From: a virus
Lineage: Duplodnaviria; Heunggongvirae; Uroviricota; Caudoviricetes
Strand: one strand, 5' to 3'
Virus record (IMG/VR): IMGVR_UViG_3300029167_000082
Length of the DNA stretch: 11,389 nt
In this document: piece after piece, positions 1 to 11,389 of the stretch
Position numbering within the stretch: position 1 is the stretch's first letter
Layout: each line of letters opens with the position of its first letter
The notes under the pieces: model-generated
Database searches by the model: none
What the model was told of the DNA's origin: nothing
The model's input: the letters and a program-made list of their open reading frames with translations, nothing else
Program-made: the position numbers and the translations under genes

Positions 1-642
1 TCATTCTTCACCCACCAATTCATCCAGTTCAGCCAGCGTCAGAGGCTTTGGTACAGGCTTGTCGATATCGCCCATAATGCGCTGGAAGTTTCTGGCGGGC
101 ATATGGTTACGGTTCTCCAGTATTTTCGCCAGCGCGATAACATCCCACCATTTCAGGGTAATCAGCGCCTGAGCGCGGGAAAGGGATATTCGCTGTATAT
201 CGGCGTCCTCCCCACCAGCTACCCGGTATACCTCGGATAAATCACGAACATTTTTCATATCTGCTTTCCCGGACGTTTCCATCAGTGCGTCAATATCATC
301 CTCCGTATAGCGTGATTGCGCGACGATACCAGCCAGAGAGATAACCATAGCCCGGCATACCTGGTCTATCAGACGTAACCTGGTGTCATCATTCGAGAGG
401 GTGTAAGACTTAACCTCAGCCACATTCCGTGGATAGTTGGCGTGCCATACCGCGACAGCTCCACATTCATCAACATCGCCGCTAAGGTAGGTTTTTGCCA
501 CTCGGTTATTACCCGATAACGCAATTTCTACCTCCTGTATGCCGAAAAACCATGCGGCTATCGCATGACCTGCTTCATGTATTGCAAGATGTCTGGGCCA
601 GCGATAGCTGCCGAACTCAATAATGATGGGTTGCGTACTCAT
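1..642 (-). CDS. FtsH-like (M41-type) zinc metallopeptidase-domain protein, 213 aa
   Basis: ORF-track frame 1..720. HEAGHAIAAW (HExxH zinc-binding motif, identical to the FtsH HEAGHA core) lies 19 aa from the proposed start. Start placed at ATG 640..642 (MSTQPIII) because GAGAGGGAAG lies just upstream and it leaves a 10-nt gap after the SSB stop. TGA stop occupies 1..3, so the CDS is complete at the window edge. Confidence 0.7.
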   Translation of the reverse strand: MSTQPIIIEFGSYRWPRHLAIHEAGHAIAAWFFGIQEVEIALSGNNRVAKTYLSGDVDECGAVAVWHANYPRNVAEVKSYTLSNDDTRLRLIDQVCRAMVISLAGIVAQSRYTEDDIDALMETSGKADMKNVRDLSEVYRVAGGEDADIQRISLSRAQALITLKWWDVIALAKILENRNHMPARNFQRIMGDIDKPVPKPLTLAELDELVGEE

Positions 643-652
643 ATCTTCCCTC

Positions 653-1087
653 TCAGAATGGCGTTTCATCGTCGAATGGTGGGCGTTGGTCGTATTCATC
701 ACGGGATGGCTGCTGCGCACGTCTCAGCGCGTCCGTTGCCTGTCCCCGCTGTCCTGCCTTCCCGCCGGGGCGTACCGTTCTGGCGCTGATCACACTGTCG
801 GCTACTACCTGATACCCCTGCTGTGTACCGCCGTCCTGCCCTGTCCACTGGTTGAGTTGCATATTGCCTGCCACGCTCACAAGGTCGCCTTTCTGGTGCT
901 TCGCCAGCGCATCGGCCTGCTTCCCAAAAGCAATAACGCCCAGCCAGAAGGTTGACTCTCCCGCCTCTGCCGCATTACAGGGGAGAGACACCGCCAGCCG
1001 CGCCATAGCCATGTTGTTACCGTTCGTTGTGGTGCGGGTCTGGGGATCTGCCACCAGCCGCCCGTATGCTGAAATTTGTGCTGTCAT
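653..1087 (-). CDS. ssb: Single-stranded DNA-binding protein (SSB-like), 144 aa
   Basis: OB-fold-like pattern (GRLVADPQ..R.T..G, W..V.AFGK.A, KGDLVSV.G, Y.VVAD.V), a Gly/Gln-rich linker and an acidic C-terminal tail DDETPF resembling the SSB DDDIPF tip. GAGGAA RBS 8 nt upstream of the ATG. Start overlaps the stop of the upstream gene (ATGA). Confidence 0.8.
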   Translation of the reverse strand: MTAQISAYGRLVADPQTRTTTNGNNMAMARLAVSLPCNAAEAGESTFWLGVIAFGKQADALAKHQKGDLVSVAGNMQLNQWTGQDGGTQQGYQVVADSVISARTVRPGGKAGQRGQATDALRRAQQPSRDEYDQRPPFDDETPF

Positions 1088-1386
1088 AGATATTTCCTCA
1101 TGTAGTCACTACCTCCGGGGCTAATTTTCATTTCTTCCCTTAAAGGCCACTGCTCCGCCATTGCTGCGGTCGAGTGATTCCCGTCATCACGTCCGGCCTG
1201 TGCCGCCGTCCAGTGTGTTGCATATTCTGTAAATCCAATTTCTGCTGGCTGCCTCATCCAGTGGGCGATCATCCTCAAGGTCATTTGCAGGCTTTGGGTG
1301 TCGCCCTGTAATGCGCGTTTGTCAGTAAACCCCTTCAATGCTTCACGCTCCTGATAGGTCATTTTCTGGCTGGTTTCTGTATTCAT
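1084..1386 (-). CDS. Hypothetical protein, 100 aa
   Basis: ORF-track frame 1084..1449. Start chosen at ATG 1384..1386 (MNTETSQ) because GAAGGTGG lies 5 nt upstream. Stop overlaps the ssb start, suggesting translational coupling. No motif recognised. Confidence 0.55.
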   Translation of the reverse strand: MNTETSQKMTYQEREALKGFTDKRALQGDTQSLQMTLRMIAHWMRQPAEIGFTEYATHWTAAQAGRDDGNHSTAAMAEQWPLREEMKISPGGSDYMRKYL

Positions 1387-1437
1387 TGCCCACCTTCGTT
1401 TTAAGCTACCCCCCATAGAATCTTTTTGGGGGTGTAA

Positions 1438-1684
1438 TATCCCTACCAATCCCTACTAACTGGCTCAGGCCACGAATGGCAAGGCTTTCAGACTGGTAGG
1501 CATTCAATTTTGTTGCCCTACATAACCCTACTTATCCCTACTAAATCACTTCAACGGCATTTTACTGCCTGTTTTATTTGGTAGGGATATGTAGGGATAA
1601 GTAGGGATAAAAATATATATCCCTACCTAGTTTAAAGCCTTGCTACGTCTGGCCTCGTCTCGTTTTTAGTAGGGCAGTAGGGAT
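1438..1684. repeat. Iteron array (CCCTAC / GTAGGG hexamer core, unit roughly TATCCCTAC) with an AT-rich stretch; putative origin of replication
   Basis: CCCTAC on plus at 1441, 1451, 1516, 1526, 1536, 1621; its complement GTAGGG at 1581, 1591, 1601, 1669, 1677. Three clusters have exact 10-bp phasing. AAAATATATAT at 1610..1620. Lies directly downstream of the primase-helicase gene. Confidence 0.65.
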
Positions 1685-1703
1685 AAGTGCCGCCGTAAAA
1701 GTT

Positions 1704-4145
1704 TCAATCATCACTCTGCCCGCTCTCCACACCGTAAGCGCGTGGCATGAACTCCTCAGCCTTCTCGTTATAGCCAACGTTGGTTTGCGCTCTGCCGTTA
1801 ATGCTTCTCGTCAGGTAGCTGGCTCGGTACTCTTTTGCTGCTGATTTTATGGCGCGTGAAAACTTATTGACGGAAAGCGGTTTACCCAAACCGTGATACT
1901 CCATAAACGCCAGATAAAGATGATAAAGATACGTCCTAGGCTCTGGCTGGCCTGCCCATGTACCTCCGCCCATCATCATGCCTTTGGGTTCGTTCATGAA
2001 AAAAAGTGCCGCACACATATCGATAACCGGATCTGTGCCGCGTTTAACGTCTAGCGCCTCCTGAGAATCGCGCTGCTCAAGTAATAGTGACTTTGCTTTG
2101 TTCTGGTCGGCAAAGGTGGTTAGCAGGTGGCGGATAATCACCGGGATTTCTCGCCTGATTTTTGCGGTTAAATCCGGGTCTTTGTCTGCGTCTGATACCG
2201 GGTTATTAAACGGGAATATCACGCGGCGGCGGGCAATGCCCCCGTTTCGCTCCGTGAATGTCATCGGCTCGTTATTGGTTGCCATAACAACGGCATTTAT
2301 CACGGTTGTGAACTGCTTTTCATATTTCCCATCAATCTCTACCGGATCGCCGCCCGTAATGGCTTTAATCCCCGCACCCTCTCCAACATAGCGGGTCTGG
2401 TCAGGCATAATAATCAGGCTTTTTCCTACGAACTGCGCCCGTCCCCGTGCGGTGTCCAGCGTCATCATGCTACCGCTGGCGGTGTTGTGTTCACCTGCCA
2501 GCGTGGTTGCTATGCTGCTGAATACGGATTTCCCACTACCGCCCTCGCCAGTTATCTCAATGAATAGCTGCCAGTCGTGACGCTTCGCCAGCACCATAAA
2601 CAAGGCTGCTTTGATACGCTCGGCCTTATGATGGTCGCCAGCCGTTGCATGATTCAGCCAACGGGTAAAATTGGGGGCGCTGGTGGTAATATTTTCCCCC
2701 GGCGCTGGCGGGGTGTAGGTGATCCCATTGTGGTTCATCAGCCAGTTACCCGGCGAATGGGCGGAAAACGTCTGCGTAGCGAGGTCATAAACGCCGTTAT
2801 CAAAACCAATCAGATCCCCGCTCCGCTCACCAATTACCGGTATTTGCAGCTTCATGGTTGCGACAACCGATTTAATCCCCTTTTCGGTGTAGTGGGCTTC
2901 GTGCTCGTCGAAAATTGCCACCATAACCCTTTCTAATTCGCTGTCTGGTAGCTTCACCCATACGCCAGATTCGTAGCAGTAAACAGTGCCACTATCAGGG
3001 TTAACCGCCAACATATCCCATCGAGATGAAAGCAACCGCGCTTTCTGGCTGGCTGCCATTTGTGCAATATCTCCGACATCGGCTTTACGGCGGGATTTAC
3101 CGCCCTCAATGGCTTGCAATCGCGGTTTCACGGCTTCCCCTTGAATCTGGTACATCGAATCGTTAAACGCAGCCGTAGCGACTTCCAGCCCGTTTTGCTG
3201 GCGGTAGTCGTCCCAGTCGGCTTTGTAGTCTGTCGGCGGCAGTGCCACCCAGCCAGCCACGGATAAGGCGGCTTTCTCTGCGGCATCTTTGCCCGTGTTC
3301 GCCTGTTCGTCCTGCTGGTGGTCGTTATCTGCGGCAATGATAATCTGCGTGGCTGGATATATCCGGCGCATCACTTCGGCAACGGGTAGCAGGTTGCCCG
3401 CGTCAATTGCTGCCACTGCCAGCGCGTCCGGGCGCATCAGGTGAACTGAAAGGGCCGTCGCCAGCCCCTCGGCAATTAAAACGCTCTGCGGCGATTCTGG
3501 CGCGTTTACGGCGTGATATGCCCCGCGCTTTGCTGAACCTGTCAGGAGTCGCTTCTCTCCCTGCGGTGTAATGGTTTGCGCTGCTGCCACTGCGCCGGAT
3601 TCGTCCACCAGCTCCAGCAATAACGAACCATCCGGCATAACCGGATAGTTAAACCCGGTCAGCCCTTTTGATTGCAGGTAATCAGATTCGCCCTGTGTGG
3701 CACTCTGGCGCATTCCGGCATACAGATGGGCAAACGTAGCCCTTCGCTGCTCTGCGTCATCTGCTGCCTGTTGCTGGCGCTCCTGCTCACGCTGCTGGCG
3801 GTCAGCTTCCAGTTGCTCCCTTCTCTGGCTCGCTGCCGCCGGGTCGGTTTGCGCTGCCCGGTAATCAATACCCAGCACATCAGCGGCAAGCTGTGCCGCC
3901 TCTGTGGTGTCGCAGTTGTTCACCTTCTTAATCAGGTCTAAGCCGTCGCCCGCGCCGCATTGGTTACAGATAAAGCTACCGCGACCGTTGTCGTCGAACC
4001 GGAAGCGATCCGTACCGCCACATGCAGGGCAGGGGGCATGACGGCGTGATGAATCAGGCACGTCGATAGACAGGCCAGCCAGCACATAAGGCCAGCGCCC
4101 TGCTGCGGCGCTGGTCACTTCGCGGATAAGGTCGATATTACGCAT
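1704..4145 (-). CDS. P4 alpha-type bifunctional DNA primase / helicase (zinc-binding N-terminus, TOPRIM primase, P-loop NTPase/helicase), about 813 aa
   Basis: ORF-track frame 1704..4178. N-terminal CPACGG...CNQCG zinc-finger-like motif; TOPRIM-like IAEGLATALS and IIAADNDHQ; Walker A GEGGSGKS. Start placed at ATG 4143..4145 (MRNIDLI) because AGGAGG lies 5 nt upstream; the alternative ATG at 4176..4178 lacks an RBS. Confidence 0.85.
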   Translation of the reverse strand: MRNIDLIREVTSAAAGRWPYVLAGLSIDVPDSSRRHAPCPACGGTDRFRFDDNGRGSFICNQCGAGDGLDLIKKVNNCDTTEAAQLAADVLGIDYRAAQTDPAAASQRREQLEADRQQREQERQQQAADDAEQRRATFAHLYAGMRQSATQGESDYLQSKGLTGFNYPVMPDGSLLLELVDESGAVAAAQTITPQGEKRLLTGSAKRGAYHAVNAPESPQSVLIAEGLATALSVHLMRPDALAVAAIDAGNLLPVAEVMRRIYPATQIIIAADNDHQQDEQANTGKDAAEKAALSVAGWVALPPTDYKADWDDYRQQNGLEVATAAFNDSMYQIQGEAVKPRLQAIEGGKSRRKADVGDIAQMAASQKARLLSSRWDMLAVNPDSGTVYCYESGVWVKLPDSELERVMVAIFDEHEAHYTEKGIKSVVATMKLQIPVIGERSGDLIGFDNGVYDLATQTFSAHSPGNWLMNHNGITYTPPAPGENITTSAPNFTRWLNHATAGDHHKAERIKAALFMVLAKRHDWQLFIEITGEGGSGKSVFSSIATTLAGEHNTASGSMMTLDTARGRAQFVGKSLIIMPDQTRYVGEGAGIKAITGGDPVEIDGKYEKQFTTVINAVVMATNNEPMTFTERNGGIARRRVIFPFNNPVSDADKDPDLTAKIRREIPVIIRHLLTTFADQNKAKSLLLEQRDSQEALDVKRGTDPVIDMCAALFFMNEPKGMMMGGGTWAGQPEPRTYLYHLYLAFMEYHGLGKPLSVNKFSRAIKSAAKEYRASYLTRSINGRAQTNVGYNEKAEEFMPRAYGVESGQSDD

Positions 4146-4479
4146 GGTTGCCTCCTGCCACGGTCGCGCCCATATCATTAATCATGCTTTGCCATATCTC
4201 GCGCCCGGTATCAGTCAGGCCACCAGCATTGACGCATTTCTCCAGCATGGTGATCCCGATGCTTTCCCACTGAGGGTATGTCTCTTTGAGTGCTTCGAGC
4301 GCGTAACCATCAATAAGTTGGCGCGTGCCACTGATACCGCCCACCAGTTCCACACGGATTTGCTGGCCTGCCGCGTCAACCATGAAGTAATTGCCACCAT
4401 TGATAGCCGTGATGTGGTTGTAAAGTGCCGCCGCGTACTGGTTCGCCAGCGCATTCAGTCGGAAGTTTTTGGTAATCAT
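4138..4479 (-). CDS. Hypothetical protein, 113 aa
   Basis: ORF-track ORF. GAGGGGG RBS 5 nt upstream of the ATG. Its 3' end overlaps the primase start by 8 nt. No motif recognised. Confidence 0.55.
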   Translation of the reverse strand: MITKNFRLNALANQYAAALYNHITAINGGNYFMVDAAGQQIRVELVGGISGTRQLIDGYALEALKETYPQWESIGITMLEKCVNAGGLTDTGREIWQSMINDMGATVAGGNHA

Positions 4480-4488
4480 GTCGCCCCC

Positions 4489-5115
4489 TCAGTGCGCCGC
4501 TGGCATTTCAGGCCAGCCGTTTTCATCCAGATCAGCAATGAAGTGATCGTGTAGCTCTGCCAGCGTTTCACGTCCGAACGGGGTCAGCTCGCCGCGCTCC
4601 GTATCCAGCATGGCGCGGTAGAACACAATGGCGTTCTCTGTTCCCTGCTCAACGCCGTAGCGCTCAATCATTGCGCCCTCGATGTTGTTCGCCATCGCCA
4701 GCCGTTCAGCAAACGGGTAAACCACCATGCCCGCATTACCATTGGAGTAAATCGCCACCTGCGATGATGTGCCGTCAGCCTCAGTAACCGTGGTGGTGCC
4801 GTTCTCGCGCTTCATCTCAGAAACGAACGTCGCAGCAATCAGCCAGCGCCACATAGTGACGTTATGCTGCGCGGTGAAGTCGAACCAGCCACGCTCCCCG
4901 CCGTCAGCCACTGCCAGATGCAGGGTAAATCCTTCATCAGGGATGTCGTCATACCTGCCGCTATCGAGATGAGTTACCGCGTCTGAATAGGGAACAAGGC
5001 AAACATGCTCATACATCCCGGCATCATTGCGGGTCATGATATTGACGCCGTGCGGTGTGGCTTCGGCGTGGAACAGGTCGGGATTTCCCGGTTTAATGGT
5101 CAGTATATTGCTCAT
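4489..5115 (-). CDS. Hypothetical protein, 208 aa
   Basis: ORF-track ORF. GGGAGGG RBS about 7 nt upstream. Start overlaps the stop of the upstream 73-aa gene (ATGA). No motif recognised. Confidence 0.6.
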   Translation of the reverse strand: MSNILTIKPGNPDLFHAEATPHGVNIMTRNDAGMYEHVCLVPYSDAVTHLDSGRYDDIPDEGFTLHLAVADGGERGWFDFTAQHNVTMWRWLIAATFVSEMKRENGTTTVTEADGTSSQVAIYSNGNAGMVVYPFAERLAMANNIEGAMIERYGVEQGTENAIVFYRAMLDTERGELTPFGRETLAELHDHFIADLDENGWPEMPAAH

Positions 5116-5333
5116 GCTTTGCCCTCCCGATATTCACGCATCACATAGTCAGCCAGCTTGCTTTCGGCTTCTTCCATTGCCTCCGGGACGCCATGCAGCA
5201 AAGTGAGGATTGAACCGATAAGACGCGGAAGGTCGGGGCTAGTGTCTTTGTTGGTGCTCTCCAGCCACATGGATAAAACAGCCTGTGCCGGTTCAATCTG
5301 GCAGGCAGCATCAATCAGTTGTAACTGGCTCAT
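5112..5333 (-). CDS. Small hypothetical protein, 73 aa (paralog of the adjacent 59-aa ORF)
   Basis: ORF-track ORF with GGAGAG RBS. Shares the pattern AQ.VL.MWL...(acidic)...L..L with the neighbouring 59-aa ORF. ATGA overlaps at both ends. Confidence 0.5.
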   Translation of the reverse strand: MSQLQLIDAACQIEPAQAVLSMWLESTNKDTSPDLPRLIGSILTLLHGVPEAMEEAESKLADYVMREYREGKA

Positions 5334-5509
5334 TTGTCACTCTCCACTGCCAGCGCATCGGCCAGCCCGTCTAAGATTGTCAGCACCGCATCCACCATAT
5401 CGGGCGCTTCCCCGTCGTCGGTGGTCATGGTGTGAAGCCACATGGTGAGGACGGTCTGCGCCTGTTGGATTCTGCACATTACTTCACTAACGCTTAGTCC
5501 CTGTTTCAT
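5330..5509 (-). CDS. Small hypothetical protein, 59 aa (not in the supplied ORF track; paralog of the 73-aa ORF)
   Basis: Hand-translated: ATG at 5507..5509 preceded by GGGAGGGG 6 nt upstream, reading MKQGLSVSEVMCRIQQAQTVLTMWLHTMTTDDGEAPDMVDAVLTILDGLADALAVESDK, TGA at 5330..5332. Both ends overlap neighbours in ATGA fashion. Confidence 0.45.
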   Translation of the reverse strand: MKQGLSVSEVMCRIQQAQTVLTMWLHTMTTDDGEAPDMVDAVLTILDGLADALAVESDK

Positions 5510-5703
5510 CGCTTCCCCTCCCGTTCTGCCAATTCTTCAATCAGCCATGCGGTAACGTCACCGGAAAGGCGCTTTAGCGGAGTGGCGATTGCGGATACTT
5601 CGCTATCGGCAAGGTGATGGGGGAAGTCTTCAACCAGACGGGCAATTATTTCAGTCTGGTGCGCGCGTTCTGCGGCCTGCTCTAAGGTGAGTTCACGGCT
5701 CAT
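5506..5703 (-). CDS. Small hypothetical protein, 65 aa
   Basis: ORF-track ORF. GGAGGTGG RBS 5 nt upstream. ATGA overlap with the Icd-like gene stop. No motif recognised. Confidence 0.5.
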   Translation of the reverse strand: MSRELTLEQAAERAHQTEIIARLVEDFPHHLADSEVSAIATPLKRLSGDVTAWLIEELAEREGKR

Positions 5704-5888
5704 GCTGCCACCTCCAGACGGATGCGGCCTGCAAAGAAACAGACGTGATCTCGTGCCAGAGTTTGACGTGCTTCGCGCTCGCTTTCGGCAGCAACATGAT
5801 GGATTTTGGCGGTAATTGTCGGCATGTCGCGGCGAACGGCTGCGATTAACCAGATAAATTGTGGATTTTGGGTAGGGGTAGTAGCCAT
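5700..5888 (-). CDS. Small protein, 62 aa, possibly Icd-like (host cell division inhibitor family as annotated in P4-like islands)
   Basis: C-terminal 62 codons of ORF-track frame 5700..6578. Internal ATG at 5886..5888 (MATTPTQNPQF) is preceded by a strong AAGGAGG RBS. The Icd-like assignment is from recalled resemblance only and is not verified. Confidence 0.5.
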   Translation of the reverse strand: MATTPTQNPQFIWLIAAVRRDMPTITAKIHHVAAESEREARQTLARDHVCFFAGRIRLEVAA

Positions 5889-6077
5889 GATGGCAGCCTC
5901 CTTTGTGTTTAAGGAGTCACCGCCTGAGTTTCCACGCTCTGAAATGGCGGTGACGTTAGCAGGGGTGGAAATACCGGACACAAAGGAAACCGGCCTACGC
6001 GAACGTAGCCCCACTAACGCCACCATAGATACAGTACGGACGAGGCCGCTGATTTGATGTGCGTAGTGAACGGACAC

Positions 6078-6100
6078 AAAAAAAGACGCTTTCGGCGTCT
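6078..6100 (-). terminator. Rho-independent terminator inside the non-coding control region
   Basis: Minus-strand RNA reads AGACGC-CGAAA-GCGUCU followed by six U: stem 6084..6089 / 6095..6100, loop 6090..6094, A-run on plus at 6078..6083. Lies about 190 nt upstream of the Icd-like start. Confidence 0.6.
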
Positions 6101-6155
6101 GTGTCGCCCTGAGTGTGTTCGGGTTTCCACGCCCGGTTGCTGATTTTGCAGCAAC
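6078..6155 (-). ncRNA. Candidate ~75-80 nt small RNA (possible P4 CI / P1 c4-type immunity RNA analogue)
   Basis: Extended -10-like TGTTATAGT on the minus strand (hexamer at plus 6162..6167) about 7 nt upstream of a run that folds as hairpin 6136..6155 (GTTGCTG / CAGCAAC), hairpin 6120..6135 (CGGG-TTTCCACG-CCCG) and the terminator hairpin. Prediction by eye only. Confidence 0.3.
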
Positions 6156-6516
6156 ACTGGGACTATAACACTGATTTTCCTGCTGGTGGTCTGACCTGTA
6201 GGTACTGCCCTTTTTTACATAGTCCGAAAACTCCCCAGACGGGCGCGTAATGCTCCGAAAACTCAAGACAGCGGAATAATTTTCCACTGGCGTAGTGTTG
6301 TCAGAAAAAACTTTCTCGCGCGTACTGGTCACGAAATGCGAAAAAAACTTAGGATTTATTAGGATTCGCAGCCCAATTCTCAGCCCAGAAAACGCCTCTA
6401 AAATGTCGTCATTTGTCGCAACGGCGCGGCGATGAATGTCAGGTTTTGACAGGTTGTAAGGGTTAACATTTGCTAACAGGCCAGCCAGATTAAAGGCTTC
6501 TTTCTGGGCGGCAGGT

Positions 6517-6699
6517 TCATTCAGTATCACGGCGCACCTCCACGAACTCATTAACGAATCTCTCCAAAGGCTGAACACATGGCGACTGATAGCCCTCGCG
6601 GTAAAAGGTCACTCGGTTATGCTCGACGCGCTCAACGGTCACTACAGCCCCGTGAGAATCCTTGTAACGGCTTCCCGGCTGGGGGTTTTGGTTACGCAT
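6517..6699 (-). CDS. Small hypothetical protein, 60 aa
   Basis: ORF-track ORF. Its start overlaps the antirepressor stop by 8 nt, so it is the last gene of the alpA-led operon. No motif recognised. Confidence 0.5.
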   Translation of the reverse strand: MRNQNPQPGSRYKDSHGAVVTVERVEHNRVTFYREGYQSPCVQPLERFVNEFVEVRRDTE

Positions 6700-7525
6700 G
6701 GCTTACCCTCATACGCTTCGCCAGCCAGCGCTGAGACAGTCGTATTAATTCAGCTTTGCGCTGGTCGTAGTCCTGCCCCAGCTCAATTAGCGTGATATTG
6801 GTGCTTTCCAGATAGGAGAGGTGTTCAAGCTGTGCTGCGTTCATGCTGTCCCGTGGTTCGCCAGTAATGCCATTTGCCTGCGCCCACTGCTTTGCCGTCA
6901 TGCCACCCAGCACGATACGGGCGATCATGTTGCTCTCGTTGCTGTAGTGGCGCTGCTGCGTCGTTTTACCCAGCTCGGCACGGGCCATATTCAGCGCATC
7001 GCACATTGGCTTAAAGTTGTTTGCGGCACTGATACGGGCTTTTAGCTGGCGACGATAGCGGGCGGCGATTTCAGGCACGGTACGCTGTAATTCTTCCTCG
7101 CACTGGATGAAATAACGGCGGATAGCGCGACCCTGATCATTGCGTTCGATCATTGCCAGTTCTTTCGCCATTCCGACACTTAACAGATAGTCTTTGCCGG
7201 GTCTGCCAGAGTGCTTTATCTTGCTGTAAGCCGCGCCATTCGGGCTTTTCCCCAAATTTGGGGAAATTGTTTTATGGACTGAGTAATCGTGCCCAATGGT
7301 GAAGTCATATTCAGAGATGCGATCAGTGATCCATGTAGAGAAGTCTTTTCCCACGCCCAACGCTTTGTGTAACGCTTTTGCGCTAACAATATTGGTTTCA
7401 CGCCCACCGATATGACCAGGAATAACCGGGACAATTGCGGCAAATTCATTACCGTTAATTGTGCCCAGAGAGGCGTTCAGATGAGGGGCGGCCTCAGAAA
7501 TTAATCTGCTTTTTTCGATGTTCAT
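6692..7525 (-). CDS. Phage antirepressor-type protein (AntA / Bro-N-like N-terminus, KilAC-like C-terminus), 277 aa
   Basis: ORF-track ORF. N-terminal region (FAAIVPVIPGH...ETNIVSAKALHKALGVGKDFSTWITDRI) resembles antirepressor N-domains, and the C-terminal helical region resembles KilAC. GGAGAC RBS upstream. Confidence 0.65.
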   Translation of the reverse strand: MNIEKSRLISEAAPHLNASLGTINGNEFAAIVPVIPGHIGGRETNIVSAKALHKALGVGKDFSTWITDRISEYDFTIGHDYSVHKTISPNLGKSPNGAAYSKIKHSGRPGKDYLLSVGMAKELAMIERNDQGRAIRRYFIQCEEELQRTVPEIAARYRRQLKARISAANNFKPMCDALNMARAELGKTTQQRHYSNESNMIARIVLGGMTAKQWAQANGITGEPRDSMNAAQLEHLSYLESTNITLIELGQDYDQRKAELIRLSQRWLAKRMRVSHA

Positions 7526-7537
7526 TTTCAGTCTCCG

Positions 7538-7969
7538 TTAGGCGGCGTTAAACGCGTTCGGGTAGAGTTTCAGAATGTCGGCAATTTCCTGCTGAGAAAG
7601 TCCGTTGTGATCATTTATGTTCGCAAGATGGTTAACATGAGTGATCACTTTCAGAACATCACCACGGCAGGAGAAACGGTAGCGAAGGTGTGTTCCGATA
7701 CCATCAGGATTCTTTTCGTCGATACGCTCCAGAGTGATTCCAAGCTGGCGTTCTAACTCTGTTGCATAGTTACGACCAGAAGACAGACGGCAGTAGCGAA
7801 GAATGTCATTTTCTGTCCATCCCTCTATACCAGTACGCAGCATATAGACTCTGGCACGATGCTTTTTCGGTGTGCGCTTTGGTGCTTGAAGGGATTTTGT
7901 CAGGGGCGTAACATCAGATACGCGAATATCTGAATTAGCCGCCTGTAATGGGCGGTTTTTCTTTTCCAT
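7538..7969 (-). CDS. Hypothetical protein, 143 aa, translationally coupled to alpA
   Basis: ORF-track ORF. Start ATG 7967..7969 overlaps the alpA stop (ATGA). Basic N-terminus (KRTPKKHRAR); no motif recognised. Confidence 0.55.
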   Translation of the reverse strand: MEKKNRPLQAANSDIRVSDVTPLTKSLQAPKRTPKKHRARVYMLRTGIEGWTENDILRYCRLSSGRNYATELERQLGITLERIDEKNPDGIGTHLRYRFSCRGDVLKVITHVNHLANINDHNGLSQQEIADILKLYPNAFNAA

Positions 7970-8172
7970 CAGGCCACCTTCCCGCGGCGTTCTGCCAGCC
8001 AGTTGTGAATCTCAACCGCATCAAACGCAGTTATTTTTTCTCCCAGCTTTACCGGACGTGGTAGTGAACCGTTTCTTACTTTACGGTCGATGGTGGATAC
8101 ACTAACGCCCAGCAATTCAGCCAGGCGGAAGCGTCTGATATAGCCTTTTGTAGGAATAGTGTCGGTGTTCAT
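7969..8172 (-). CDS. alpA: AlpA-family phage transcriptional regulator / excisionase-like HTH protein, 67 aa
   Basis: Size and pattern match the AlpA family (RLAELLGVSVSTIDRKVRNGSLPRPVKLGEKITAFDAVEIHNWLAER). First gene of the operon after the orphan-gene terminator. Confidence 0.8.
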   Translation of the reverse strand: MNTDTIPTKGYIRRFRLAELLGVSVSTIDRKVRNGSLPRPVKLGEKITAFDAVEIHNWLAERRGKVA

Positions 8173-8175
8173 GCT

Positions 8176-8216
8176 TCCCGTAACCTCTTAGCGATAGTTG
8201 TTGCTTCGTTACGGGA
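8176..8216. promoter_or_regulatory. 9-bp inverted repeat TCCCGTAAC / GTTACGGGA straddling the alpA translation-initiation region
   Basis: TCCCGTAAC at 8176..8184 and GTTACGGGA at 8208..8216 are perfect reverse complements, 23 nt apart, 4 nt upstream of the alpA ATG (8170..8172). Could be an operator or an mRNA hairpin over the SD. Confidence 0.4.
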
Positions 8217-8240
8217 GGAAGTATCTGTACATATATGAAC

Positions 8241-8270
8241 AATAAAAAGGCACAGTAATGATACTGTGCC
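8241..8270 (-). terminator. Rho-independent terminator downstream of the 321-aa orphan gene
   Basis: Minus-strand RNA reads GGCACAGUA-UCAU-UACUGUGCC followed by UUUUUAUU. Perfect 9-bp stem 8249..8257 / 8262..8270, starting 16 nt after the TAG stop at 8287..8289. Confidence 0.65.
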
Positions 8271-8286
8271 TGAATAGTTAGCTACT

Positions 8287-9252
8287 CTACCCCTTACCGT
8301 TGGCGGCAGCACGTAAGTGTCTCAAAATCACATCTTCATTTGTGATTGCTAACGGTGGAATTTCGTCTTTATGAGCCACTATGCAATCCCGCCACTTCTC
8401 AGGGCTTATTTCTTTCTTTTTGCCACGGCATTCATCAGGATACTTTGACAAAAGATATATTGCAGATTTGAAAAGTTTTTCCCTGTTTTCAGCATGTCTC
8501 TCGGCATTATGGTTGCTATTTTTTATTTCAGGTATTAGTTCCTGTTCTACCGCCATTTCGTATCGTTTTTTGCTCTTAGCTGCGTCAAAACTTCCATTAA
8601 CCTTTGCGTCATGAAGGTATTCTAAATCAGCCTTTGTTATATAAATGTTTTTATCTGACAGGCTACTCAGGTGAATTTGGGAACTTTGCATTTTGAATTT
8701 ATATAGATCACAATCAAATGTTGCTTCAAGTCGCACATATGGTTCTCCACATTCTTGTGAATGATAATGTCGTGTTGTTCTACCGCGTACACGCAACAAT
8801 CCACATGCAATTGATTTTCTTACAATAAAAGAGTTTTTGCCAATTTGTTCAAAAACATTTTTATTGTCGCTGTCTTCAACTGTCAGTGGTTTATGTGCAT
8901 AAAATAGCTCATAAGCACCGCTTTCAGATGCTGGGATATAAACTTCGTTGCTTGCGCTGGTAATAAGAAAAGGAAATGTAAACCTTACTTCTTCTGGGTA
9001 CATAAGTAATAAATCAGTTATAAAATTAGCATCTTTTTTGAAGTGGATGGTGGCATCAGATTCAATGAAATCAAGAAAGTCAGCATAGACATAAAAGTCT
9101 ATATGTAGTCTATCTTTCCAATGCCATATATCATCAATTTCACAATTTAATAATTTTGATGCTCGCTCTATCGTGCAGTAGTCCAAAGGTGGAATACCTG
9201 ATTCCTGCCATAAATTTCTATGCACCACTGTTGTTTCATGAGAGTCGTTCAT
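8287..9252 (-). CDS. Hypothetical protein, 321 aa; AT-rich orphan gene in the integrase-adjacent slot
   Basis: ORF-track ORF. AAAGGTGA RBS 6 nt upstream. Hand-counted 60-nt samples give about 32-38% GC against about 53% in a primase sample. Own terminator downstream. No catalytic motif recognised by eye. Confidence 0.75.
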   Translation of the reverse strand: MNDSHETTVVHRNLWQESGIPPLDYCTIERASKLLNCEIDDIWHWKDRLHIDFYVYADFLDFIESDATIHFKKDANFITDLLLMYPEEVRFTFPFLITSASNEVYIPASESGAYELFYAHKPLTVEDSDNKNVFEQIGKNSFIVRKSIACGLLRVRGRTTRHYHSQECGEPYVRLEATFDCDLYKFKMQSSQIHLSSLSDKNIYITKADLEYLHDAKVNGSFDAAKSKKRYEMAVEQELIPEIKNSNHNAERHAENREKLFKSAIYLLSKYPDECRGKKKEISPEKWRDCIVAHKDEIPPLAITNEDVILRHLRAAANGKG

Positions 9253-9347
9253 TGCGTCACCTTTTACGCTGCGCCTTATTTTGTGATTGAGCCAGGCGGT
9301 AAGGCTTCCCGCTTTTCGCCCCGTCGAGCTAGGCTCAATCTATTCAG

Positions 9348-10607
9348 TTAGTTCGCCCTTCTGAGAGGCGTTACGTTGTAGTCTTTTCCGCTTTCCAGTG
9401 CCACCAGCAGATCAGCCCACTGTGCCAGTGCTGCTTTACGCTCATCAAAATACTGATGGCGGTTATAAATCCCCTCTACGCCCTTAATGCGATGATTGAG
9501 GCATCGTTCCGCCACGACAGGATCAACACCCAACGCTGCTAAATGAGTACGTGCGGTGCGTCGGAAGTCGTGAATCGTGAAATTAGGCACATCCGGCATT
9601 TCGGCGCGAACCTTAGCCAGTGCTACGGGCAAAGTGCTTTCCTGAATATGTGGGATCATTCTGTTTTGCATCTTCCTGGCTGGAAGCACCCATGCGCTAT
9701 TACATGAAAAGGTGTGTAGCTCTCTCAACCATTCAACGGCTGGGGAAGGTAGAGGTATATCAATAGGGTCTCCGTTTTTGCTGCGTTCTTCCGGCAAATG
9801 CCATACCGCACCATCTAAATCAAACTCTTCCCATCGTGCGGCGCATAACTCCATCTTACGAACGCATAGTGCCAGCAATAGCTTAAATGTCAGTTCGTTC
9901 TGGCGGCTGAATCCTTTTGCGGTGCGCATAGCCTCGAATAGCCTGATAAGCTCATCGCGAGTTAGCCAACGGTCGCGGGAAACCTCTTTACCACCAGCAT
10001 CAGATACTTCAAACGCTGAACAAGGGTTTATCTCCAGAGCGTGGCGTTTTATCCCGTAGTCAAAGATACGGCGTGTCCAGCGTAATACATCTGTTGCTAT
10101 CGTTGGTGCTCCTCGGTCAACGATACCTTTCAACATGTCGTCAATGTGGCGTGGCTTAACGTCCTCTACCTTCATATGCCCAATGCAGGGGTTAATATCC
10201 TTATCAATTCTCCGGCGAAGGATATCGGGATGTTTCCATCTCGGAAGTATCTGGCGCTCGAAGTATTCGGAGGCCAGATCTGAAACACGCATGGCGTTTT
10301 TCTCAGCCTCCATTTTTGCCAGTGCTTCAGCTTTTCGTTCCTGTTTCTCTGCTGCTACGTCATAGCCAAGAGCAACTCTGGCTGACAGCTCTTTTGCTGT
10401 TTCTCTGGCTTTTGATAGTGACAGTTCGGAGTAAGAGCCTATAACCATAGCCCGCTGCTTTCCTGCGAGCTTATAGCGGAATCGCCAGAACGGGGCTGTG
10501 TAGTTTTTGGGGTAGCAAATATAAAGGCCGTTGCCGTCTGCCTTGCCATCAAATCTGTCTCCCGCCTTTATCCATGCGCGGATCTGCATATCTGTGAGTT
10601 TTGGCAT
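9348..10607 (-). CDS. int: P4-family tyrosine recombinase / integrase, 419 aa
   Basis: ORF-track frame 9348..10691. N-terminus MPKLTD..I.AWIK....DGK.DGNGLYI...WRFRYK matches the P4-type arm-binding domain. C-terminal catalytic region has HDFRRTARTHLAALG and GIYNRHQY (candidate catalytic Tyr). Start chosen at ATG 10605..10607 by homology pattern; the upstream ATG at 10691 lacks an RBS. Confidence 0.9.
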   Translation of the reverse strand: MPKLTDMQIRAWIKAGDRFDGKADGNGLYICYPKNYTAPFWRFRYKLAGKQRAMVIGSYSELSLSKARETAKELSARVALGYDVAAEKQERKAEALAKMEAEKNAMRVSDLASEYFERQILPRWKHPDILRRRIDKDINPCIGHMKVEDVKPRHIDDMLKGIVDRGAPTIATDVLRWTRRIFDYGIKRHALEINPCSAFEVSDAGGKEVSRDRWLTRDELIRLFEAMRTAKGFSRQNELTFKLLLALCVRKMELCAARWEEFDLDGAVWHLPEERSKNGDPIDIPLPSPAVEWLRELHTFSCNSAWVLPARKMQNRMIPHIQESTLPVALAKVRAEMPDVPNFTIHDFRRTARTHLAALGVDPVVAERCLNHRIKGVEGIYNRHQYFDERKAALAQWADLLVALESGKDYNVTPLRRAN

Positions 10608-10635
10608 TGCGAATACCTGAATATCGAATATGGGT

Positions 10636-10688
10636 GTGTACATAAAGCAATGTACATGAAAGTCATTATGTACACCTCTATGTACACG
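10636..10688 (+). repeat. Four direct repeats of (A)TGTACA(T/C) upstream of int; candidate integrase arm-type or regulator binding sites
   Basis: TGTACAT at 10637 and 10651, TGTACAC at 10669 and 10681, all within about 50 bp between the int start and the yicC terminator. One more TGTACAT at 8226..8232 upstream of alpA. Confidence 0.45.
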
Positions 10689-10732
10689 CATATTGTGCGC
10701 TTTATTGCGTCGTTATGATAGCTCATGATAAC

Positions 10733-10769
10733 AAAAAAGCCCGACATTTCGCGGGCTTTGTGGTTTTTT
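10733..10769. terminator. Intrinsic terminator of yicC (bidirectional-looking hairpin)
   Basis: AGCCCG (10738..10743) / CGGGCT (10752..10757) stem with 8-nt loop, flanked by AAAAAA (10733..10738) on one side and TTTGTGGTTTTTT on the other; about 40 nt downstream of the yicC stop. Confidence 0.6.
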
Positions 10770-10795
10770 GCTGCTTGGTGATTTTTACTGATAGC

Positions 10796-11389
10796 TTATT
10801 CGATATTCTGAATCTGCTCGCGCATCTGCTCAATCAACACTTTCAGCTCAATCGCGGAGTTTGTCACTTCGGCATTGATAGACTTCGACGCAAGAGTGTT
10901 CGACTCGCGGTTGAACTCCTGCATCATAAAGTCCAGACGACGACCAACGGCTTCTTTTTTCTTCAGAATGTTGTACGTCTCTTTAACATGCGCTTCGAGG
11001 CGGTCCAGTTCTTCGGCAACGTCAATTCGTTGTGCCAGCAGAACCAACTCCTGCTCCAGACGGTTGTTTTCCAACTGAACCTGAGCATCTTCCAGCTTCG
11101 CGACCAAGCGTTCACGCTGCCATTGCAGGATTTCCGGCATATGGGAGCGGACTTTGACCACTTCGGCGGTGACGCCTTCCAGACGCTGCTCGATCAATGC
11201 TTTCAGTGCCTGACCTTCGGTTTCGCGCGCGACAATAAAGTCGTCCAGCGTACCATCCAGCGCCGCGAGAATTTCAGCGGCAATGGCGTCAAGATCCTGC
11301 TCCTGGGCTGCCATCACGCCCGGCCAGCGTAGAATATCAACCGGGTTGATTTCCCCTTCGTCCCTCTGCATTTTTACCCAGTTCGCGGC
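10796..11389 (-). CDS. yicC: C-terminal part of YicC-family protein (chromosomal gene, 5' end beyond the window)
   Basis: Minus-strand frame stays open to the window edge and ends ...IEQMREQIQNIE at the stop 10796..10798. Recognised from memory as the YicC C-terminus. The Met at 11371 in the ORF track is internal. Confidence 0.75.
   Translation of the reverse strand, partial: AANWVKMQRDEGEINPVDILRWPGVMAAQEQDLDAIAAEILAALDGTLDDFIVARETEGQALKALIEQRLEGVTAEVVKVRSHMPEILQWQRERLVAKLEDAQVQLENNRLEQELVLLAQRIDVAEELDRLEAHVKETYNILKKKEAVGRRLDFMMQEFNRESNTLASKSINAEVTNSAIELKVLIEQMREQIQNIE

What the first reader, a model, noticed from the sequence alone, without database searches (positions are those of the whole stretch)
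1..1386. Three-gene module downstream of the origin: unknown 100-aa protein, SSB and a stand-alone FtsH-like metallopeptidase domain
The three genes are tightly linked (ATGA overlap, then a 10-nt gap) and located after the replication module. The last protein carries HEAGHAIAAW, the FtsH-type HExxH motif, but is only about 213 aa with no ATPase or membrane part; a soluble M41-like peptidase domain is unusual. Its pairing with an SSB suggests a role tied to ssDNA, such as cleavage of a host or helper-phage factor or counter-defence. The window ends exactly at its stop codon, so any downstream partner is unseen.
Basis: partly seen in the sequence, partly recalled or inferred. Interest (0 to 1): 0.6.

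Follow-up and report, generated by a model that had tools for sequence, protein, structure and literature searches.

The report
ATPase-less FtsH-like peptidase cassette in satellite
The 213-aa protein really is a stand-alone FtsH-type (M41) zinc-peptidase domain, but its regular partner is an exported small protein encoded just beyond the window rather than the neighbouring SSB, and the pair is uncharacterised swappable cargo in a known accessory hotspot of a phage-satellite-like island.

Summary
Observation confirmed. On the minus strand lie a 100-aa ORF (1084-1386), an SSB (653-1087) and a 213-aa HEAGH protein (1-642), with an ATGA overlap and a 10-nt gap, downstream of an iteron origin and a P4-family primase.

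The SSB/ssDNA idea is not supported. The SSB ends the island's replication module, and sister islands at the same dinD-yicC site carry a PerC regulator in the slot instead. The peptidase travels with an exported partner in 12 of 13 contexts. Here the partner is a 116-aa signal-peptide beta-barrel protein whose ATG overlaps the peptidase stop at window 1-4. In Dickeya, Pectobacterium and Serratia it is a 356-aa lipoprotein. Some of these islands have no SSB nearby.

The slot corresponds to the published 'after pri' PICI immune hotspot, but the cassette is unrelated to Tai. Function is untested. My best guess is a phage-interference cassette.

The parts
1..642 (-). 213-aa stand-alone M41 (FtsH-type) zinc-peptidase-domain protein; stop codon at 1-3
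565..579 (-). HEAGH zinc-binding/catalytic motif (H22, E23, H26)
   Evidence: Read from the sequence. H22, E23 and H26 are invariant in 36 distant family members. There is one H22Q exception, P0016, in the close clade. The motif aligns with FtsH HEAGH.
259..261 (-). D128, the predicted third zinc ligand (TSGKADM segment)
   Evidence: Invariant in alignments A1, A2 and A4. It aligns with the Asp of FtsH 'TGAENDF' in the profile-PDB alignment. That this Asp is the third ligand in FtsH crystal structures is from my own knowledge; the reviews read here cite a Glu instead.
1..4 (-). ATGA junction: peptidase stop (1-3) overlapping the start codon (2-4) of a 116-aa exported partner gene that lies beyond the window
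   Evidence: L001 13654-14004. The same 4-nt overlap occurs in L006, L007, L018, L019 and L020. Signal peptide MKQYILAACLISSAPALSA|IHC. AF2 model of the 92%-identical P0189 has pLDDT 84 and forms an 8-strand beta protein.
643..652 (-). 10-nt intergenic spacer with a Shine-Dalgarno-like GAGGGA
   Evidence: Sequence. The same ~10-nt spacing precedes PerC in sister islands.
653..1087 (-). 144-aa SSB, the last gene of the island's replication module
   Evidence: PF00436 E 5.6e-17, TIGR00621 above its cutoff, phrog_44 E 6.7e-34. C-terminal DDETPF. SSB-containing matches occur in about 121 E. coli genomes, against 28 for the peptidase.
1084..1386 (-). 100-aa protein of unknown function; variable, not part of the peptidase cassette
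   Evidence: Only weak hits: phrog_4935 E 2.5e-4 and DUF5551 E 0.012. No PDB relative. Present in L008, L010 and L023, absent from L002-L007, L011 and L012. Unrelated to the 55-aa ORF of other cassettes.
1437..1688 (.). Iteron-rich replication-origin-like region
   Evidence: About 12 GTAGGGATA copies at 10-nt spacing in both orientations.
1704..4178 (-). P4-family primase/helicase (zinc ribbon, Toprim, D5_N, DUF5906); defines the 'after pri' position
   Evidence: Pfam, NCBIfam TIGR01613 and phrog_2249 E 1.8e-149.

Best explanation
Window 1-1386 joins two evolutionary units.

(1) The 100-aa ORF and the SSB are the tail of the replication module (primase, iteron origin, SSB) of an integrase/AlpA/primase island. 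The island is PICI- or P4-like and is inserted between yicC and dinD.

(2) The 213-aa gene is the first gene of a mobile accessory cassette. Its second gene, which starts at window base 4 and runs off the window, encodes an exported ~97-residue beta-barrel protein.

The 213-aa protein is a soluble, cytoplasmic homologue of the FtsH (MEROPS M41) protease domain. It keeps HExxH and the downstream Asp, so it is most likely a working zinc endopeptidase. It lacks the AAA+ unfoldase, so it should cut only exposed or unstructured segments of a specific target and cannot degrade folded proteins processively.

[quoted passage not shown] I therefore infer that it is a phage-interaction cassette (defence or interference). 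In this reading the peptidase cleaves a phage protein, or a host protein the phage needs, in the cytoplasm when the island operon is expressed. The exported partner would act in the periplasm as a binding or inhibitor-type protein.

Shown: gene structure, fold and homology, conserved catalytic residues, cassette linkage, position and distribution. Inferred: catalytic activity, substrate class, and the anti-phage or interference role.

For: Catalytic residues: H22, E23, H26 and D128 are invariant at 19-45% identity and in 26-34%-identical cassette variants. Purifying selection.

Cassette linkage: an exported partner lies directly downstream in 12 of 13 contexts. The 4-nt overlap is conserved.

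Accessory and swappable: PerC occupies the slot in sister islands. The peptidase is in 28 of 5,426 E. coli genomes, against about 121 for the neighbouring stretch. Mosaic dS. A recombinant remnant exists in 30COLEC.

Hotspot: He et al. 2024 (PMC11364771) validated an immune region adjacent to pri in PICIs, including Pectobacterium PICIs. Other cargo in this slot in related loci includes RelA_SpoT+NA37, PemK and ProQ.

Island type: EcCIMP1, with the same gene set, is an experimentally mobilised PICI. No copies were found in phages or plasmids. A partner homologue occurs as a stand-alone moron-like insert in a myophage tail-gene cluster.
Against: There is no functional evidence of any kind. PADLOC has no hit for either gene, and no paper describing the cassette was found. 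The hotspot also carries non-defence cargo (PerC, ProQ), so position alone is weak evidence.

The isolated E. coli FtsH protease domain is mainly monomeric, and casein degradation requires the ATP-driven hexamer. An ATPase-less M41 domain may therefore be a poor protease on its own.

The two halves are separable: Klebsiella has the peptidase without a partner, and myophages have the partner without a peptidase. They may not act together.

One homologue (P0016) has Q in place of H22. The model is only moderately confident (pLDDT 72; residues 3-13 and 41-65 are below 50), and the metal-site geometry could not be measured.
Confidence: 0.4

Rival explanations
1. Regulatory (ImmA/IrrE/CapP-like) protease. 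The peptidase cleaves a small DNA-binding regulator, either the island's own or the helper phage's repressor, and so controls induction of the island or its helper.
For: A conserved ~55-aa ORF with a strand-helix-helix pattern sits directly upstream of the peptidase (stop/start overlapping or abutting) in L018, L019, L020 and L023, about 30 nt upstream in L009, and upstream of the SSB in L006. Distant stand-alone M41-like genes lie immediately next to tyrosine integrases at island edges, as immA does in ICEBs1 (my knowledge). The island also carries an AntA antirepressor and C4/Icd-type immunity elements.
Against: The window's own island lacks the 55-aa ORF. That ORF has no Pfam or PDB relative, so its DNA-binding nature is untested. 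The fold is M41, not M78. The gene lies at the far end from the regulatory region, in a slot that is interchangeable with PerC. This reading does not explain the exported partner.
Confidence: 0.15
2. Host-adaptive cargo unrelated to phages. The peptidase and the exported protein change envelope or stress physiology, or virulence regulation, in the way PerC-type accessory genes of PICIs are thought to.
For: The same slot carries PerC or ProQ/FinO-like genes. A PerC-like gene of PICI EcCIMP1 modulates LEE expression. Both alternative partners are envelope-targeted: one has a signal peptide, the other a lipobox. The partner's best compact structural matches are the periplasmic lysozyme inhibitors PliC/MliC, which are host-defence-evasion factors.
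Confidence: 0.17
3. One reading: an SSB-coupled protease whose activity is tied to ssDNA or to SSB-interacting proteins, with the 100-aa/SSB/peptidase run forming a functional module.
For: The SSB is directly upstream in 6 of 13 contexts and one gene away in 2 more. The genes are tightly spaced and probably co-transcribed. The SSB has a partner-binding-type acidic tip, DDETPF. CapP/IrrE-type proteases respond to ssDNA or DNA damage (my knowledge).
Against: The same SSB lineage occurs without the peptidase, with PerC at the same spacing. The peptidase occurs without an adjacent SSB in Salmonella, Rouxiella and E. coli 30COLEC, and 2 kb from one in Rosenbergiella. Distant family members have no SSB nearby. 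Recombination histories are discordant. The adjacency is explained simply: the SSB is the last gene of the replication module and the accessory slot begins right after it.
Confidence: 0.06
4. FtsH mimic or modulator. The free M41 domain co-assembles with, competes with or titrates partners of host FtsH. That would alter turnover of FtsH substrates such as lambda CII/CIII or LpxC, and so bias the lysis-lysogeny decision of lambdoid helpers or change envelope synthesis.
For: It has the same fold as the FtsH protease domain, which forms the hexameric ring in FtsH structures. E. coli PICIs use lambdoid helpers. FtsH control of lambda CII is established biology (my knowledge). The envelope-targeted partner is loosely reminiscent of periplasm-facing FtsH modulators such as HflKC.
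Against: Structure-based identity to FtsH-type domains is only 10-20%, which makes co-assembly unlikely. Strict conservation of the catalytic residues argues for the protein's own catalysis, not a dominant-negative scaffold. The isolated E. coli protease domain does not readily oligomerise. There is no direct evidence.
Confidence: 0.07
5. A decaying or non-functional remnant (pseudo-protease) with no current role.
For: Truncated copies exist: H52 and H53, and the 115-aa product P0026, which is seen on 100 contigs. One homologue carries H22Q.
Against: dN/dS is 0.10-0.24 across genera. The catalytic residues are invariant down to about 20% identity. The reading frame is intact and the translational coupling is conserved.
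Confidence: 0.03

Closest known systems
FtsH protease domain (MEROPS M41, Pfam PF01434)
   Different: No AAA+ ATPase, no transmembrane or periplasmic N-terminus, only 213 aa. Identity to FtsH-type domains is 10-20%. The protein itself falls below every curated family threshold. It is encoded on a satellite-like island, not as a housekeeping gene.
Automatically annotated single-domain M41 proteins: RefSeq 'peptidase M41 family protein' WP_112872398.1 (223 aa, E. coli 30COLEC island), UniRef 'Peptidase M41 domain-containing protein' (Dickeya, P0013), JGI 'ATP-dependent Zn protease' (about 180-240 aa)
   Same: Same family and same stand-alone architecture. WP_112872398.1 sits in the same kind of island and slot, upstream of the same 116-aa partner gene.
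   Different: These are name-only annotations, and I found no functional or structural study. WP_112872398.1 is only 29% identical to the window protein.
PDB 5iqj, uncharacterised 131-aa Vibrio cholerae protein
   Different: Shorter. Function unknown. I could not check whether it keeps HExxH. The family profile does not detect it by sequence.
ImmA / IrrE / CapP regulatory metallopeptidases (M78, PF06114) of mobile elements and defence operons
   Same: Small soluble HExxH zinc proteases encoded on mobile elements. A small putative DNA-binding ORF precedes the peptidase in several related cassettes.
   Different: No PF06114 hit, and the fold is M41 rather than IrrE-like. There is no HTH or repressor partner in this island.
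Tai (tail assembly inhibition) genes of PICIs, P4-like satellites and phages (He et al. 2024, PMC11364771)
   Same: Same genomic slot ('after pri' accessory region of PICIs, including Pectobacterium PICIs). Similar size (181-212 aa). Also invisible to PADLOC and DefenseFinder.
   Different: Unrelated in sequence. TaiEcA (phi80 gp63) has no HExxH, and hhalign probability against the family is 0.1%. Tai is a single gene with no exported partner.
PliC/MliC periplasmic lysozyme inhibitors (comparison for the exported partner only)

Membership tests
MEROPS M41 / Pfam PF01434 (FtsH-type peptidase domain) | HExxH zinc-binding/catalytic motif on the active-site helix | tested here: met
   HEAGH at residues 22-26 (window 565-579). 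Invariant in 36 distant relatives. Aligned to FtsH HEAGH.
MEROPS M41 / Pfam PF01434 (FtsH-type peptidase domain) | Third metal ligand (Asp) in a conserved segment C-terminal to the motif | tested here: met
   D128 is invariant and aligns with the Asp of FtsH 'GAENDF'. The ligand role in FtsH is from my knowledge of the crystal structures; the geometry in the model was not measured.
MEROPS M41 / Pfam PF01434 (FtsH-type peptidase domain) | Three-dimensional fold of the FtsH protease domain | tested here: met
MEROPS M41 / Pfam PF01434 (FtsH-type peptidase domain) | Score above the curated Pfam gathering threshold | tested here: not met
   There is no PF01434 hit for the window protein at E <= 0.01. 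Membership rests on transitive evidence: the family profile hits FtsH at E 3.3e-10, and 11 of 36 relatives match PF01434 at E <= 0.01, best 1e-13.
FtsH proper (ATP-dependent zinc metalloprotease) | N-terminal membrane anchor and AAA+ ATPase module fused to the peptidase domain | tested here: not met
   The protein is 213 aa with no AAA or transmembrane hits and no hydrophobic segment. It is not an FtsH, only a homologue of FtsH's protease domain.
FtsH proper (ATP-dependent zinc metalloprotease) | Hexameric ring assembly and ATP-dependent proteolysis | not testable with these tools
   No multimer prediction or biochemistry is available. The isolated E. coli protease domain is reported as mainly monomeric.
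ImmA/IrrE M78 regulatory peptidases (PF06114) | PF06114 profile match / IrrE-like fold, adjacent HTH repressor substrate | tested here: not met
   No PF06114 hit. The top structural matches are M41. There is no adjacent HTH gene in the window.
Known anti-phage defence systems (PADLOC-DB 2.0; Tai) | Profile match to a catalogued defence protein; homology to Tai | tested here: not met
   PADLOC has no hit for the peptidase, the partner or the lipoprotein. TaiEcA against the family gives hhalign probability 0.1%.
Lit-type phage-exclusion metalloprotease (peptidase U49) | Pfam Peptidase_U49 profile match | tested here: not met
   No such Pfam hit at E <= 0.01. The resemblance is functional analogy only.
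PICI / P4-like phage satellite (the host element) | Tyrosine integrase, AlpA-type regulator and primase-replicase in conserved order, with no phage structural or lysis genes | tested here: met
   Integrase at 9348-10691, AlpA-type HTH at 7969-8172, P4-family primase at 1704-4178. int-alpA RNA found. No structural or lysis genes in the RefSeq annotation of the island. This gene set equals 'Type C PICI' in SatelliteFinder terms and matches the experimentally mobilised EcCIMP1.
PICI / P4-like phage satellite (the host element) | Capsid-morphogenesis/terS (PICI) or sid/psu/delta (P4) hijacking genes; helper-dependent mobilisation | tested here: inconclusive
   None was recognised among the annotated or Pfam-scanned genes, but not every small ORF was tested. 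Mobilisation is not testable here.
Bacterial SSB (PF00436 / TIGR00621) | OB-fold SSB profile above threshold and an acidic C-terminal tip | tested here: met
   PF00436 62.1 bits (cutoff 26). TIGR00621 57.1 bits (cutoff 53.95). C-terminus ...FDDETPF.
MliC/PliC lysozyme inhibitors (for the exported partner) | Pfam MliC match / strong structural match to the PliC-MliC barrel | tested here: inconclusive

The most novel reading that the evidence does not exclude
The peptidase and its exported partner form a previously undescribed two-compartment anti-phage or helper-interference system carried by phage satellites. It would comprise an ATP-independent FtsH-like zinc endopeptidase that cleaves a phage (or phage-required host) protein in the cytoplasm, together with a periplasmic beta-barrel or lipoprotein component. 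This would be the first function assigned to a free M41 domain.
Probability: 0.25. Interest if true: 0.7.

Novelty: new variant of a known kind. Interest (0 to 1): 0.45.

Why it matters
M41 peptidases are known almost entirely as the C-terminal half of the membrane-bound, ATP-driven FtsH machines. A conserved, selected, catalytically intact M41 domain without its unfoldase raises two questions: what can such a domain cut on its own, and what does a phage satellite gain from it? The cassette lies in a slot where PICIs have been shown to carry immune genes that current defence-finding tools miss. It is therefore a concrete, cheap-to-test candidate for a new phage-interaction function, and for the first biochemical role of a stand-alone M41 domain. 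The practical lesson for the scan is that gene adjacency (SSB next to peptidase) reflected a module boundary, not a functional pairing. The true partner lay one base beyond the window.

Tried and rejected
1. Direct family assignment of the 213-aa protein failed. Pfam, NCBIfam, PHROGs and PADLOC gave nothing except a sub-threshold Peptidase_M50B match on the HExxH helix. Single-sequence and close-family profile searches of PDB were not significant. Only the broader family profile and the fold search resolved it.

2. The genome-contig scan with the broad alignment failed because the pattern was generic and picked up true FtsH. The retry with the close family gave only 3 loci.

3. Tai hypothesis. 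The size and position of the Tai genes suggested identity with the M41-like protein. I fetched phi80 gp63 (TaiEcA) and rejected this: no HExxH, hhalign probability 0.1%, no Pfam hit, and no Tai homologue in any of my loci.

4. The 100-aa protein as a relative of the 55-aa upstream ORF of other cassettes was rejected (hhalign probability about 0).

5. The 55-aa ORF as a recognisable ribbon-helix-helix protein: no Pfam or PDB support, so this remains a pattern-based guess.

6. The 116-aa and 356-aa partners as relatives of each other: no BLAST similarity; not tested by profile-profile comparison.

7. Phage neighbours of the partner homologue as hidden M41-like proteins were rejected.

8. The viral fold library gave no significant relative of the peptidase.

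9. Literature searches for stand-alone M41 proteins in satellites, defence systems or prophages found nothing relevant. I could not confirm from open papers that Asp is the third FtsH zinc ligand, and the reviews I read cite a Glu.

I used the 92%-identical P0189 instead.
Full report
OBSERVATION. The window is a chromosomal island of Escherichia coli, and all of its island genes read on the minus strand. The ORF list and translations confirm the finding's coordinates exactly. A 100-aa ORF lies at 1084-1386. A 144-aa ORF lies at 653-1087, and its ATG overlaps the preceding stop as ATGA (1084-1087). A 10-nt spacer follows (643-652, GAGGGAAGAT on the coding strand, Shine-Dalgarno-like). A 213-aa ORF lies at 1-642, and its TGA is window bases 1-3. 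The longer GTG-initiated reading of that ORF (239 aa) is not supported, because all 20 close homologues start at the same Met. HEAGHAIAAW is present, with HEAGH encoded at 565-579. The middle gene is a bona fide SSB: PF00436 E 5.6e-17, TIGR00621 above its curated cutoff, phrog_44 E 6.7e-34, and a C-terminal DDETPF tip. 'Downstream of the origin' is also right. Between the P4-family primase gene (1704-4178) and the 100-aa ORF lie about a dozen GTAGGGATA iterons at 10-nt spacing in both orientations (1437-1688). Pairwise dN/dS values of 0.10-0.24 (peptidase) and 0.06-0.23 (SSB) show that these are real, constrained genes.

WHERE IT SITS. An identical stretch occurs in eight complete E. coli genomes. 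In strain ECONIH4 (locus L001) the island lies between yicC and dinD. Its gene order is integrase, a 321-aa ORF, an AlpA-type regulator, a 143-aa ORF, an AntA antirepressor, DUF4222, an Icd-like gene, small ORFs, the primase, the origin, the 100-aa ORF, the SSB and the 213-aa ORF. The operon does not stop at window base 1. A 116-aa ORF follows, its ATG overlapping the peptidase stop (ATGA at window 1-4). After it come 158-aa and 61-aa ORFs, a pRiA4b ORF-3 family gene and a convergent 119-aa ORF. In SatelliteFinder terms, integrase + AlpA + primase without structural or lysis genes is a 'Type C PICI', a category that also captures P4-like elements. An island with the same gene set (integrase, AlpA, antirepressor, Ash, primase, PerC), EcCIMP1, has been shown experimentally to be induced and mobilised by a helper phage. 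Rfam finds a C4 antisense RNA, its a1/b1 targets, isrK and the int-alpA RNA elsewhere in the window, which fits this kind of element.

WHAT THE 213-aa PROTEIN IS. Curated libraries do not recognise it. Pfam gives only a sub-threshold Peptidase_M50B match on the HExxH helix, and NCBIfam, PHROGs and PADLOC give nothing. A single-sequence search of PDB finds nothing, and the close-family profile touches FtsH only at E about 2. Three independent lines nevertheless place it in the FtsH (M41) protease-domain superfamily.

(ii) Profile. An exhaustive HMM search of 1.84 billion representative proteins found 70 relatives at E <= 1e-3, nearly all 175-290 aa. A profile of 36 of them hits solved FtsH structures at E 3.3e-10 in three colinear blocks: the HEAGH helix, the 'LAG..AE...sGxxD' segment and the C-terminal helices. 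In the large protein database the same profile retrieves both single-domain PF01434 proteins and full-length AAA+M41 FtsH.

(iii) Transitivity. 11 of the 36 relatives individually match Pfam Peptidase_M41 at E <= 0.01 (best 1e-13).

Across these 36 sequences, which are 19-45% identical to the window protein, the only invariant columns are H22, E23, H26, G105, A108, D128 and A172. D128 aligns with the Asp of FtsH 'TGAENDF'. In FtsH crystal structures that Asp is the third zinc ligand, but this is my own knowledge. The open reviews I could read cite a Glu instead, and the equivalent of that Glu is Q109 here. The protein has no hydrophobic segment or signal peptide and no ATPase module. It is therefore a soluble homologue of the FtsH protease domain with an intact catalytic set. 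It is not an FtsH.

HOW UNUSUAL IS IT? The close family is small: 24 clusters at 90% identity, essentially all Enterobacterales. Only 3 loci turned up among 185,579 species-representative genomes, and 28 of 5,426 complete E. coli genomes carry it. No copy was found in 50,697 phage or 72,556 plasmid records, either for this protein or for two divergent variants. The viral structure library holds no significant relative. The architecture is not unknown to databases, though. One sister protein is named 'Peptidase M41 domain-containing protein' in UniRef, and another is 'peptidase M41 family protein' in RefSeq (WP_112872398.1). Several metagenomic proteins of 180-240 aa carry PF01434 alone. I found no paper that studies any of them.

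THE SSB IS A NEIGHBOUR, NOT A PARTNER. Three observations separate the two genes.

First, the SSB/100-aa/origin stretch occurs in about 121 complete E. coli genomes, 52 of them with at least 80% coverage, whereas the peptidase occurs in 28. In sister islands at the same dinD-yicC site (L010, L011, L012) the gene that follows the SSB at the same ~10-nt spacing is a PerC-family regulator. The flanking 61-aa, pRiA4b and 119-aa genes are shared.

Second, divergent members of the peptidase family (26-34% identical, hhalign probability 99.8%, HEAGH and D128 intact) occur with no adjacent SSB. In Salmonella the gene lies between the integrase and alpA. In Rouxiella it lies beside RelA_SpoT/NA37 cargo. 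In Rosenbergiella it is 2 kb from the SSB, with other genes between. In E. coli 30COLEC a different M41-like allele has replaced the SSB and the N-terminal half of 'our' peptidase, leaving a 115-aa remnant. More distant stand-alone M41-like genes sit next to tyrosine integrases, AAA_25 ATPases and HNH genes in small integrative elements, again without an SSB.

Third, histories differ. Between E. coli and locus L007, dS is 0.10 for the peptidase but 0.83 for the SSB.

The frequent adjacency (SSB directly upstream in 6 of 13 contexts, one gene away in 2 more) has a simple explanation. The SSB is the last gene of the replication module, and the accessory slot begins right after it. The 100-aa ORF is also not part of the unit. 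It is missing from most peptidase-bearing loci and has only marginal matches.

The linkage is strong but not absolute. A Klebsiella island has SSB-peptidase-PerC with no exported partner. A genuine homologue of the partner (hhalign probability 97.6%; phrog_3443) sits alone among tail and baseplate genes of E. coli myophages with no M41-like neighbour. A third, optional component is a ~55-aa ORF with a strand-helix-helix pattern. It sits directly upstream of the peptidase (stop/start overlapping or abutting) in L018, L019, L020 and L023, about 30 nt upstream in L009, and upstream of the SSB in L006. It is absent from this island and has no recognisable relatives.

THE SLOT. He et al. [quoted passage not shown] They validated it by showing that genes from this position in two Pectobacterium PICIs, which PADLOC and DefenseFinder do not recognise, protect against lambdoid phages (the Tai system). 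Tai genes are 181-212 aa and lie 'after pri', so I tested whether Tai is the M41-like protein. It is not. TaiEcA (phi80 gp63) has no HExxH and is unrelated by profile comparison (probability 0.1%), and none of my loci contains a Tai homologue. The cassette thus shares the hotspot but is a different thing. In related loci the same region holds other typical cargo: PerC, ProQ/FinO-like, RelA_SpoT+NA37 and PemK genes. So the slot carries both defence-type and host-regulatory genes.

HOW IT MOST LIKELY WORKS. Shown: a cytoplasmic M41-fold protein with a conserved HExxH...D set, no unfoldase, translationally coupled to an exported partner, carried as swappable cargo in satellite accessory slots, and under purifying selection. 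Inferred: it is an active zinc endopeptidase. FtsH needs its ATP-driven hexamer to degrade a protein such as casein, and its isolated protease domain is mainly monomeric. The free domain should therefore be limited to exposed or unstructured sites in a specific target, which means regulatory or inactivating cleavage and not bulk degradation. Given where it is carried, my best guess (about 0.4 for the whole statement, about 0.9 for the identity part) is a phage-interaction cassette. In this reading a cytoplasmic cleavage of a phage or phage-required protein is paired with a periplasmic binding or inhibitor-type protein.

The rivals are these. An ImmA-like regulatory protease (0.15) is favoured by the 55-aa ORF and by integrase-adjacent distant relatives, and disfavoured by the absence of that ORF here and by the M41 rather than M78 fold. 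Host-adaptive cargo in the manner of PerC (0.17). An FtsH mimic or modulator affecting, for example, lambda CII (0.07) is disfavoured by the 10-20% identity and by conserved catalysis. A decaying remnant (0.03). None of these can be decided without experiments. The decisive ones are catalytic-mutant phage-challenge assays, satellite transfer assays, zinc, oligomer and activity measurements with and without ATP, ssDNA and SSB, substrate trapping with E23Q, and export and lysozyme-inhibition tests for the partner.

NOVELTY AND SCORE. The fold family is known, and the single-domain architecture is already auto-annotated for sister proteins, so this is not a new kind of protein. As far as I could search, the following are undescribed: the free, catalytically intact M41 domain as a conserved component of a two-gene cassette with an exported partner; its restriction to satellite-like islands; and its residence in a validated immune hotspot. 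I rate it a new variant of a known kind, with moderate interest (0.45). It is a well-defined, testable candidate, but one of many uncharacterised cargo cassettes, and it has no functional evidence yet.

CAVEATS. The peptidase model is of moderate confidence, and I could not measure metal-site geometry. The record titles of two loci (a 'Chryseobacterium' and a 'Pseudomonas graminis' assembly) look inconsistent with the otherwise enterobacterial distribution and may reflect contamination or mislabelling. The 13-context tally is a convenience sample, not a census.

Noticed in passing
window 5943-6168 (-) and 9273-9339 (-): Rfam hits above gathering score: C4 antisense RNA (5943-6030, 81 bits), isrK (6079-6155), the c4 a1/b1 target element (6116-6168) and the int-alpA RNA (9273-9339). 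The long 'ORF' at 5700-6578, annotated Icd-like in RefSeq, overlaps these RNAs. This suggests a P1/P4-type antisense immunity circuit controlling icd/ant-like genes in this island.
   Followed up: no
window 1437-1688: About 12 copies of GTAGGGATA at 10-nt spacing in both orientations, forming long imperfect inverted repeats (an 80-nt arm pair at 73%). This is a clear iteron-type origin between the primase and the 100-aa ORF.
   Followed up: partly
L010 5708-5989, L011 5678-5989, L012 5678-5989, L021 6687-6992, L009 1876-2160: A PerC-family regulator occupies the slot right after the SSB in sister islands. In Klebsiella it follows the peptidase, and in a metagenomic Enterobacteriaceae contig it precedes the cassette. 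PerC and the peptidase cassette are therefore alternative or combinable cargo of the same slot.
   Followed up: partly
L023 5001-6249 (E. coli 30COLEC, island at the dsdC/torI site): A recombinant arrangement: a truncated 100-aa-like ORF, a 57-aa ORF, a different M41-like allele (223 aa, RefSeq 'peptidase M41 family protein', 29% identical), then a 115-aa C-terminal remnant of the window-type peptidase, then the 116-aa partner. No SSB is present. The 115-aa remnant (P0026) is recorded on 100 contigs, so this variant is common.
   Followed up: partly
L006 7370-7537, L009 2306-2494, L018 5268-5444, L019 5265-5429, L020 5241-5408, L023 6076-6249: A conserved ~55-aa ORF (…KPVLLSxxQIxAIRxIQExER…APTIHVIARxLMxKAL…) precedes the M41-like gene, or the SSB in L006. 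Its strand-helix-helix pattern suggests a ribbon-helix-helix DNA-binding protein, but it has no Pfam, PHROG or PDB relatives. A 29%-identical copy in L012 precedes unrelated genes.
   Followed up: partly
L025 3001-3845 (Escherichia phage vB_EcoM-683R1 and three related myophages): A 111-aa exported homologue of the partner (phrog_3443) and a 170-aa ORF (phrog_19013, unknown function) are inserted among tail and baseplate genes, like a moron pair.
   Followed up: partly
L001 22372-23982: In strain ECONIH4 an ISSpu7 (IS1634-like) transposase gene is inserted between the AlpA-type gene and the 321-aa ORF. The window has no such insertion there (alpA ends at 8172 and the 321-aa ORF begins at 9252, with no intervening IS), so the window derives from another carrier of the same island.
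   Followed up: no
L001 11493-12387 (also L010, L011, L012, L023): A convergent, overlapping pair is conserved at the dinD-proximal end of all these islands regardless of the cargo in the slot: a pRiA4b ORF-3 family gene (PF07929, E 2.8e-42) and a 119-aa ORF on the opposite strand. Its function is unknown.
   Followed up: no
L019 2009-4095, L006 4436-6989, L022 9358-9792: Other cargo lies after the primase in related islands: a RelA_SpoT-domain gene next to an NA37 gene, an NA37 gene plus a 494-aa gene, and a PemK toxin. These look like candidate defence or toxin cargo in the same region.
   Followed up: no
L007 (record titled Chryseobacterium sp. 18061) and L006 (record titled Pseudomonas graminis): These records carry islands whose peptidase is 95% and 71% identical to the E. 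coli protein. Such islands are otherwise seen only in Enterobacterales, so the organism labels may reflect contamination or mis-assignment.
   Followed up: no
L011 1134-3135: Strain GN4143 carries two dinD copies flanking the island end, a duplication at the integration boundary.
   Followed up: no

What the first reader, a model, noticed from the sequence alone, without database searches (positions are those of the whole stretch)
1438..1684. Phased iteron array downstream of the primase-helicase: likely origin of the element
At least eleven copies of a CCCTAC/GTAGGG core in both orientations, three clusters with exact 10-bp spacing, and an AT-rich stretch lie in the 317-bp gap immediately after the alpha-type primase-helicase gene. 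In P4 the origin sits downstream of alpha and is bound by the C-terminal domain of alpha through iterons. The repeat sequence here differs from the P4 type I iteron (TGTTCACC) as I recall it, suggesting a distinct replicon specificity.
Basis: partly seen in the sequence, partly recalled or inferred. Interest (0 to 1): 0.55.

Follow-up and report, generated by a model that had tools for sequence, protein, structure and literature searches.

The report
Replication origin of a satellite island
The repeat array is real and is almost certainly the replication origin of a phage-satellite island (PICI) in the E. coli chromosome, built like a published, tested origin but with its own repeat sequence, so it is a new member of a known kind.

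Summary
There are eleven exact CCCTAC cores and one degenerate copy (GCCTAC) in 1441-1682. The whole window holds 12, against 2.9 expected. They fill the 317-bp gap after a P4-alpha-type primase-helicase gene (1704-4178, minus strand).

The twelve sites form a ~260-bp imperfect palindrome centred near 1561. The pattern is →→←→→→ | AT-rich spacer | ←←←→←←, with six sites in each half.

The same layout lies after the Pri-Rep gene of EcCICFT073, whose ori was shown experimentally to support replication. It also recurs in many of the 80 related loci scanned from Enterobacterales, Aeromonas and other taxa, each with its own hexamer.

[quoted passage not shown] It follows neither the helicase nor the primase part. 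Natural domain swaps show this.

The best reading is a PICI-type ori, bound and melted by the element's own self-loading primase-helicase. One P4 detail is wrong: crr, not ori, lies downstream of alpha. Nothing was tested experimentally here.

Verdict: new member of a known kind, of modest interest.

The parts
1704..4178 (-). P4-alpha-type primase-helicase (Pri-Rep) gene. It encodes a Zn-ribbon, a TOPRIM primase domain, a D5_N/DUF5906 SF3 helicase and a C-terminal Pox_D5-like domain. RefSeq places the start at 4145.
   Evidence: Pfam domains. 38.7% identity to P4 alpha over 97% of its length. Annotated 'phage/plasmid primase, P4 family' in an identical E. coli island.
1758..2036 (-). Codons for residues 715-807, the C-terminal winged-helix origin-binding domain. 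This is the proposed iteron reader.
   Evidence: phmmer match to PDB 1KA8, the P4 alpha origin-binding domain, at E 3e-8. This segment predicts iteron group with AUC 0.94, against 0.76 for the helicase part. The columns that track iteron type best are residue 797 and the segment 791-800.
1438..1685 (.). The whole iteron array, the proposed ori: 12 sites of TATCCCTAC arranged as an imperfect palindrome centred near 1561.
1581..1685 (-). Primase-proximal half-origin with six sites, in the pattern →→←→→→ on the gene-sense strand. Cores: 1677-1682, 1669-1674, 1621-1626 (inverted), 1601-1606, 1591-1596, 1581-1586.
1607..1620 (.). 14-bp tract made only of A and T, between site 3 and sites 4-6. It is a candidate unwinding point.
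   Evidence: The least stable 15-bp duplex of the window starts at 1606. An AT-rich stretch at the same position is visible in the related arrays shown.
1542..1580 (.). Central 39-bp spacer between the two convergent triplets. It contains the dyad centre (~1561) and is the AT-rich region flanked by the two iteron sets.
   Evidence: The 100-bp window starting at 1519 is in the 99th percentile of low stability.
1438..1541 (-). Distal half-origin with six sites, in the pattern ←←←→←← on the gene-sense strand. Cores: 1536-1541, 1526-1531, 1516-1521, 1496-1501 (degenerate GCCTAC, opposite orientation), 1451-1456, 1441-1446.
1634..1655 (-). Conserved non-iteron element AGGCCAGACGTAGCAAGGCTTT in the spacer between sites 2 and 3. 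Its function is unknown.
   Evidence: Related AAGCC-N11-GGCTT elements occur at this position in L009, L010, L073, L011, L013 and L054. Its mirror copy lies at 1467-1488.
1467..1488 (-). Mirror copy of that element (AAAGCCTTGCCATTCGTGGCCT), between site 10 and sites 11-12.
   Evidence: Present as CTGAAAGCCGCGCCATTACTGG in EcCICFT073, L005, L066 and L073, which have different iterons. It aligns with the reverse complement of 1634-1655.
1409..1432 (-). C-run/G-run inverted repeat (CCCCCAAAAAGATTCTATGGGGGG) between the last iterons and the next gene. Its function is unknown.
   Evidence: Similar CCCC..AAAACTTTT..GGGGGGTA elements lie at the same place in several loci with different iteron types.
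1084..1386 (-). Small ORF (100 aa, no Pfam match) directly after the ori.
   Evidence: A small hypothetical gene sits at the same position in EcCICFT073 and in the K. pneumoniae plasmid island.
653..1087 (-). Island-encoded single-stranded DNA-binding protein, part of the conserved primase-ori-SSB module.
   Evidence: Pfam SSB at 5.6e-17. 58-61% identical to the SSBs of EcCICFT073 and EcCIRM13514, in the same gene order.

Best explanation
The array is the vegetative replication origin of a PICI-type phage satellite. The satellite sits between yicC and dinD in the E. coli chromosome.

Proposed mechanism (inferred). After induction, the island's primase-helicase is made. Its C-terminal winged-helix domains recognise the 9-bp iteron TATCCCTAC. 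[quoted passage not shown] The duplex would open at the AT-rich tracts. The SF3 helicases would load themselves without DnaA, DnaB or DnaC. The N-terminal TOPRIM primase would prime synthesis, and the neighbouring island SSB would coat the strands.

Shown here: the repeats, their symmetry and low duplex stability; the homology of the protein and of its C-terminal domain; the identity of architecture with a tested origin; and the co-variation of iteron with the winged-helix domain.

Inferred, not shown: binding, melting, one hexamer per half-origin, and independence from host initiators. The last two rest on the P4 alpha and SaPI Rep literature.
For: (1) Enrichment, phasing and dyad symmetry of the repeats.
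(2) Position directly 3' of a full-length P4-alpha homologue whose residues 715-807 match the P4 origin-binding domain 1KA8.
(3) EcCICFT073: its pri-ori segment drives plasmid replication, and deleting the ori impairs it (PMC6092414). Its gap shows a near-identical >><>>><<><< pattern (11 exact cores), the same CTGAAAGCC..GCCATT element and the same primase-ori-small ORF-SSB order. Its Pri-Rep is 54.6% identical to residues 371-811.
(4) 31 of 75 related loci carry at least 7 copies of one hexamer in the 300 bp after the stop codon, against 4 of 1261 background segments. At least nine hexamer types were seen.
(5) Iteron group tracks winged-helix identity (AUC 0.94) better than helicase identity (0.76).
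(6) Natural domain swaps. L012 has a helicase 81% identical to the window but a winged helix only 35% identical, and it carries P4-type TGTTCACC iterons. L012 and L023 have helicases 66% identical and winged helices 90% identical, and share the same iteron. L002 has an N-terminal primase 93% identical to the window but an unrelated C-terminal half, and its iterons are GTTGGTTCA.
(7) L011 shows the change CCCTAC to CTCTAC in most of its copies.
(8) Iteron cores are invariant in 46 of 72 columns against 75 of 228 for other columns among four CCCTAC-type loci (Fisher p 4e-6).
(9) The least stable 15-bp duplex of the window lies inside the array.
(10) No DnaA-box (up to 1 mismatch) or IHF consensus lies in the gap. 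This fits a self-loading initiator.
(11) SaPI Reps bind 6-12 iterons just downstream of rep through a C-terminal winged helix, around an AT-rich centre (PMC9371898).
Against: There is no experimental test of this sequence. The spacer between sites 2 and 3 is not AT-rich here, unlike in EcCICFT073. The co-variation statistics are not corrected for phylogeny. Iteron groups were assigned by me from exact hexamer counts, and 52 loci with clear groups were used. Many Xenorhabdus loci have only 3-5 exact copies. Both AlphaFold models of the C-terminal domain have low confidence (pLDDT 61 and 55). For poxvirus D5/E5-like helicases, a role of the homologous winged helix in origin binding could not be shown (PMC12137749). 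The array could also serve in regulation or copy control.
Confidence: 0.85

Rival explanations
1. A crr-like cis-acting replication enhancer rather than the initiation site. As in P4, the protein would bind here while synthesis starts at a separate ori elsewhere in the element.
For: In P4, the iteron cluster directly downstream of alpha is crr, and the annotated origin is 4.5 kb away. The protein here is a full-length alpha homologue.
Against: The motif occurs only in this array plus one stray copy in the whole 24-kb locus, so there is no second cluster for the protein to bind. In the homologous EcCICFT073, pri plus the adjacent region is enough for replication. P4 crr consists of two direct 120-bp repeats with 5 sites each, whereas here there are two inverted units with 6 sites each.
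Confidence: 0.05
2. An operator array only. The primase-helicase or another regulator would bind the repeats to control transcription of the downstream small ORF-SSB operon, or read-through from the primase gene, with no origin role.
For: The array lies between two co-oriented genes, and no terminator was found. Iterons of plasmid origins are known to double as operators (general knowledge).
Against: No sigma-70-like promoter was found in 1300-1800. Twelve sites with dyad symmetry around AT-rich DNA, and co-variation with the origin-binding domain of a helicase, are not expected of a simple operator. The homologous region in EcCICFT073 functions as an ori.
Confidence: 0.03
3. A real but inactive origin: the island is a decaying remnant and the array no longer fires.
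For: Related remnants exist. A Salmonella plasmid copy has a truncated primase and an internally deleted array. The identical ECONIH4 island carries an IS insertion.
Against: In this window the primase-helicase ORF is full length with all domains. All 12 sites and both half-origins are intact. The gap is found at 95-100% identity in 77 E. coli genomes, and the CCCTAC-type array is also present in islands of other genera. Iteron cores are more conserved than spacers.
Confidence: 0.05
4. A partition, incompatibility or handcuffing site, or a packaging signal, rather than an origin.
For: Repeat arrays bound by a cognate protein also serve as centromere-like or copy-control sites in plasmids (general knowledge).
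Against: No par genes or terminase genes are adjacent. The repeats co-vary with the helicase's own DNA-binding domain. In this family the cos sites are separate sequences (PMC6092414, supplementary Fig. S5).
Confidence: 0.02

Closest known systems
EcCICFT073 ori (Gram-negative PICI origin; Fillol-Salom et al. 2018, ISME J, PMC6092414)
   Same: It lies immediately 3' of a P4-family Pri-Rep gene and is followed by a small ORF and an SSB gene. It shows the same >><>>> | <<><< site pattern (11 exact cores), the same conserved CTGAAAGCC..GCCATT spacer element and the same C-run/G-run repeat at the distal end. Its Pri-Rep C-terminal half is 54.6% identical. [quoted passage not shown]
   Different: The iteron core is TCTACC there and CCCTAC here. 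Its Pri-Rep has a different, shorter N-terminal part (584 aa against 824 aa; only window residues 371-811 align). Its spacer between sites 2 and 3 is AT-rich, whereas here it carries an AGGCC..GGCTT element. Its att site is ycfD-phoQ, not yicC-dinD. Its integrase is only 25% identical.
EcCIRM13514 (PICI listed at yicC-dinD in Table S1 of PMC6092414)
   Same: Same chromosomal att site. The integrase is 90% identical, AlpA 67% and SSB 61%. It has the full 12-site >><>>><<<><< array after its primase.
   Different: Its iterons are the P4 type, TGTTCACC. Its primase C-terminal half is 47% identical and its N-terminus differs. These are two islands at one att site with different replicon specificities.
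SaPI origins and Rep / PriRep proteins (Staphylococcus aureus pathogenicity islands)
   Same: Six to twelve short (5-6 nt) iterons lie just downstream of rep, half on each side of an AT-rich centre, with sites pointing in opposite directions. They are read by a winged helix in the C-terminal domain of a self-loading SF3 helicase (PMC9371898). Window residues 399-660 match the primase chain 7OLA at E 4e-11.
   Different: The host lineage is Gram-positive and sequence similarity is only distant. The primase type is different, and the iterons are unrelated in sequence.
Satellite phage P4: alpha protein, ori and crr
   Same: The primase-helicase is a full-length homologue (38.7% identity) with a homologous origin-binding domain. 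An iteron cluster in both orientations lies directly downstream of the gene. The island also has a C4/CI-type antisense RNA, an Icd-like gene, an AlpA/Vis-like regulator and an integrase.
   Different: P4 has two clusters 4.5 kb apart (ori and crr), and crr is two direct 120-bp repeats of 5 sites. The P4 iteron is TGTTCACC, with no cluster of it here. No gene is annotated as sid, delta or psu in the window or in the full locus.

Membership tests
PICI-type replication origin (SaPI / EcCI) | Located immediately 3' of the replication initiator (pri-rep) gene | tested here: met
   The array starts 19 bp after the primase-helicase stop codon and fills the 317-bp gap.
PICI-type replication origin (SaPI / EcCI) | [quoted passage not shown] | tested here: met
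   There are six sites on each side of the 39-bp central spacer, with convergent triplets. The array includes the window's least stable 15-bp duplex. The criteria come from PMC6092414 and PMC9371898.
PICI-type replication origin (SaPI / EcCI) | Initiator is an SF3 helicase with a C-terminal winged-helix DNA-binding domain whose specificity matches the iterons | tested here: met
   D5_N/DUF5906/Pox_D5 domains. Match to 1KA8 at E 3e-8. Iteron type co-varies with this domain. Binding itself was not tested.
PICI-type replication origin (SaPI / EcCI) | The segment supports initiator-dependent autonomous replication | not testable with these tools
   Shown only for the homologous EcCICFT073 segment (PMC6092414).
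Gram-negative PICI (element level) | Integrase, AlpA-type regulator, unidirectional transcription and a PICI-specific att site | tested here: met
   The integrase, the HTH (AlpA-like, 67% identical to EcCIRM13514 AlpA), AntA, the primase and SSB are all on the minus strand. yicC-dinD is listed as a PICI att site. The window has GAGCAGATTCAG at 10808-10819, against the published core GAGCAGATTCAA.
Gram-negative PICI (element level) | Helper-phage induction and packaging into phage particles | not testable with these tools
   No experiment was possible. No match to the gap was found in the phage records.
P4 ori/crr system | Type I iteron TGTTCACC | tested here: not met
   No cluster is present. 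There are 11 scattered matches at up to 1 mismatch against 8 expected, and none is in the gap. The P4 sites were read from X51522.
P4 ori/crr system | Bipartite cis elements: ori plus a distant crr made of two direct 120-bp repeats | tested here: not met
   There is a single cluster in the whole 24-kb locus, made of two inverted ~125-bp units.
P4 ori/crr system | Alpha-type primase-helicase with a C-terminal origin-binding domain | tested here: met
   38.7% identity over 97% of the protein, and the 1KA8 match.
Plasmid iteron origins (pSC101, R6K, F, P1 type) | Directly repeated 17-22-bp iterons bound by a RepA-family initiator, with DnaA boxes and host helicase loading | tested here: not met
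   The sites here are 9-bp units in both orientations. No DnaA box at up to 1 mismatch and no IHF consensus lies in the gap. The initiator is a primase-helicase, not a RepA-type protein.

The most novel reading that the evidence does not exclude
The origin may be a 'two times six' template. Each half-origin's six iterons, in the fixed pattern →→←→→→, would dock the six winged-helix domains of one hexamer, so that a double hexamer assembles around the AT-rich centre.

Specificity may be set largely by the wing of the winged helix, with residue 797 as a main determinant: A or S goes with CCCTAC, T with CTCTACC, and R or K with ATCTACC.

Shuffling of this roughly 100-residue module, together with its cognate array, between otherwise similar helicases would generate many mutually compatible satellite replicons. 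These could include different replicons at the same att site.
Probability: 0.35. Interest if true: 0.5.

Novelty: new member of a known kind. Interest (0 to 1): 0.3.

Why it matters
It locates the origin of an island found in 77 of 5426 complete E. coli genomes, and also in islands of other genera and on a K. pneumoniae plasmid. It gives a ready set of natural specificity variants: at least nine iteron types on one fixed 12-site scaffold, with natural domain swaps. These could be used to work out how a self-loading primase-helicase reads its origin, and how co-resident satellites avoid replicon cross-talk. For annotation, it shows that this intergenic gap should be labelled rep_origin. It does not change the current understanding of PICI replication.

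Tried and rejected
- Promoter and terminator scan of 1300-1800: nothing found.
- Rfam at gathering thresholds: no RNA family in the gap; the hits lie elsewhere in the island.
- tRNA scan: none found.
- DnaA-box, IHF and P4-iteron searches: nothing in the gap.
- blastn of the gap against phage records: no match.
- AlphaFold of residues 700-824, alone and with a 17-sequence alignment: low confidence (pLDDT 61 and 55). Only the secondary-structure order was used, and no fold search was run.
- The search for homologous proteins with the C-terminal domain returned only 23 proteins, mostly fragments.
- The published att core GAGCAGATTCAA is present only with one mismatch.
- Rejected readings: REP-like or chance repeats (enrichment, and co-variation with the protein); integrase arm sites (mid-element position); a DnaA-dependent plasmid-type origin.
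- I could not see Fig. 2a of PMC6092414, so I cannot say whether a CCCTAC-type iteron is drawn there. The strings CCCTAC and GTAGGG are absent from its supplements.

Full report
**1. What is in the sequence**

All long ORFs of the window lie on the minus strand:
- an integrase (9348-10691);
- an AlpA-like HTH regulator (7969-8172);
- an AntA-family protein (6692-7525);
- an Icd-like region;
- an 824-aa primase-helicase (1704-4178) with Zn-ribbon, TOPRIM, D5_N, DUF5906 and Pox_D5 domains;
- a 317-bp gap (1387-1703);
- a 100-aa ORF (1084-1386);
- an SSB gene (653-1087).

In the gap, the hexamer CCCTAC/GTAGGG occurs 11 times. The whole window holds 12, against 2.9 expected, and 0 of 200 shuffles reach 12. 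The extended consensus is TATCCCTAC, and a twelfth, degenerate site (GCCTAC) lies at 1496-1501.

Read on the gene-sense strand, the sites run →→←→→→, then a 39-bp spacer, then ←←←→←←. The two halves are 76% identical as inverted copies, and 67% identical outside the iteron cores. The alignment score is 41, against a largest shuffled score of 13. The dyad centre is near 1561. The least stable 15-bp duplex of the whole window starts at 1606, and the 40-bp window at 1597 is the second least stable.

**2. Where it comes from**

The gap is 100% identical to a stretch of the E. coli ECONIH4 chromosome. There it lies in an island between yicC and dinD. The gap is present at 95% identity or more in 77 of 5426 complete E. 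coli genomes, always on the chromosome.

Table S1 of Fillol-Salom et al. 2018 lists a phage-inducible chromosomal island, EcCIRM13514, at yicC-dinD. Its integrase is 90% identical to the one here. The island also carries a C4-type antisense RNA, isrK and an int-alpA RNA. The element is therefore a Gram-negative PICI with P4-like replication and immunity parts.

**3. The protein**

The primase-helicase is a full-length homologue of P4 alpha, at 38.7% identity over 97% of its length. Residues 715-807 match PDB 1KA8, the P4 alpha origin-binding winged-helix domain, at E 3e-8. Residues 399-660 match the primase chain 7OLA.

The gene is mosaic:
- Residues 12-362 are 93% identical to the N-terminus of a TOPRIM+DUF927 protein in another E. 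coli island (L002), whose C-terminal half is unrelated.
- Residues 371-811 are 55% identical to a shorter primase in a third island (L005).

**4. Comparison with the tested origin**

In EcCICFT073, the pri-rep gene plus the adjacent 3' region supports plasmid replication, and deleting the ori impairs it. [quoted passage not shown]

I read that region from CFT073. It has:
- the same site pattern, >><>>><<><< (11 exact cores);
- the same non-iteron element, CTGAAAGCCGCGCCATTACTGG;
- the same C-run/G-run repeat at the distal end;
- the same gene order, primase, ori, small ORF, SSB.

Its iteron core, however, is TCTACC. EcCIRM13514, at the same att site as this island, has the complete 12-site pattern with the P4 iteron TGTTCACC.

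**5. Family-wide test**

A scan of one genome per species, using an alignment of the C-terminal half of the protein, returned 80 loci at 98-47% identity. They come from Enterobacterales, Aeromonas and other taxa.

In 31 of 75 usable loci, one hexamer occurs at least 7 times in the 300 bp after the stop codon. The same holds for only 4 of 1261 background segments. At least nine hexamer types appear:
- CCCTAC;
- (C)TCTACC or ATCTACC;
- TGTTCAC;
- GTGTTCAT;
- GTCACT;
- TGGAAG;
- GGTATAC;
- TGTCTAC;
- a longer CTATACATC in Xenorhabdus.

In the arrays with many exact copies that I mapped, they sit on broadly the same scaffold.

Across 52 loci with clear groups, sharing an iteron type is predicted by identity in the winged-helix segment (AUC 0.94) much better than by identity in the helicase segment (AUC 0.76).

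Natural swaps make the point directly:
- L012 has a helicase 81% identical to the window but a winged helix only 35% identical. It carries TGTTCACC iterons.
- L012 and L023 have helicases 66% identical and winged helices 90% identical. They share the same iteron.
- L002 has a near-identical primase domain but a different C-terminal half. Its iterons are GTTGGTTCA.
- L011, with a winged helix 81% identical to the window, shows the one-base change CCCTAC to CTCTAC in most of its copies.

Among four CCCTAC-type loci, iteron cores are invariant in 46 of 72 columns, against 75 of 228 for other columns (Fisher p 4e-6).

These statistics are not corrected for phylogeny. I assigned the groups myself from hexamer counts.

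**6. Which residues**

Of all 454 aligned columns, the one that best tracks iteron subgroup is residue 797 (adjusted mutual information 0.73):
- A or S goes with CCCTAC;
- T goes with CTCTACC;
- R or K goes with ATCTACC.

The best 10-residue window is 791-800, followed by 771-780. L056 and L058 differ at only five residues in this domain, including the equivalents of 794 and 797, yet have different iterons.

A low-confidence AlphaFold model (pLDDT 55) places 770-784 in a helix and 785-803 in a beta hairpin with its tip at 794-795. That is the helix-plus-wing order of a winged helix. I treat this mapping as a lead only.

**7. Mechanism**

By analogy with SaPI Reps, the best-supported reading is as follows (PMC9371898). 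SaPI Reps use a C-terminal winged helix to read 6-12 short iterons just after rep, around an AT-rich centre. They self-load, probably as two hexamers.
- The island's own primase-helicase binds the 12 sites.
- It melts the AT-rich DNA.
- It loads itself and primes synthesis.

Six sites per half-origin would match the six winged helices of one hexamer. This is my inference and was not tested.

The gap has no DnaA box (up to 1 mismatch) and no IHF consensus. That fits host-initiator independence, which is known for P4 alpha from the literature and was not tested here.

**8.

In the P4 record, crr (4291-4590; two direct 120-bp repeats with five TGTTCACC-type sites each) follows alpha. The annotated origin is at 9086-9809. 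This island has no second cluster. It therefore fails the defining bipartite feature of P4 and fits the PICI-type single ori.

**9. Rivals**

I considered four alternatives and rate all of them low, for the reasons given in the rival section:
- a crr-like enhancer;
- a pure operator array;
- an inactive relic;
- a partition or packaging site.

A secondary role in regulation or copy control cannot be excluded.

**10. Verdict**

The feature is a new specificity variant within a published origin architecture, so it is a new member of a known kind. Interest is modest. The added value is the clean 12-site dyad scaffold and the set of natural winged-helix and iteron swaps, which make the recognition code testable.

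Noticed in passing
window 5943-6168 (-): Rfam matches above gathering score: C4 antisense RNA (5943-6030, 81 bits), isrK (6079-6155, 72 bits) and the c4 a1/b1 target (6116-6168). They lie inside the mechanically called 292-aa ORF 5700-6578, which RefSeq annotates as 'Icd-like'. The long ORF is probably over-called, and this is probably a P1/P4-type antisense-RNA immunity module upstream of icd.
   Followed up: partly
window 9273-9339 (-): Rfam int-alpA RNA (60.6 bits) lies just downstream of the integrase gene.
   Followed up: no
window 8287-9252 (-): A 321-aa ORF with no Pfam match sits in a markedly low-GC stretch (0.33-0.37, against about 0.5 elsewhere) between the integrase and the AlpA-like gene. 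It is probably accessory cargo. In strain ECONIH4 an ISSpu7-family IS is inserted next to it.
   Followed up: no
window 1704-4178 (-), junction near residues 362-371: The primase-helicase is a recombinant. Residues 12-362 are 93% identical to the N-terminus of a TOPRIM+DUF927 protein (L002) whose C-terminal half is unrelated. Residues 371-811 are 55% identical to shorter 'DNA primase family' proteins (L005, EcCICFT073).
   Followed up: yes
window 1634-1655 and 1467-1488; 1409-1432: Conserved non-iteron elements lie inside the ori. One is a mirrored pair of AAGCC-N11-GGC(TT)-like elements. The other is a CCCCC..GGGGGG inverted repeat just before the next gene. They persist in several loci whose iterons differ. 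Their function is unknown; a host-factor site or a structural element is possible.
   Followed up: partly
L056 (Pseudocitrobacter faecalis) vs L058 (Escherichia sp. ESNIH1), 300 bp after the primase stop: Their helicases are 99% identical and their winged-helix domains 96% identical (five differences, at window-equivalent residues 735, 749, 794, 797 and 814). Yet the iterons differ: GGTATACAC in L056 and ATGAACAC in L058. This is a near-minimal natural specificity switch.
   Followed up: partly
L089 (K. pneumoniae plasmid pVA126-339) 6002-6292; L090 (Salmonella plasmid pLG26p2) about 5900-6186: The same kind of island, with 11 CCCTAC sites and the same RSINGRAQTN wing segment, sits on a 339-kb Klebsiella plasmid. 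Salmonella conjugative plasmids carry a remnant with a truncated primase (only the DNA-binding domain) and an internally deleted array.
   Followed up: partly
L010 (CACSKA010000009.1, labelled Chryseobacterium sp. 18061): A 280-kb contig labelled as a Bacteroidota genome encodes a primase C-terminal half 85% identical to this enterobacterial one, followed by a CCCTAC array. Contamination or mislabelling of that assembly seems likely.
   Followed up: no
window 1-720 (-): A 239-aa ORF with no Pfam match carries an HEAGH (HExxH-type) motif, which suggests a zinc metallopeptidase. It is annotated as hypothetical in RefSeq.
   Followed up: no
window 10808-10819 (-): GAGCAGATTCAG lies inside the 3' end of yicC. 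It is one mismatch from the att core GAGCAGATTCAA published for EcCIRM13514, so it is the probable island boundary.
   Followed up: partly

What the first reader, a model, noticed from the sequence alone, without database searches (positions are those of the whole stretch)
4138..5888. Chain of six translationally coupled small genes upstream of the primase, including a tandem paralog pair
From the Icd-like gene to the primase, successive genes overlap by ATGA (5700..5703, 5506..5509, 5330..5333, 5112..5115) or by 8 nt (4138..4145), each with its own good SD. This implies tight stoichiometric co-expression. The 59-aa ORF (5330..5509, absent from the ORF track) and the 73-aa ORF share AQ.VL.MWL followed by an acidic segment and a Leu-rich helix, so they look like a tandem duplication. 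P4 carries its derepressor and helper-interaction functions in the equivalent position.
Basis: partly seen in the sequence, partly recalled or inferred. Interest (0 to 1): 0.45.

Follow-up and report, generated by a model that had tools for sequence, protein, structure and literature searches.

The report
RNA-gated early operon of a satellite island
The six overlapping small genes are real and form the early operon of an E. coli phage-satellite island that is switched off by a P1/P4-type antisense RNA; this is a familiar design, and the only new part is an uncharacterised trio of small helical proteins.

Summary
On the minus strand, icd (5888..5700), g65, g59, g73, g208, g113 and a P4-type primase (4145..1704) are joined by four ATGA overlaps, one 9-nt spacer and one 8-nt overlap. 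Each gene has a GGAGG-like SD.

g59 is a real gene. PGAP annotates it, it is conserved down to 58% identity with length kept, and pN is far below pS. g59 and g73 are true paralogs (BLASTP E 5e-11; hhalign 98%). They are ancient subfamilies, not a local duplication.

Directly upstream lie an isrK-like leader and a C4 antisense RNA. The C4 loop is exactly complementary to the icd Shine-Dalgarno site. Across nine loci, six different loop sequences each match their target exactly.

The layout copies P1 immI (c4-icd-ATGA-ant1) and the P4 left operon. The overlaps most likely carry C4 repression of icd down to the primase.

Across about 33 related islands, icd and g208-g113-primase are fixed. The small genes between them are swapped cassettes. 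g59-type, g65-type and g73-type genes recur together.

No chain protein resembles P4 epsilon. The g208 C-terminus weakly resembles P4 Cnr. The architecture is known; the biochemical function of the small proteins is not.

The parts
6116..6168 (-). a1/b1 upstream target region for C4 RNA (Rfam c4-a1b1). It overlaps the 5' part of the isrK-like leader.
   Evidence: RF03163 scores 54.9 bits against a gathering score of 46.7. GUGGAAA at 6130..6124 is complementary to C4 UUUCCAC.
6079..6155 (-). isrK-like leader RNA ending in an intrinsic terminator hairpin followed by a U-run
   Evidence: RF01394 scores 72.1 bits against 50. A terminator-like site lies at 6100..6084 on the minus strand.
5943..6030 (-). 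C4-family antisense RNA (the immunity RNA)
   Evidence: RF01695 scores 81.1 bits against 45, a full-length match. The MFE fold exposes the loop UUUCCUUUGUGU.
5899..5935 (-). C4 target sites a2 (5935..5929, GUGGAAA) and b2 (5908..5899, ACACAAAGGA). b2 overlaps the icd Shine-Dalgarno sequence.
   Evidence: Exact 7-nt and 10-nt complementarity to C4. Compensatory covariation of b'/b2 (6 types) and a'/a2 (3 types) is seen in 9 loci. The layout matches the annotated P1 immI region.
5700..5888 (-). icd: Icd-like small protein (62 aa), first translated gene of the chain
   Evidence: NF033153 scores 73.7 bits against 25. It is 43% identical to the C-terminal part of the P4 'cI' ORF. pN is far below pS.
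5506..5703 (-). g65: 65-aa acidic helical protein (E65 family, phrog_1478)
   Evidence: PHROG E 1.8e-27. Orthologs with 50-86% identity occur in 15 or more loci. dN/dS is about 0.1. ATGA overlap with icd.
5330..5509 (-). g59: 59-aa acidic helical protein, Q59 subtype of the Q family
   Evidence: 26 homolog clusters down to 58% identity with length conserved. pN 0.14 against pS 0.80 versus the Tatumella ortholog. PGAP annotates the CDS.
5112..5333 (-). g73: 73-aa acidic three-helix protein, Q73 subtype of the Q family and paralog of g59
   Evidence: 121 homolog clusters. hhalign against the g59 family gives 98%, E 2.8e-13. The AF2 model has pLDDT 85 and three helices.
4489..5115 (-). g208: conserved 208-aa protein (phrog_1515) whose C-terminal ~65 aa weakly resemble P4 Cnr/ORF106 (DUF5375)
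   Evidence: PHROG E 4.7e-47, plus phrog_5991 at E 7e-4. hhalign of the deep family alignment against P4 ORF106 gives 80%, E 1.4e-5. Four close homologs carry a precomputed PF17345 hit.
4138..4479 (-). g113: conserved 113-aa protein (phrog_37628), almost always overlapping the primase start by 8 nt
   Evidence: PHROG E 6.4e-49. 48 loci were found with its profile. The -8 junction to the primase is seen in nearly all loci.
1704..4145 (-). P4-alpha-type primase/helicase (813 aa), last gene of the chain
   Evidence: Pfam Zn_Ribbon_Prim, Toprim_3, DUF5906, D5_N and Pox_D5. TIGR01613 scores 110.7 against 108.7. It is 38.7% identical to P4 alpha over 98% of its length.

Best explanation
The chain is the immunity-controlled early (replication) operon of an int-alpA-primase satellite island integrated next to yicC in E. 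coli.

Proposed sequence of events:
- Transcription enters through an isrK-like leader with a leaky terminator and passes a C4-family antisense RNA gene.
- C4 RNA pairs through two single-stranded segments with sites a2 and b2. Site b2 covers the Shine-Dalgarno sequence of icd, so icd translation is blocked.
- Every downstream gene starts on or within a few bases of the preceding stop codon. Loss of icd translation is therefore expected to remove ribosomes from the whole 4.2-kb message. That lowers translation of g65, g59, g73, g208, g113 and the primase, and exposes the RNA to Rho-dependent termination.
- When repression is lifted, the coupled chain is expressed as a unit.

The 3' part (g208 with a Cnr-like tail, g113, primase) is the fixed replication module. 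The 5' part (g65, g59, g73) is a swappable cassette of small acidic helical proteins.

I propose, with lower confidence (about 0.4), that these three act together as protein-binding effectors aimed at a helper-phage or host protein. They occupy the slot that holds Ant1/2 in P1, epsilon in P4 and AnrP in Gifsy-1.

Shown here: gene structure, paralogy, RNA identity, RNA-target complementarity with covariation, conservation, and cassette shuffling. Inferred: repression, polarity, and the biochemical role of the small proteins.
For: Architecture:
- Junctions and SD sequences are verified.
- There is no intrinsic terminator on the minus strand inside the chain, apart from one weak site within the primase gene.

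RNA gate:
- Rfam hits lie above gathering scores for C4, isrK and c4-a1b1 directly upstream of icd.
- The C4 loop UCCUUUGUGU pairs with ACACAAAGGA, which overlaps the icd SD. UUUCCAC pairs with GUGGAAA both downstream (a2) and upstream (a1).
- In the nine loci examined (the window and eight relatives with C4 hits), the b' loop has six different sequences. The site at the icd SD is always its exact 8-10-nt complement. a'/a2 covary in three types.

Precedents:
- The annotated P1 record shows a1, b1 - c4 - a2, b2 - icd - ATGA - ant1, with the note that icd is apparently required for ant expression.
- P4 has an Icd-like ORF, an 8-nt overlap to epsilon, then an 8-nt overlap to orf151.
- In Gifsy-1, an AUGA-coupled leader ORF was shown experimentally to be needed for anti-repressor translation (PMC4825925).

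Accessibility: predicted accessibility of the icd and g65 initiation regions lies in the lowest 3-4% of the transcript.

Real genes: pN is far below pS for all six, and homologs occur across Enterobacterales.

Cassette nature:
- 33 loci share ICD ... F208 (+9) F113 (-8) PRI, with 1-10 variable small genes between.
- L019 differs from the window by a 176-nt, gene-sized indel.

Trio: in every one of the eight distinct islands examined that carry a Q59-type gene, an E65 gene and a Q73-type gene (or its distant relative f17) are also present. Genera include Escherichia, Tatumella, Yersinia, Symbiopectobacterium, Erwinia and Pantoea.

Small proteins are acidic (pI 4.05-5.05) and helical.
Against: - No expression data exist. 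Each gene has its own strong SD, so independent initiation is possible and coupling may be only partial.
- Predicted RBS occlusion is weak for g59, g73, g208 and g113.
- Only 8 of 24 related loci scanned gave a C4 hit above the Rfam gathering score, so the RNA gate may be divergent or absent in some relatives.
- A second route of expression, such as read-through from the alpA-antA-DUF4222 operon, is not excluded.
- The effector role of g65/g59/g73 rests on position, composition and co-occurrence only. There is no homology to any characterised protein in Pfam, NCBIfam, PADLOC, PDB sequence search or Foldseek.
- The island also carries an AntA-type antirepressor elsewhere, so an anti-repressor role for the small proteins is not required.
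Confidence: 0.65

Rival explanations
1. Stoichiometric replication complex. The small proteins are accessory subunits or regulators of the primase/helicase (loader, origin-binding or copy-number factors). The overlaps exist to set fixed ratios with the primase.
For: - g113 overlaps the primase start by 8 nt in almost every locus, and g208-(+9)-g113 spacing is conserved.
- The g208 C-terminus resembles P4 Cnr, the copy-number regulator of P4 (cnr role as stated in PMC8628076).
- All genes lie in one operon with the primase.
Against: - This fits g208 and g113 but not g65, g59 and g73. These three are absent or replaced by unrelated small genes in islands with nearly identical icd, g208 and g113.
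- Q-family and E65-family genes also occur in prophage early-left operons with no primase nearby: Fels-1 and the Yersinia prophage-like locus L065.
- g113 is paired with two different primase types, of about 811-818 aa and about 898-937 aa.
Confidence: 0.2
2. Plain genome compaction. The overlaps are the ordinary packing seen in phage-derived DNA and carry no regulatory meaning. Each gene is translated from its own SD.
For: - Every gene has a good SD.
- Equally tight junctions occur in the other operons of the island and in Fels-1 and P4.
- Four-base overlaps are the commonest overlap class in bacteria (general knowledge).
- The RBS regions of g59, g73, g208 and g113 are not predicted to be occluded.
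Against: - In the two experimentally studied relatives of this module, the ATGA junction after the leader ORF is functionally required (P1 record note; Gifsy-1).
- The icd and g65 RBS regions are predicted to be strongly structured.
- The overlap pattern is kept across 30 or more loci even though gene content changes.
Confidence: 0.15
3. One reading: a recent tandem duplication producing P4-epsilon-like helper derepressors.
For: - g59 and g73 are adjacent and homologous.
- In P4, epsilon occupies the slot directly after the Icd-like ORF.
Against: - There is no nucleotide-level repeat between the two genes, and protein identity is only 37%.
- Both subtypes exist as separate orthologs in distant genera, usually not adjacent.
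- No similarity to epsilon is found by BLAST, hhalign or Pfam PF25738.
Confidence: 0.05

Closest known systems
Bacteriophage P1/P7 immI operon (c4 antisense RNA - icd - ant1/ant2)
   Same: - Same order of parts: a1/b1 targets, C4-family RNA, a2/b2 targets with b2 at the icd ribosome-binding site, and an Icd-like ORF whose stop overlaps the next start as ATGA.
- Loop/target covariation defines specificity types, as between P1 and P7 (the P1/P7 comparison is from general knowledge).
   Different: - Downstream of icd, P1 has one antirepressor gene pair. Here there are five small or medium genes and a primase.
- The element is a chromosomal int-alpA island, not a plasmid prophage.
- An isrK-like terminated leader precedes C4.
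Satellite phage P4 left operon (CI RNA region - Icd-like ORF - epsilon - orf151 - cnr/orf106 - alpha)
   Same: - An RNA-based immunity region is followed by an Icd-like ORF, and overlapping small genes end in an alpha-type primase.
- The primase is 38.7% identical to alpha.
- The g208 tail weakly resembles Cnr.
   Different: - No homologs of epsilon or orf151.
- No psu, delta or sid in the window or in the ECONIH4 flank.
- The island carries AntA, DUF4222, SSB and a different small-gene cassette.
Gifsy-1 isrK-orf45-anrP locus of Salmonella (PMC4825925)
   Same: - The isrK-family leader has a read-through terminator.
- A leader ORF is coupled by AUGA to the downstream effector, and coupling was shown to be required.
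   Different: - There the short RNA activates translation in trans and the effector is a single antirepressor.
- Here a C4 RNA with exact anti-SD complementarity is present, and the coupled chain is seven genes long.
Gram-negative phage-inducible chromosomal islands (int-alpA-pri type, e.g. EcCICFT073, EcCIMP1)
   Same: - Integrase, int-alpA RNA motif, AlpA, antirepressor, Ash/Icd region, primase, and no structural genes in view.
- Similar Enterobacter islands are classed as PICIs and mostly carry Icd (PMC13612085; PMC11773190).
   Different: - Helper dependence, packaging module and induction were not examined here.
- Among the papers read here, neither the Enterobacter nor the EcCIMP1 PICI paper describes the small-gene chain or its RNA gate.

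Membership tests
C4/immI-type antisense immunity module (P1/P7 c4-icd) | C4-family RNA with the family's sequence and structure | tested here: met
   RF01695 scores 81.1 bits against a gathering score of 45, model positions 1-87 of 87.
C4/immI-type antisense immunity module (P1/P7 c4-icd) | Single-stranded a' and b' segments complementary to a2/b2 at the ribosome-binding site of the downstream ORF | tested here: met
   7-nt and 10-nt exact complements are present, with b2 overlapping the SD. Six b'/b2 types and three a'/a2 types covary in 9 loci.
C4/immI-type antisense immunity module (P1/P7 c4-icd) | Upstream a1/b1 decoy or target sites in the same transcript | tested here: met
   RF03163 scores 54.9 bits against 46.7. 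a1 GUGGAAA lies at 6130..6124. b1 was not identified as an exact complement.
C4/immI-type antisense immunity module (P1/P7 c4-icd) | Icd-like ORF directly downstream, with its stop overlapping the next gene's start | tested here: met
   NF033153 scores 73.7 bits against 25. The ATGA junction lies at 5700-5703. P1 has the same junction.
C4/immI-type antisense immunity module (P1/P7 c4-icd) | C4 represses icd translation and thereby downstream expression | not testable with these tools
   Needs reporter fusions or ribosome profiling.
P4-like satellite (core set int, psu, delta, sid, alpA, epsilon, alpha; PMC8628076) | alpha primase, integrase, AlpA | tested here: met
   TIGR01613 hit and 38.7% identity to P4 alpha. 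Phage_integrase and Phage_AlpA hits.
P4-like satellite (core set int, psu, delta, sid, alpA, epsilon, alpha; PMC8628076) | psu, delta and sid capsid-hijacking module | tested here: not met
   No such ORFs occur in the window or in the 15.8-kb annotated ECONIH4 region, which extends about 4.6 kb past the primase. The far end of the island was not delimited.
P4-like satellite (core set int, psu, delta, sid, alpA, epsilon, alpha; PMC8628076) | epsilon derepression protein | tested here: not met
   PF25738 matches P4 epsilon but none of the chain proteins. BLAST and hhalign are negative. The PF10554 Phage_ASH hit falls on the translated RNA region, not on a chain gene.
Gram-negative PICI (int-alpA-pri island) | Integrase, AlpA regulator and primase/rep in one orientation, with no phage structural or lysis genes | tested here: met
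   within the 11.4-kb window and the ECONIH4 flank.
Gram-negative PICI (int-alpA-pri island) | Induction, excision and packaging by a helper phage | not testable with these tools
   Experimental.
Cnr / DUF5375 (PF17345), for g208 | Match to the family profile above its threshold | tested here: inconclusive
   - Pfam gives no hit for g208 or for 45 family representatives.
- Weak hits: phrog_5991 at E 7e-4, and hhalign 80%, E 1.4e-5 over 64 columns against P4 ORF106.
- PF17345 is precomputed on 4 close homologs.
Q family (g59 + g73; phrog_20558 / phrog_2196; no Pfam family) | Shared N-terminal helix motif C-x-(I/V)-x-Q-A-Q-x-V-L-x-x-W-L and second helix (V/I)LT(I/L)L-x-G | tested here: met
   - BLASTP E 5e-11 and hhalign 98%.
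- Both proteins hit phrog_20558 and phrog_2196.
- Alignment A6.

The most novel reading that the evidence does not exclude
The g59-type, g65-type and g73-type proteins form a conserved three-protein module, possibly a hetero-oligomer of small acidic helical proteins. C4/Icd-gated satellites and some prophages would express it first on derepression. The module would take over the role that antirepressors (P1 Ant, P4 epsilon, Gifsy AnrP) play in the same slot, or would neutralise a host defence. The stretch between icd and the Cnr-like gene would then be an unrecognised hotspot where such effectors are exchanged as SD-ATGA-bounded cassettes.
Probability: 0.25. Interest if true: 0.55.

Novelty: new member of a known kind. 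Interest (0 to 1): 0.3.

Why it matters
The finding links a chain of unannotated small genes to a defined switch: an antisense RNA that masks the first ribosome-binding site. The six covarying specificity types seen in only nine loci suggest these islands form several hetero-immune groups.

It also defines two uncharacterised small-protein families (Q and E65). They travel together in satellites and prophages across Enterobacterales, and they sit where known systems keep their helper-derepressing proteins. That makes them reasonable candidates when searching for what sets satellite-helper specificity.

A practical point follows from the annotation. The long 'Icd-like/Ash' CDS called by annotation pipelines covers two RNA genes, so protein-based surveys that use the Ash profile may partly be detecting RNA conservation.

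Tried and rejected
- **g65 as a third paralog of g59/g73.** The sequences look alike by eye (LTLEQAAE-AHQAE...). hhalign gives only 7% probability (P 0.005). Rejected as unproven.
- **Homology of any chain protein to P4 epsilon or orf151.** Negative.
- **Pfam, NCBIfam and PADLOC for the five unknown proteins.** Nothing found.
- **PDB sequence search with family profiles.** Nothing below E 0.002, and nothing credible.
- **Foldseek of the g73 model against PDB.** No match with E below 1; a three-helix protein is too generic.
- **tblastn of Icd against the phage collection.** No match at E 1e-3, although a pairwise search finds P4. This is a database-size effect.
- **P1 immI region.** The first attempt fetched the wrong part of the genome.
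- **Riedel et al. 1993 (PMC204598).** Not held in the library. The P1 mechanism is therefore cited from the GenBank record notes, a later paper's introduction (PMC8198154) and my own knowledge.
- **The 75-aa family between epsilon and alpha in P4-like satellites (PMC8628076).** Whether it is the Q family was not resolved. The E. coli P4 hits were nearly identical to P4 itself.

Full report
**1. What is in the sequence**

The window is E. coli DNA. The stretch 4100-5950 is 100% identical to the chromosomes of strains ECONIH4, 0H26 and others. All genes of interest lie on the minus strand.

Translation and junction analysis give these genes:
- icd 5888..5700 (62 aa)
- g65 5703..5506
- g59 5509..5330
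- g73 5333..5112
- g208 5115..4489
- g113 4479..4138
- a primase 4145..1704 (813 aa)

Four junctions are ATGA overlaps. g208->g113 is a 9-nt spacer. g113->primase is an 8-nt overlap (ATGCGTAA). Every start is ATG, preceded by a GGAGG-like motif.

RefSeq annotates all five unnamed ORFs, including the 59-aa one (WP_002436684.1).

**2. Are the genes real, and are g59 and g73 related?**

g73 has 121 homolog clusters in Enterobacter, Klebsiella, Salmonella, Citrobacter, Kluyvera, Serratia and Tatumella.

g59 has 26 homolog clusters in Escherichia, Tatumella, Pantoea, Yersinia and Erwinia. These go down to 58% identity, with length conserved at 59-61 aa.

Codon-level comparison with orthologs shows purifying selection on all six genes. 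For example, g59 against Tatumella gives pN 0.14 and pS 0.80, and g73 gives dN/dS 0.04-0.24.

g59 and g73 align at 37% identity over 43 residues (E 5e-11). Their family profiles match with 98% probability (E 2.8e-13, 52 columns). Both hit phrog_20558 and phrog_2196, which have unknown function. I call this the Q family.

Its hallmark is an N-terminal helix C-x-(I/V)-x-QAQ-x-VL-x-x-WL. An acidic loop and a second helix (V/I)LT(I/L)L-x-G follow. The Q73 subtype adds a third helix (alignment A6; AF2 model with pLDDT 85).

No nucleotide-level repeat links the two genes. The only direct repeats in the region are the junction motifs themselves, GGGAGGG-N6-ATGA. The duplication is therefore old.

**3.

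Rfam finds three features directly upstream of icd:
- an isrK-like leader (6155..6079, 72 bits) ending in a terminator hairpin
- the a1/b1 target motif (6168..6116)
- a full-length C4 antisense RNA (6030..5943, 81 bits against a threshold of 45)

The exposed C4 loop UCCUUUGUGU is the exact complement of ACACAAAGGA at 5908..5899, which overlaps the icd Shine-Dalgarno sequence. UUUCCAC pairs with GUGGAAA both downstream (a2, 5935..5929) and upstream (a1, 6130..6124).

I compared the window with eight related loci that also carry Rfam C4 hits. The loop sequence takes six different forms. In every case the site at the icd SD is its exact 8-10-nt complement. The a'/a2 pair covaries in three forms. 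This is strong comparative evidence that C4 pairs with the icd ribosome-binding site.

**4. Comparison with known systems**

*P1.* The annotated P1 genome shows the same order: a1, b1, c4 RNA, a2, b2, icd, then ant1. The ant1 start overlaps the icd stop as ATGA. The record notes that icd is apparently required for ant expression.

*P4.* P4 has an Icd-like ORF, 43% identical to the window's Icd. It overlaps epsilon by 8 nt, and epsilon overlaps orf151 by 8 nt. Then come cnr/orf106 and alpha.

*Gifsy-1.* The isrK leader is followed by a short ORF coupled by AUGA to the antirepressor anrP. Mutational work showed the coupling is needed (PMC4825925).

From my own knowledge of the P1 literature (Citron and Schuster 1990; Biere et al. 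1992; Riedel et al. 1993; not readable here), C4 blocks icd translation, and this causes Rho-dependent termination before ant.

The most economical reading of the ATGA chain here is the same mechanism stretched over seven genes. It makes the primase, and hence island replication, depend on icd translation.

Predicted local RNA accessibility fits in part:
- The icd and g65 initiation regions are in the lowest 3-4% of the transcript.
- The primase region is at the 19th percentile.
- The others are unremarkable.

**5. Diversity of the chain**

I fetched 48 loci from one-genome-per-species contigs, using a profile of g113. Further loci came from look-ups of homologous proteins.

I then walked from the icd stop to the primase in 33 loci. 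The frame is conserved: ICD ... F208 (+9) F113 (-8) primase. Between icd and F208 lie 1 to 10 small genes drawn from a shuffled set of families (Q, E65, f5, f7, f8, f12, f13 and others).

Of 226 junctions, 79% are overlaps, mostly -4 and -8. My start-picking rule favours the nearest ATG, which inflates the -4 count somewhat.

E. coli islands with 82-88% identical Icd and F208 carry entirely different cassettes of 59, 104 and 87 aa. A close relative (L019) differs from the window by an exact 176-nt indel equal to g59, bounded by the SD motif and the next ATGA. Tight junctions are also the rule elsewhere in this island and in the early-left operon of Fels-1.

Coupling is therefore a property of the whole class of elements, not of this locus.

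**6. A recurrent trio**

Classifying Q members by subtype shows a pattern. Each of the eight distinct islands examined with a Q59-type gene also has an E65 gene and a Q73-type gene. The loci are the window, L007, L015, L008/9, L020, L064 and L065. The eighth is L047 (= L063), where the partner is f17.

f17 is a distant Q relative (hhalign 67%; Q-family HMM E 8e-5).

The usual order is Q59-E65-(x)-Q73. The window has E65-Q59-Q73. L065 carries the block, preceded by an Icd-like 91-aa ORF, in a prophage-like setting that has a CI/S24-type repressor.

Q73-type genes also occur alone or with E65 only. This co-occurrence across six genera suggests the three act together.

The three proteins are acidic (pI 4.05-5.05) and helical.

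**7. Function of the proteins**

None of the five unknown proteins matches Pfam, NCBIfam or PADLOC. PDB sequence searches and Foldseek give nothing credible.

No chain protein resembles P4 epsilon.

g208 belongs to a family of about 128 clusters at 50% identity. The family is also found in phiP27, Stx phages and Klebsiella phages.

The C-terminal ~65 residues of g208 weakly resemble P4 ORF106/Cnr:
- phrog_5991, E 7e-4
- hhalign 80%, E 1.4e-5
- PF17345 precomputed on four close homologs

Pfam itself does not call this domain. PMC8628076 states that cnr controls P4 copy number and that a cnr family lies between epsilon and alpha in 90% of P4-like satellites.

I therefore regard g208-g113-primase as the replication module. 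I regard g65/g59/g73 as accessory effectors. Their slot is the one held by antirepressors in P1, P4 and Gifsy-1, but this is an inference from position only.

**8. What kind of element**

The window also carries the following:
- an integrase next to yicC
- the int-alpA RNA motif
- AlpA
- an AntA antirepressor
- DUF4222
- SSB

No psu, delta or sid is seen in the window or in the annotated ECONIH4 flank. The island therefore fails the P4-like core definition. It fits the int-alpA-primase class that recent surveys file as PICIs, which mostly carry Icd (PMC13612085).

The exact cassette combination is rare. Only 9 of 5426 complete E. coli genomes cover at least 80% of the query.

**9. Verdict**

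It needs correction on three points:
- The paralogs are ancient, not a local duplication.
- The similarity to P4 is positional only.
- The key feature is the upstream C4 RNA gate.

The architecture is a new member of a well-known kind. The uncharacterised Q/E65 trio and the cassette hotspot are modest new leads.

Noticed in passing
window 5865..6167 (within ORF 6578..5700, minus strand): Pfam Phage_ASH (PF10554, E 9e-24) matches residues 138-238 of the 292-aa ORF. That stretch is the translated isrK plus C4 RNA region. PGAP calls a 276-aa 'Icd-like' CDS across both RNA genes. In another strain the same stretch is annotated as a broken 'ash family' pseudogene plus a short Icd. The 'Ash protein family' signal may largely reflect RNA conservation. 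The P4-like satellite survey used PF10554 as its epsilon marker.
   Followed up: partly
window 5112-5129, 5506-5523, 5700-5717: The only direct repeats in the chain are the junction motifs (minus strand: C-GGGAGGG-N6-ATGA), at 72-78% identity. The g59 indel relative to L019 is bounded by exactly these motifs. They might serve as microhomology for cassette gain and loss.
   Followed up: partly
window 8287..9252 (minus strand): A 321-aa ORF between int and alpA has much lower G+C (0.37; GC3 0.29) than the rest of the island (about 0.50-0.56). It has no Pfam hit, and a weak PADLOC hit to candidate system PDC-S31 (E 0.002). It is possibly a cargo or defence gene. In ECONIH4 an ISSpu7 transposase is inserted between it and alpA.
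   Followed up: no
window 9273..9339 (minus strand): An int-alpA RNA motif (RF02996, 60.6 bits) lies between the integrase and the 321-aa ORF. The same motif is present in many related loci.
   Followed up: no
window 1..720 (minus strand): An ORF running off the window end contains the sequence AIHEAGHAIAAWFFG, which is reminiscent of an HExxH zinc-protease motif. No Pfam or PADLOC family matches.
   Followed up: no
L008-L058, junction before the primase: g113-type genes overlap the primase start by 8 nt in almost all loci. The primase itself comes in two types: P4-alpha-like of 811-818 aa (window, L015, L028) and a longer type of about 898-937 aa, annotated TOPRIM + DUF927 where annotation is available. 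So g113 stays while the primase body is exchanged.
   Followed up: no
L019, L021, L046: Three loci with typical enterobacterial island content are titled Chryseobacterium sp., Pseudomonas lundensis and a Paenochrobactrum MAG. For example, Icd in L021 is 98% identical to the Yersinia type. Contamination, mis-binning or recent transfer are possible explanations.
   Followed up: no
L002 2510..3084: RefSeq names two small cassette proteins 'ubiquinol-cytochrome C reductase' (104 aa) and 'nicotinic acetylcholine receptor subunit beta' (87 aa). g208 homologs in Klebsiella phages are named '2-polyprenylphenol hydroxylase related flavodoxin oxidoreductase'. These look like propagated misannotations.
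   Followed up: no
L008/L009 124..2436 and window 9348..11371: The island sits next to yicC, with the integrase adjacent, in both E. coli and Yersinia. This points to a conserved integration site across genera.
   Followed up: no
L065 1397..4295: The block Icd-like(91 aa)-Q59type-E65-f16-Q73type also occurs downstream of a CI-like HTH/S24 repressor in a Yersinia enterocolitica prophage-like region with no primase nearby. The trio is therefore not restricted to primase-bearing satellites.
   Followed up: partly

What the first reader, a model, noticed from the sequence alone, without database searches (positions are those of the whole stretch)
5889..6516. Non-coding control region with internal terminator and candidate small RNA, resembling P4 CI / P1 c4 RNA-based immunity
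About 630 bp between the 60-aa gene and the Icd-like gene carry no convincing gene. On the transcribed strand there is a textbook intrinsic terminator (6078..6100) about 190 nt upstream of the Icd-like start, preceded by two small hairpins (6136..6155 and 6120..6135) and an extended -10-like TGTTATAGT (hexamer 6162..6167). Together these predict a ~75-80 nt RNA, the size class of the P4 CI and P1 c4 RNAs that lie upstream of icd/ant-type genes and control downstream expression. A perfect 9-bp inverted repeat (GTCACCGCC 5916..5924 / GGCGGTGAC 5946..5954) sits 28-66 nt upstream of the Icd-like start and could be the target or attenuator structure. A GGCUACG-UUCG-CGUAGGCC hairpin is also present near 5992..6010.
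Basis: partly seen in the sequence, partly recalled or inferred. Interest (0 to 1): 0.7.

Follow-up and report, generated by a model that had tools for sequence, protein, structure and literature searches.

The report
P4-type RNA immunity region, satellite island
The stretch is the RNA-based "immunity" switch of a phage-P4-like satellite island in E. coli: a short decoy or target RNA, a processed antisense RNA and its target on the next gene's ribosome-binding site; this is a well-described kind of system, so the finding is real but ordinary.

Summary
Three Rfam families match above their curated thresholds on the minus strand:
- isrK (P4 seqA) at 6155..6079
- c4-a1b1 at 6168..6116
- C4 antisense RNA (P4 CI RNA) at 6030..5943

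- The promoter-proximal, terminated 77-nt RNA is the seqA/IsrK target or decoy RNA, not the repressor.
- The repressor is the next structure downstream.
- Its loop b' pairs with 10-12 nt across the Icd-like Shine-Dalgarno sequence. Its junction a' pairs with GUGGAAA copies upstream (a1) and downstream (a2).
- In 60 distinct related modules, including phage P4 itself, all four pairings and the RNA folds covary.

The region is also not ORF-free. A long frame, 5700..6530, runs through all the RNAs into the Icd-like gene, as P4 eta does into kil. It stays open across relatives but shows no protein-like substitution pattern.

RefSeq, Pfam (Phage_ASH) and PHROGs annotate these RNAs as protein.

Verdict: a new member of a known kind, of low interest.

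The parts
6162..6170 (-). PLE-like promoter: extended -10, TG at 6170..6169 and TATAGT at 6167..6162. There is no good -35. The predicted start is G6155.
   Evidence: Sequence. P4 has the same TATAGT at the same distance from the first hairpin (alignment). Relatives have TATGGT there, with TTGCCG 18 nt upstream. The consensus scan did not report it because the -35 is poor. Activity is inferred, not shown.
6079..6155 (-). IsrK-like / P4 seqA-like short RNA (77 nt): hairpin 1 at 6155..6136, hairpin 2 at 6135..6120 with a1 (GUGGAAA, 6130..6124) in its loop, and a degenerate b1 at about 6116..6107.
   Evidence: Rfam isrK scores 72.1 bits against a cut-off of 50, and c4-a1b1 scores 54.9 bits against 46.7. 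a1:a' is paired in 99.0% of cells and 6 of 7 pairs covary. b1:b' is paired in 92.4% of cells across the family, but only 5 of 9 pairs form in this window.
6077..6100 (-). Intrinsic terminator at the end of the IsrK-like RNA, the equivalent of P4 t1: stem AGACGC/GCGUCU at 6100..6084, then seven U.
   Evidence: Terminator scan. It is part of the isrK model match. It is conserved in all 60 related modules, including P4.
5943..6030 (-). C4 / P4 CI-type antisense RNA. The predicted mature form is about 80 nt, 6024..5945, ending in GCCA. Loop b' is at 5987..5978 and junction a' at 5971..5965.
   Evidence: Rfam C4 scores 81.1 bits against a cut-off of 45. The minimum-free-energy fold equals the family fold, at -38.9 kcal/mol and z = -4.75. 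The basal stem is 100% paired with 11 of 17 pairs covarying, and all 5 pairs of hairpin 1 covary. The mature ends are inferred from P1 and P4.
5929..5935 (-). a2 (GUGGAAA), the downstream target of a' and part of the P4 seqC equivalent.
   Evidence: 7-nt perfect complement. a':a2 is paired in 99.5% of cells and 6 of 7 pairs covary. The E. coli ET479 copy changes a', a1 and a2 together, to GUGAGAA.
5897..5908 (-). b2 (ACACAAAGGA, 5908..5899), overlapping the Shine-Dalgarno sequence AAGGAGG (5903..5897) of the Icd/Kil-like gene.
   Evidence: 10-nt perfect complement to b', or 12 nt counting G-U pairs. The duplex energy is -15.4 kcal/mol. b':b2 is paired in 85.3% of cells and 8 of 10 pairs covary.
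5916..5954 (-). Alternative hairpin: the c4 3' arm plus GCC (5954..5946) pairs with 5924..5916, with a2 in the 21-nt loop. It cannot form together with the bottom of the c4 basal stem.
   Evidence: It is paired in 96.3% of cells and 5 of 9 pairs covary across 60 modules. Its role is not established.
5700..5888 (-). Icd-like / P4 Kil-like gene (62 aa), the first gene controlled by the module.
   Evidence: NCBIfam phage_ICD_like scores 73.7 bits, and P4 Kil hits the same model at 76.1 bits. The two proteins are 43% identical, E = 2e-10. Differences from ET479 fall 3:3:17 by codon position.
5700..6530 (-). Eta-like read-through ORF (276 codons from GTG 6530; GGAGG at 6541..6537; an alternative ATG at 6551). 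It crosses the promoter, IsrK, terminator, c4 and a2/b2 in frame with the Icd-like gene. Its start overlaps the 3' end of the DUF4222 gene.
   Evidence: This frame has 0 stops in 700 nt, against 11 and 14 in the other two frames. A conserved GGAGG plus start codon is seen in relatives. P4 eta (8168..8812) has the same layout and reading frame. There is no excess of third-position changes.
5801..5920 (-). C-rich, G-poor stretch at the start of the Icd-like gene, a candidate Rho entry site (compare P4 timm inside kil).
   Evidence: C is 30-36% and G 14-15% in 80-nt windows. This is an inference from composition only.

Best explanation
Window 5889..6516 is the immunity region of a P4-like satellite or PICI-type island. 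It is homologous, piece by piece, to the phage P4 region PLE-seqA-t1-cI-seqC-kil, nested inside the eta reading frame.

**Proposed working in the quiescent island**
1. A promoter inside the eta-like frame (-10 at 6167..6162) starts transcription at about 6155.
2. Most transcripts stop at the intrinsic terminator (6100..6077). This yields a 77-nt IsrK/seqA-like RNA.
3. Read-through transcripts carry the C4/CI structure (6030..5943). This is cut out to a stable RNA of about 80 nt; in P1 and P4 the 5' cut is made by RNase P.
4. That RNA pairs through junction a' and loop b' with a2 and b2 on read-through transcripts.
5. The pairing covers the Shine-Dalgarno sequence of the Icd/Kil-like gene. The gene is not translated, and transcription ends before the downstream replication genes (small ORFs, then the P4-family primase at 1704..4178).
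6. The same a' and b' also pair with a1 and b1 in the IsrK/seqA RNA. This either strengthens termination at the first terminator (CI autoregulation, as in P4) or titrates the repressor (as for Gifsy-1 IsrK).

**Proposed bypass on induction**
1. Transcription arrives from the upstream alpA-ant-DUF4222 operon.
2. Ribosomes start the eta-like frame at GTG 6530 and translate through the whole module.
3. Translation prevents formation of the terminator, pairing by the repressor RNA, and Rho action. The replication genes are then expressed regardless of immunity.

**Shown here:** the homology, the folds, all four complementarities with covariation, and the conserved open frame with its start signal.

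**Inferred from P4, P1 and Gifsy-1:** promoter activity, RNA processing, termination, and the bypass by translation.
For: **RNA family matches**
- Rfam C4, isrK and c4-a1b1 all match above their gathering scores.
- Phage P4 itself gives the same two RNAs in the same order (C4 at 8420-8507, isrK at 8615-8692). They lie inside its eta ORF (8168..8812), whose last 65 codons are Kil.
- The P1-like phage RCS47 has the same isrK-then-C4 order upstream of icd/ant.

**Protein homology**
- The window's Icd-like protein and P4 Kil are 43% identical (E = 2e-10). Both hit NCBIfam phage_ICD_like.

**Complementarities in the window**

| Pairing | Length | Duplex energy (kcal/mol) |
|---|---|---|
| b':b2 | 10 nt perfect | -15.4 |
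| a':a2 | 7 nt | -8.9 |
| a':a1 | 7 nt | -10.6 |

**Covariation across 60 distinct modules** (alignment A1)
- Folds plus a':a2 and b':b2: 95.9% of cells paired. 38 of 62 pairs change on both sides. The covariation score is 0.418, against 0.08 or less when partners are slid.
- a1:a': 99.0% paired.
- b1:b': 92.4% paired, score 0.862 against 0.16 or less when slid.
- There are 11 a' types and 19 b' types, in 25 combinations. Own targets match over 7-10 nt; foreign targets match over about 4-5 nt.
- Within E. coli, the ET479 copy changes a', a1 and a2 by the same two bases.

**The eta-like frame**
- It has 0 stops, against 11 and 14 in the other two frames.
- It is open from upstream of IsrK in 61 of 63 distinct modules, for a median of 630 nt.
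- Homologous blocks keep the frame in 119 of 127 matched segments.
- A conserved GGAGG plus ATG/GTG sits at the end of the upstream gene.

**Literature**
- PMC10111431 states that Rfam C4 and isrK detect CI and seqA relatives in Gram-negative PICIs. It also states that eta translation prevents termination and that Kil is a truncated Eta.
- PMC3632133 equates IsrK and C4 with P4 seqA and CI RNA.
- PMC4825925 shows experimentally that, in Gifsy-1, the IsrK terminator is partly read through. An RNA of about 80 nt is processed from the read-through transcript, and a1/a'-type mutations change downstream translation.
Against: - There are no expression data for this element. Promoter use, terminator leakiness, RNA processing and Rho dependence are all inferred.
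- b1 in this window is degenerate: 5 of 9 pairs in the family register, -8.4 kcal/mol. The seqA branch of the circuit may therefore be weak here.
- The -35 of the internal promoter is poor, and the consensus scan did not report the promoter.
- The island lacks annotated P4 sid, psu and delta genes. It also has ant and DUF4222 genes between alpA and the eta-like frame, so it is not P4 in the strict sense.
- The original P4 papers could not be read. Details of t1, t4 and timm rest on my own recall and on secondary summaries.
Confidence: 0.85

Rival explanations
1. Gifsy-1 IsrK-type activation is the main function. The short 77-nt RNA acts in trans on the read-through transcript: it pairs with the a'/b' region, opens an inactive structure and switches on translation of the downstream frame. 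On this reading it is an inducer rather than part of a repression circuit.
For: - The 77-nt RNA matches the isrK model.
- In Gifsy-1, IsrK expressed in trans raised downstream translation about 140-fold, and mutations in a1 (G28A, G31A) abolished this.
- The AUG that starts Gifsy-1 orf45 corresponds to the conserved AUGGUGG at the 5' edge of c4 (6026..6024). In this window that AUG is in frame with the Icd-like gene.
Against: - It is not exclusive of the P4 model. Titrating the CI/c4 RNA gives the same genetic outcome.
- b1 is degenerate here, so pairing between IsrK and c4 is weaker than in relatives.
- The element resembles P4 in its eta/kil nesting and its primase. For P4, the literature gives CI as the repressor and seqA as its target.
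Confidence: 0.25
2. One reading: the promoter-proximal terminated RNA (6160..6078) is the CI/c4-like repressor, and the 9-bp inverted repeat is its target or an attenuator.
For: The RNA is the right size (77 nt), has its own promoter and terminator, and lies upstream of an Icd-like gene.
Against: - It matches isrK and c4-a1b1, not C4. The C4 model matches 6030..5943 at 81 bits.
- The 77-nt RNA carries copies of the target sequences (a1 = a2 = GCGUGGAAAC), not their complements. It therefore cannot pair with the Icd leader.
- The inverted repeat is a c4 stem arm plus a downstream partner.
Confidence: 0.03
3. The region encodes a genuine 276-aa 'Ash-Icd' protein, as RefSeq annotates it, and the RNA matches are incidental to that coding sequence.
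For: - PGAP calls 5700..6530 a CDS.
- Pfam Phage_ASH matches at 84 bits.
- The frame is open, has a strong GGAGG start signal, and insertions and deletions preserve the frame.
Against: - The Phage_ASH match covers nt 6167..5865, which is exactly the RNA elements.
- Changes from ET479 fall 9:7:10 (part upstream of the RNAs) and 5:9:10 (RNA module) by codon position. This compares with 3:3:17 for the Icd-like gene and 7:5:20 for DUF4222.
- A column-wise count gives 164:155:180.
- A conserved nucleotide motif is read in two different frames.
- In 28 of 63 modules the long frame is out of phase with the Icd-like gene.
- Changes in the stems are compensatory at the RNA level.
Confidence: 0.03
4. 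The module is an inactive relic of a defective island, intact in sequence but no longer regulating anything.
For: - b1 is degenerate.
- No capsid-redirecting genes are annotated in the island.
- One carrier strain has an IS element inserted in the island.
Against: - All other pairings and folds are perfect.
- The downstream operon has intact, overlapping ORFs through the primase.
- Identical copies occur in 8 complete E. coli genomes, and related copies show coordinated compensatory change.
Confidence: 0.08

Closest known systems
Phage P4 immunity region (PLE promoter, seqA, terminator t1, cI/CI RNA, seqC, nested genes eta and kil)
   Same: - The same order of elements on one strand.
- The same two Rfam RNAs.
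- TATAGT as the -10 just before the first hairpin.
- An intrinsic terminator after seqA.
- An a2/b2-type target over the kil/icd Shine-Dalgarno sequence.
- A Kil homologue, 43% identical.
- A long eta-like frame crossing everything in the same phase.
- A P4-family primase downstream.
- An AlpA/Vis-type gene upstream.
   Different: - The a and b specificities differ. P4 has a' UUCUCAC and b' CCUGUGAA; the window has UUUCCAC and CCUUUGUGU.
- The spacer from terminator to c4 is 48 nt here, against 107 nt in P4.
- The eta-like frame starts at the end of a DUF4222 gene rather than at the alpA homologue. An AntA-type gene and a 143-aa gene are inserted upstream.
- Its N-terminal part is about 120 codons longer and carries a repeated nucleotide motif.
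- b1 is degenerate.
- No sid, psu or delta genes are annotated in the island.
Phage P1/P7 immI operon (c4 antisense RNA, a1/b1, a2/b2, icd, ant)
   Same: - The C4 RNA fold.
- a'/b' pairing with a2/b2 over the icd ribosome-binding site.
- a1/b1 plus a terminator upstream (seen in the P1-like phage RCS47).
- Similar Icd-like N-termini: MATxPT...FIW.
- Specificity differences between relatives, as in P1/P7 heteroimmunity (the P1/P7 case is from my own knowledge).
   Different: - In P1 the regulated gene after icd is the antirepressor ant. Here the Ant-family gene lies upstream of the module, and the regulated genes are replication genes.
- RCS47 has no long eta-like frame across c4.
Salmonella Gifsy-1 isrK-orf45-anrP locus (PMC4825925)
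   Same: - An IsrK RNA with a partly read-through terminator.
- A processed RNA of about 80 nt downstream (STnc1160), equivalent to c4.
- The a1:a' pairing, which is the paper's helix b-I (G28/G31 with C162/C159).
- An ORF starting at the conserved AUG at the 5' edge of c4.
   Different: - Gifsy-1 controls an antirepressor through translational coupling from the 45-codon ORF.
- Here the corresponding frame is fused in phase to the Icd/Kil-like gene and extends far upstream.
- The published Gifsy-1 model treats IsrK as an activator.
CI/seqA-type modules in Gram-negative PICIs and helper-embedded PICIs (PMC10111431)
   Same: - Integrase, alpA, a zone of Bro/Ant-type genes, and a primase replication module.
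- The paper reports Rfam C4 and isrK hits inside that zone and interprets them as immunity functions.
   Different: - This particular island, between dinD and yicC with no tRNA target, was not checked against that paper's island list.
- No late or capsid genes were seen in the window.

Membership tests
Rfam C4 antisense RNA (RF01695; P1 c4 / P4 CI) | Covariance-model score at or above the gathering cut-off (45 bits). | tested here: met
   81.1 bits, E = 4.4e-15, full-length match to model positions 1-87 at 6030..5943.
Rfam C4 antisense RNA (RF01695; P1 c4 / P4 CI) | A long basal stem enclosing two hairpins, supported by covariation. | tested here: met
   The minimum-free-energy fold equals the model fold. 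The basal stem is 100% paired with 11 of 17 pairs covarying, and all 5 pairs of hairpin 1 covary.
Rfam C4 antisense RNA (RF01695; P1 c4 / P4 CI) | Unpaired a' and loop b' complementary to a2/b2 downstream, with b2 at the ribosome-binding site of the next gene. | tested here: met
   7-nt and 10-nt perfect complements. b2 overlaps AAGGAGG. Covariation: 99.5% and 85.3% of cells paired.
Rfam C4 antisense RNA (RF01695; P1 c4 / P4 CI) | Excised from a longer transcript (5' end made by RNase P) to a stable RNA of about 77-80 nt. | not testable with these tools
   The only sequence support is a tRNA-like GCCA after the basal stem. Testing needs RNA mapping.
isrK (RF01394) / c4-a1b1 (RF03163) / P4 seqA | Scores at or above the gathering cut-offs (50 and 46.7 bits). 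| tested here: met
   72.1 and 54.9 bits.
isrK (RF01394) / c4-a1b1 (RF03163) / P4 seqA | a1, in the loop of hairpin 2, is complementary to a'. | tested here: met
   GUGGAAA at 6130..6124 against UUUCCAC. Paired in 99.0% of cells, with 6 of 7 pairs covarying.
isrK (RF01394) / c4-a1b1 (RF03163) / P4 seqA | b1, in the linker, is complementary to b'. | tested here: inconclusive
   Across the family 92.4% of cells pair. The window pairs at only 5 of 9 positions in that register, or 7 of 9 with a one-base shift and an internal loop. This is the weakest b1 in the set.
isrK (RF01394) / c4-a1b1 (RF03163) / P4 seqA | Its own promoter directly upstream and an intrinsic terminator at its 3' end. | tested here: met
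   The terminator was found. The extended -10, TGTTATAGT, sits 7 nt before the first position of the model match. This is sequence-level evidence only.
P4-type immunity region with nested eta/kil | The first gene after the RNAs is a Kil/Icd-family protein. | tested here: met
   43% identical to P4 Kil, E = 2e-10. Both hit NF033153.
P4-type immunity region with nested eta/kil | A long ORF that starts upstream of the internal promoter, crosses seqA, cI and seqC, and ends as Kil. | tested here: met
   5700..6530 or 6578, with 0 stops in frame against 11 and 14 in the other frames. It has the same phase as P4 eta. It is open in 61 of 63 relatives.
P4-type immunity region with nested eta/kil | The eta start overlaps or is coupled to the upstream gene. 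| tested here: met
   GGAGG at 6541..6537 and GTG at 6530 lie inside the last codons of DUF4222, which ends at 6517. Relatives have ATGA overlaps.
P4-type immunity region with nested eta/kil | CI-dependent premature termination, and read-through when eta is translated. | not testable with these tools
   Supported only by analogy and by a C-rich, G-poor stretch at 5920..5801.
P4-like satellite in the strict sense (capsid-size hijacker) | Presence of sid, psu and delta genes. | tested here: not met
   None is annotated anywhere between dinD and yicC in the ECONIH4 copy of the island. Pfam and PHROGs scans of a subset of the window ORFs (21 of the 84 listed) gave no such hit. This rests on annotation only; structures were not examined.
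P1 immI operon | An antirepressor gene (ant) immediately downstream of icd and overlapping it. | tested here: not met
   Downstream lie 65-, 59-, 73-, 208- and 113-aa ORFs and then the primase. The AntA-family gene is upstream, at 6692..7525.

The most novel reading that the evidence does not exclude
Two features that I did not find described in the papers I could read may add a layer to the P4 model.

1. **A conserved alternative hairpin.** It pairs the c4 3' arm (5954..5946) with 5924..5916, and it covaries. It cannot form together with the base of the CI/c4 stem, and it displays target a2 in its loop. It could be a switch that decides between maturation of the repressor RNA and exposure of its target.
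2. **Frame-independent openness of the read-through frame.** In 28 of 63 related modules the frame is out of phase with the Icd/Kil gene, yet it stays open for about 360 nt beyond that gene's start. This suggests selection purely for ribosome transit across the terminator zone, not for an Eta protein.

Together with the 25 combinations of a and b specificity, this would make the module a combinatorial immunity barcode with a translation-driven override.
Probability: 0.2. Interest if true: 0.4.

Novelty: new member of a known kind. Interest (0 to 1): 0.2.

Why it matters
**Biology.** It adds one more, cleanly dissected example of P4-type RNA immunity controlling the replication module of a satellite island.

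**Annotation, the practical value.**
- RefSeq labels the region a 276-aa Icd-like protein.
- The Pfam family Phage_ASH is essentially a translation of the IsrK-C4 RNAs.
- PHROGs labels the Kil/Icd protein a transcriptional repressor.
- Some phage records extend Rha or antirepressor genes across the same RNAs.
- About one E. coli genome in six carries similar sequence (971 of 5426), so the mislabelling is widespread.

**Comparative data.** The 60-module comparison gives unusually clear three-way covariation between repressor, upstream target and downstream target. It could be used to predict which satellites and phages are immune to one another.

Tried and rejected
- **Third GUGGAAA copy (6287..6281).** It sits inside a terminator-like hairpin at 6289..6269 and looked like an extra target. 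I rejected it because it does not change in ET479, where a', a1 and a2 all change.
- **Other RNA families in 6170..6516.** A permissive Rfam search found nothing: only a 15-bit snoRNA match at E = 4.
- **Consensus promoter scan.** It missed the internal promoter and gave only chance-level sites.
- **Protein-coding test of the long frame.** There is no third-position excess. An apparent third-position deficit in pairwise counts (386:391:264) disappeared when each alignment column was counted once (164:155:180). I treat it as pseudo-replication.
- **Cross-talk with helper phages.** I scanned IMG/VR for the window's a2...b2 pair. The 18 hits are about what chance predicts. Of the five with window-like a2-to-b2 spacing that were checked with Rfam, only two, both satellites, carry real modules; the other 13 were not checked. 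The lambdoid phage mEp460 shares the a type but not the b type.
- **The TTTTGTGTCCG repeat after the terminator.** It duplicates part of b'. It is conserved in relatives whatever their b', so I take it as coincidence.
- **A TATAAT box in the spacer between terminator and c4 in many relatives.** It looked like a dedicated c4 promoter. Its flanks covary as a small hairpin and the box is absent in the window, so this is left open.
- **Original P4 papers.** PMC94026 and PMC176756 are not held.
Full report
**1. What is there**

The window is a mobile island of E. coli. It is 100% identical over 1.1 kb to strains ECONIH4, 0H15-0H26 and CAVP776. It sits between dinD and yicC, with no tRNA gene nearby.

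All the island's genes are on the minus strand, in this order:

| Coordinates | Feature |
|---|---|
| 9348..10691 | integrase |
| 9273..9339 | int-alpA RNA motif |
| 8287..9252 | 321-aa gene |
| 7969..8172 | AlpA-type regulator |
| 7538..7969 | 143-aa gene |
| 6692..7525 | AntA-family antirepressor |
| 6517..6699 | DUF4222 |
| 5889..6516 | the stretch under study |
| 5700..5888 | Icd-like gene |
| 4138..5703 | five small ORFs |
| 1704..4178 | P4-family primase-helicase |
| 653..1087 | SSB |

**2. Checking the observation**

A default Rfam scan gives three curated-threshold matches on the transcribed strand:
- isrK at 6155..6079, 72.1 bits
- c4-a1b1 at 6168..6116, 54.9 bits
- C4 antisense RNA at 6030..5943, 81.1 bits

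The C4 stretch folds into the family structure on its own, at -38.9 kcal/mol and z = -4.75.

**3. Anatomy** (transcribed strand, 5' to 3')

- **Promoter.** An extended -10, TGTTATAGT (6170..6162), lies 7 nt before G6155. P4 has the same TATAGT in the same position.
- **77-nt RNA.** It has two hairpins.
  - The loop of the second hairpin carries GUGGAAA (a1, 6130..6124).
  - A linker follows with a weak b1.
  - It ends in an intrinsic terminator, 6100..6084 plus seven U.
- **C4/CI structure.** It begins after a further 48 nt.
  - Its second hairpin loop (b', 5987..5978) is perfectly complementary to ACACAAAGGA (b2, 5908..5899). b2 overlaps the Shine-Dalgarno sequence AAGGAGG of the Icd-like gene.
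  - Its unpaired junction (a', 5971..5965) is complementary to GUGGAAA at 5935..5929 (a2) and to a1.
- **Local duplex energies**:

| Pairing | kcal/mol |
|---|---|
| b':b2 | -15.4 |
| a':a2 | -8.9 |
| a':a1 | -10.6 |
| b':b1 | -8.4 |

It pairs the 3' arm of the C4 basal stem (5954..5946) with 5924..5916, and a2 lies in the loop.

**4. Related sequences**

I collected loci encoding relatives of the Icd-like protein: 19 from genomes of Enterobacterales and 61 from IMG/VR viral contigs.
- Among the 19 genome loci, Rfam finds C4 in 18 and isrK in 17, always in the same order.
- I aligned 60 distinct modules, including the E. coli ET479 copy and phage P4 (alignment A1).

Pair counts on that alignment:

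| Structure tested | Cells paired | Pairs changed on both sides |
|---|---|---|
| RNA folds plus a':a2 and b':b2, together | 95.9% | 38 of 62 |
| a':a2 | 99.5% | 6 of 7 |
| b':b2 | 85.3% | 8 of 10 |
| a1:a' | 99.0% | 6 of 7 |
| b1:b' | 92.4% | 8 of 9 |
| alternative hairpin | 96.3% | 5 of 9 |

- The covariation score for the first row is 0.418, against 0.08 or less with partners slid.
- For b1:b' it is 0.862, against 0.16 or less.
- There are 11 a' types and 19 b' types, in 25 combinations. Each repressor matches its own targets over 7-10 nt and foreign targets over about 4-5 nt.
- ET479 is about 90% identical to the window overall. Its a', a1 and a2 all differ from the window's by the same two bases. 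Cognate a pairing is about -9 kcal/mol and cross pairing about -4.5.

**5. The region is not ORF-free**

- The frame of the Icd-like gene is open for 720 nt upstream. It has 0 stops, against 11 and 14 in the other two frames.
- RefSeq annotates 5700..6530 as one 276-aa Icd-like protein.
- The frame has a strong start signal, GGAGG at 6541..6537 and GTG at 6530, inside the end of DUF4222. Relatives have the same GGAGG followed by ATG, often as an ATGA overlap with the upstream gene.
- Across 63 distinct modules the frame is open from upstream of the IsrK-like RNA in 61, for a median of 630 nt. The other two frames together hold a median of 23 stops over the same span.
- Homologous blocks keep the frame in 119 of 127 matched segments.

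The sequence does not evolve like a protein, however.

| Segment (window vs ET479) | Differences by codon position 1:2:3 |
|---|---|
| long frame, part upstream of the RNAs | 9:7:10 |
| long frame, RNA module | 5:9:10 |
| Icd-like gene | 3:3:17 |
| DUF4222 | 7:5:20 |

- A column-wise count over many relatives gives 164:155:180.
- A conserved nucleotide motif is read in two different frames.
- In 28 of 63 modules the long frame is out of phase with the Icd-like gene but still runs about 360 nt past that gene's start.
- The Pfam Phage_ASH match (84 bits) covers nt 6167..5865, which is exactly the RNA elements.

The simplest reading is that passage of ribosomes is selected, not the peptide.

**6. 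Identification**

Phage P4 shows the same layout: isrK at 8615-8692, C4 at 8420-8507, and a 214-codon ORF (8168..8812) crossing both in the same phase. The last 65 codons of that ORF are Kil.
- Kil and the window's Icd-like protein are 43% identical (E = 2e-10) and hit the same NCBIfam model.
- The literature I could read makes the equivalences explicit: IsrK corresponds to P4 seqA and C4 to P4 CI RNA (PMC3632133; PMC4825925 discussion).
- PMC10111431 adds four points:
  - These two Rfam models hit Gram-negative PICIs.
  - A constitutive promoter lies inside eta.
  - Kil is a truncated Eta.
  - Eta translation from an upstream promoter prevents termination.
- The P1-like phage RCS47 has the same two RNAs before icd/ant but no long frame across them. 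The window is therefore of the P4 type rather than the P1 type.

**7. Mechanism**

The best-supported account is the P4 one, set out under the best explanation.
- Shown here: the homology, the folds, the four covarying pairings, and the conserved open frame with its start.
- Taken from P4, P1 and Gifsy-1, and partly from my own recall because the original P4 papers were not available: promoter activity, partial read-through, RNase P processing, Rho-dependent termination, and bypass by translation.
- A C-rich, G-poor stretch at 5920..5801 fits a Rho entry site like P4 timm inside kil. That is composition only.
- The Gifsy-1 experiments show directly that a module of this family has three properties:
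  - a leaky IsrK terminator;
  - a processed RNA of about 80 nt;
  - functional a1:a' pairing.
  
  They also keep open the alternative that the short RNA acts mainly as an activator or decoy.

**8. Differences from the model systems**

- b1 is degenerate in this lineage, that is, the window, ET479 and L029.
- An anti-Shine-Dalgarno hairpin (about 5916..5911 with 5903..5898) is present in this subfamily only.
- Ant and DUF4222 genes sit between alpA and the eta-like frame.
- The N-terminal part of that frame is long and carries the motif TTTCGTGACCAGTACGCGC (6334..6316), plus a degenerate copy.
- No sid, psu or delta genes are annotated in the island.
- The conserved alternative hairpin has no role that I could assign.

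**9. Verdict**

The system is a new member of a well-known kind.

Its main practical lesson is that databases annotate these RNAs as protein: the RefSeq Icd-like 276-aa CDS, Pfam Phage_ASH, the PHROGs 'transcriptional repressor' label, and extended Rha genes such as that of mEp460. Interest is low, at 0.2.

Noticed in passing
window 5700-6530 (-); L105 (phage mEp460) 155-1306: Databases annotate the RNA module as protein.
- RefSeq calls a 276-aa Icd-like CDS across it.
- The Pfam Phage_ASH match covers nt 6167..5865, which is the IsrK, terminator, C4 and target elements.
- PHROGs labels Icd/Kil relatives 'transcriptional repressor', probably a legacy of the old P4 'cI gene product' CDS.
- The mEp460 'Rha' CDS starts 465 nt upstream of the conserved AUG at the 5' edge of its C4 element, so it runs across an IsrK-C4 module of its own.
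   Followed up: yes
L003-L085, about 360 nt either side of the Icd-like ATG (locus position 1501): In 28 of 63 distinct related modules the long read-through frame is out of phase with the Icd/Kil gene. A 1-nt indel just before the ATG causes this. The frame nevertheless stays open to about 360 nt past that ATG, overlapping the whole Icd-like gene in another frame.
   Followed up: partly
window 6334..6316 (-), degenerate copy 6264..6243 (-); L003-L012 and others, about 300-450 nt upstream of the Icd-like ATG: A conserved nucleotide motif, TTTCG(A/T)GACCAGTACGCGC, occurs in one to three copies upstream of the internal promoter in many related islands. It is always the same bases and is read in two different frames of the long ORF. 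Phage P4 lacks it. It may be a protein-binding site or an RNA element; its function is unknown.
   Followed up: partly
window 5916-5954 (-): An alternative hairpin pairs the C4 3' arm with a downstream segment. It is conserved and covaries (96.3% of cells paired, 5 of 9 pairs with changes on both sides). It displays target a2 in its loop and competes with the base of the C4 stem. I could not assign it a role.
   Followed up: partly
window 9273-9339 (-): An int-alpA RNA motif (Rfam RF02996, 60.6 bits against a cut-off of 35.8) lies between the integrase gene and the 321-aa gene.
   Followed up: no
window 8248-8271 (-): A strong terminator-like hairpin (10-bp stem, then TTTTTATTGTT) lies just upstream of the alpA-type gene. 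It separates the integrase-side genes from the alpA-ant-DUF4222-eta operon.
   Followed up: no
window 6156-6700 versus L009 (Shimwellia pseudoproteus) 683-1223: The 541 nt upstream of the IsrK-like RNA are 98% identical between E. coli and a Shimwellia genome. Yet the a and b specificity determinants and hairpin 1 of C4 differ between the two. This points to recent exchange of flanks, or to localised diversification of the specificity sites.
   Followed up: partly
L105 (phage mEp460), transcribed strand: A lambdoid phage of E. coli carries an IsrK-C4 module with the same a type as the window (GUGGAAA / UUUCCAC) but a different b type (CACCAAAG). The a and b determinants therefore assort independently between satellites and phages.
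   Followed up: partly
window 6364-6387 and 6437-6455 (+ coordinates): Short direct repeats lie inside the upstream part of the long frame: ATTCGCAGCCCA / ATTCTCAGCCCA in tandem, and TGTCAGGTT / TGACAGGTT 10 nt apart. I did not examine them further.
   Followed up: no
L001 (E. coli ECONIH4) 11723-13333: The ECONIH4 copy of the island carries an ISSpu7-family insertion sequence between the alpA-type gene and the 321-aa gene. The insertion is absent from the window.
   Followed up: no
window 1-720 (-): A 239-aa ORF with an HEAGH metalloprotease-like motif lies at the edge of the window. It has no PHROGs hit and was not scanned against Pfam or NCBIfam.
   Followed up: no

What the first reader, a model, noticed from the sequence alone, without database searches (positions are those of the whole stretch)
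5925..6136. Identical 10-nt motif GTTTCCACGC presented twice as the loop of short hairpins with different stems
GTTTCCACGC occurs at 5928..5937 and 6123..6132. In both places the 8-nt core TTTCCACG is flanked by a short inverted repeat, but the stems differ (GAG/CTC at 5926..5939; CGGG/CCCG at 6120..6135). That is the pattern expected for a conserved stem-loop recognised by a protein or an RNA. One copy lies inside the candidate small RNA and the other inside the inverted repeat just upstream of the Icd-like RBS. Both copies are in the same sense, so they cannot pair with each other. A partial reversed copy (GTGGAAA, 5965..5971) lies between them.
Basis: seen in the sequence. Interest (0 to 1): 0.55.

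Follow-up and report, generated by a model that had tools for sequence, protein, structure and literature searches.

The report
Target sites of C4/CI antisense RNA
The twice-repeated motif is the pair of target sites (a1/a2 in phage P1, part of seqA/seqC in phage P4) for a C4/CI-type antisense immunity RNA encoded between them, a well-known switch that here sits in a rare E. coli satellite-like island.

Summary
GTTTCCACGC occurs exactly at 5928-5937 and 6123-6132, and each copy has its 8-nt core flanked by a short inverted repeat. The functional strand is the minus strand, where the motif reads GCGUGGAAAC.

Rfam places three families here above their gathering scores:
- a C4 antisense RNA at 5943-6030;
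- an isrK-like leader at 6079-6155;
- "c4-a1b1" at 6116-6168.

The upstream copy is a1, in the loop of the leader's second hairpin. The downstream copy is a2, between the 3' end of C4 and the RBS of an Icd-like ORF. The "partial reversed copy" at 5965-5971 is a', the single-stranded segment of C4 that pairs with both copies.

The comparative evidence is strong. Among 124 non-identical homologous loci chosen only by the C4 helix, 122 carry the exact complement of their own a' both upstream and downstream. They span 16 different a' heptamers. A second box set (b'/b1/b2, with b2 covering the RBS) covaries in the same way. The a2 stem covaries; the a1 stem is nearly invariant.

P1 (annotated a1/a2) and P4 (CI RNA, seqA) have the same architecture. 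The recogniser is therefore an RNA, not a protein. The system is already known, and interest is low.

The parts
6162..6170 (-). Putative extended -10 promoter element (TGT TATAGT) of the leader/C4/icd transcript. The predicted start is near 6155.
   Evidence: Read directly from the sequence. A TATAGT/TATATT-like hexamer sits 6-7 nt upstream of the leader start in all 17 loci compared. The consensus scanner did not call it. Function is inferred.
6079..6155 (-). isrK / P4 seqA-like leader RNA: hairpin 1, hairpin 2 carrying a1, imperfect b1, and an intrinsic terminator.
   Evidence: Rfam RF01394, 72.1 bits (gathering score 50). RF03163 'a1, b1 targets of C4 antisense RNA', 54.9 bits (gathering score 46.7) at 6116-6168.
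6120..6135 (-). Leader hairpin 2: CGGG [C GUGGAAA] CCCG. The a1 heptamer GUGGAAA is at 6124-6130.
   Evidence: The stem is paired in 100% of cells and the a1/a' pairs show compensatory change at 6 of 7 positions. P1 annotates the equivalent site as a1.
6108..6116 (-). Imperfect b1 box: ACACUCAGG, against b2 ACACAAAGG.
   Evidence: 2 mismatches to the complement of the central 8 nt of b'.
6078..6100 (-). Intrinsic terminator of the leader: AGACGC-CGAAA-GCGUCU followed by a U-run.
   Evidence: It is present in every homologous locus.
5943..6030 (-). C4 / P4 CI-type antisense RNA.
   Evidence: Rfam RF01695, 81.1 bits (gathering score 45), full-length match. Minimum free energy -38.9 kcal/mol, z = -4.75.
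5978..5989 (-). b' : the 12-nt loop of C4 hairpin 2 (UUUCCUUUGUGU). It is complementary to b2 and the RBS.
   Evidence: inverted repeat I6 (10 nt, 100%)..
5965..5971 (-). a': the single-stranded UUUCCAC segment of C4, complementary to a1 and a2.
   Evidence: an unpaired region of the Rfam consensus. for the comparative support.
5926..5939 (-). a2 hairpin: GAG [C GUGGAAA] CUC. The a2 heptamer is at 5929-5935.
   Evidence: All 3 stem pairs show double changes among homologues, with 84.6% of cells paired. P1 annotates the equivalent site as a2.
5916..5954 (-). Alternative hairpin. The 3' arm of C4 (5946-5954) pairs with a downstream arm (5916-5924), enclosing a2.
   Evidence: inverted repeat I10 (9 nt, 100%). 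(fourth fold); 94.9% of cells paired and 6 of 9 pairs with compensatory change.
5897..5908 (-). b2 box overlapping the Shine-Dalgarno sequence: ACACAAAGGAGG.
   Evidence: The b2 box matches the complement of the locus's own b' exactly in 103 of 124 loci.
5700..5888 (-). Icd-like ORF (62 aa), the first gene of the regulated operon, which runs on to the P4-family primase at 1704-4178.
   Evidence: NCBIfam NF033153, 73.7 bits (cut-off 25)..

Best explanation
The two copies of GCGUGGAAAC (minus strand) are the a1 and a2 target sites of a C4/CI-type antisense immunity RNA. In phage P4 terms they are part of seqA and seqC.

Proposed mechanism:
1. One transcript starts near 6155 from an extended -10 promoter.
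2. It first makes an isrK/seqA-like leader. This carries a1 in the 8-nt loop of its second hairpin, a weak b1, and an intrinsic terminator.
3. Read-through transcribes the C4 RNA, which is cut out of the transcript. In P1 and P4 this is done by RNase P.
4. Mature C4 exposes two single-stranded segments: a' (UUUCCAC) and the loop b' (CCUUUGUGU).
5. These pair with a2 (in a small hairpin loop just 3' of C4) and with b2 (overlapping the Shine-Dalgarno sequence AAGGAGG of the Icd-like ORF).
6. That pairing blocks translation. By polarity or premature termination it also shuts off the downstream replication operon (small ORFs, P4-family primase, SSB).
7. The upstream copy a1 binds the same a' segment. 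It may help C4-dependent termination and establishment of immunity (P4 seqA). Alternatively, as the short terminated leader RNA, it may titrate C4 in trans and so de-repress the operon (Gifsy-1 IsrK).

Shown here: the RNA family matches, the complementarities, the hairpin presentation, and three-way covariation across homologues. Inferred from P1, P4 and Gifsy-1: RNA processing, repression, and the role of a1.
For: - Family matches: Rfam hits above gathering score for C4, isrK and c4-a1b1, all on the minus strand and in the canonical order.
- Complementarity in the window: a' is exactly complementary to a 7-nt core in both motif copies, and b' to the 10 nt covering the RBS.
- All 17 E. coli and phage loci fetched, plus P1, show the same order: leader, C4, a2, b2/RBS, ATG.
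- P4's CI RNA and leader hit the same Rfam models. P4 has a1 GUGAGAA and a' UUCUCAC.
- Of 124 non-identical loci selected only by the C4 long helix, 122 have the exact complement of their own a' both upstream and downstream. Of 109 scaffold matches lacking the helix, 1 does.
- There are 16 a' variants, 36 b' variants and 63 combinations. When a' was swapped between loci, none of 2480 trials matched on both sides.
- Pair counts: a'/a2 has compensatory change at 6 of 7 positions and a'/a1 at 6 of 7.
- Experiments on a homologue: in Gifsy-1, IsrK G28 and G31 in the middle hairpin pair with C162 and C159 of the downstream STnc1160/'orf45' region, shown by compensatory mutations (PMC4825925).
- Literature equating these elements: isrK = seqA and C4 = CI (PMC3632133). 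The same two Rfam families have been reported in PICI-type satellites (PMC10111431).
Against: - No expression, processing or repression data exist for this island.
- b1 is imperfect here, with 2 mismatches.
- The a2 stem is only 3 bp, -1.6 kcal/mol.
- The minimum-free-energy fold of the leader does not use the a1 stem; it is 0.7 kcal/mol better than the Rfam-type fold.
- Duplex energies are not strongly discriminating for 7-nt boxes. For a' against the leader, 11 of 500 shuffles did as well; for a' against the downstream region, 42 of 500.
- The loci used for the pair counts were pre-selected for exact a1 and a2 matches. For the a' helices, the percentage paired is therefore true by construction. 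The unbiased figure is 122 of 124.
Confidence: 0.93

Rival explanations
1. The hairpin loops are binding sites for a protein, for example one of the island's small regulators, as the first reader suggested as an alternative.
For: Two identical 8-nt loops closed by a G-C pair look like a protein-recognised stem-loop. The island encodes AlpA-type and other small proteins of unknown function.
Against: Across homologues the loop takes 16 different sequences but is always the exact complement of that locus's own a' in C4. A protein site would conserve sequence or covary with a protein, not with a 7-nt RNA segment. The same cassette sits in P1-like plasmids, lambdoid prophages, P4 and islands that have unrelated neighbouring proteins.
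Confidence: 0.03
2. On the role of the upstream copy only: a1 acts mainly in trans. The short, terminated leader RNA acts as a decoy (anti-antisense). It titrates a' of C4, or the a' region of the read-through transcript, and so activates the operon as IsrK does in Gifsy-1. On this view it is not a co-target that reinforces repression.
For: The leader matches the isrK model and ends in an intrinsic terminator. In Gifsy-1, IsrK supplied in trans activates the downstream genes 100-fold or more, and the loop mutants G28A and G31A abolish this (PMC4825925, Table 1). Here b1 is degenerate while a1 is perfect, so the leader is a weaker full target than the a2/b2 region.
Against: In P4 the seqA region is reported as required to establish immunity and for C4/CI-dependent termination (as summarised in PMC3632133 and PMC10111431). 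Nothing in the sequence tells the two roles apart, and they are not mutually exclusive.
Confidence: 0.35
3. The 10-mer repeat is a chance or DNA-level feature, such as a duplication remnant, an operator or an iteron, with no RNA function.
For: 7% of shuffles of the 432-nt region contain some repeated 10-mer. Other 10-11-nt repeats occur nearby.
Against: Only 0.2% of shuffles also place a 7-nt reverse complement between the copies. The triple arrangement recurs at fixed positions in 122 of 124 homologues with changed sequence. Both copies fall within, or directly beside, Rfam-defined RNA elements.
Confidence: 0.01

Closest known systems
Phage P1/P7 immI module: c4 antisense RNA with targets a1, b1 (upstream) and a2, b2 (icd-ant mRNA)
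   Same: - Same order of elements on one strand: promoter, leader with a1/b1, C4, a2, b2 over the RBS, then icd.
- Same Rfam families: P1 C4 scores 68.8 bits and c4-a1b1 51 bits.
- A 7-nt a box sits in the loop of leader hairpin 2 and again just 3' of C4 (P1: TTGACAG twice, a' CTGTCAA).
- The first ORF is Icd-like.
   Different: - The box sequences differ: GUGGAAA / ACACAAAGG here, UUGACAG / GUUAGUG in P1.
- Downstream of icd, P1 has the antirepressor ant1/2. Here there are small ORFs plus a P4-family primase and SSB, and an AntA-like gene lies upstream instead.
- P1's promoter is controlled by a C1 operator. No equivalent operator was identified here.
Satellite phage P4 immunity: CI RNA (seqB) with targets seqA and seqC, acting by premature transcription termination
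   Same: - P4's CI RNA and leader hit the same C4 and isrK models (74.9 and 60.8 bits) with the same a/b box layout.
- The element type is similar: integrase, AlpA/Vis-like regulator, immunity RNA region, then a P4-family primase on one strand.
- The regulated operon is the replication operon.
   Different: - P4's a box is GUGAGAA.
- This island shows no recognisable sid/psu/delta or epsilon genes, either in the window or in the RefSeq annotation of the island.
- It carries an AntA/AntB gene and a DUF4222 gene upstream of the RNA region.
- The spacer between leader and C4 is 48 nt here. It is 107 nt in the closest P4-like loci L009, L013 and L014.
Salmonella Gifsy-1 IsrK / STnc1160 ('orf45') - anrP locus
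   Same: - The leader matches the isrK model (72.1 bits).
- The loop of the middle hairpin (a1) pairs with the downstream C4-like region, as shown there by compensatory mutations (PMC4825925).
- An intrinsic terminator gives a short and a read-through isoform.
   Different: - In Gifsy-1 the downstream effector is the antirepressor AnrP, and the published model treats the C4-like region as a translated ORF.
- Here the effector operon is Icd-like plus replication genes.
- Hfq binding and trans-activation are untested here.

Membership tests
C4/CI antisense-RNA immunity module (P1 immI, P4 immunity) | A C4-type RNA (long closing helix, two hairpins, single-stranded a' segment) scoring above the Rfam gathering score | tested here: met
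   RF01695: 81.1 bits against a gathering score of 45, model positions 1-87 of 87, at 5943-6030 on the minus strand. The fold has z = -4.75.
C4/CI antisense-RNA immunity module (P1 immI, P4 immunity) | An upstream leader on the same strand carrying the a1/b1 targets | tested here: met
   RF03163: 54.9 bits against 46.7. RF01394: 72.1 bits against 50. a1 is an exact 7-nt complement of a'. b1 is imperfect, with 2 mismatches.
C4/CI antisense-RNA immunity module (P1 immI, P4 immunity) | Downstream targets a2 and b2, with b2 overlapping the RBS of the first ORF | tested here: met
   a2 (5929-5935) is an exact complement of a'. b2 (5899-5908) is complementary to b' over 10 nt and overlaps the Shine-Dalgarno sequence AAGGAGG.
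C4/CI antisense-RNA immunity module (P1 immI, P4 immunity) | Targets and antisense boxes change together among homologues (heteroimmunity-type covariation) | tested here: met
   122 of 124 loci have both a1 and a2 matching their own a'. There are 16 a' and 36 b' variants. Swapped controls gave 0 of 2480.
C4/CI antisense-RNA immunity module (P1 immI, P4 immunity) | The first regulated ORF is Icd/Kil-like | tested here: met
   NF033153 phage_ICD_like: 73.7 bits against a cut-off of 25, for the 62-aa ORF at 5700-5888.
C4/CI antisense-RNA immunity module (P1 immI, P4 immunity) | C4 is excised from the leader transcript by RNase P and represses translation and/or causes termination | not testable with these tools
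   Needs Northern blots or RNA-seq, an RNase P ts mutant and reporter fusions. Inferred only, from P1, P4 and Gifsy-1.
IsrK dual-function RNA (Gifsy-1) | A ~77-90-nt leader with three hairpins, the last an intrinsic terminator, plus read-through into a C4-like region complementary to the middle hairpin | tested here: met
IsrK dual-function RNA (Gifsy-1) | Trans-activation of a downstream antirepressor (AnrP) and Hfq association | not testable with these tools
   Here the downstream genes are Icd-like plus replication genes, not an AnrP-type antirepressor. Activity cannot be assessed computationally.
P4-like satellite phage | Integrase, AlpA/Vis-type regulator and P4-family primase | tested here: met
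   Pfam: integrase domains, Phage_AlpA, and Zn_Ribbon_Prim/Toprim_3/D5_N. RefSeq names the product 'phage/plasmid primase, P4 family'.
P4-like satellite phage | Helper-exploitation genes (sid, psu, delta, epsilon) | tested here: inconclusive
   Pfam and NCBIfam found none in the window ORFs scanned, and the RefSeq annotation of the whole yicC-dinD island names none. Several hypothetical proteins were not searched further.

The most novel reading that the evidence does not exclude
In the unprocessed read-through transcript, the 3' arm of C4 (5946-5954) pairs with a covarying downstream arm (5916-5924) instead of with the 5' arm of C4. This places a2 in the loop. Together with a'-a2 pairing in cis it gives an H-type pseudoknot, a self-repressed conformer that competes with C4 folding and RNase P processing. 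If so, the hairpin presentation of a2 would be part of a co-transcriptional switch and not merely a display loop. I found no description of this helix in the papers I could read.
Probability: 0.25. Interest if true: 0.35.

Novelty: already known. Interest (0 to 1): 0.12.

Why it matters
The finding assigns a clear function to an otherwise puzzling repeat. It also shows that this rare yicC-dinD island, found in 9 of 5426 complete E. coli genomes, controls its replication operon with a P1/P4-type antisense immunity switch.

On the practical side, it exposes an annotation error. RefSeq calls a long 'Icd-like' CDS straight across the two RNA genes.

The survey of 16 a-box and 36 b-box variants in 63 combinations illustrates how modular the specificity of this immunity system is. 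That bears on cross-immunity between co-resident prophages, plasmids and satellites. None of this changes the known mechanism.

Tried and rejected
- I first labelled the motif b1/b2. P1's own annotation and sequence showed that the box in the leader's hairpin-2 loop, repeated immediately 3' of C4, is 'a', so I renamed it.
- The search for related loci with an alignment of Icd-like proteins failed: no stretch was conserved enough.
- The degenerate DNA pattern scan of genome contigs returned mostly chance matches in high-GC genomes. I filtered these out with a criterion based on the C4 helix.
- RNAduplex energies with shuffled queries were only weakly discriminating for 7-nt boxes. I did not rely on them.
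- The minimum-free-energy fold of the leader does not reproduce the Rfam hairpin 2. I treat the a1 stem as supported by conservation and the family model rather than by thermodynamics.
- Sabbattini et al. 1995, the primary P4 seqA/seqC paper (PMC176756), is not held in the library. P4 mechanism statements therefore rest on later papers' summaries and on established knowledge.
- The other repeated 10-mer, CGGACACAAA (5975-5984 and 6071-6080), joins the b' loop to the conserved UGUGUC that follows the terminator in nearly all loci. I judged it coincidental to this b' variant and did not pursue it.

Full report
**Observation**

GTTTCCACGC occurs exactly at 5928-5937 and 6123-6132 on the + strand. 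Reading the sequence confirms the short inverted repeats: GAG 5926-5928 / CTC 5937-5939, and CGGG 6120-6123 / CCCG 6132-6135. It also confirms GTGGAAA at 5965-5971. In dinucleotide-preserving shuffles of the 432-nt non-coding stretch 5889-6320, 7% contain some repeated 10-mer. Only 0.2% also have a 7-nt reverse complement between the copies. The repeat alone is therefore only mildly unusual.

**What is there**

All genes of the window run on the minus strand:
- integrase, 9348-10691;
- an AlpA-type regulator, 7969-8172;
- an AntA/AntB protein and a DUF4222 protein;
- a ~630-nt non-coding gap;
- a 62-aa Icd-like ORF, 5700-5888 (NF033153, 73.7 bits);
- small ORFs, a P4-family primase (1704-4178) and SSB.

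The window is 100% identical to an island between yicC and dinD in E. coli ECONIH4 and a few other strains. It is present in 9 of 5426 complete genomes.

Rfam finds three families on the minus strand of the gap, all above gathering score:
- a C4 antisense RNA at 5943-6030 (81.1 bits);
- an isrK-like RNA at 6079-6155 (72.1 bits);
- 'c4-a1b1, a1, b1 targets of C4 antisense RNA' at 6116-6168 (54.9 bits).

On that strand the motif reads GCGUGGAAAC. The upstream copy is the loop (C GUGGAAA, closed by a G-C pair) of the leader's second hairpin. The downstream copy lies 6 nt after the C4 match, again as an 8-nt loop closed by G-C. The 'partial reversed copy' at 5965-5971 reads UUUCCAC on this strand. 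It sits in the unpaired segment of C4 between hairpin 2 and the 3' arm.

**Naming**

Phage P1's record annotates these sites:
- a1, TTGACAG, in the same leader hairpin loop;
- b1;
- the c4 RNA, with a' CTGTCAA and b' CACTAAC;
- a2, TTGACAG, directly 3' of c4;
- b2, over the icd RBS.

A second box set exists here too. The C4 loop b' (CCUUUGUGU, within 5978-5989) is complementary to ACACAAAGGA at 5899-5908, which overlaps the Shine-Dalgarno sequence AAGGAGG (repeat I6). The upstream b1 (6108-6116) is imperfect.

Phage P4's CI RNA and its upstream leader hit the same C4 and isrK models. So P4's seqA/seqB/seqC correspond to a1b1/a'b'/a2b2. The literature already says this: isrK = seqA and C4 = CI (PMC3632133). 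The same two Rfam families have been reported in PICI-type satellites (PMC10111431).

**Comparative test**

The 441-nt control region has relatives in 924 of 5426 E. coli genomes and in P1-like and lambdoid phages. All 17 loci fetched have the order leader, terminator, C4, a2, b2/RBS, ATG.

A degenerate scaffold pattern then pulled loci from species-representative genomes and IMG/VR. I selected loci only by whether the 17-bp C4 closing helix forms. This gave 124 non-identical loci:
- 122 carry the exact reverse complement of their own 7-nt a' both upstream and downstream;
- the other 2 carry it downstream only;
- of 109 scaffold matches without the helix (chance hits), 1 carries both.

There are 16 different a' heptamers, 36 b' octamers and 63 combinations. 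When a' was swapped between loci, none of 2480 trials matched on both sides. The b boxes behave the same way: b2 is exact in 103 of 124 loci and b1 in 84 of 124.

**Pair counts**

| Helix | Cells paired | Pairs with compensatory (both-side) change |
|---|---|---|
| a'-a2 | 86.5% | 6 of 7 |
| a'-a1 | 100% | 6 of 7 |
| a2 short stem | 84.6% | 3 of 3 |
| a1 stem (CGGG/CCCG) | 100% | 3 of 4, each in 1 of 35 sequences |
| C4 3' arm with downstream arm | 94.9% | 6 of 9 |

The loci in these alignments were pre-selected for exact a matches. For the a' helices the percentage paired is therefore true by construction, and the unbiased figure is 122 of 124. Examples of a2 stem variants are GAG/CUC, AAGGU/GCCUU, AUCC/GGAU and GCCG/CGGC. 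The a1 stem is almost invariant, so it is uninformative.

**Mechanism**

Shown here:
- the family matches;
- the complementarity of a' and b' to targets on both sides;
- loop presentation of a1 and a2;
- overlap of b2 with the RBS;
- the leader's intrinsic terminator;
- three-way covariation.

Inferred from P1, P4 and Gifsy-1:
1. One transcript from an extended -10 promoter (TGTTATAGT, 6162-6170) yields the leader and, on read-through, C4.
2. C4 is excised by RNase P.
3. C4 then pairs with a2/b2. This blocks translation of the Icd-like ORF and, through polarity or termination, expression of the primase operon.

The role of a1 is not settled by sequence. In P4 the seqA region is needed to establish immunity. 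[quoted passage not shown] The two roles are not mutually exclusive.

A protein recogniser is disfavoured. The loop sequence is free to change as long as it matches a', and the cassette occurs next to unrelated proteins in P1-like plasmids, lambdoid prophages, P4-like satellites and this island.

**Caveats**

- The a2 stem is weak, -1.6 kcal/mol.
- The leader's minimum-free-energy fold is 0.7 kcal/mol better than the Rfam-type fold and does not use the a1 stem.
- Duplex-energy tests are not very discriminating for 7-nt boxes.
- No expression data exist for this island.

**Additional structure**

The 3' arm of C4 (5946-5954) is perfectly complementary to 5916-5924, and the two enclose a2 (repeat I10). 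This helix covaries across classes: 94.9% of cells are paired and 6 of 9 pairs show double changes. Together with a'-a2 pairing in cis, it has H-type pseudoknot topology. It could be an alternative conformer of the unprocessed transcript.

**Verdict**

The system is the well-known C4/CI antisense immunity module. Its presence in satellite or PICI-type islands has already been noted in the literature. Novelty: already known. Interest: low.

Noticed in passing
window 9273-9339 (-): An int-alpA RNA motif (Rfam RF02996, 60.6 bits against a gathering score of 35.8) lies immediately downstream of the integrase gene.
   Followed up: no
window 5700-6578 (-); L001 8791-9621: RefSeq/PGAP annotates one long 'host cell division inhibitor Icd-like protein' CDS across the whole leader and C4 region. 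Only the last 62 aa (5700-5888) match the Icd-like model. In other genomes, 'ash family protein' CDSs or pseudogenes overlie C4. These are probable over-calls on RNA genes.
   Followed up: partly
window 6223-6233 and 6254-6264 (weaker copy at 6388-6396): TCCGAAAACTC is an exact 11-nt direct repeat with 31-bp spacing, just upstream of the leader promoter (D10/D3). It could be an operator for a regulator. This was not tested.
   Followed up: no
window 6108-6116 (-): The upstream b1 box is degenerate here: ACACUCAGG against b2 ACACAAAGG, 2 mismatches to the complement of b'. Only 12 of 124 homologous loci have 2 mismatches in b1. In this island the leader may therefore bind C4 mainly through a1.
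   Followed up: partly
window 5916-5924 with 5946-5954 (-): The 3' arm of C4 pairs perfectly with a downstream arm, enclosing a2. The helix covaries among 52 homologues: 94.9% of cells paired and 6 of 9 pairs with double changes. It is mutually exclusive with the C4 closing helix. With a'-a2 pairing in cis it has pseudoknot topology.
   Followed up: partly
window 5886-5898 and the N-terminus of the ORF at 5700-5888; loci L010, L012, L016: The RBS context GGAGGCTGCC, the ATG and the N-terminal peptide MAT(T/I)PT are conserved in front of both Icd-like genes and Rha-type antirepressor genes of lambdoid prophages. The leader-C4-RBS cassette appears to be fused to different effector genes.
   Followed up: no
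L002 1643-1730 and 2133-2220: One E. coli island (strain 2015C-3121) carries two tandem C4 RNAs, each followed by an Icd-like gene. Only the first is preceded by an isrK-like leader.
   Followed up: no
window 8173-8286; L001 5339-6949: The ECONIH4 copy of the island has an ISSpu7 (IS1634-like) insertion between the 321-aa gene and alpA. The window and the other 100%-identical strains lack it.
   Followed up: no

What the first reader, a model, noticed from the sequence alone, without database searches (positions are those of the whole stretch)
10608..10795. Island junction at the yicC terminator rather than at a tRNA, with TGTACA repeats in the int leader
P4-family integrases usually sit next to a tRNA or tmRNA gene. 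I see no tRNA-like sequence here; instead the int 5' region runs into the intrinsic terminator of yicC about 125 bp away. The four TGTACA(T/C) direct repeats at 10637..10687 are in the position expected for arm-type integrase binding sites of an attL/attR. This suggests an intergenic or terminator-proximal attachment site.
Basis: partly seen in the sequence, partly recalled or inferred. Interest (0 to 1): 0.45.

Follow-up and report, generated by a model that had tools for sequence, protein, structure and literature searches.

The report
Phage-satellite attachment arm at yicC's end
This is the integrase-side end of a known type of E. coli phage satellite (PICI) that inserts into the last codons of the host gene yicC rather than next to a tRNA, bringing its own terminator and a set of likely integrase-binding repeats: real, but ordinary and already described.

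Summary
Four TGTACA(T/C) repeats sit at 10637-10687, a hairpin plus T-run at 10736-10759, and no tRNA is present.

- **Junction position.** Alignment against 5,426 E. coli genomes, two excised (attP) forms and far-end junctions puts the recombination core at TGAATCTG, 10809-10816. That is inside the yicC coding sequence, not at the terminator or in intergenic DNA.
- **The "yicC terminator".** The hairpin is island DNA. The island also supplies the last 13 nt of yicC, including the stop codon (10796-10808). The native yicC terminator ends up at the far, dinD-side end of the island.
- **The TGTACA repeats.** They are very likely arm-type sites of the integrase. The integrase has an Arm-DNA-bind_3 domain. 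Four sites lie on this arm and two on the other arm. The sites are conserved in 37 loci, and the motif changes (GTGCAC, GTAGCT) in distant integrase clades that still sit behind yicC.
- **Already known.** The site is published: PICI EcCIRM13514 has att core GAGCAGATTCAA at yicC-dinD (Fillol-Salom 2018, Table S1). Other island families also use the 3' end of yicC.

Interest is low.

The parts
9348..10607 (-). int: heterobivalent tyrosine integrase, 419 aa
   Evidence: Pfam finds Arm-DNA-bind_3 at residues 4-90, Phage_int_M at 110-198 and Phage_integrase at 213-385. It is 89.7% identical in amino acids to the Int of PICI EcCIRM13514.
10634..10644 (-). Arm-type site 4 (nearest int), TATGTACACAC on the minus strand
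   Evidence: The GTAC core is near-invariant in 37 aligned loci.
10648..10658 (-). Arm-type site 3, CATGTACATTG
   Evidence: This is the least conserved site, lost in roughly a quarter of the 37 loci.
10666..10676 (-). Arm-type site 2, GGTGTACATAA
   Evidence: Near-invariant in 37 loci. The site 1-2 pair recurs at the other end of the island.
10678..10687 (-). Arm-type site 1, GTGTACATAG
10696..10732 (-). Four repeats of ..ATCA/..CGCA spaced exactly 10 bp apart (10725-32, 10715-22, 10706-12, 10696-702). Candidate binding sites for the recombination directionality factor (AlpA); this is an inference.
   Evidence: Coordinates. The columns are conserved in the 37-locus alignment. Equivalent phased repeats with other sequences occur in Aeromonas and Steroidobacteraceae.
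10727..10759 (-). Island-borne intrinsic terminator (hairpin 10759-10736 plus T-run). It replaces the native yicC terminator and shields int from yicC read-through.
   Evidence: It is absent from island-free genomes. A hairpin plus T-run is present in all 37 relatives, with many different stem sequences.
10769..10795 (-). Three further 10-bp-phased repeats (GCTATCAG, AAATCAC, AGCAGCA) between the core and the terminator
10796..10808 (-). Island-supplied replacement of the yicC 3' end (G AAT ATC GAA TAA on the coding strand)
   Evidence: The attP forms L097 and L103 carry this yicC mimic. The A at 10805 occurs in only 1 of about 4,192 empty sites. The L003-type variant TTACTCCACATTTT is found in no empty site.
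10809..10816 (.). Recombination core / crossover region: TGAATCTG on the plus strand, CAGATTCA on the yicC strand
   Evidence: This is the only block shared by attB, the int-side junction, four far-end junctions and attP L097; L103 shares the inner 7 nt, AGATTCA. It lies within the published core GAGCAGATTCAA of EcCIRM13514.
10796..11389 (-). yicC (YicC/YloC endoribonuclease), C-terminal 197 codons; the target gene
   Evidence: Annotation in identical RefSeq genomes. It matches 5,425 of 5,426 E. coli genomes.
7969..8172 (-). alpA-family gene, the probable excision activator / directionality factor of the island
   Evidence: Pfam Phage_AlpA, E = 2e-8. In the PICI EcCIMP1, alpA is required for excision (PMC11773190).

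Best explanation
Window 10608-10816 is the integrase-proximal (P) arm plus core of the attachment site of a PICI-type phage satellite. [quoted passage not shown] The satellite's attP carries a copy of the last ~21 nt of yicC. Strand exchange occurs in the 7-8 bp CAGATTCA, about 13 nt before the end of the stop codon. After integration, yicC therefore ends in island-supplied codons (10796-10808) and is terminated by an island-supplied hairpin terminator (10736-10759). The displaced native 3' end and native terminator are left at the dinD side. Between the terminator and int lie four (G/T)GTACA(C/T) sites; two more lie on the other arm. These are bound by the N-terminal arm-binding domain of Int to assemble the recombination complex. 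The seven 10-bp-phased ATCA/CGCA repeats flanking the terminator are probably sites for the AlpA-type directionality factor. Because the arm sites fill the only space available for an int promoter, Int probably also represses its own gene. Shown here: the position of the junction, the attP structure, the conservation and motif switching of the repeats, and the domain content of Int. Inferred: who binds which repeat, the exact cleavage positions, and autoregulation.
For: 1. Island-free genomes align only from 10796 onward. 476 of 5,426 genomes carry the int-yicC junction.
2. In ECONIH4, which is 99.97-100% identical to the window, the native terminator and downstream DNA of K-12 are found 15 kb away next to dinD.
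3. Two viral contigs show the excised form: P' arm, then ACTCAATAAACAGATTCAGAACATCGAGTAA, then P arm, then int.
4. The alignment of attB, attP and both junction types shares only CAGATTCA.
5. The O157 island L003 supplies a different yicC end (..QNVE*) that no empty site has.
6. Two island-free genomes keep the mutated far-end copy joined to yicC exactly at the core, as expected after excision.
7. Int has Arm-DNA-bind_3.
8. Sites 1, 2 and 4 are near-invariant in 37 loci from Enterobacterales, Aeromonas, Tolumonas, Zobellella, Vogesella and Rhodocyclaceae. The motif becomes GTGCAC x3-4 in Azonexus and GTAGCT x3-4 in Steroidobacteraceae, where Int is 41-47% identical, while the layout is kept.
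9. The far arm has a matching site pair.
10. Published: EcCIRM13514 core GAGCAGATTCAA at yicC-dinD, and PICIs integrate into yicC.
Against: 1. There is no binding, cleavage or excision experiment.
2. The window does not contain the far end, so the second core copy is seen only in identical or related genomes.
3. The far-end copies are not exact chromosomal sequence: 2-12 nt are missing next to the core. This needs a secondary explanation (decay or imprecise events).
4. The published core of the Citrobacter element CfCIP10159 is ATCGAGTAAG, at the stop codon, and does not overlap CAGATTCA. Another group noted this 'attB drift', so the crossover position may differ between sub-clades.
5. No sigma-70 promoter was detected for int, so autoregulation is conjecture.
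Confidence: 0.8

Rival explanations
1. One reading: the junction lies in intergenic DNA at or next to the native yicC terminator, about 10736-10795.
For: A good terminator hairpin lies 37-60 nt after the yicC stop, where a native one would be expected.
Against: The hairpin and everything to 10795 are absent from about 4,950 island-free genomes. K-12 has a different terminator, and that terminator reappears at the far end of the island. The hairpin travels with the integrase in 37 loci of many genera, and with a sister integrase clade at another gene, der.
Confidence: 0.02
2. The crossover is at the yicC stop codon (TTATTC, 10796-10801), as in the published C. freundii core ATCGAGTAAG. On this view no yicC codons are supplied by the island.
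For: Homology of the window to empty sites begins exactly at 10796. The CfCIP10159 core spans the stop codon. Far-end copies TTAYTCAAT.. differ from the chromosomal TTATTCGAT.. and so could be island-derived.
Against: It requires recipient yicC alleles that do not exist in about 4,190 empty sites: TTACTCCACATTTT has a best match of 95.2%, and the A at 10805 occurs in 1 genome. The scar-bearing empty sites of 13E0780 and 13E0725 cannot arise from a crossover at the stop codon. The attP forms carry the full yicC mimic through CAGATTCA.
Confidence: 0.1
3. The TGTACA repeats are operator or promoter elements for another regulator (AlpA, a repressor or a host factor), not Int arm-type sites.
For: They lie where the int promoter must be. 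AlpA-family proteins bind repeated sites. A fifth TGTACA lies upstream of alpA at 8226.
Against: A matching pair sits on the far arm, about 65 nt from the core and far from any int promoter. The motif changes together with Int divergence. Int carries a dedicated arm-binding domain. A separate set of 10-bp-phased repeats is a better candidate for the directionality factor.
Confidence: 0.12

Closest known systems
PICI EcCIRM13514 (E. coli O145:H28 RM13514), att core GAGCAGATTCAA at yicC-dinD (Fillol-Salom et al. 2018, ISME J, Table S1; PMC6092414)
   Same: Same insertion locus and the same core. Int is 89.7% identical in amino acids. The P arm is the same, with a hairpin and four TGTACA sites, and the far arm has two sites.
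   Different: Outside int the DNA is unrelated at the nucleotide level: only window 9352-11389 aligns, at 84%. The primase, accessory genes and yicC-end allele (..QNVE* versus ..QNIE*) all differ.
KplE1 (CPS-53) IntS/TorI attL (Panis et al. 2010, PMC2951348)
   Same: Same layout: target gene, then a ~200-nt att arm, then int on the same strand, so the int promoter must overlap the arm-type and directionality-factor sites. In KplE1 this gives negative autoregulation.
   Different: KplE1 targets a tRNA gene (argW). Binding and regulation were shown experimentally there and are only inferred here.
Lambda-type attP (arm-type sites on both arms, Xis/IHF sites between arm sites and core, 7-bp overlap)
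   Same: Heterobivalent Int, repeats on both arms, a short identity core and phased repeats between the arm sites and the core.
   Different: Here the arm carries a transcription terminator and a replacement 3' end for a protein-coding target gene.
Elements that replace the 3' end of a protein gene (phage 21/e14 at icd; SGI1 at trmE; MGIVmi1, GISpuPO1 and GI21 at yicC; PMC4207636, PMC8978831)
   Same: Integration into the 3' end of a conserved protein gene, with the gene kept intact. yicC itself is a recurrent target across Gammaproteobacteria.
   Different: MGIVmi1 and the Shewanella islands are mobilizable islands of other families. Whether their integrases belong to this clade was not tested.

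Membership tests
Heterobivalent tyrosine integrase with complex att site (lambda/P4-type) | C-terminal tyrosine-recombinase catalytic domain | tested here: met
   PF00589 at residues 213-385, E = 7e-17. The box motifs VRKMEL, HDFRR, LNH and IYNRHQY are readable in the translation.
Heterobivalent tyrosine integrase with complex att site (lambda/P4-type) | N-terminal arm-type DNA-binding domain | tested here: met
   PF13356 Arm-DNA-bind_3 at residues 4-90, E = 7e-20. PDB relatives 3ju0, 3jtz and 3rmp match the same stretch.
Heterobivalent tyrosine integrase with complex att site (lambda/P4-type) | Repeated arm-type sites on both arms of attP, distinct from the core | tested here: met
   Four sites at 10634-10687. 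Two sites lie on the far arm in L001, L003, L085, RM13514 and in attP L097 and L103.
Heterobivalent tyrosine integrase with complex att site (lambda/P4-type) | Int protein binds the arm sites and cleaves at a 6-8 bp overlap | not testable with these tools
   Needs EMSA or footprinting and suicide-substrate mapping.
Gram-negative PICI (Fillol-Salom 2018) | int at one end, with alpA and pri-rep downstream, all transcribed in one direction | tested here: met
   int at 9348-10607, alpA at 7969-8172 and a primase-helicase at 1704-4178, all on the minus strand.
Gram-negative PICI (Fillol-Salom 2018) | Size about 8-15 kb with no phage structural or lysis genes | tested here: met
   The island is about 13.5 kb (15.3 kb in ECONIH4 minus a 1.76-kb IS). 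No structural or lysis family appears among the ORFs scanned or in the RefSeq annotation.
Gram-negative PICI (Fillol-Salom 2018) | Induction by a helper phage and packaging into phage particles | not testable with these tools
   Indirect only: related elements occur as circularly permuted contigs in a viral contig collection.
yicC-dinD attC class (EcCIRM13514 type) | Located between yicC and dinD, with the core CAGATTCA repeated at both ends | tested here: met
   Window 10809-10816 plus the far-end copy in the identical ECONIH4 island. The far end is outside the window.
Satellite phage P4 proper | Integration next to a tRNA gene, and the sid/psu/delta capsid-size module | tested here: not met
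   No tRNA. No Psu, Sid or Delta family among the scanned ORFs or in the RefSeq annotation of the whole island. A P4-family primase and a C4-type RNA are present.

The most novel reading that the evidence does not exclude
The att arm may be more than a docking site. It rewrites the end of a host endoribonuclease gene (new last codons, new terminator). Cycles of integration and excision may also leave heritable edits in yicC. Small deletions recur immediately next to the core in the displaced copies. Two island-free strains carry such a scar, and it shortens YicC to ..QIQH*. A G-to-A change there creates the new stop codon, which looks compensatory. In addition, the switch of arm motif (GTACAC, GTGCAC, GTAGCT) along with Int divergence, while the target stays the same, would give a natural read-out of the recognition code of the Arm-DNA-bind_3 domain.
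Probability: 0.3. Interest if true: 0.35.

Novelty: already known. Interest (0 to 1): 0.15.

Why it matters
It matters little beyond correct annotation. Anyone annotating these genomes should know four things:
- The last 13 nt of yicC and its apparent terminator belong to the satellite in about 9% of complete E. coli genomes.
- The site is a protein-gene 3' end and not intergenic.
- The same integrase clade uses yicC from Enterobacterales to Betaproteobacteria.
- Some published 'att cores' of related PICIs may be arm-site pairs rather than crossover sites.

The conserved arm architecture is a ready template for finding such satellites and for testing Int and AlpA binding.

Tried and rejected
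1. RNAalifold on the aligned hairpins returned no structure, because the stems are in different registers. I replaced it with single-sequence folds, which all give a hairpin plus T-run.
2. The promoter scan of 10300-11000 found nothing, so the int promoter remains unlocated.
3. A crossover at the stop codon was considered seriously and rejected.
4. The yicC mention in the Citrobacter rodentium prophage paper was only a knockout strain.
5. EcCIMP1 turned out to sit at tRNA-Thr, not at yicC.
6. L087 is rearranged and L004 lacks dinD, so neither gave a usable far-end junction.
7. PADLOC and PHROGs gave no function for the ORFs between int and the primase.
8. Most viral contigs start at int and therefore hold no attP. 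Only L097 and L103 do.

Full report
**1. The observation**

- TGTACA occurs five times in the window. Four copies are at 10637, 10651, 10669 and 10681, against 1.76 expected for the whole 11.4 kb. With flanks they read RTGTACAY.
- A hairpin of 8 pairs followed by a T-run lies at 10759-10736 on the minus strand, which carries both yicC and int.
- The int ORF most plausibly starts at the ATG at 10607 (MPKLTDMQ...). This matches the RefSeq annotation of an identical genome.
- ARAGORN finds no tRNA or tmRNA. Rfam finds none at E<=1 over the window, or at E<=10 with lax filters on 10560-10860.

**2. Where the junction is**

A 990-nt query across the region matches 5,425 of 5,426 complete E. coli genomes. 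Only 476 of them contain the int side. In the others the match begins exactly at window 10796, the yicC stop codon. So 10608-10795, hairpin included, is island DNA.

In K-12 the 220 nt between yicC and dinD contains a different terminator. In strain ECONIH4 the island is 99.97-100% identical to the window, apart from a 1.76-kb IS. There the K-12 sequence and its terminator lie about 15 kb away, next to dinD. The window starts about 2.7 kb inside the island, so the far end is not in it.

**3. The core**

Two contigs of a viral collection show the excised, circularly permuted form. Upstream of int they run through the same arm, then ACAGATTCAGAACATCGAGTAA (a mimic of the last codons of yicC), then directly into the far arm.

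I aligned K-12 attB, the window junction, four far-end junctions (ECONIH4, an O157:H7 strain, 2016C-3878, RM13514) and the two attP forms. The only block common to all is CAGATTCA on the yicC strand; one attP has AGATTCA. This block is window 10809-10816, TGAATCTG.

Three further results place the exchange there rather than at the stop codon.
- **The O157 island.** It gives yicC a different end (..QNVE*, TTACTCCACATTTT). No empty site among about 4,190 has that end; the best match is 95.2%.
- **The A at 10805.** This synonymous AAT occurs in one of about 4,192 empty sites. MG1655 and the rest have G.
- **Scarred empty sites.** Two island-free cattle strains have an empty site in which the mutated far-end copy (TTATTCAATGTT, two bases short) is joined to yicC exactly at GAATCTG. 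This gives an 858-nt yicC ending QIQH*. Excision at the core would produce exactly this.

So the island supplies 10796-10808 (G AAT ATC GAA TAA) as well as the terminator.

**4. The arm is a conserved machine**

A scan of one genome per species with the Int protein returned 80 loci. In 53 of them yicC ends about 170-360 nt upstream of int on the same strand. These span Enterobacterales, Aeromonas, Tolumonas, Zobellella, Vogesella, Azonexus, Propionivibrio and Steroidobacteraceae, with Int identity down to 41%.

An alignment of 37 arms shows the following order:
- the yicC end;
- three repeats ending in TCA or GCA, 10 bp apart;
- a hairpin plus T-run;
- four more 10-bp-phased repeats (TATCA, TATCA, ACGCA, GCGCA);
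- four (G/T)GTAC(A/C)(C/T) sites.

Sites 1, 2 and 4 are nearly invariant. Site 3 is lost in roughly a quarter of the loci. All 37 hairpins fold, and their stems differ (GCCCGC, GCCTGC, ACCCGT, GCCGCG, GCCACG and others), so the structure is maintained rather than the sequence.

In Azonexus the repeated word is GTGCAC. In Steroidobacteraceae it is GTAGCT, which is not palindromic and is directly repeated. The layout is unchanged in both. The far arm carries a pair (CGTGTACACAAGGGTGTACC) in the same orientation, about 65 nt from the core.

Int has an Arm-DNA-bind_3 domain at residues 4-90. Taken together this is strong comparative evidence that the TGTACA repeats are arm-type Int sites. It is not a binding experiment.

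**5. How it most likely works**

Shown:
- attP holds a yicC 3' mimic.
- Recombination in CAGATTCA leaves yicC intact but ending in island codons and an island terminator.
- Arm repeats lie on both sides of the core.

Inferred from lambda and KplE1:
- The Int N-domains bridge the arm sites to the core.
- The phased ATCA/CGCA repeats bind the AlpA-type directionality factor. The island's alpA is at 7969-8172, and alpA is required for excision of PICI EcCIMP1.
- The terminator stops yicC transcription from running into int, which follows on the same strand.
- Because the arm sites occupy the only room for a promoter, Int probably represses itself, as shown for KplE1 IntS (PMC2951348). The consensus scan found no promoter, so this last step is the weakest.

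**6. Relation to what is known**

- Fillol-Salom et al. 2018 (Table S1) list PICI EcCIRM13514 at yicC-dinD with att core GAGCAGATTCAA, and CfCIP10159 of Citrobacter freundii at yicC-yicG with core ATCGAGTAAG.
- The RM13514 Int is 89.7% identical to the window's Int, and its arm has the same four sites.
- A preprint from another group notes that reference PICIs integrate into yicC and that their identity blocks 'drift' so far that they do not overlap. That fits the two published cores.
- O157:H7 genomics papers list 'yicC_dinD' as an integration site.
- MGIVmi1 of Vibrio and several Shewanella and Pseudoalteromonas islands also use the 3' end of yicC.

The element in the window has the PICI hallmarks: int, alpA and primase-helicase in one direction, about 13.5 kb, and no structural genes. 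It is not P4: there is no tRNA site and no sid/psu/delta.

More distant relatives of this integrase (28-32% identity) do sit about 190-250 nt after tRNA genes. A sister clade (about 63% identity) has the same arm, terminator included, directly after the stop codon of der/engA.

**7. Verdict**

What this analysis adds is detail:
- the exact core in window coordinates;
- island ownership of the yicC end and terminator;
- the 4+2 arm-site layout and its motif switching;
- the breadth of the yicC-targeting clade.

Interest is low.

Noticed in passing
window 5943-6168 (-): Rfam finds a C4 antisense RNA (5943-6030, 81 bits), isrK (6079-6155, 72 bits) and the c4 a1/b1 target element (6116-6168, 55 bits), all above gathering score. 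They lie inside or next to the Ash/Icd-like ORF 5700-6578 and downstream of an AntA antirepressor gene (6692-7525). This looks like a P1/P7-type antisense immunity module on a satellite.
   Followed up: no
window 9273-9339 (-): An int-alpA RNA motif (RF02996, 60.6 bits versus gathering score 35.8) lies 9 nt after the int stop codon. Its function is unknown in the literature as far as I know.
   Followed up: no
window 8287-9252 (-): A 321-aa ORF between int and alpA has no Pfam or PHROG family. Its only PADLOC hit is weak (PDC-S31, E = 0.002). The gene at this position differs in size in related islands (651, 846 and 951 nt in L003, L004 and L086). It may be a variable accessory or defence slot.
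   Followed up: partly
window 8235-8240: The otherwise identical island of strain ECONIH4 has a 1.76-kb IS1634-family element (ISSpu7) inserted here. The two BLAST segments overlap by 6 nt, consistent with a target-site duplication.
   Followed up: partly
L139 1229-1250 (E. coli 13E0780; also 13E0725): This is an island-free yicC-dinD site carrying the mutated 'displaced' copy (cgagTTATTCAATGTTGAATCTGCTC). yicC is 858 nt and ends QIQH*. The 2-nt loss alone would extend the ORF by many codons. The G-to-A change creates the TGA stop, which looks like a compensatory fix after excision.
   Followed up: partly
far-end and tandem junctions: L001 5114, L003 2085, L085 19993, L140 ~13000, L063 ~2790: Copies of the yicC-like block that are no longer coding all lack 2-12 nt immediately next to CAGATTCA. 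The recurrence at one spot suggests imprecise events at the crossover rather than random decay.
   Followed up: partly
L037 2700-3000 (Klebsiella michiganensis), L066 (Kosakonia oryziphila): A sister integrase clade (about 58-63% identity) has the same arm (GCTATCAG.., hairpin, phased repeats, GTGTAC sites), but directly after the stop codon of der/engA (TIGR03594, E = 2e-178). The arm is modular and only the core has changed.
   Followed up: partly
L030, L043, L063 about 2700-3000: Chromosomal contigs of Rahnella, Serratia and Erwinia show attP-like joints (far arm, yicC-like block, int arm). L063 lies a few kb from L047 on the same contig. This suggests tandem arrays of yicC-targeting islands.
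   Followed up: no
L086 18946-20945: Strain 600029 has two dinD genes side by side. The second lies just inside the far end of the island, so some islands of this family carry a dinD paralogue.
   Followed up: no
PMC6092414 Table S1 (literature, not the window): Several published 'att site cores' of other PICIs are tandem words, for example TTTGTAGTTATACGTTTGTAGTTATACGG and CGGTGTAGTTAATGGTGTAGTTAATT. They resemble the paired arm-type sites seen here on both arms, and may be arm sites rather than crossover cores.
   Followed up: no
window 8226-8231: The only other TGTACA in the window lies in the 115-nt gap upstream of alpA. It could be chance or a further Int site.
   Followed up: no
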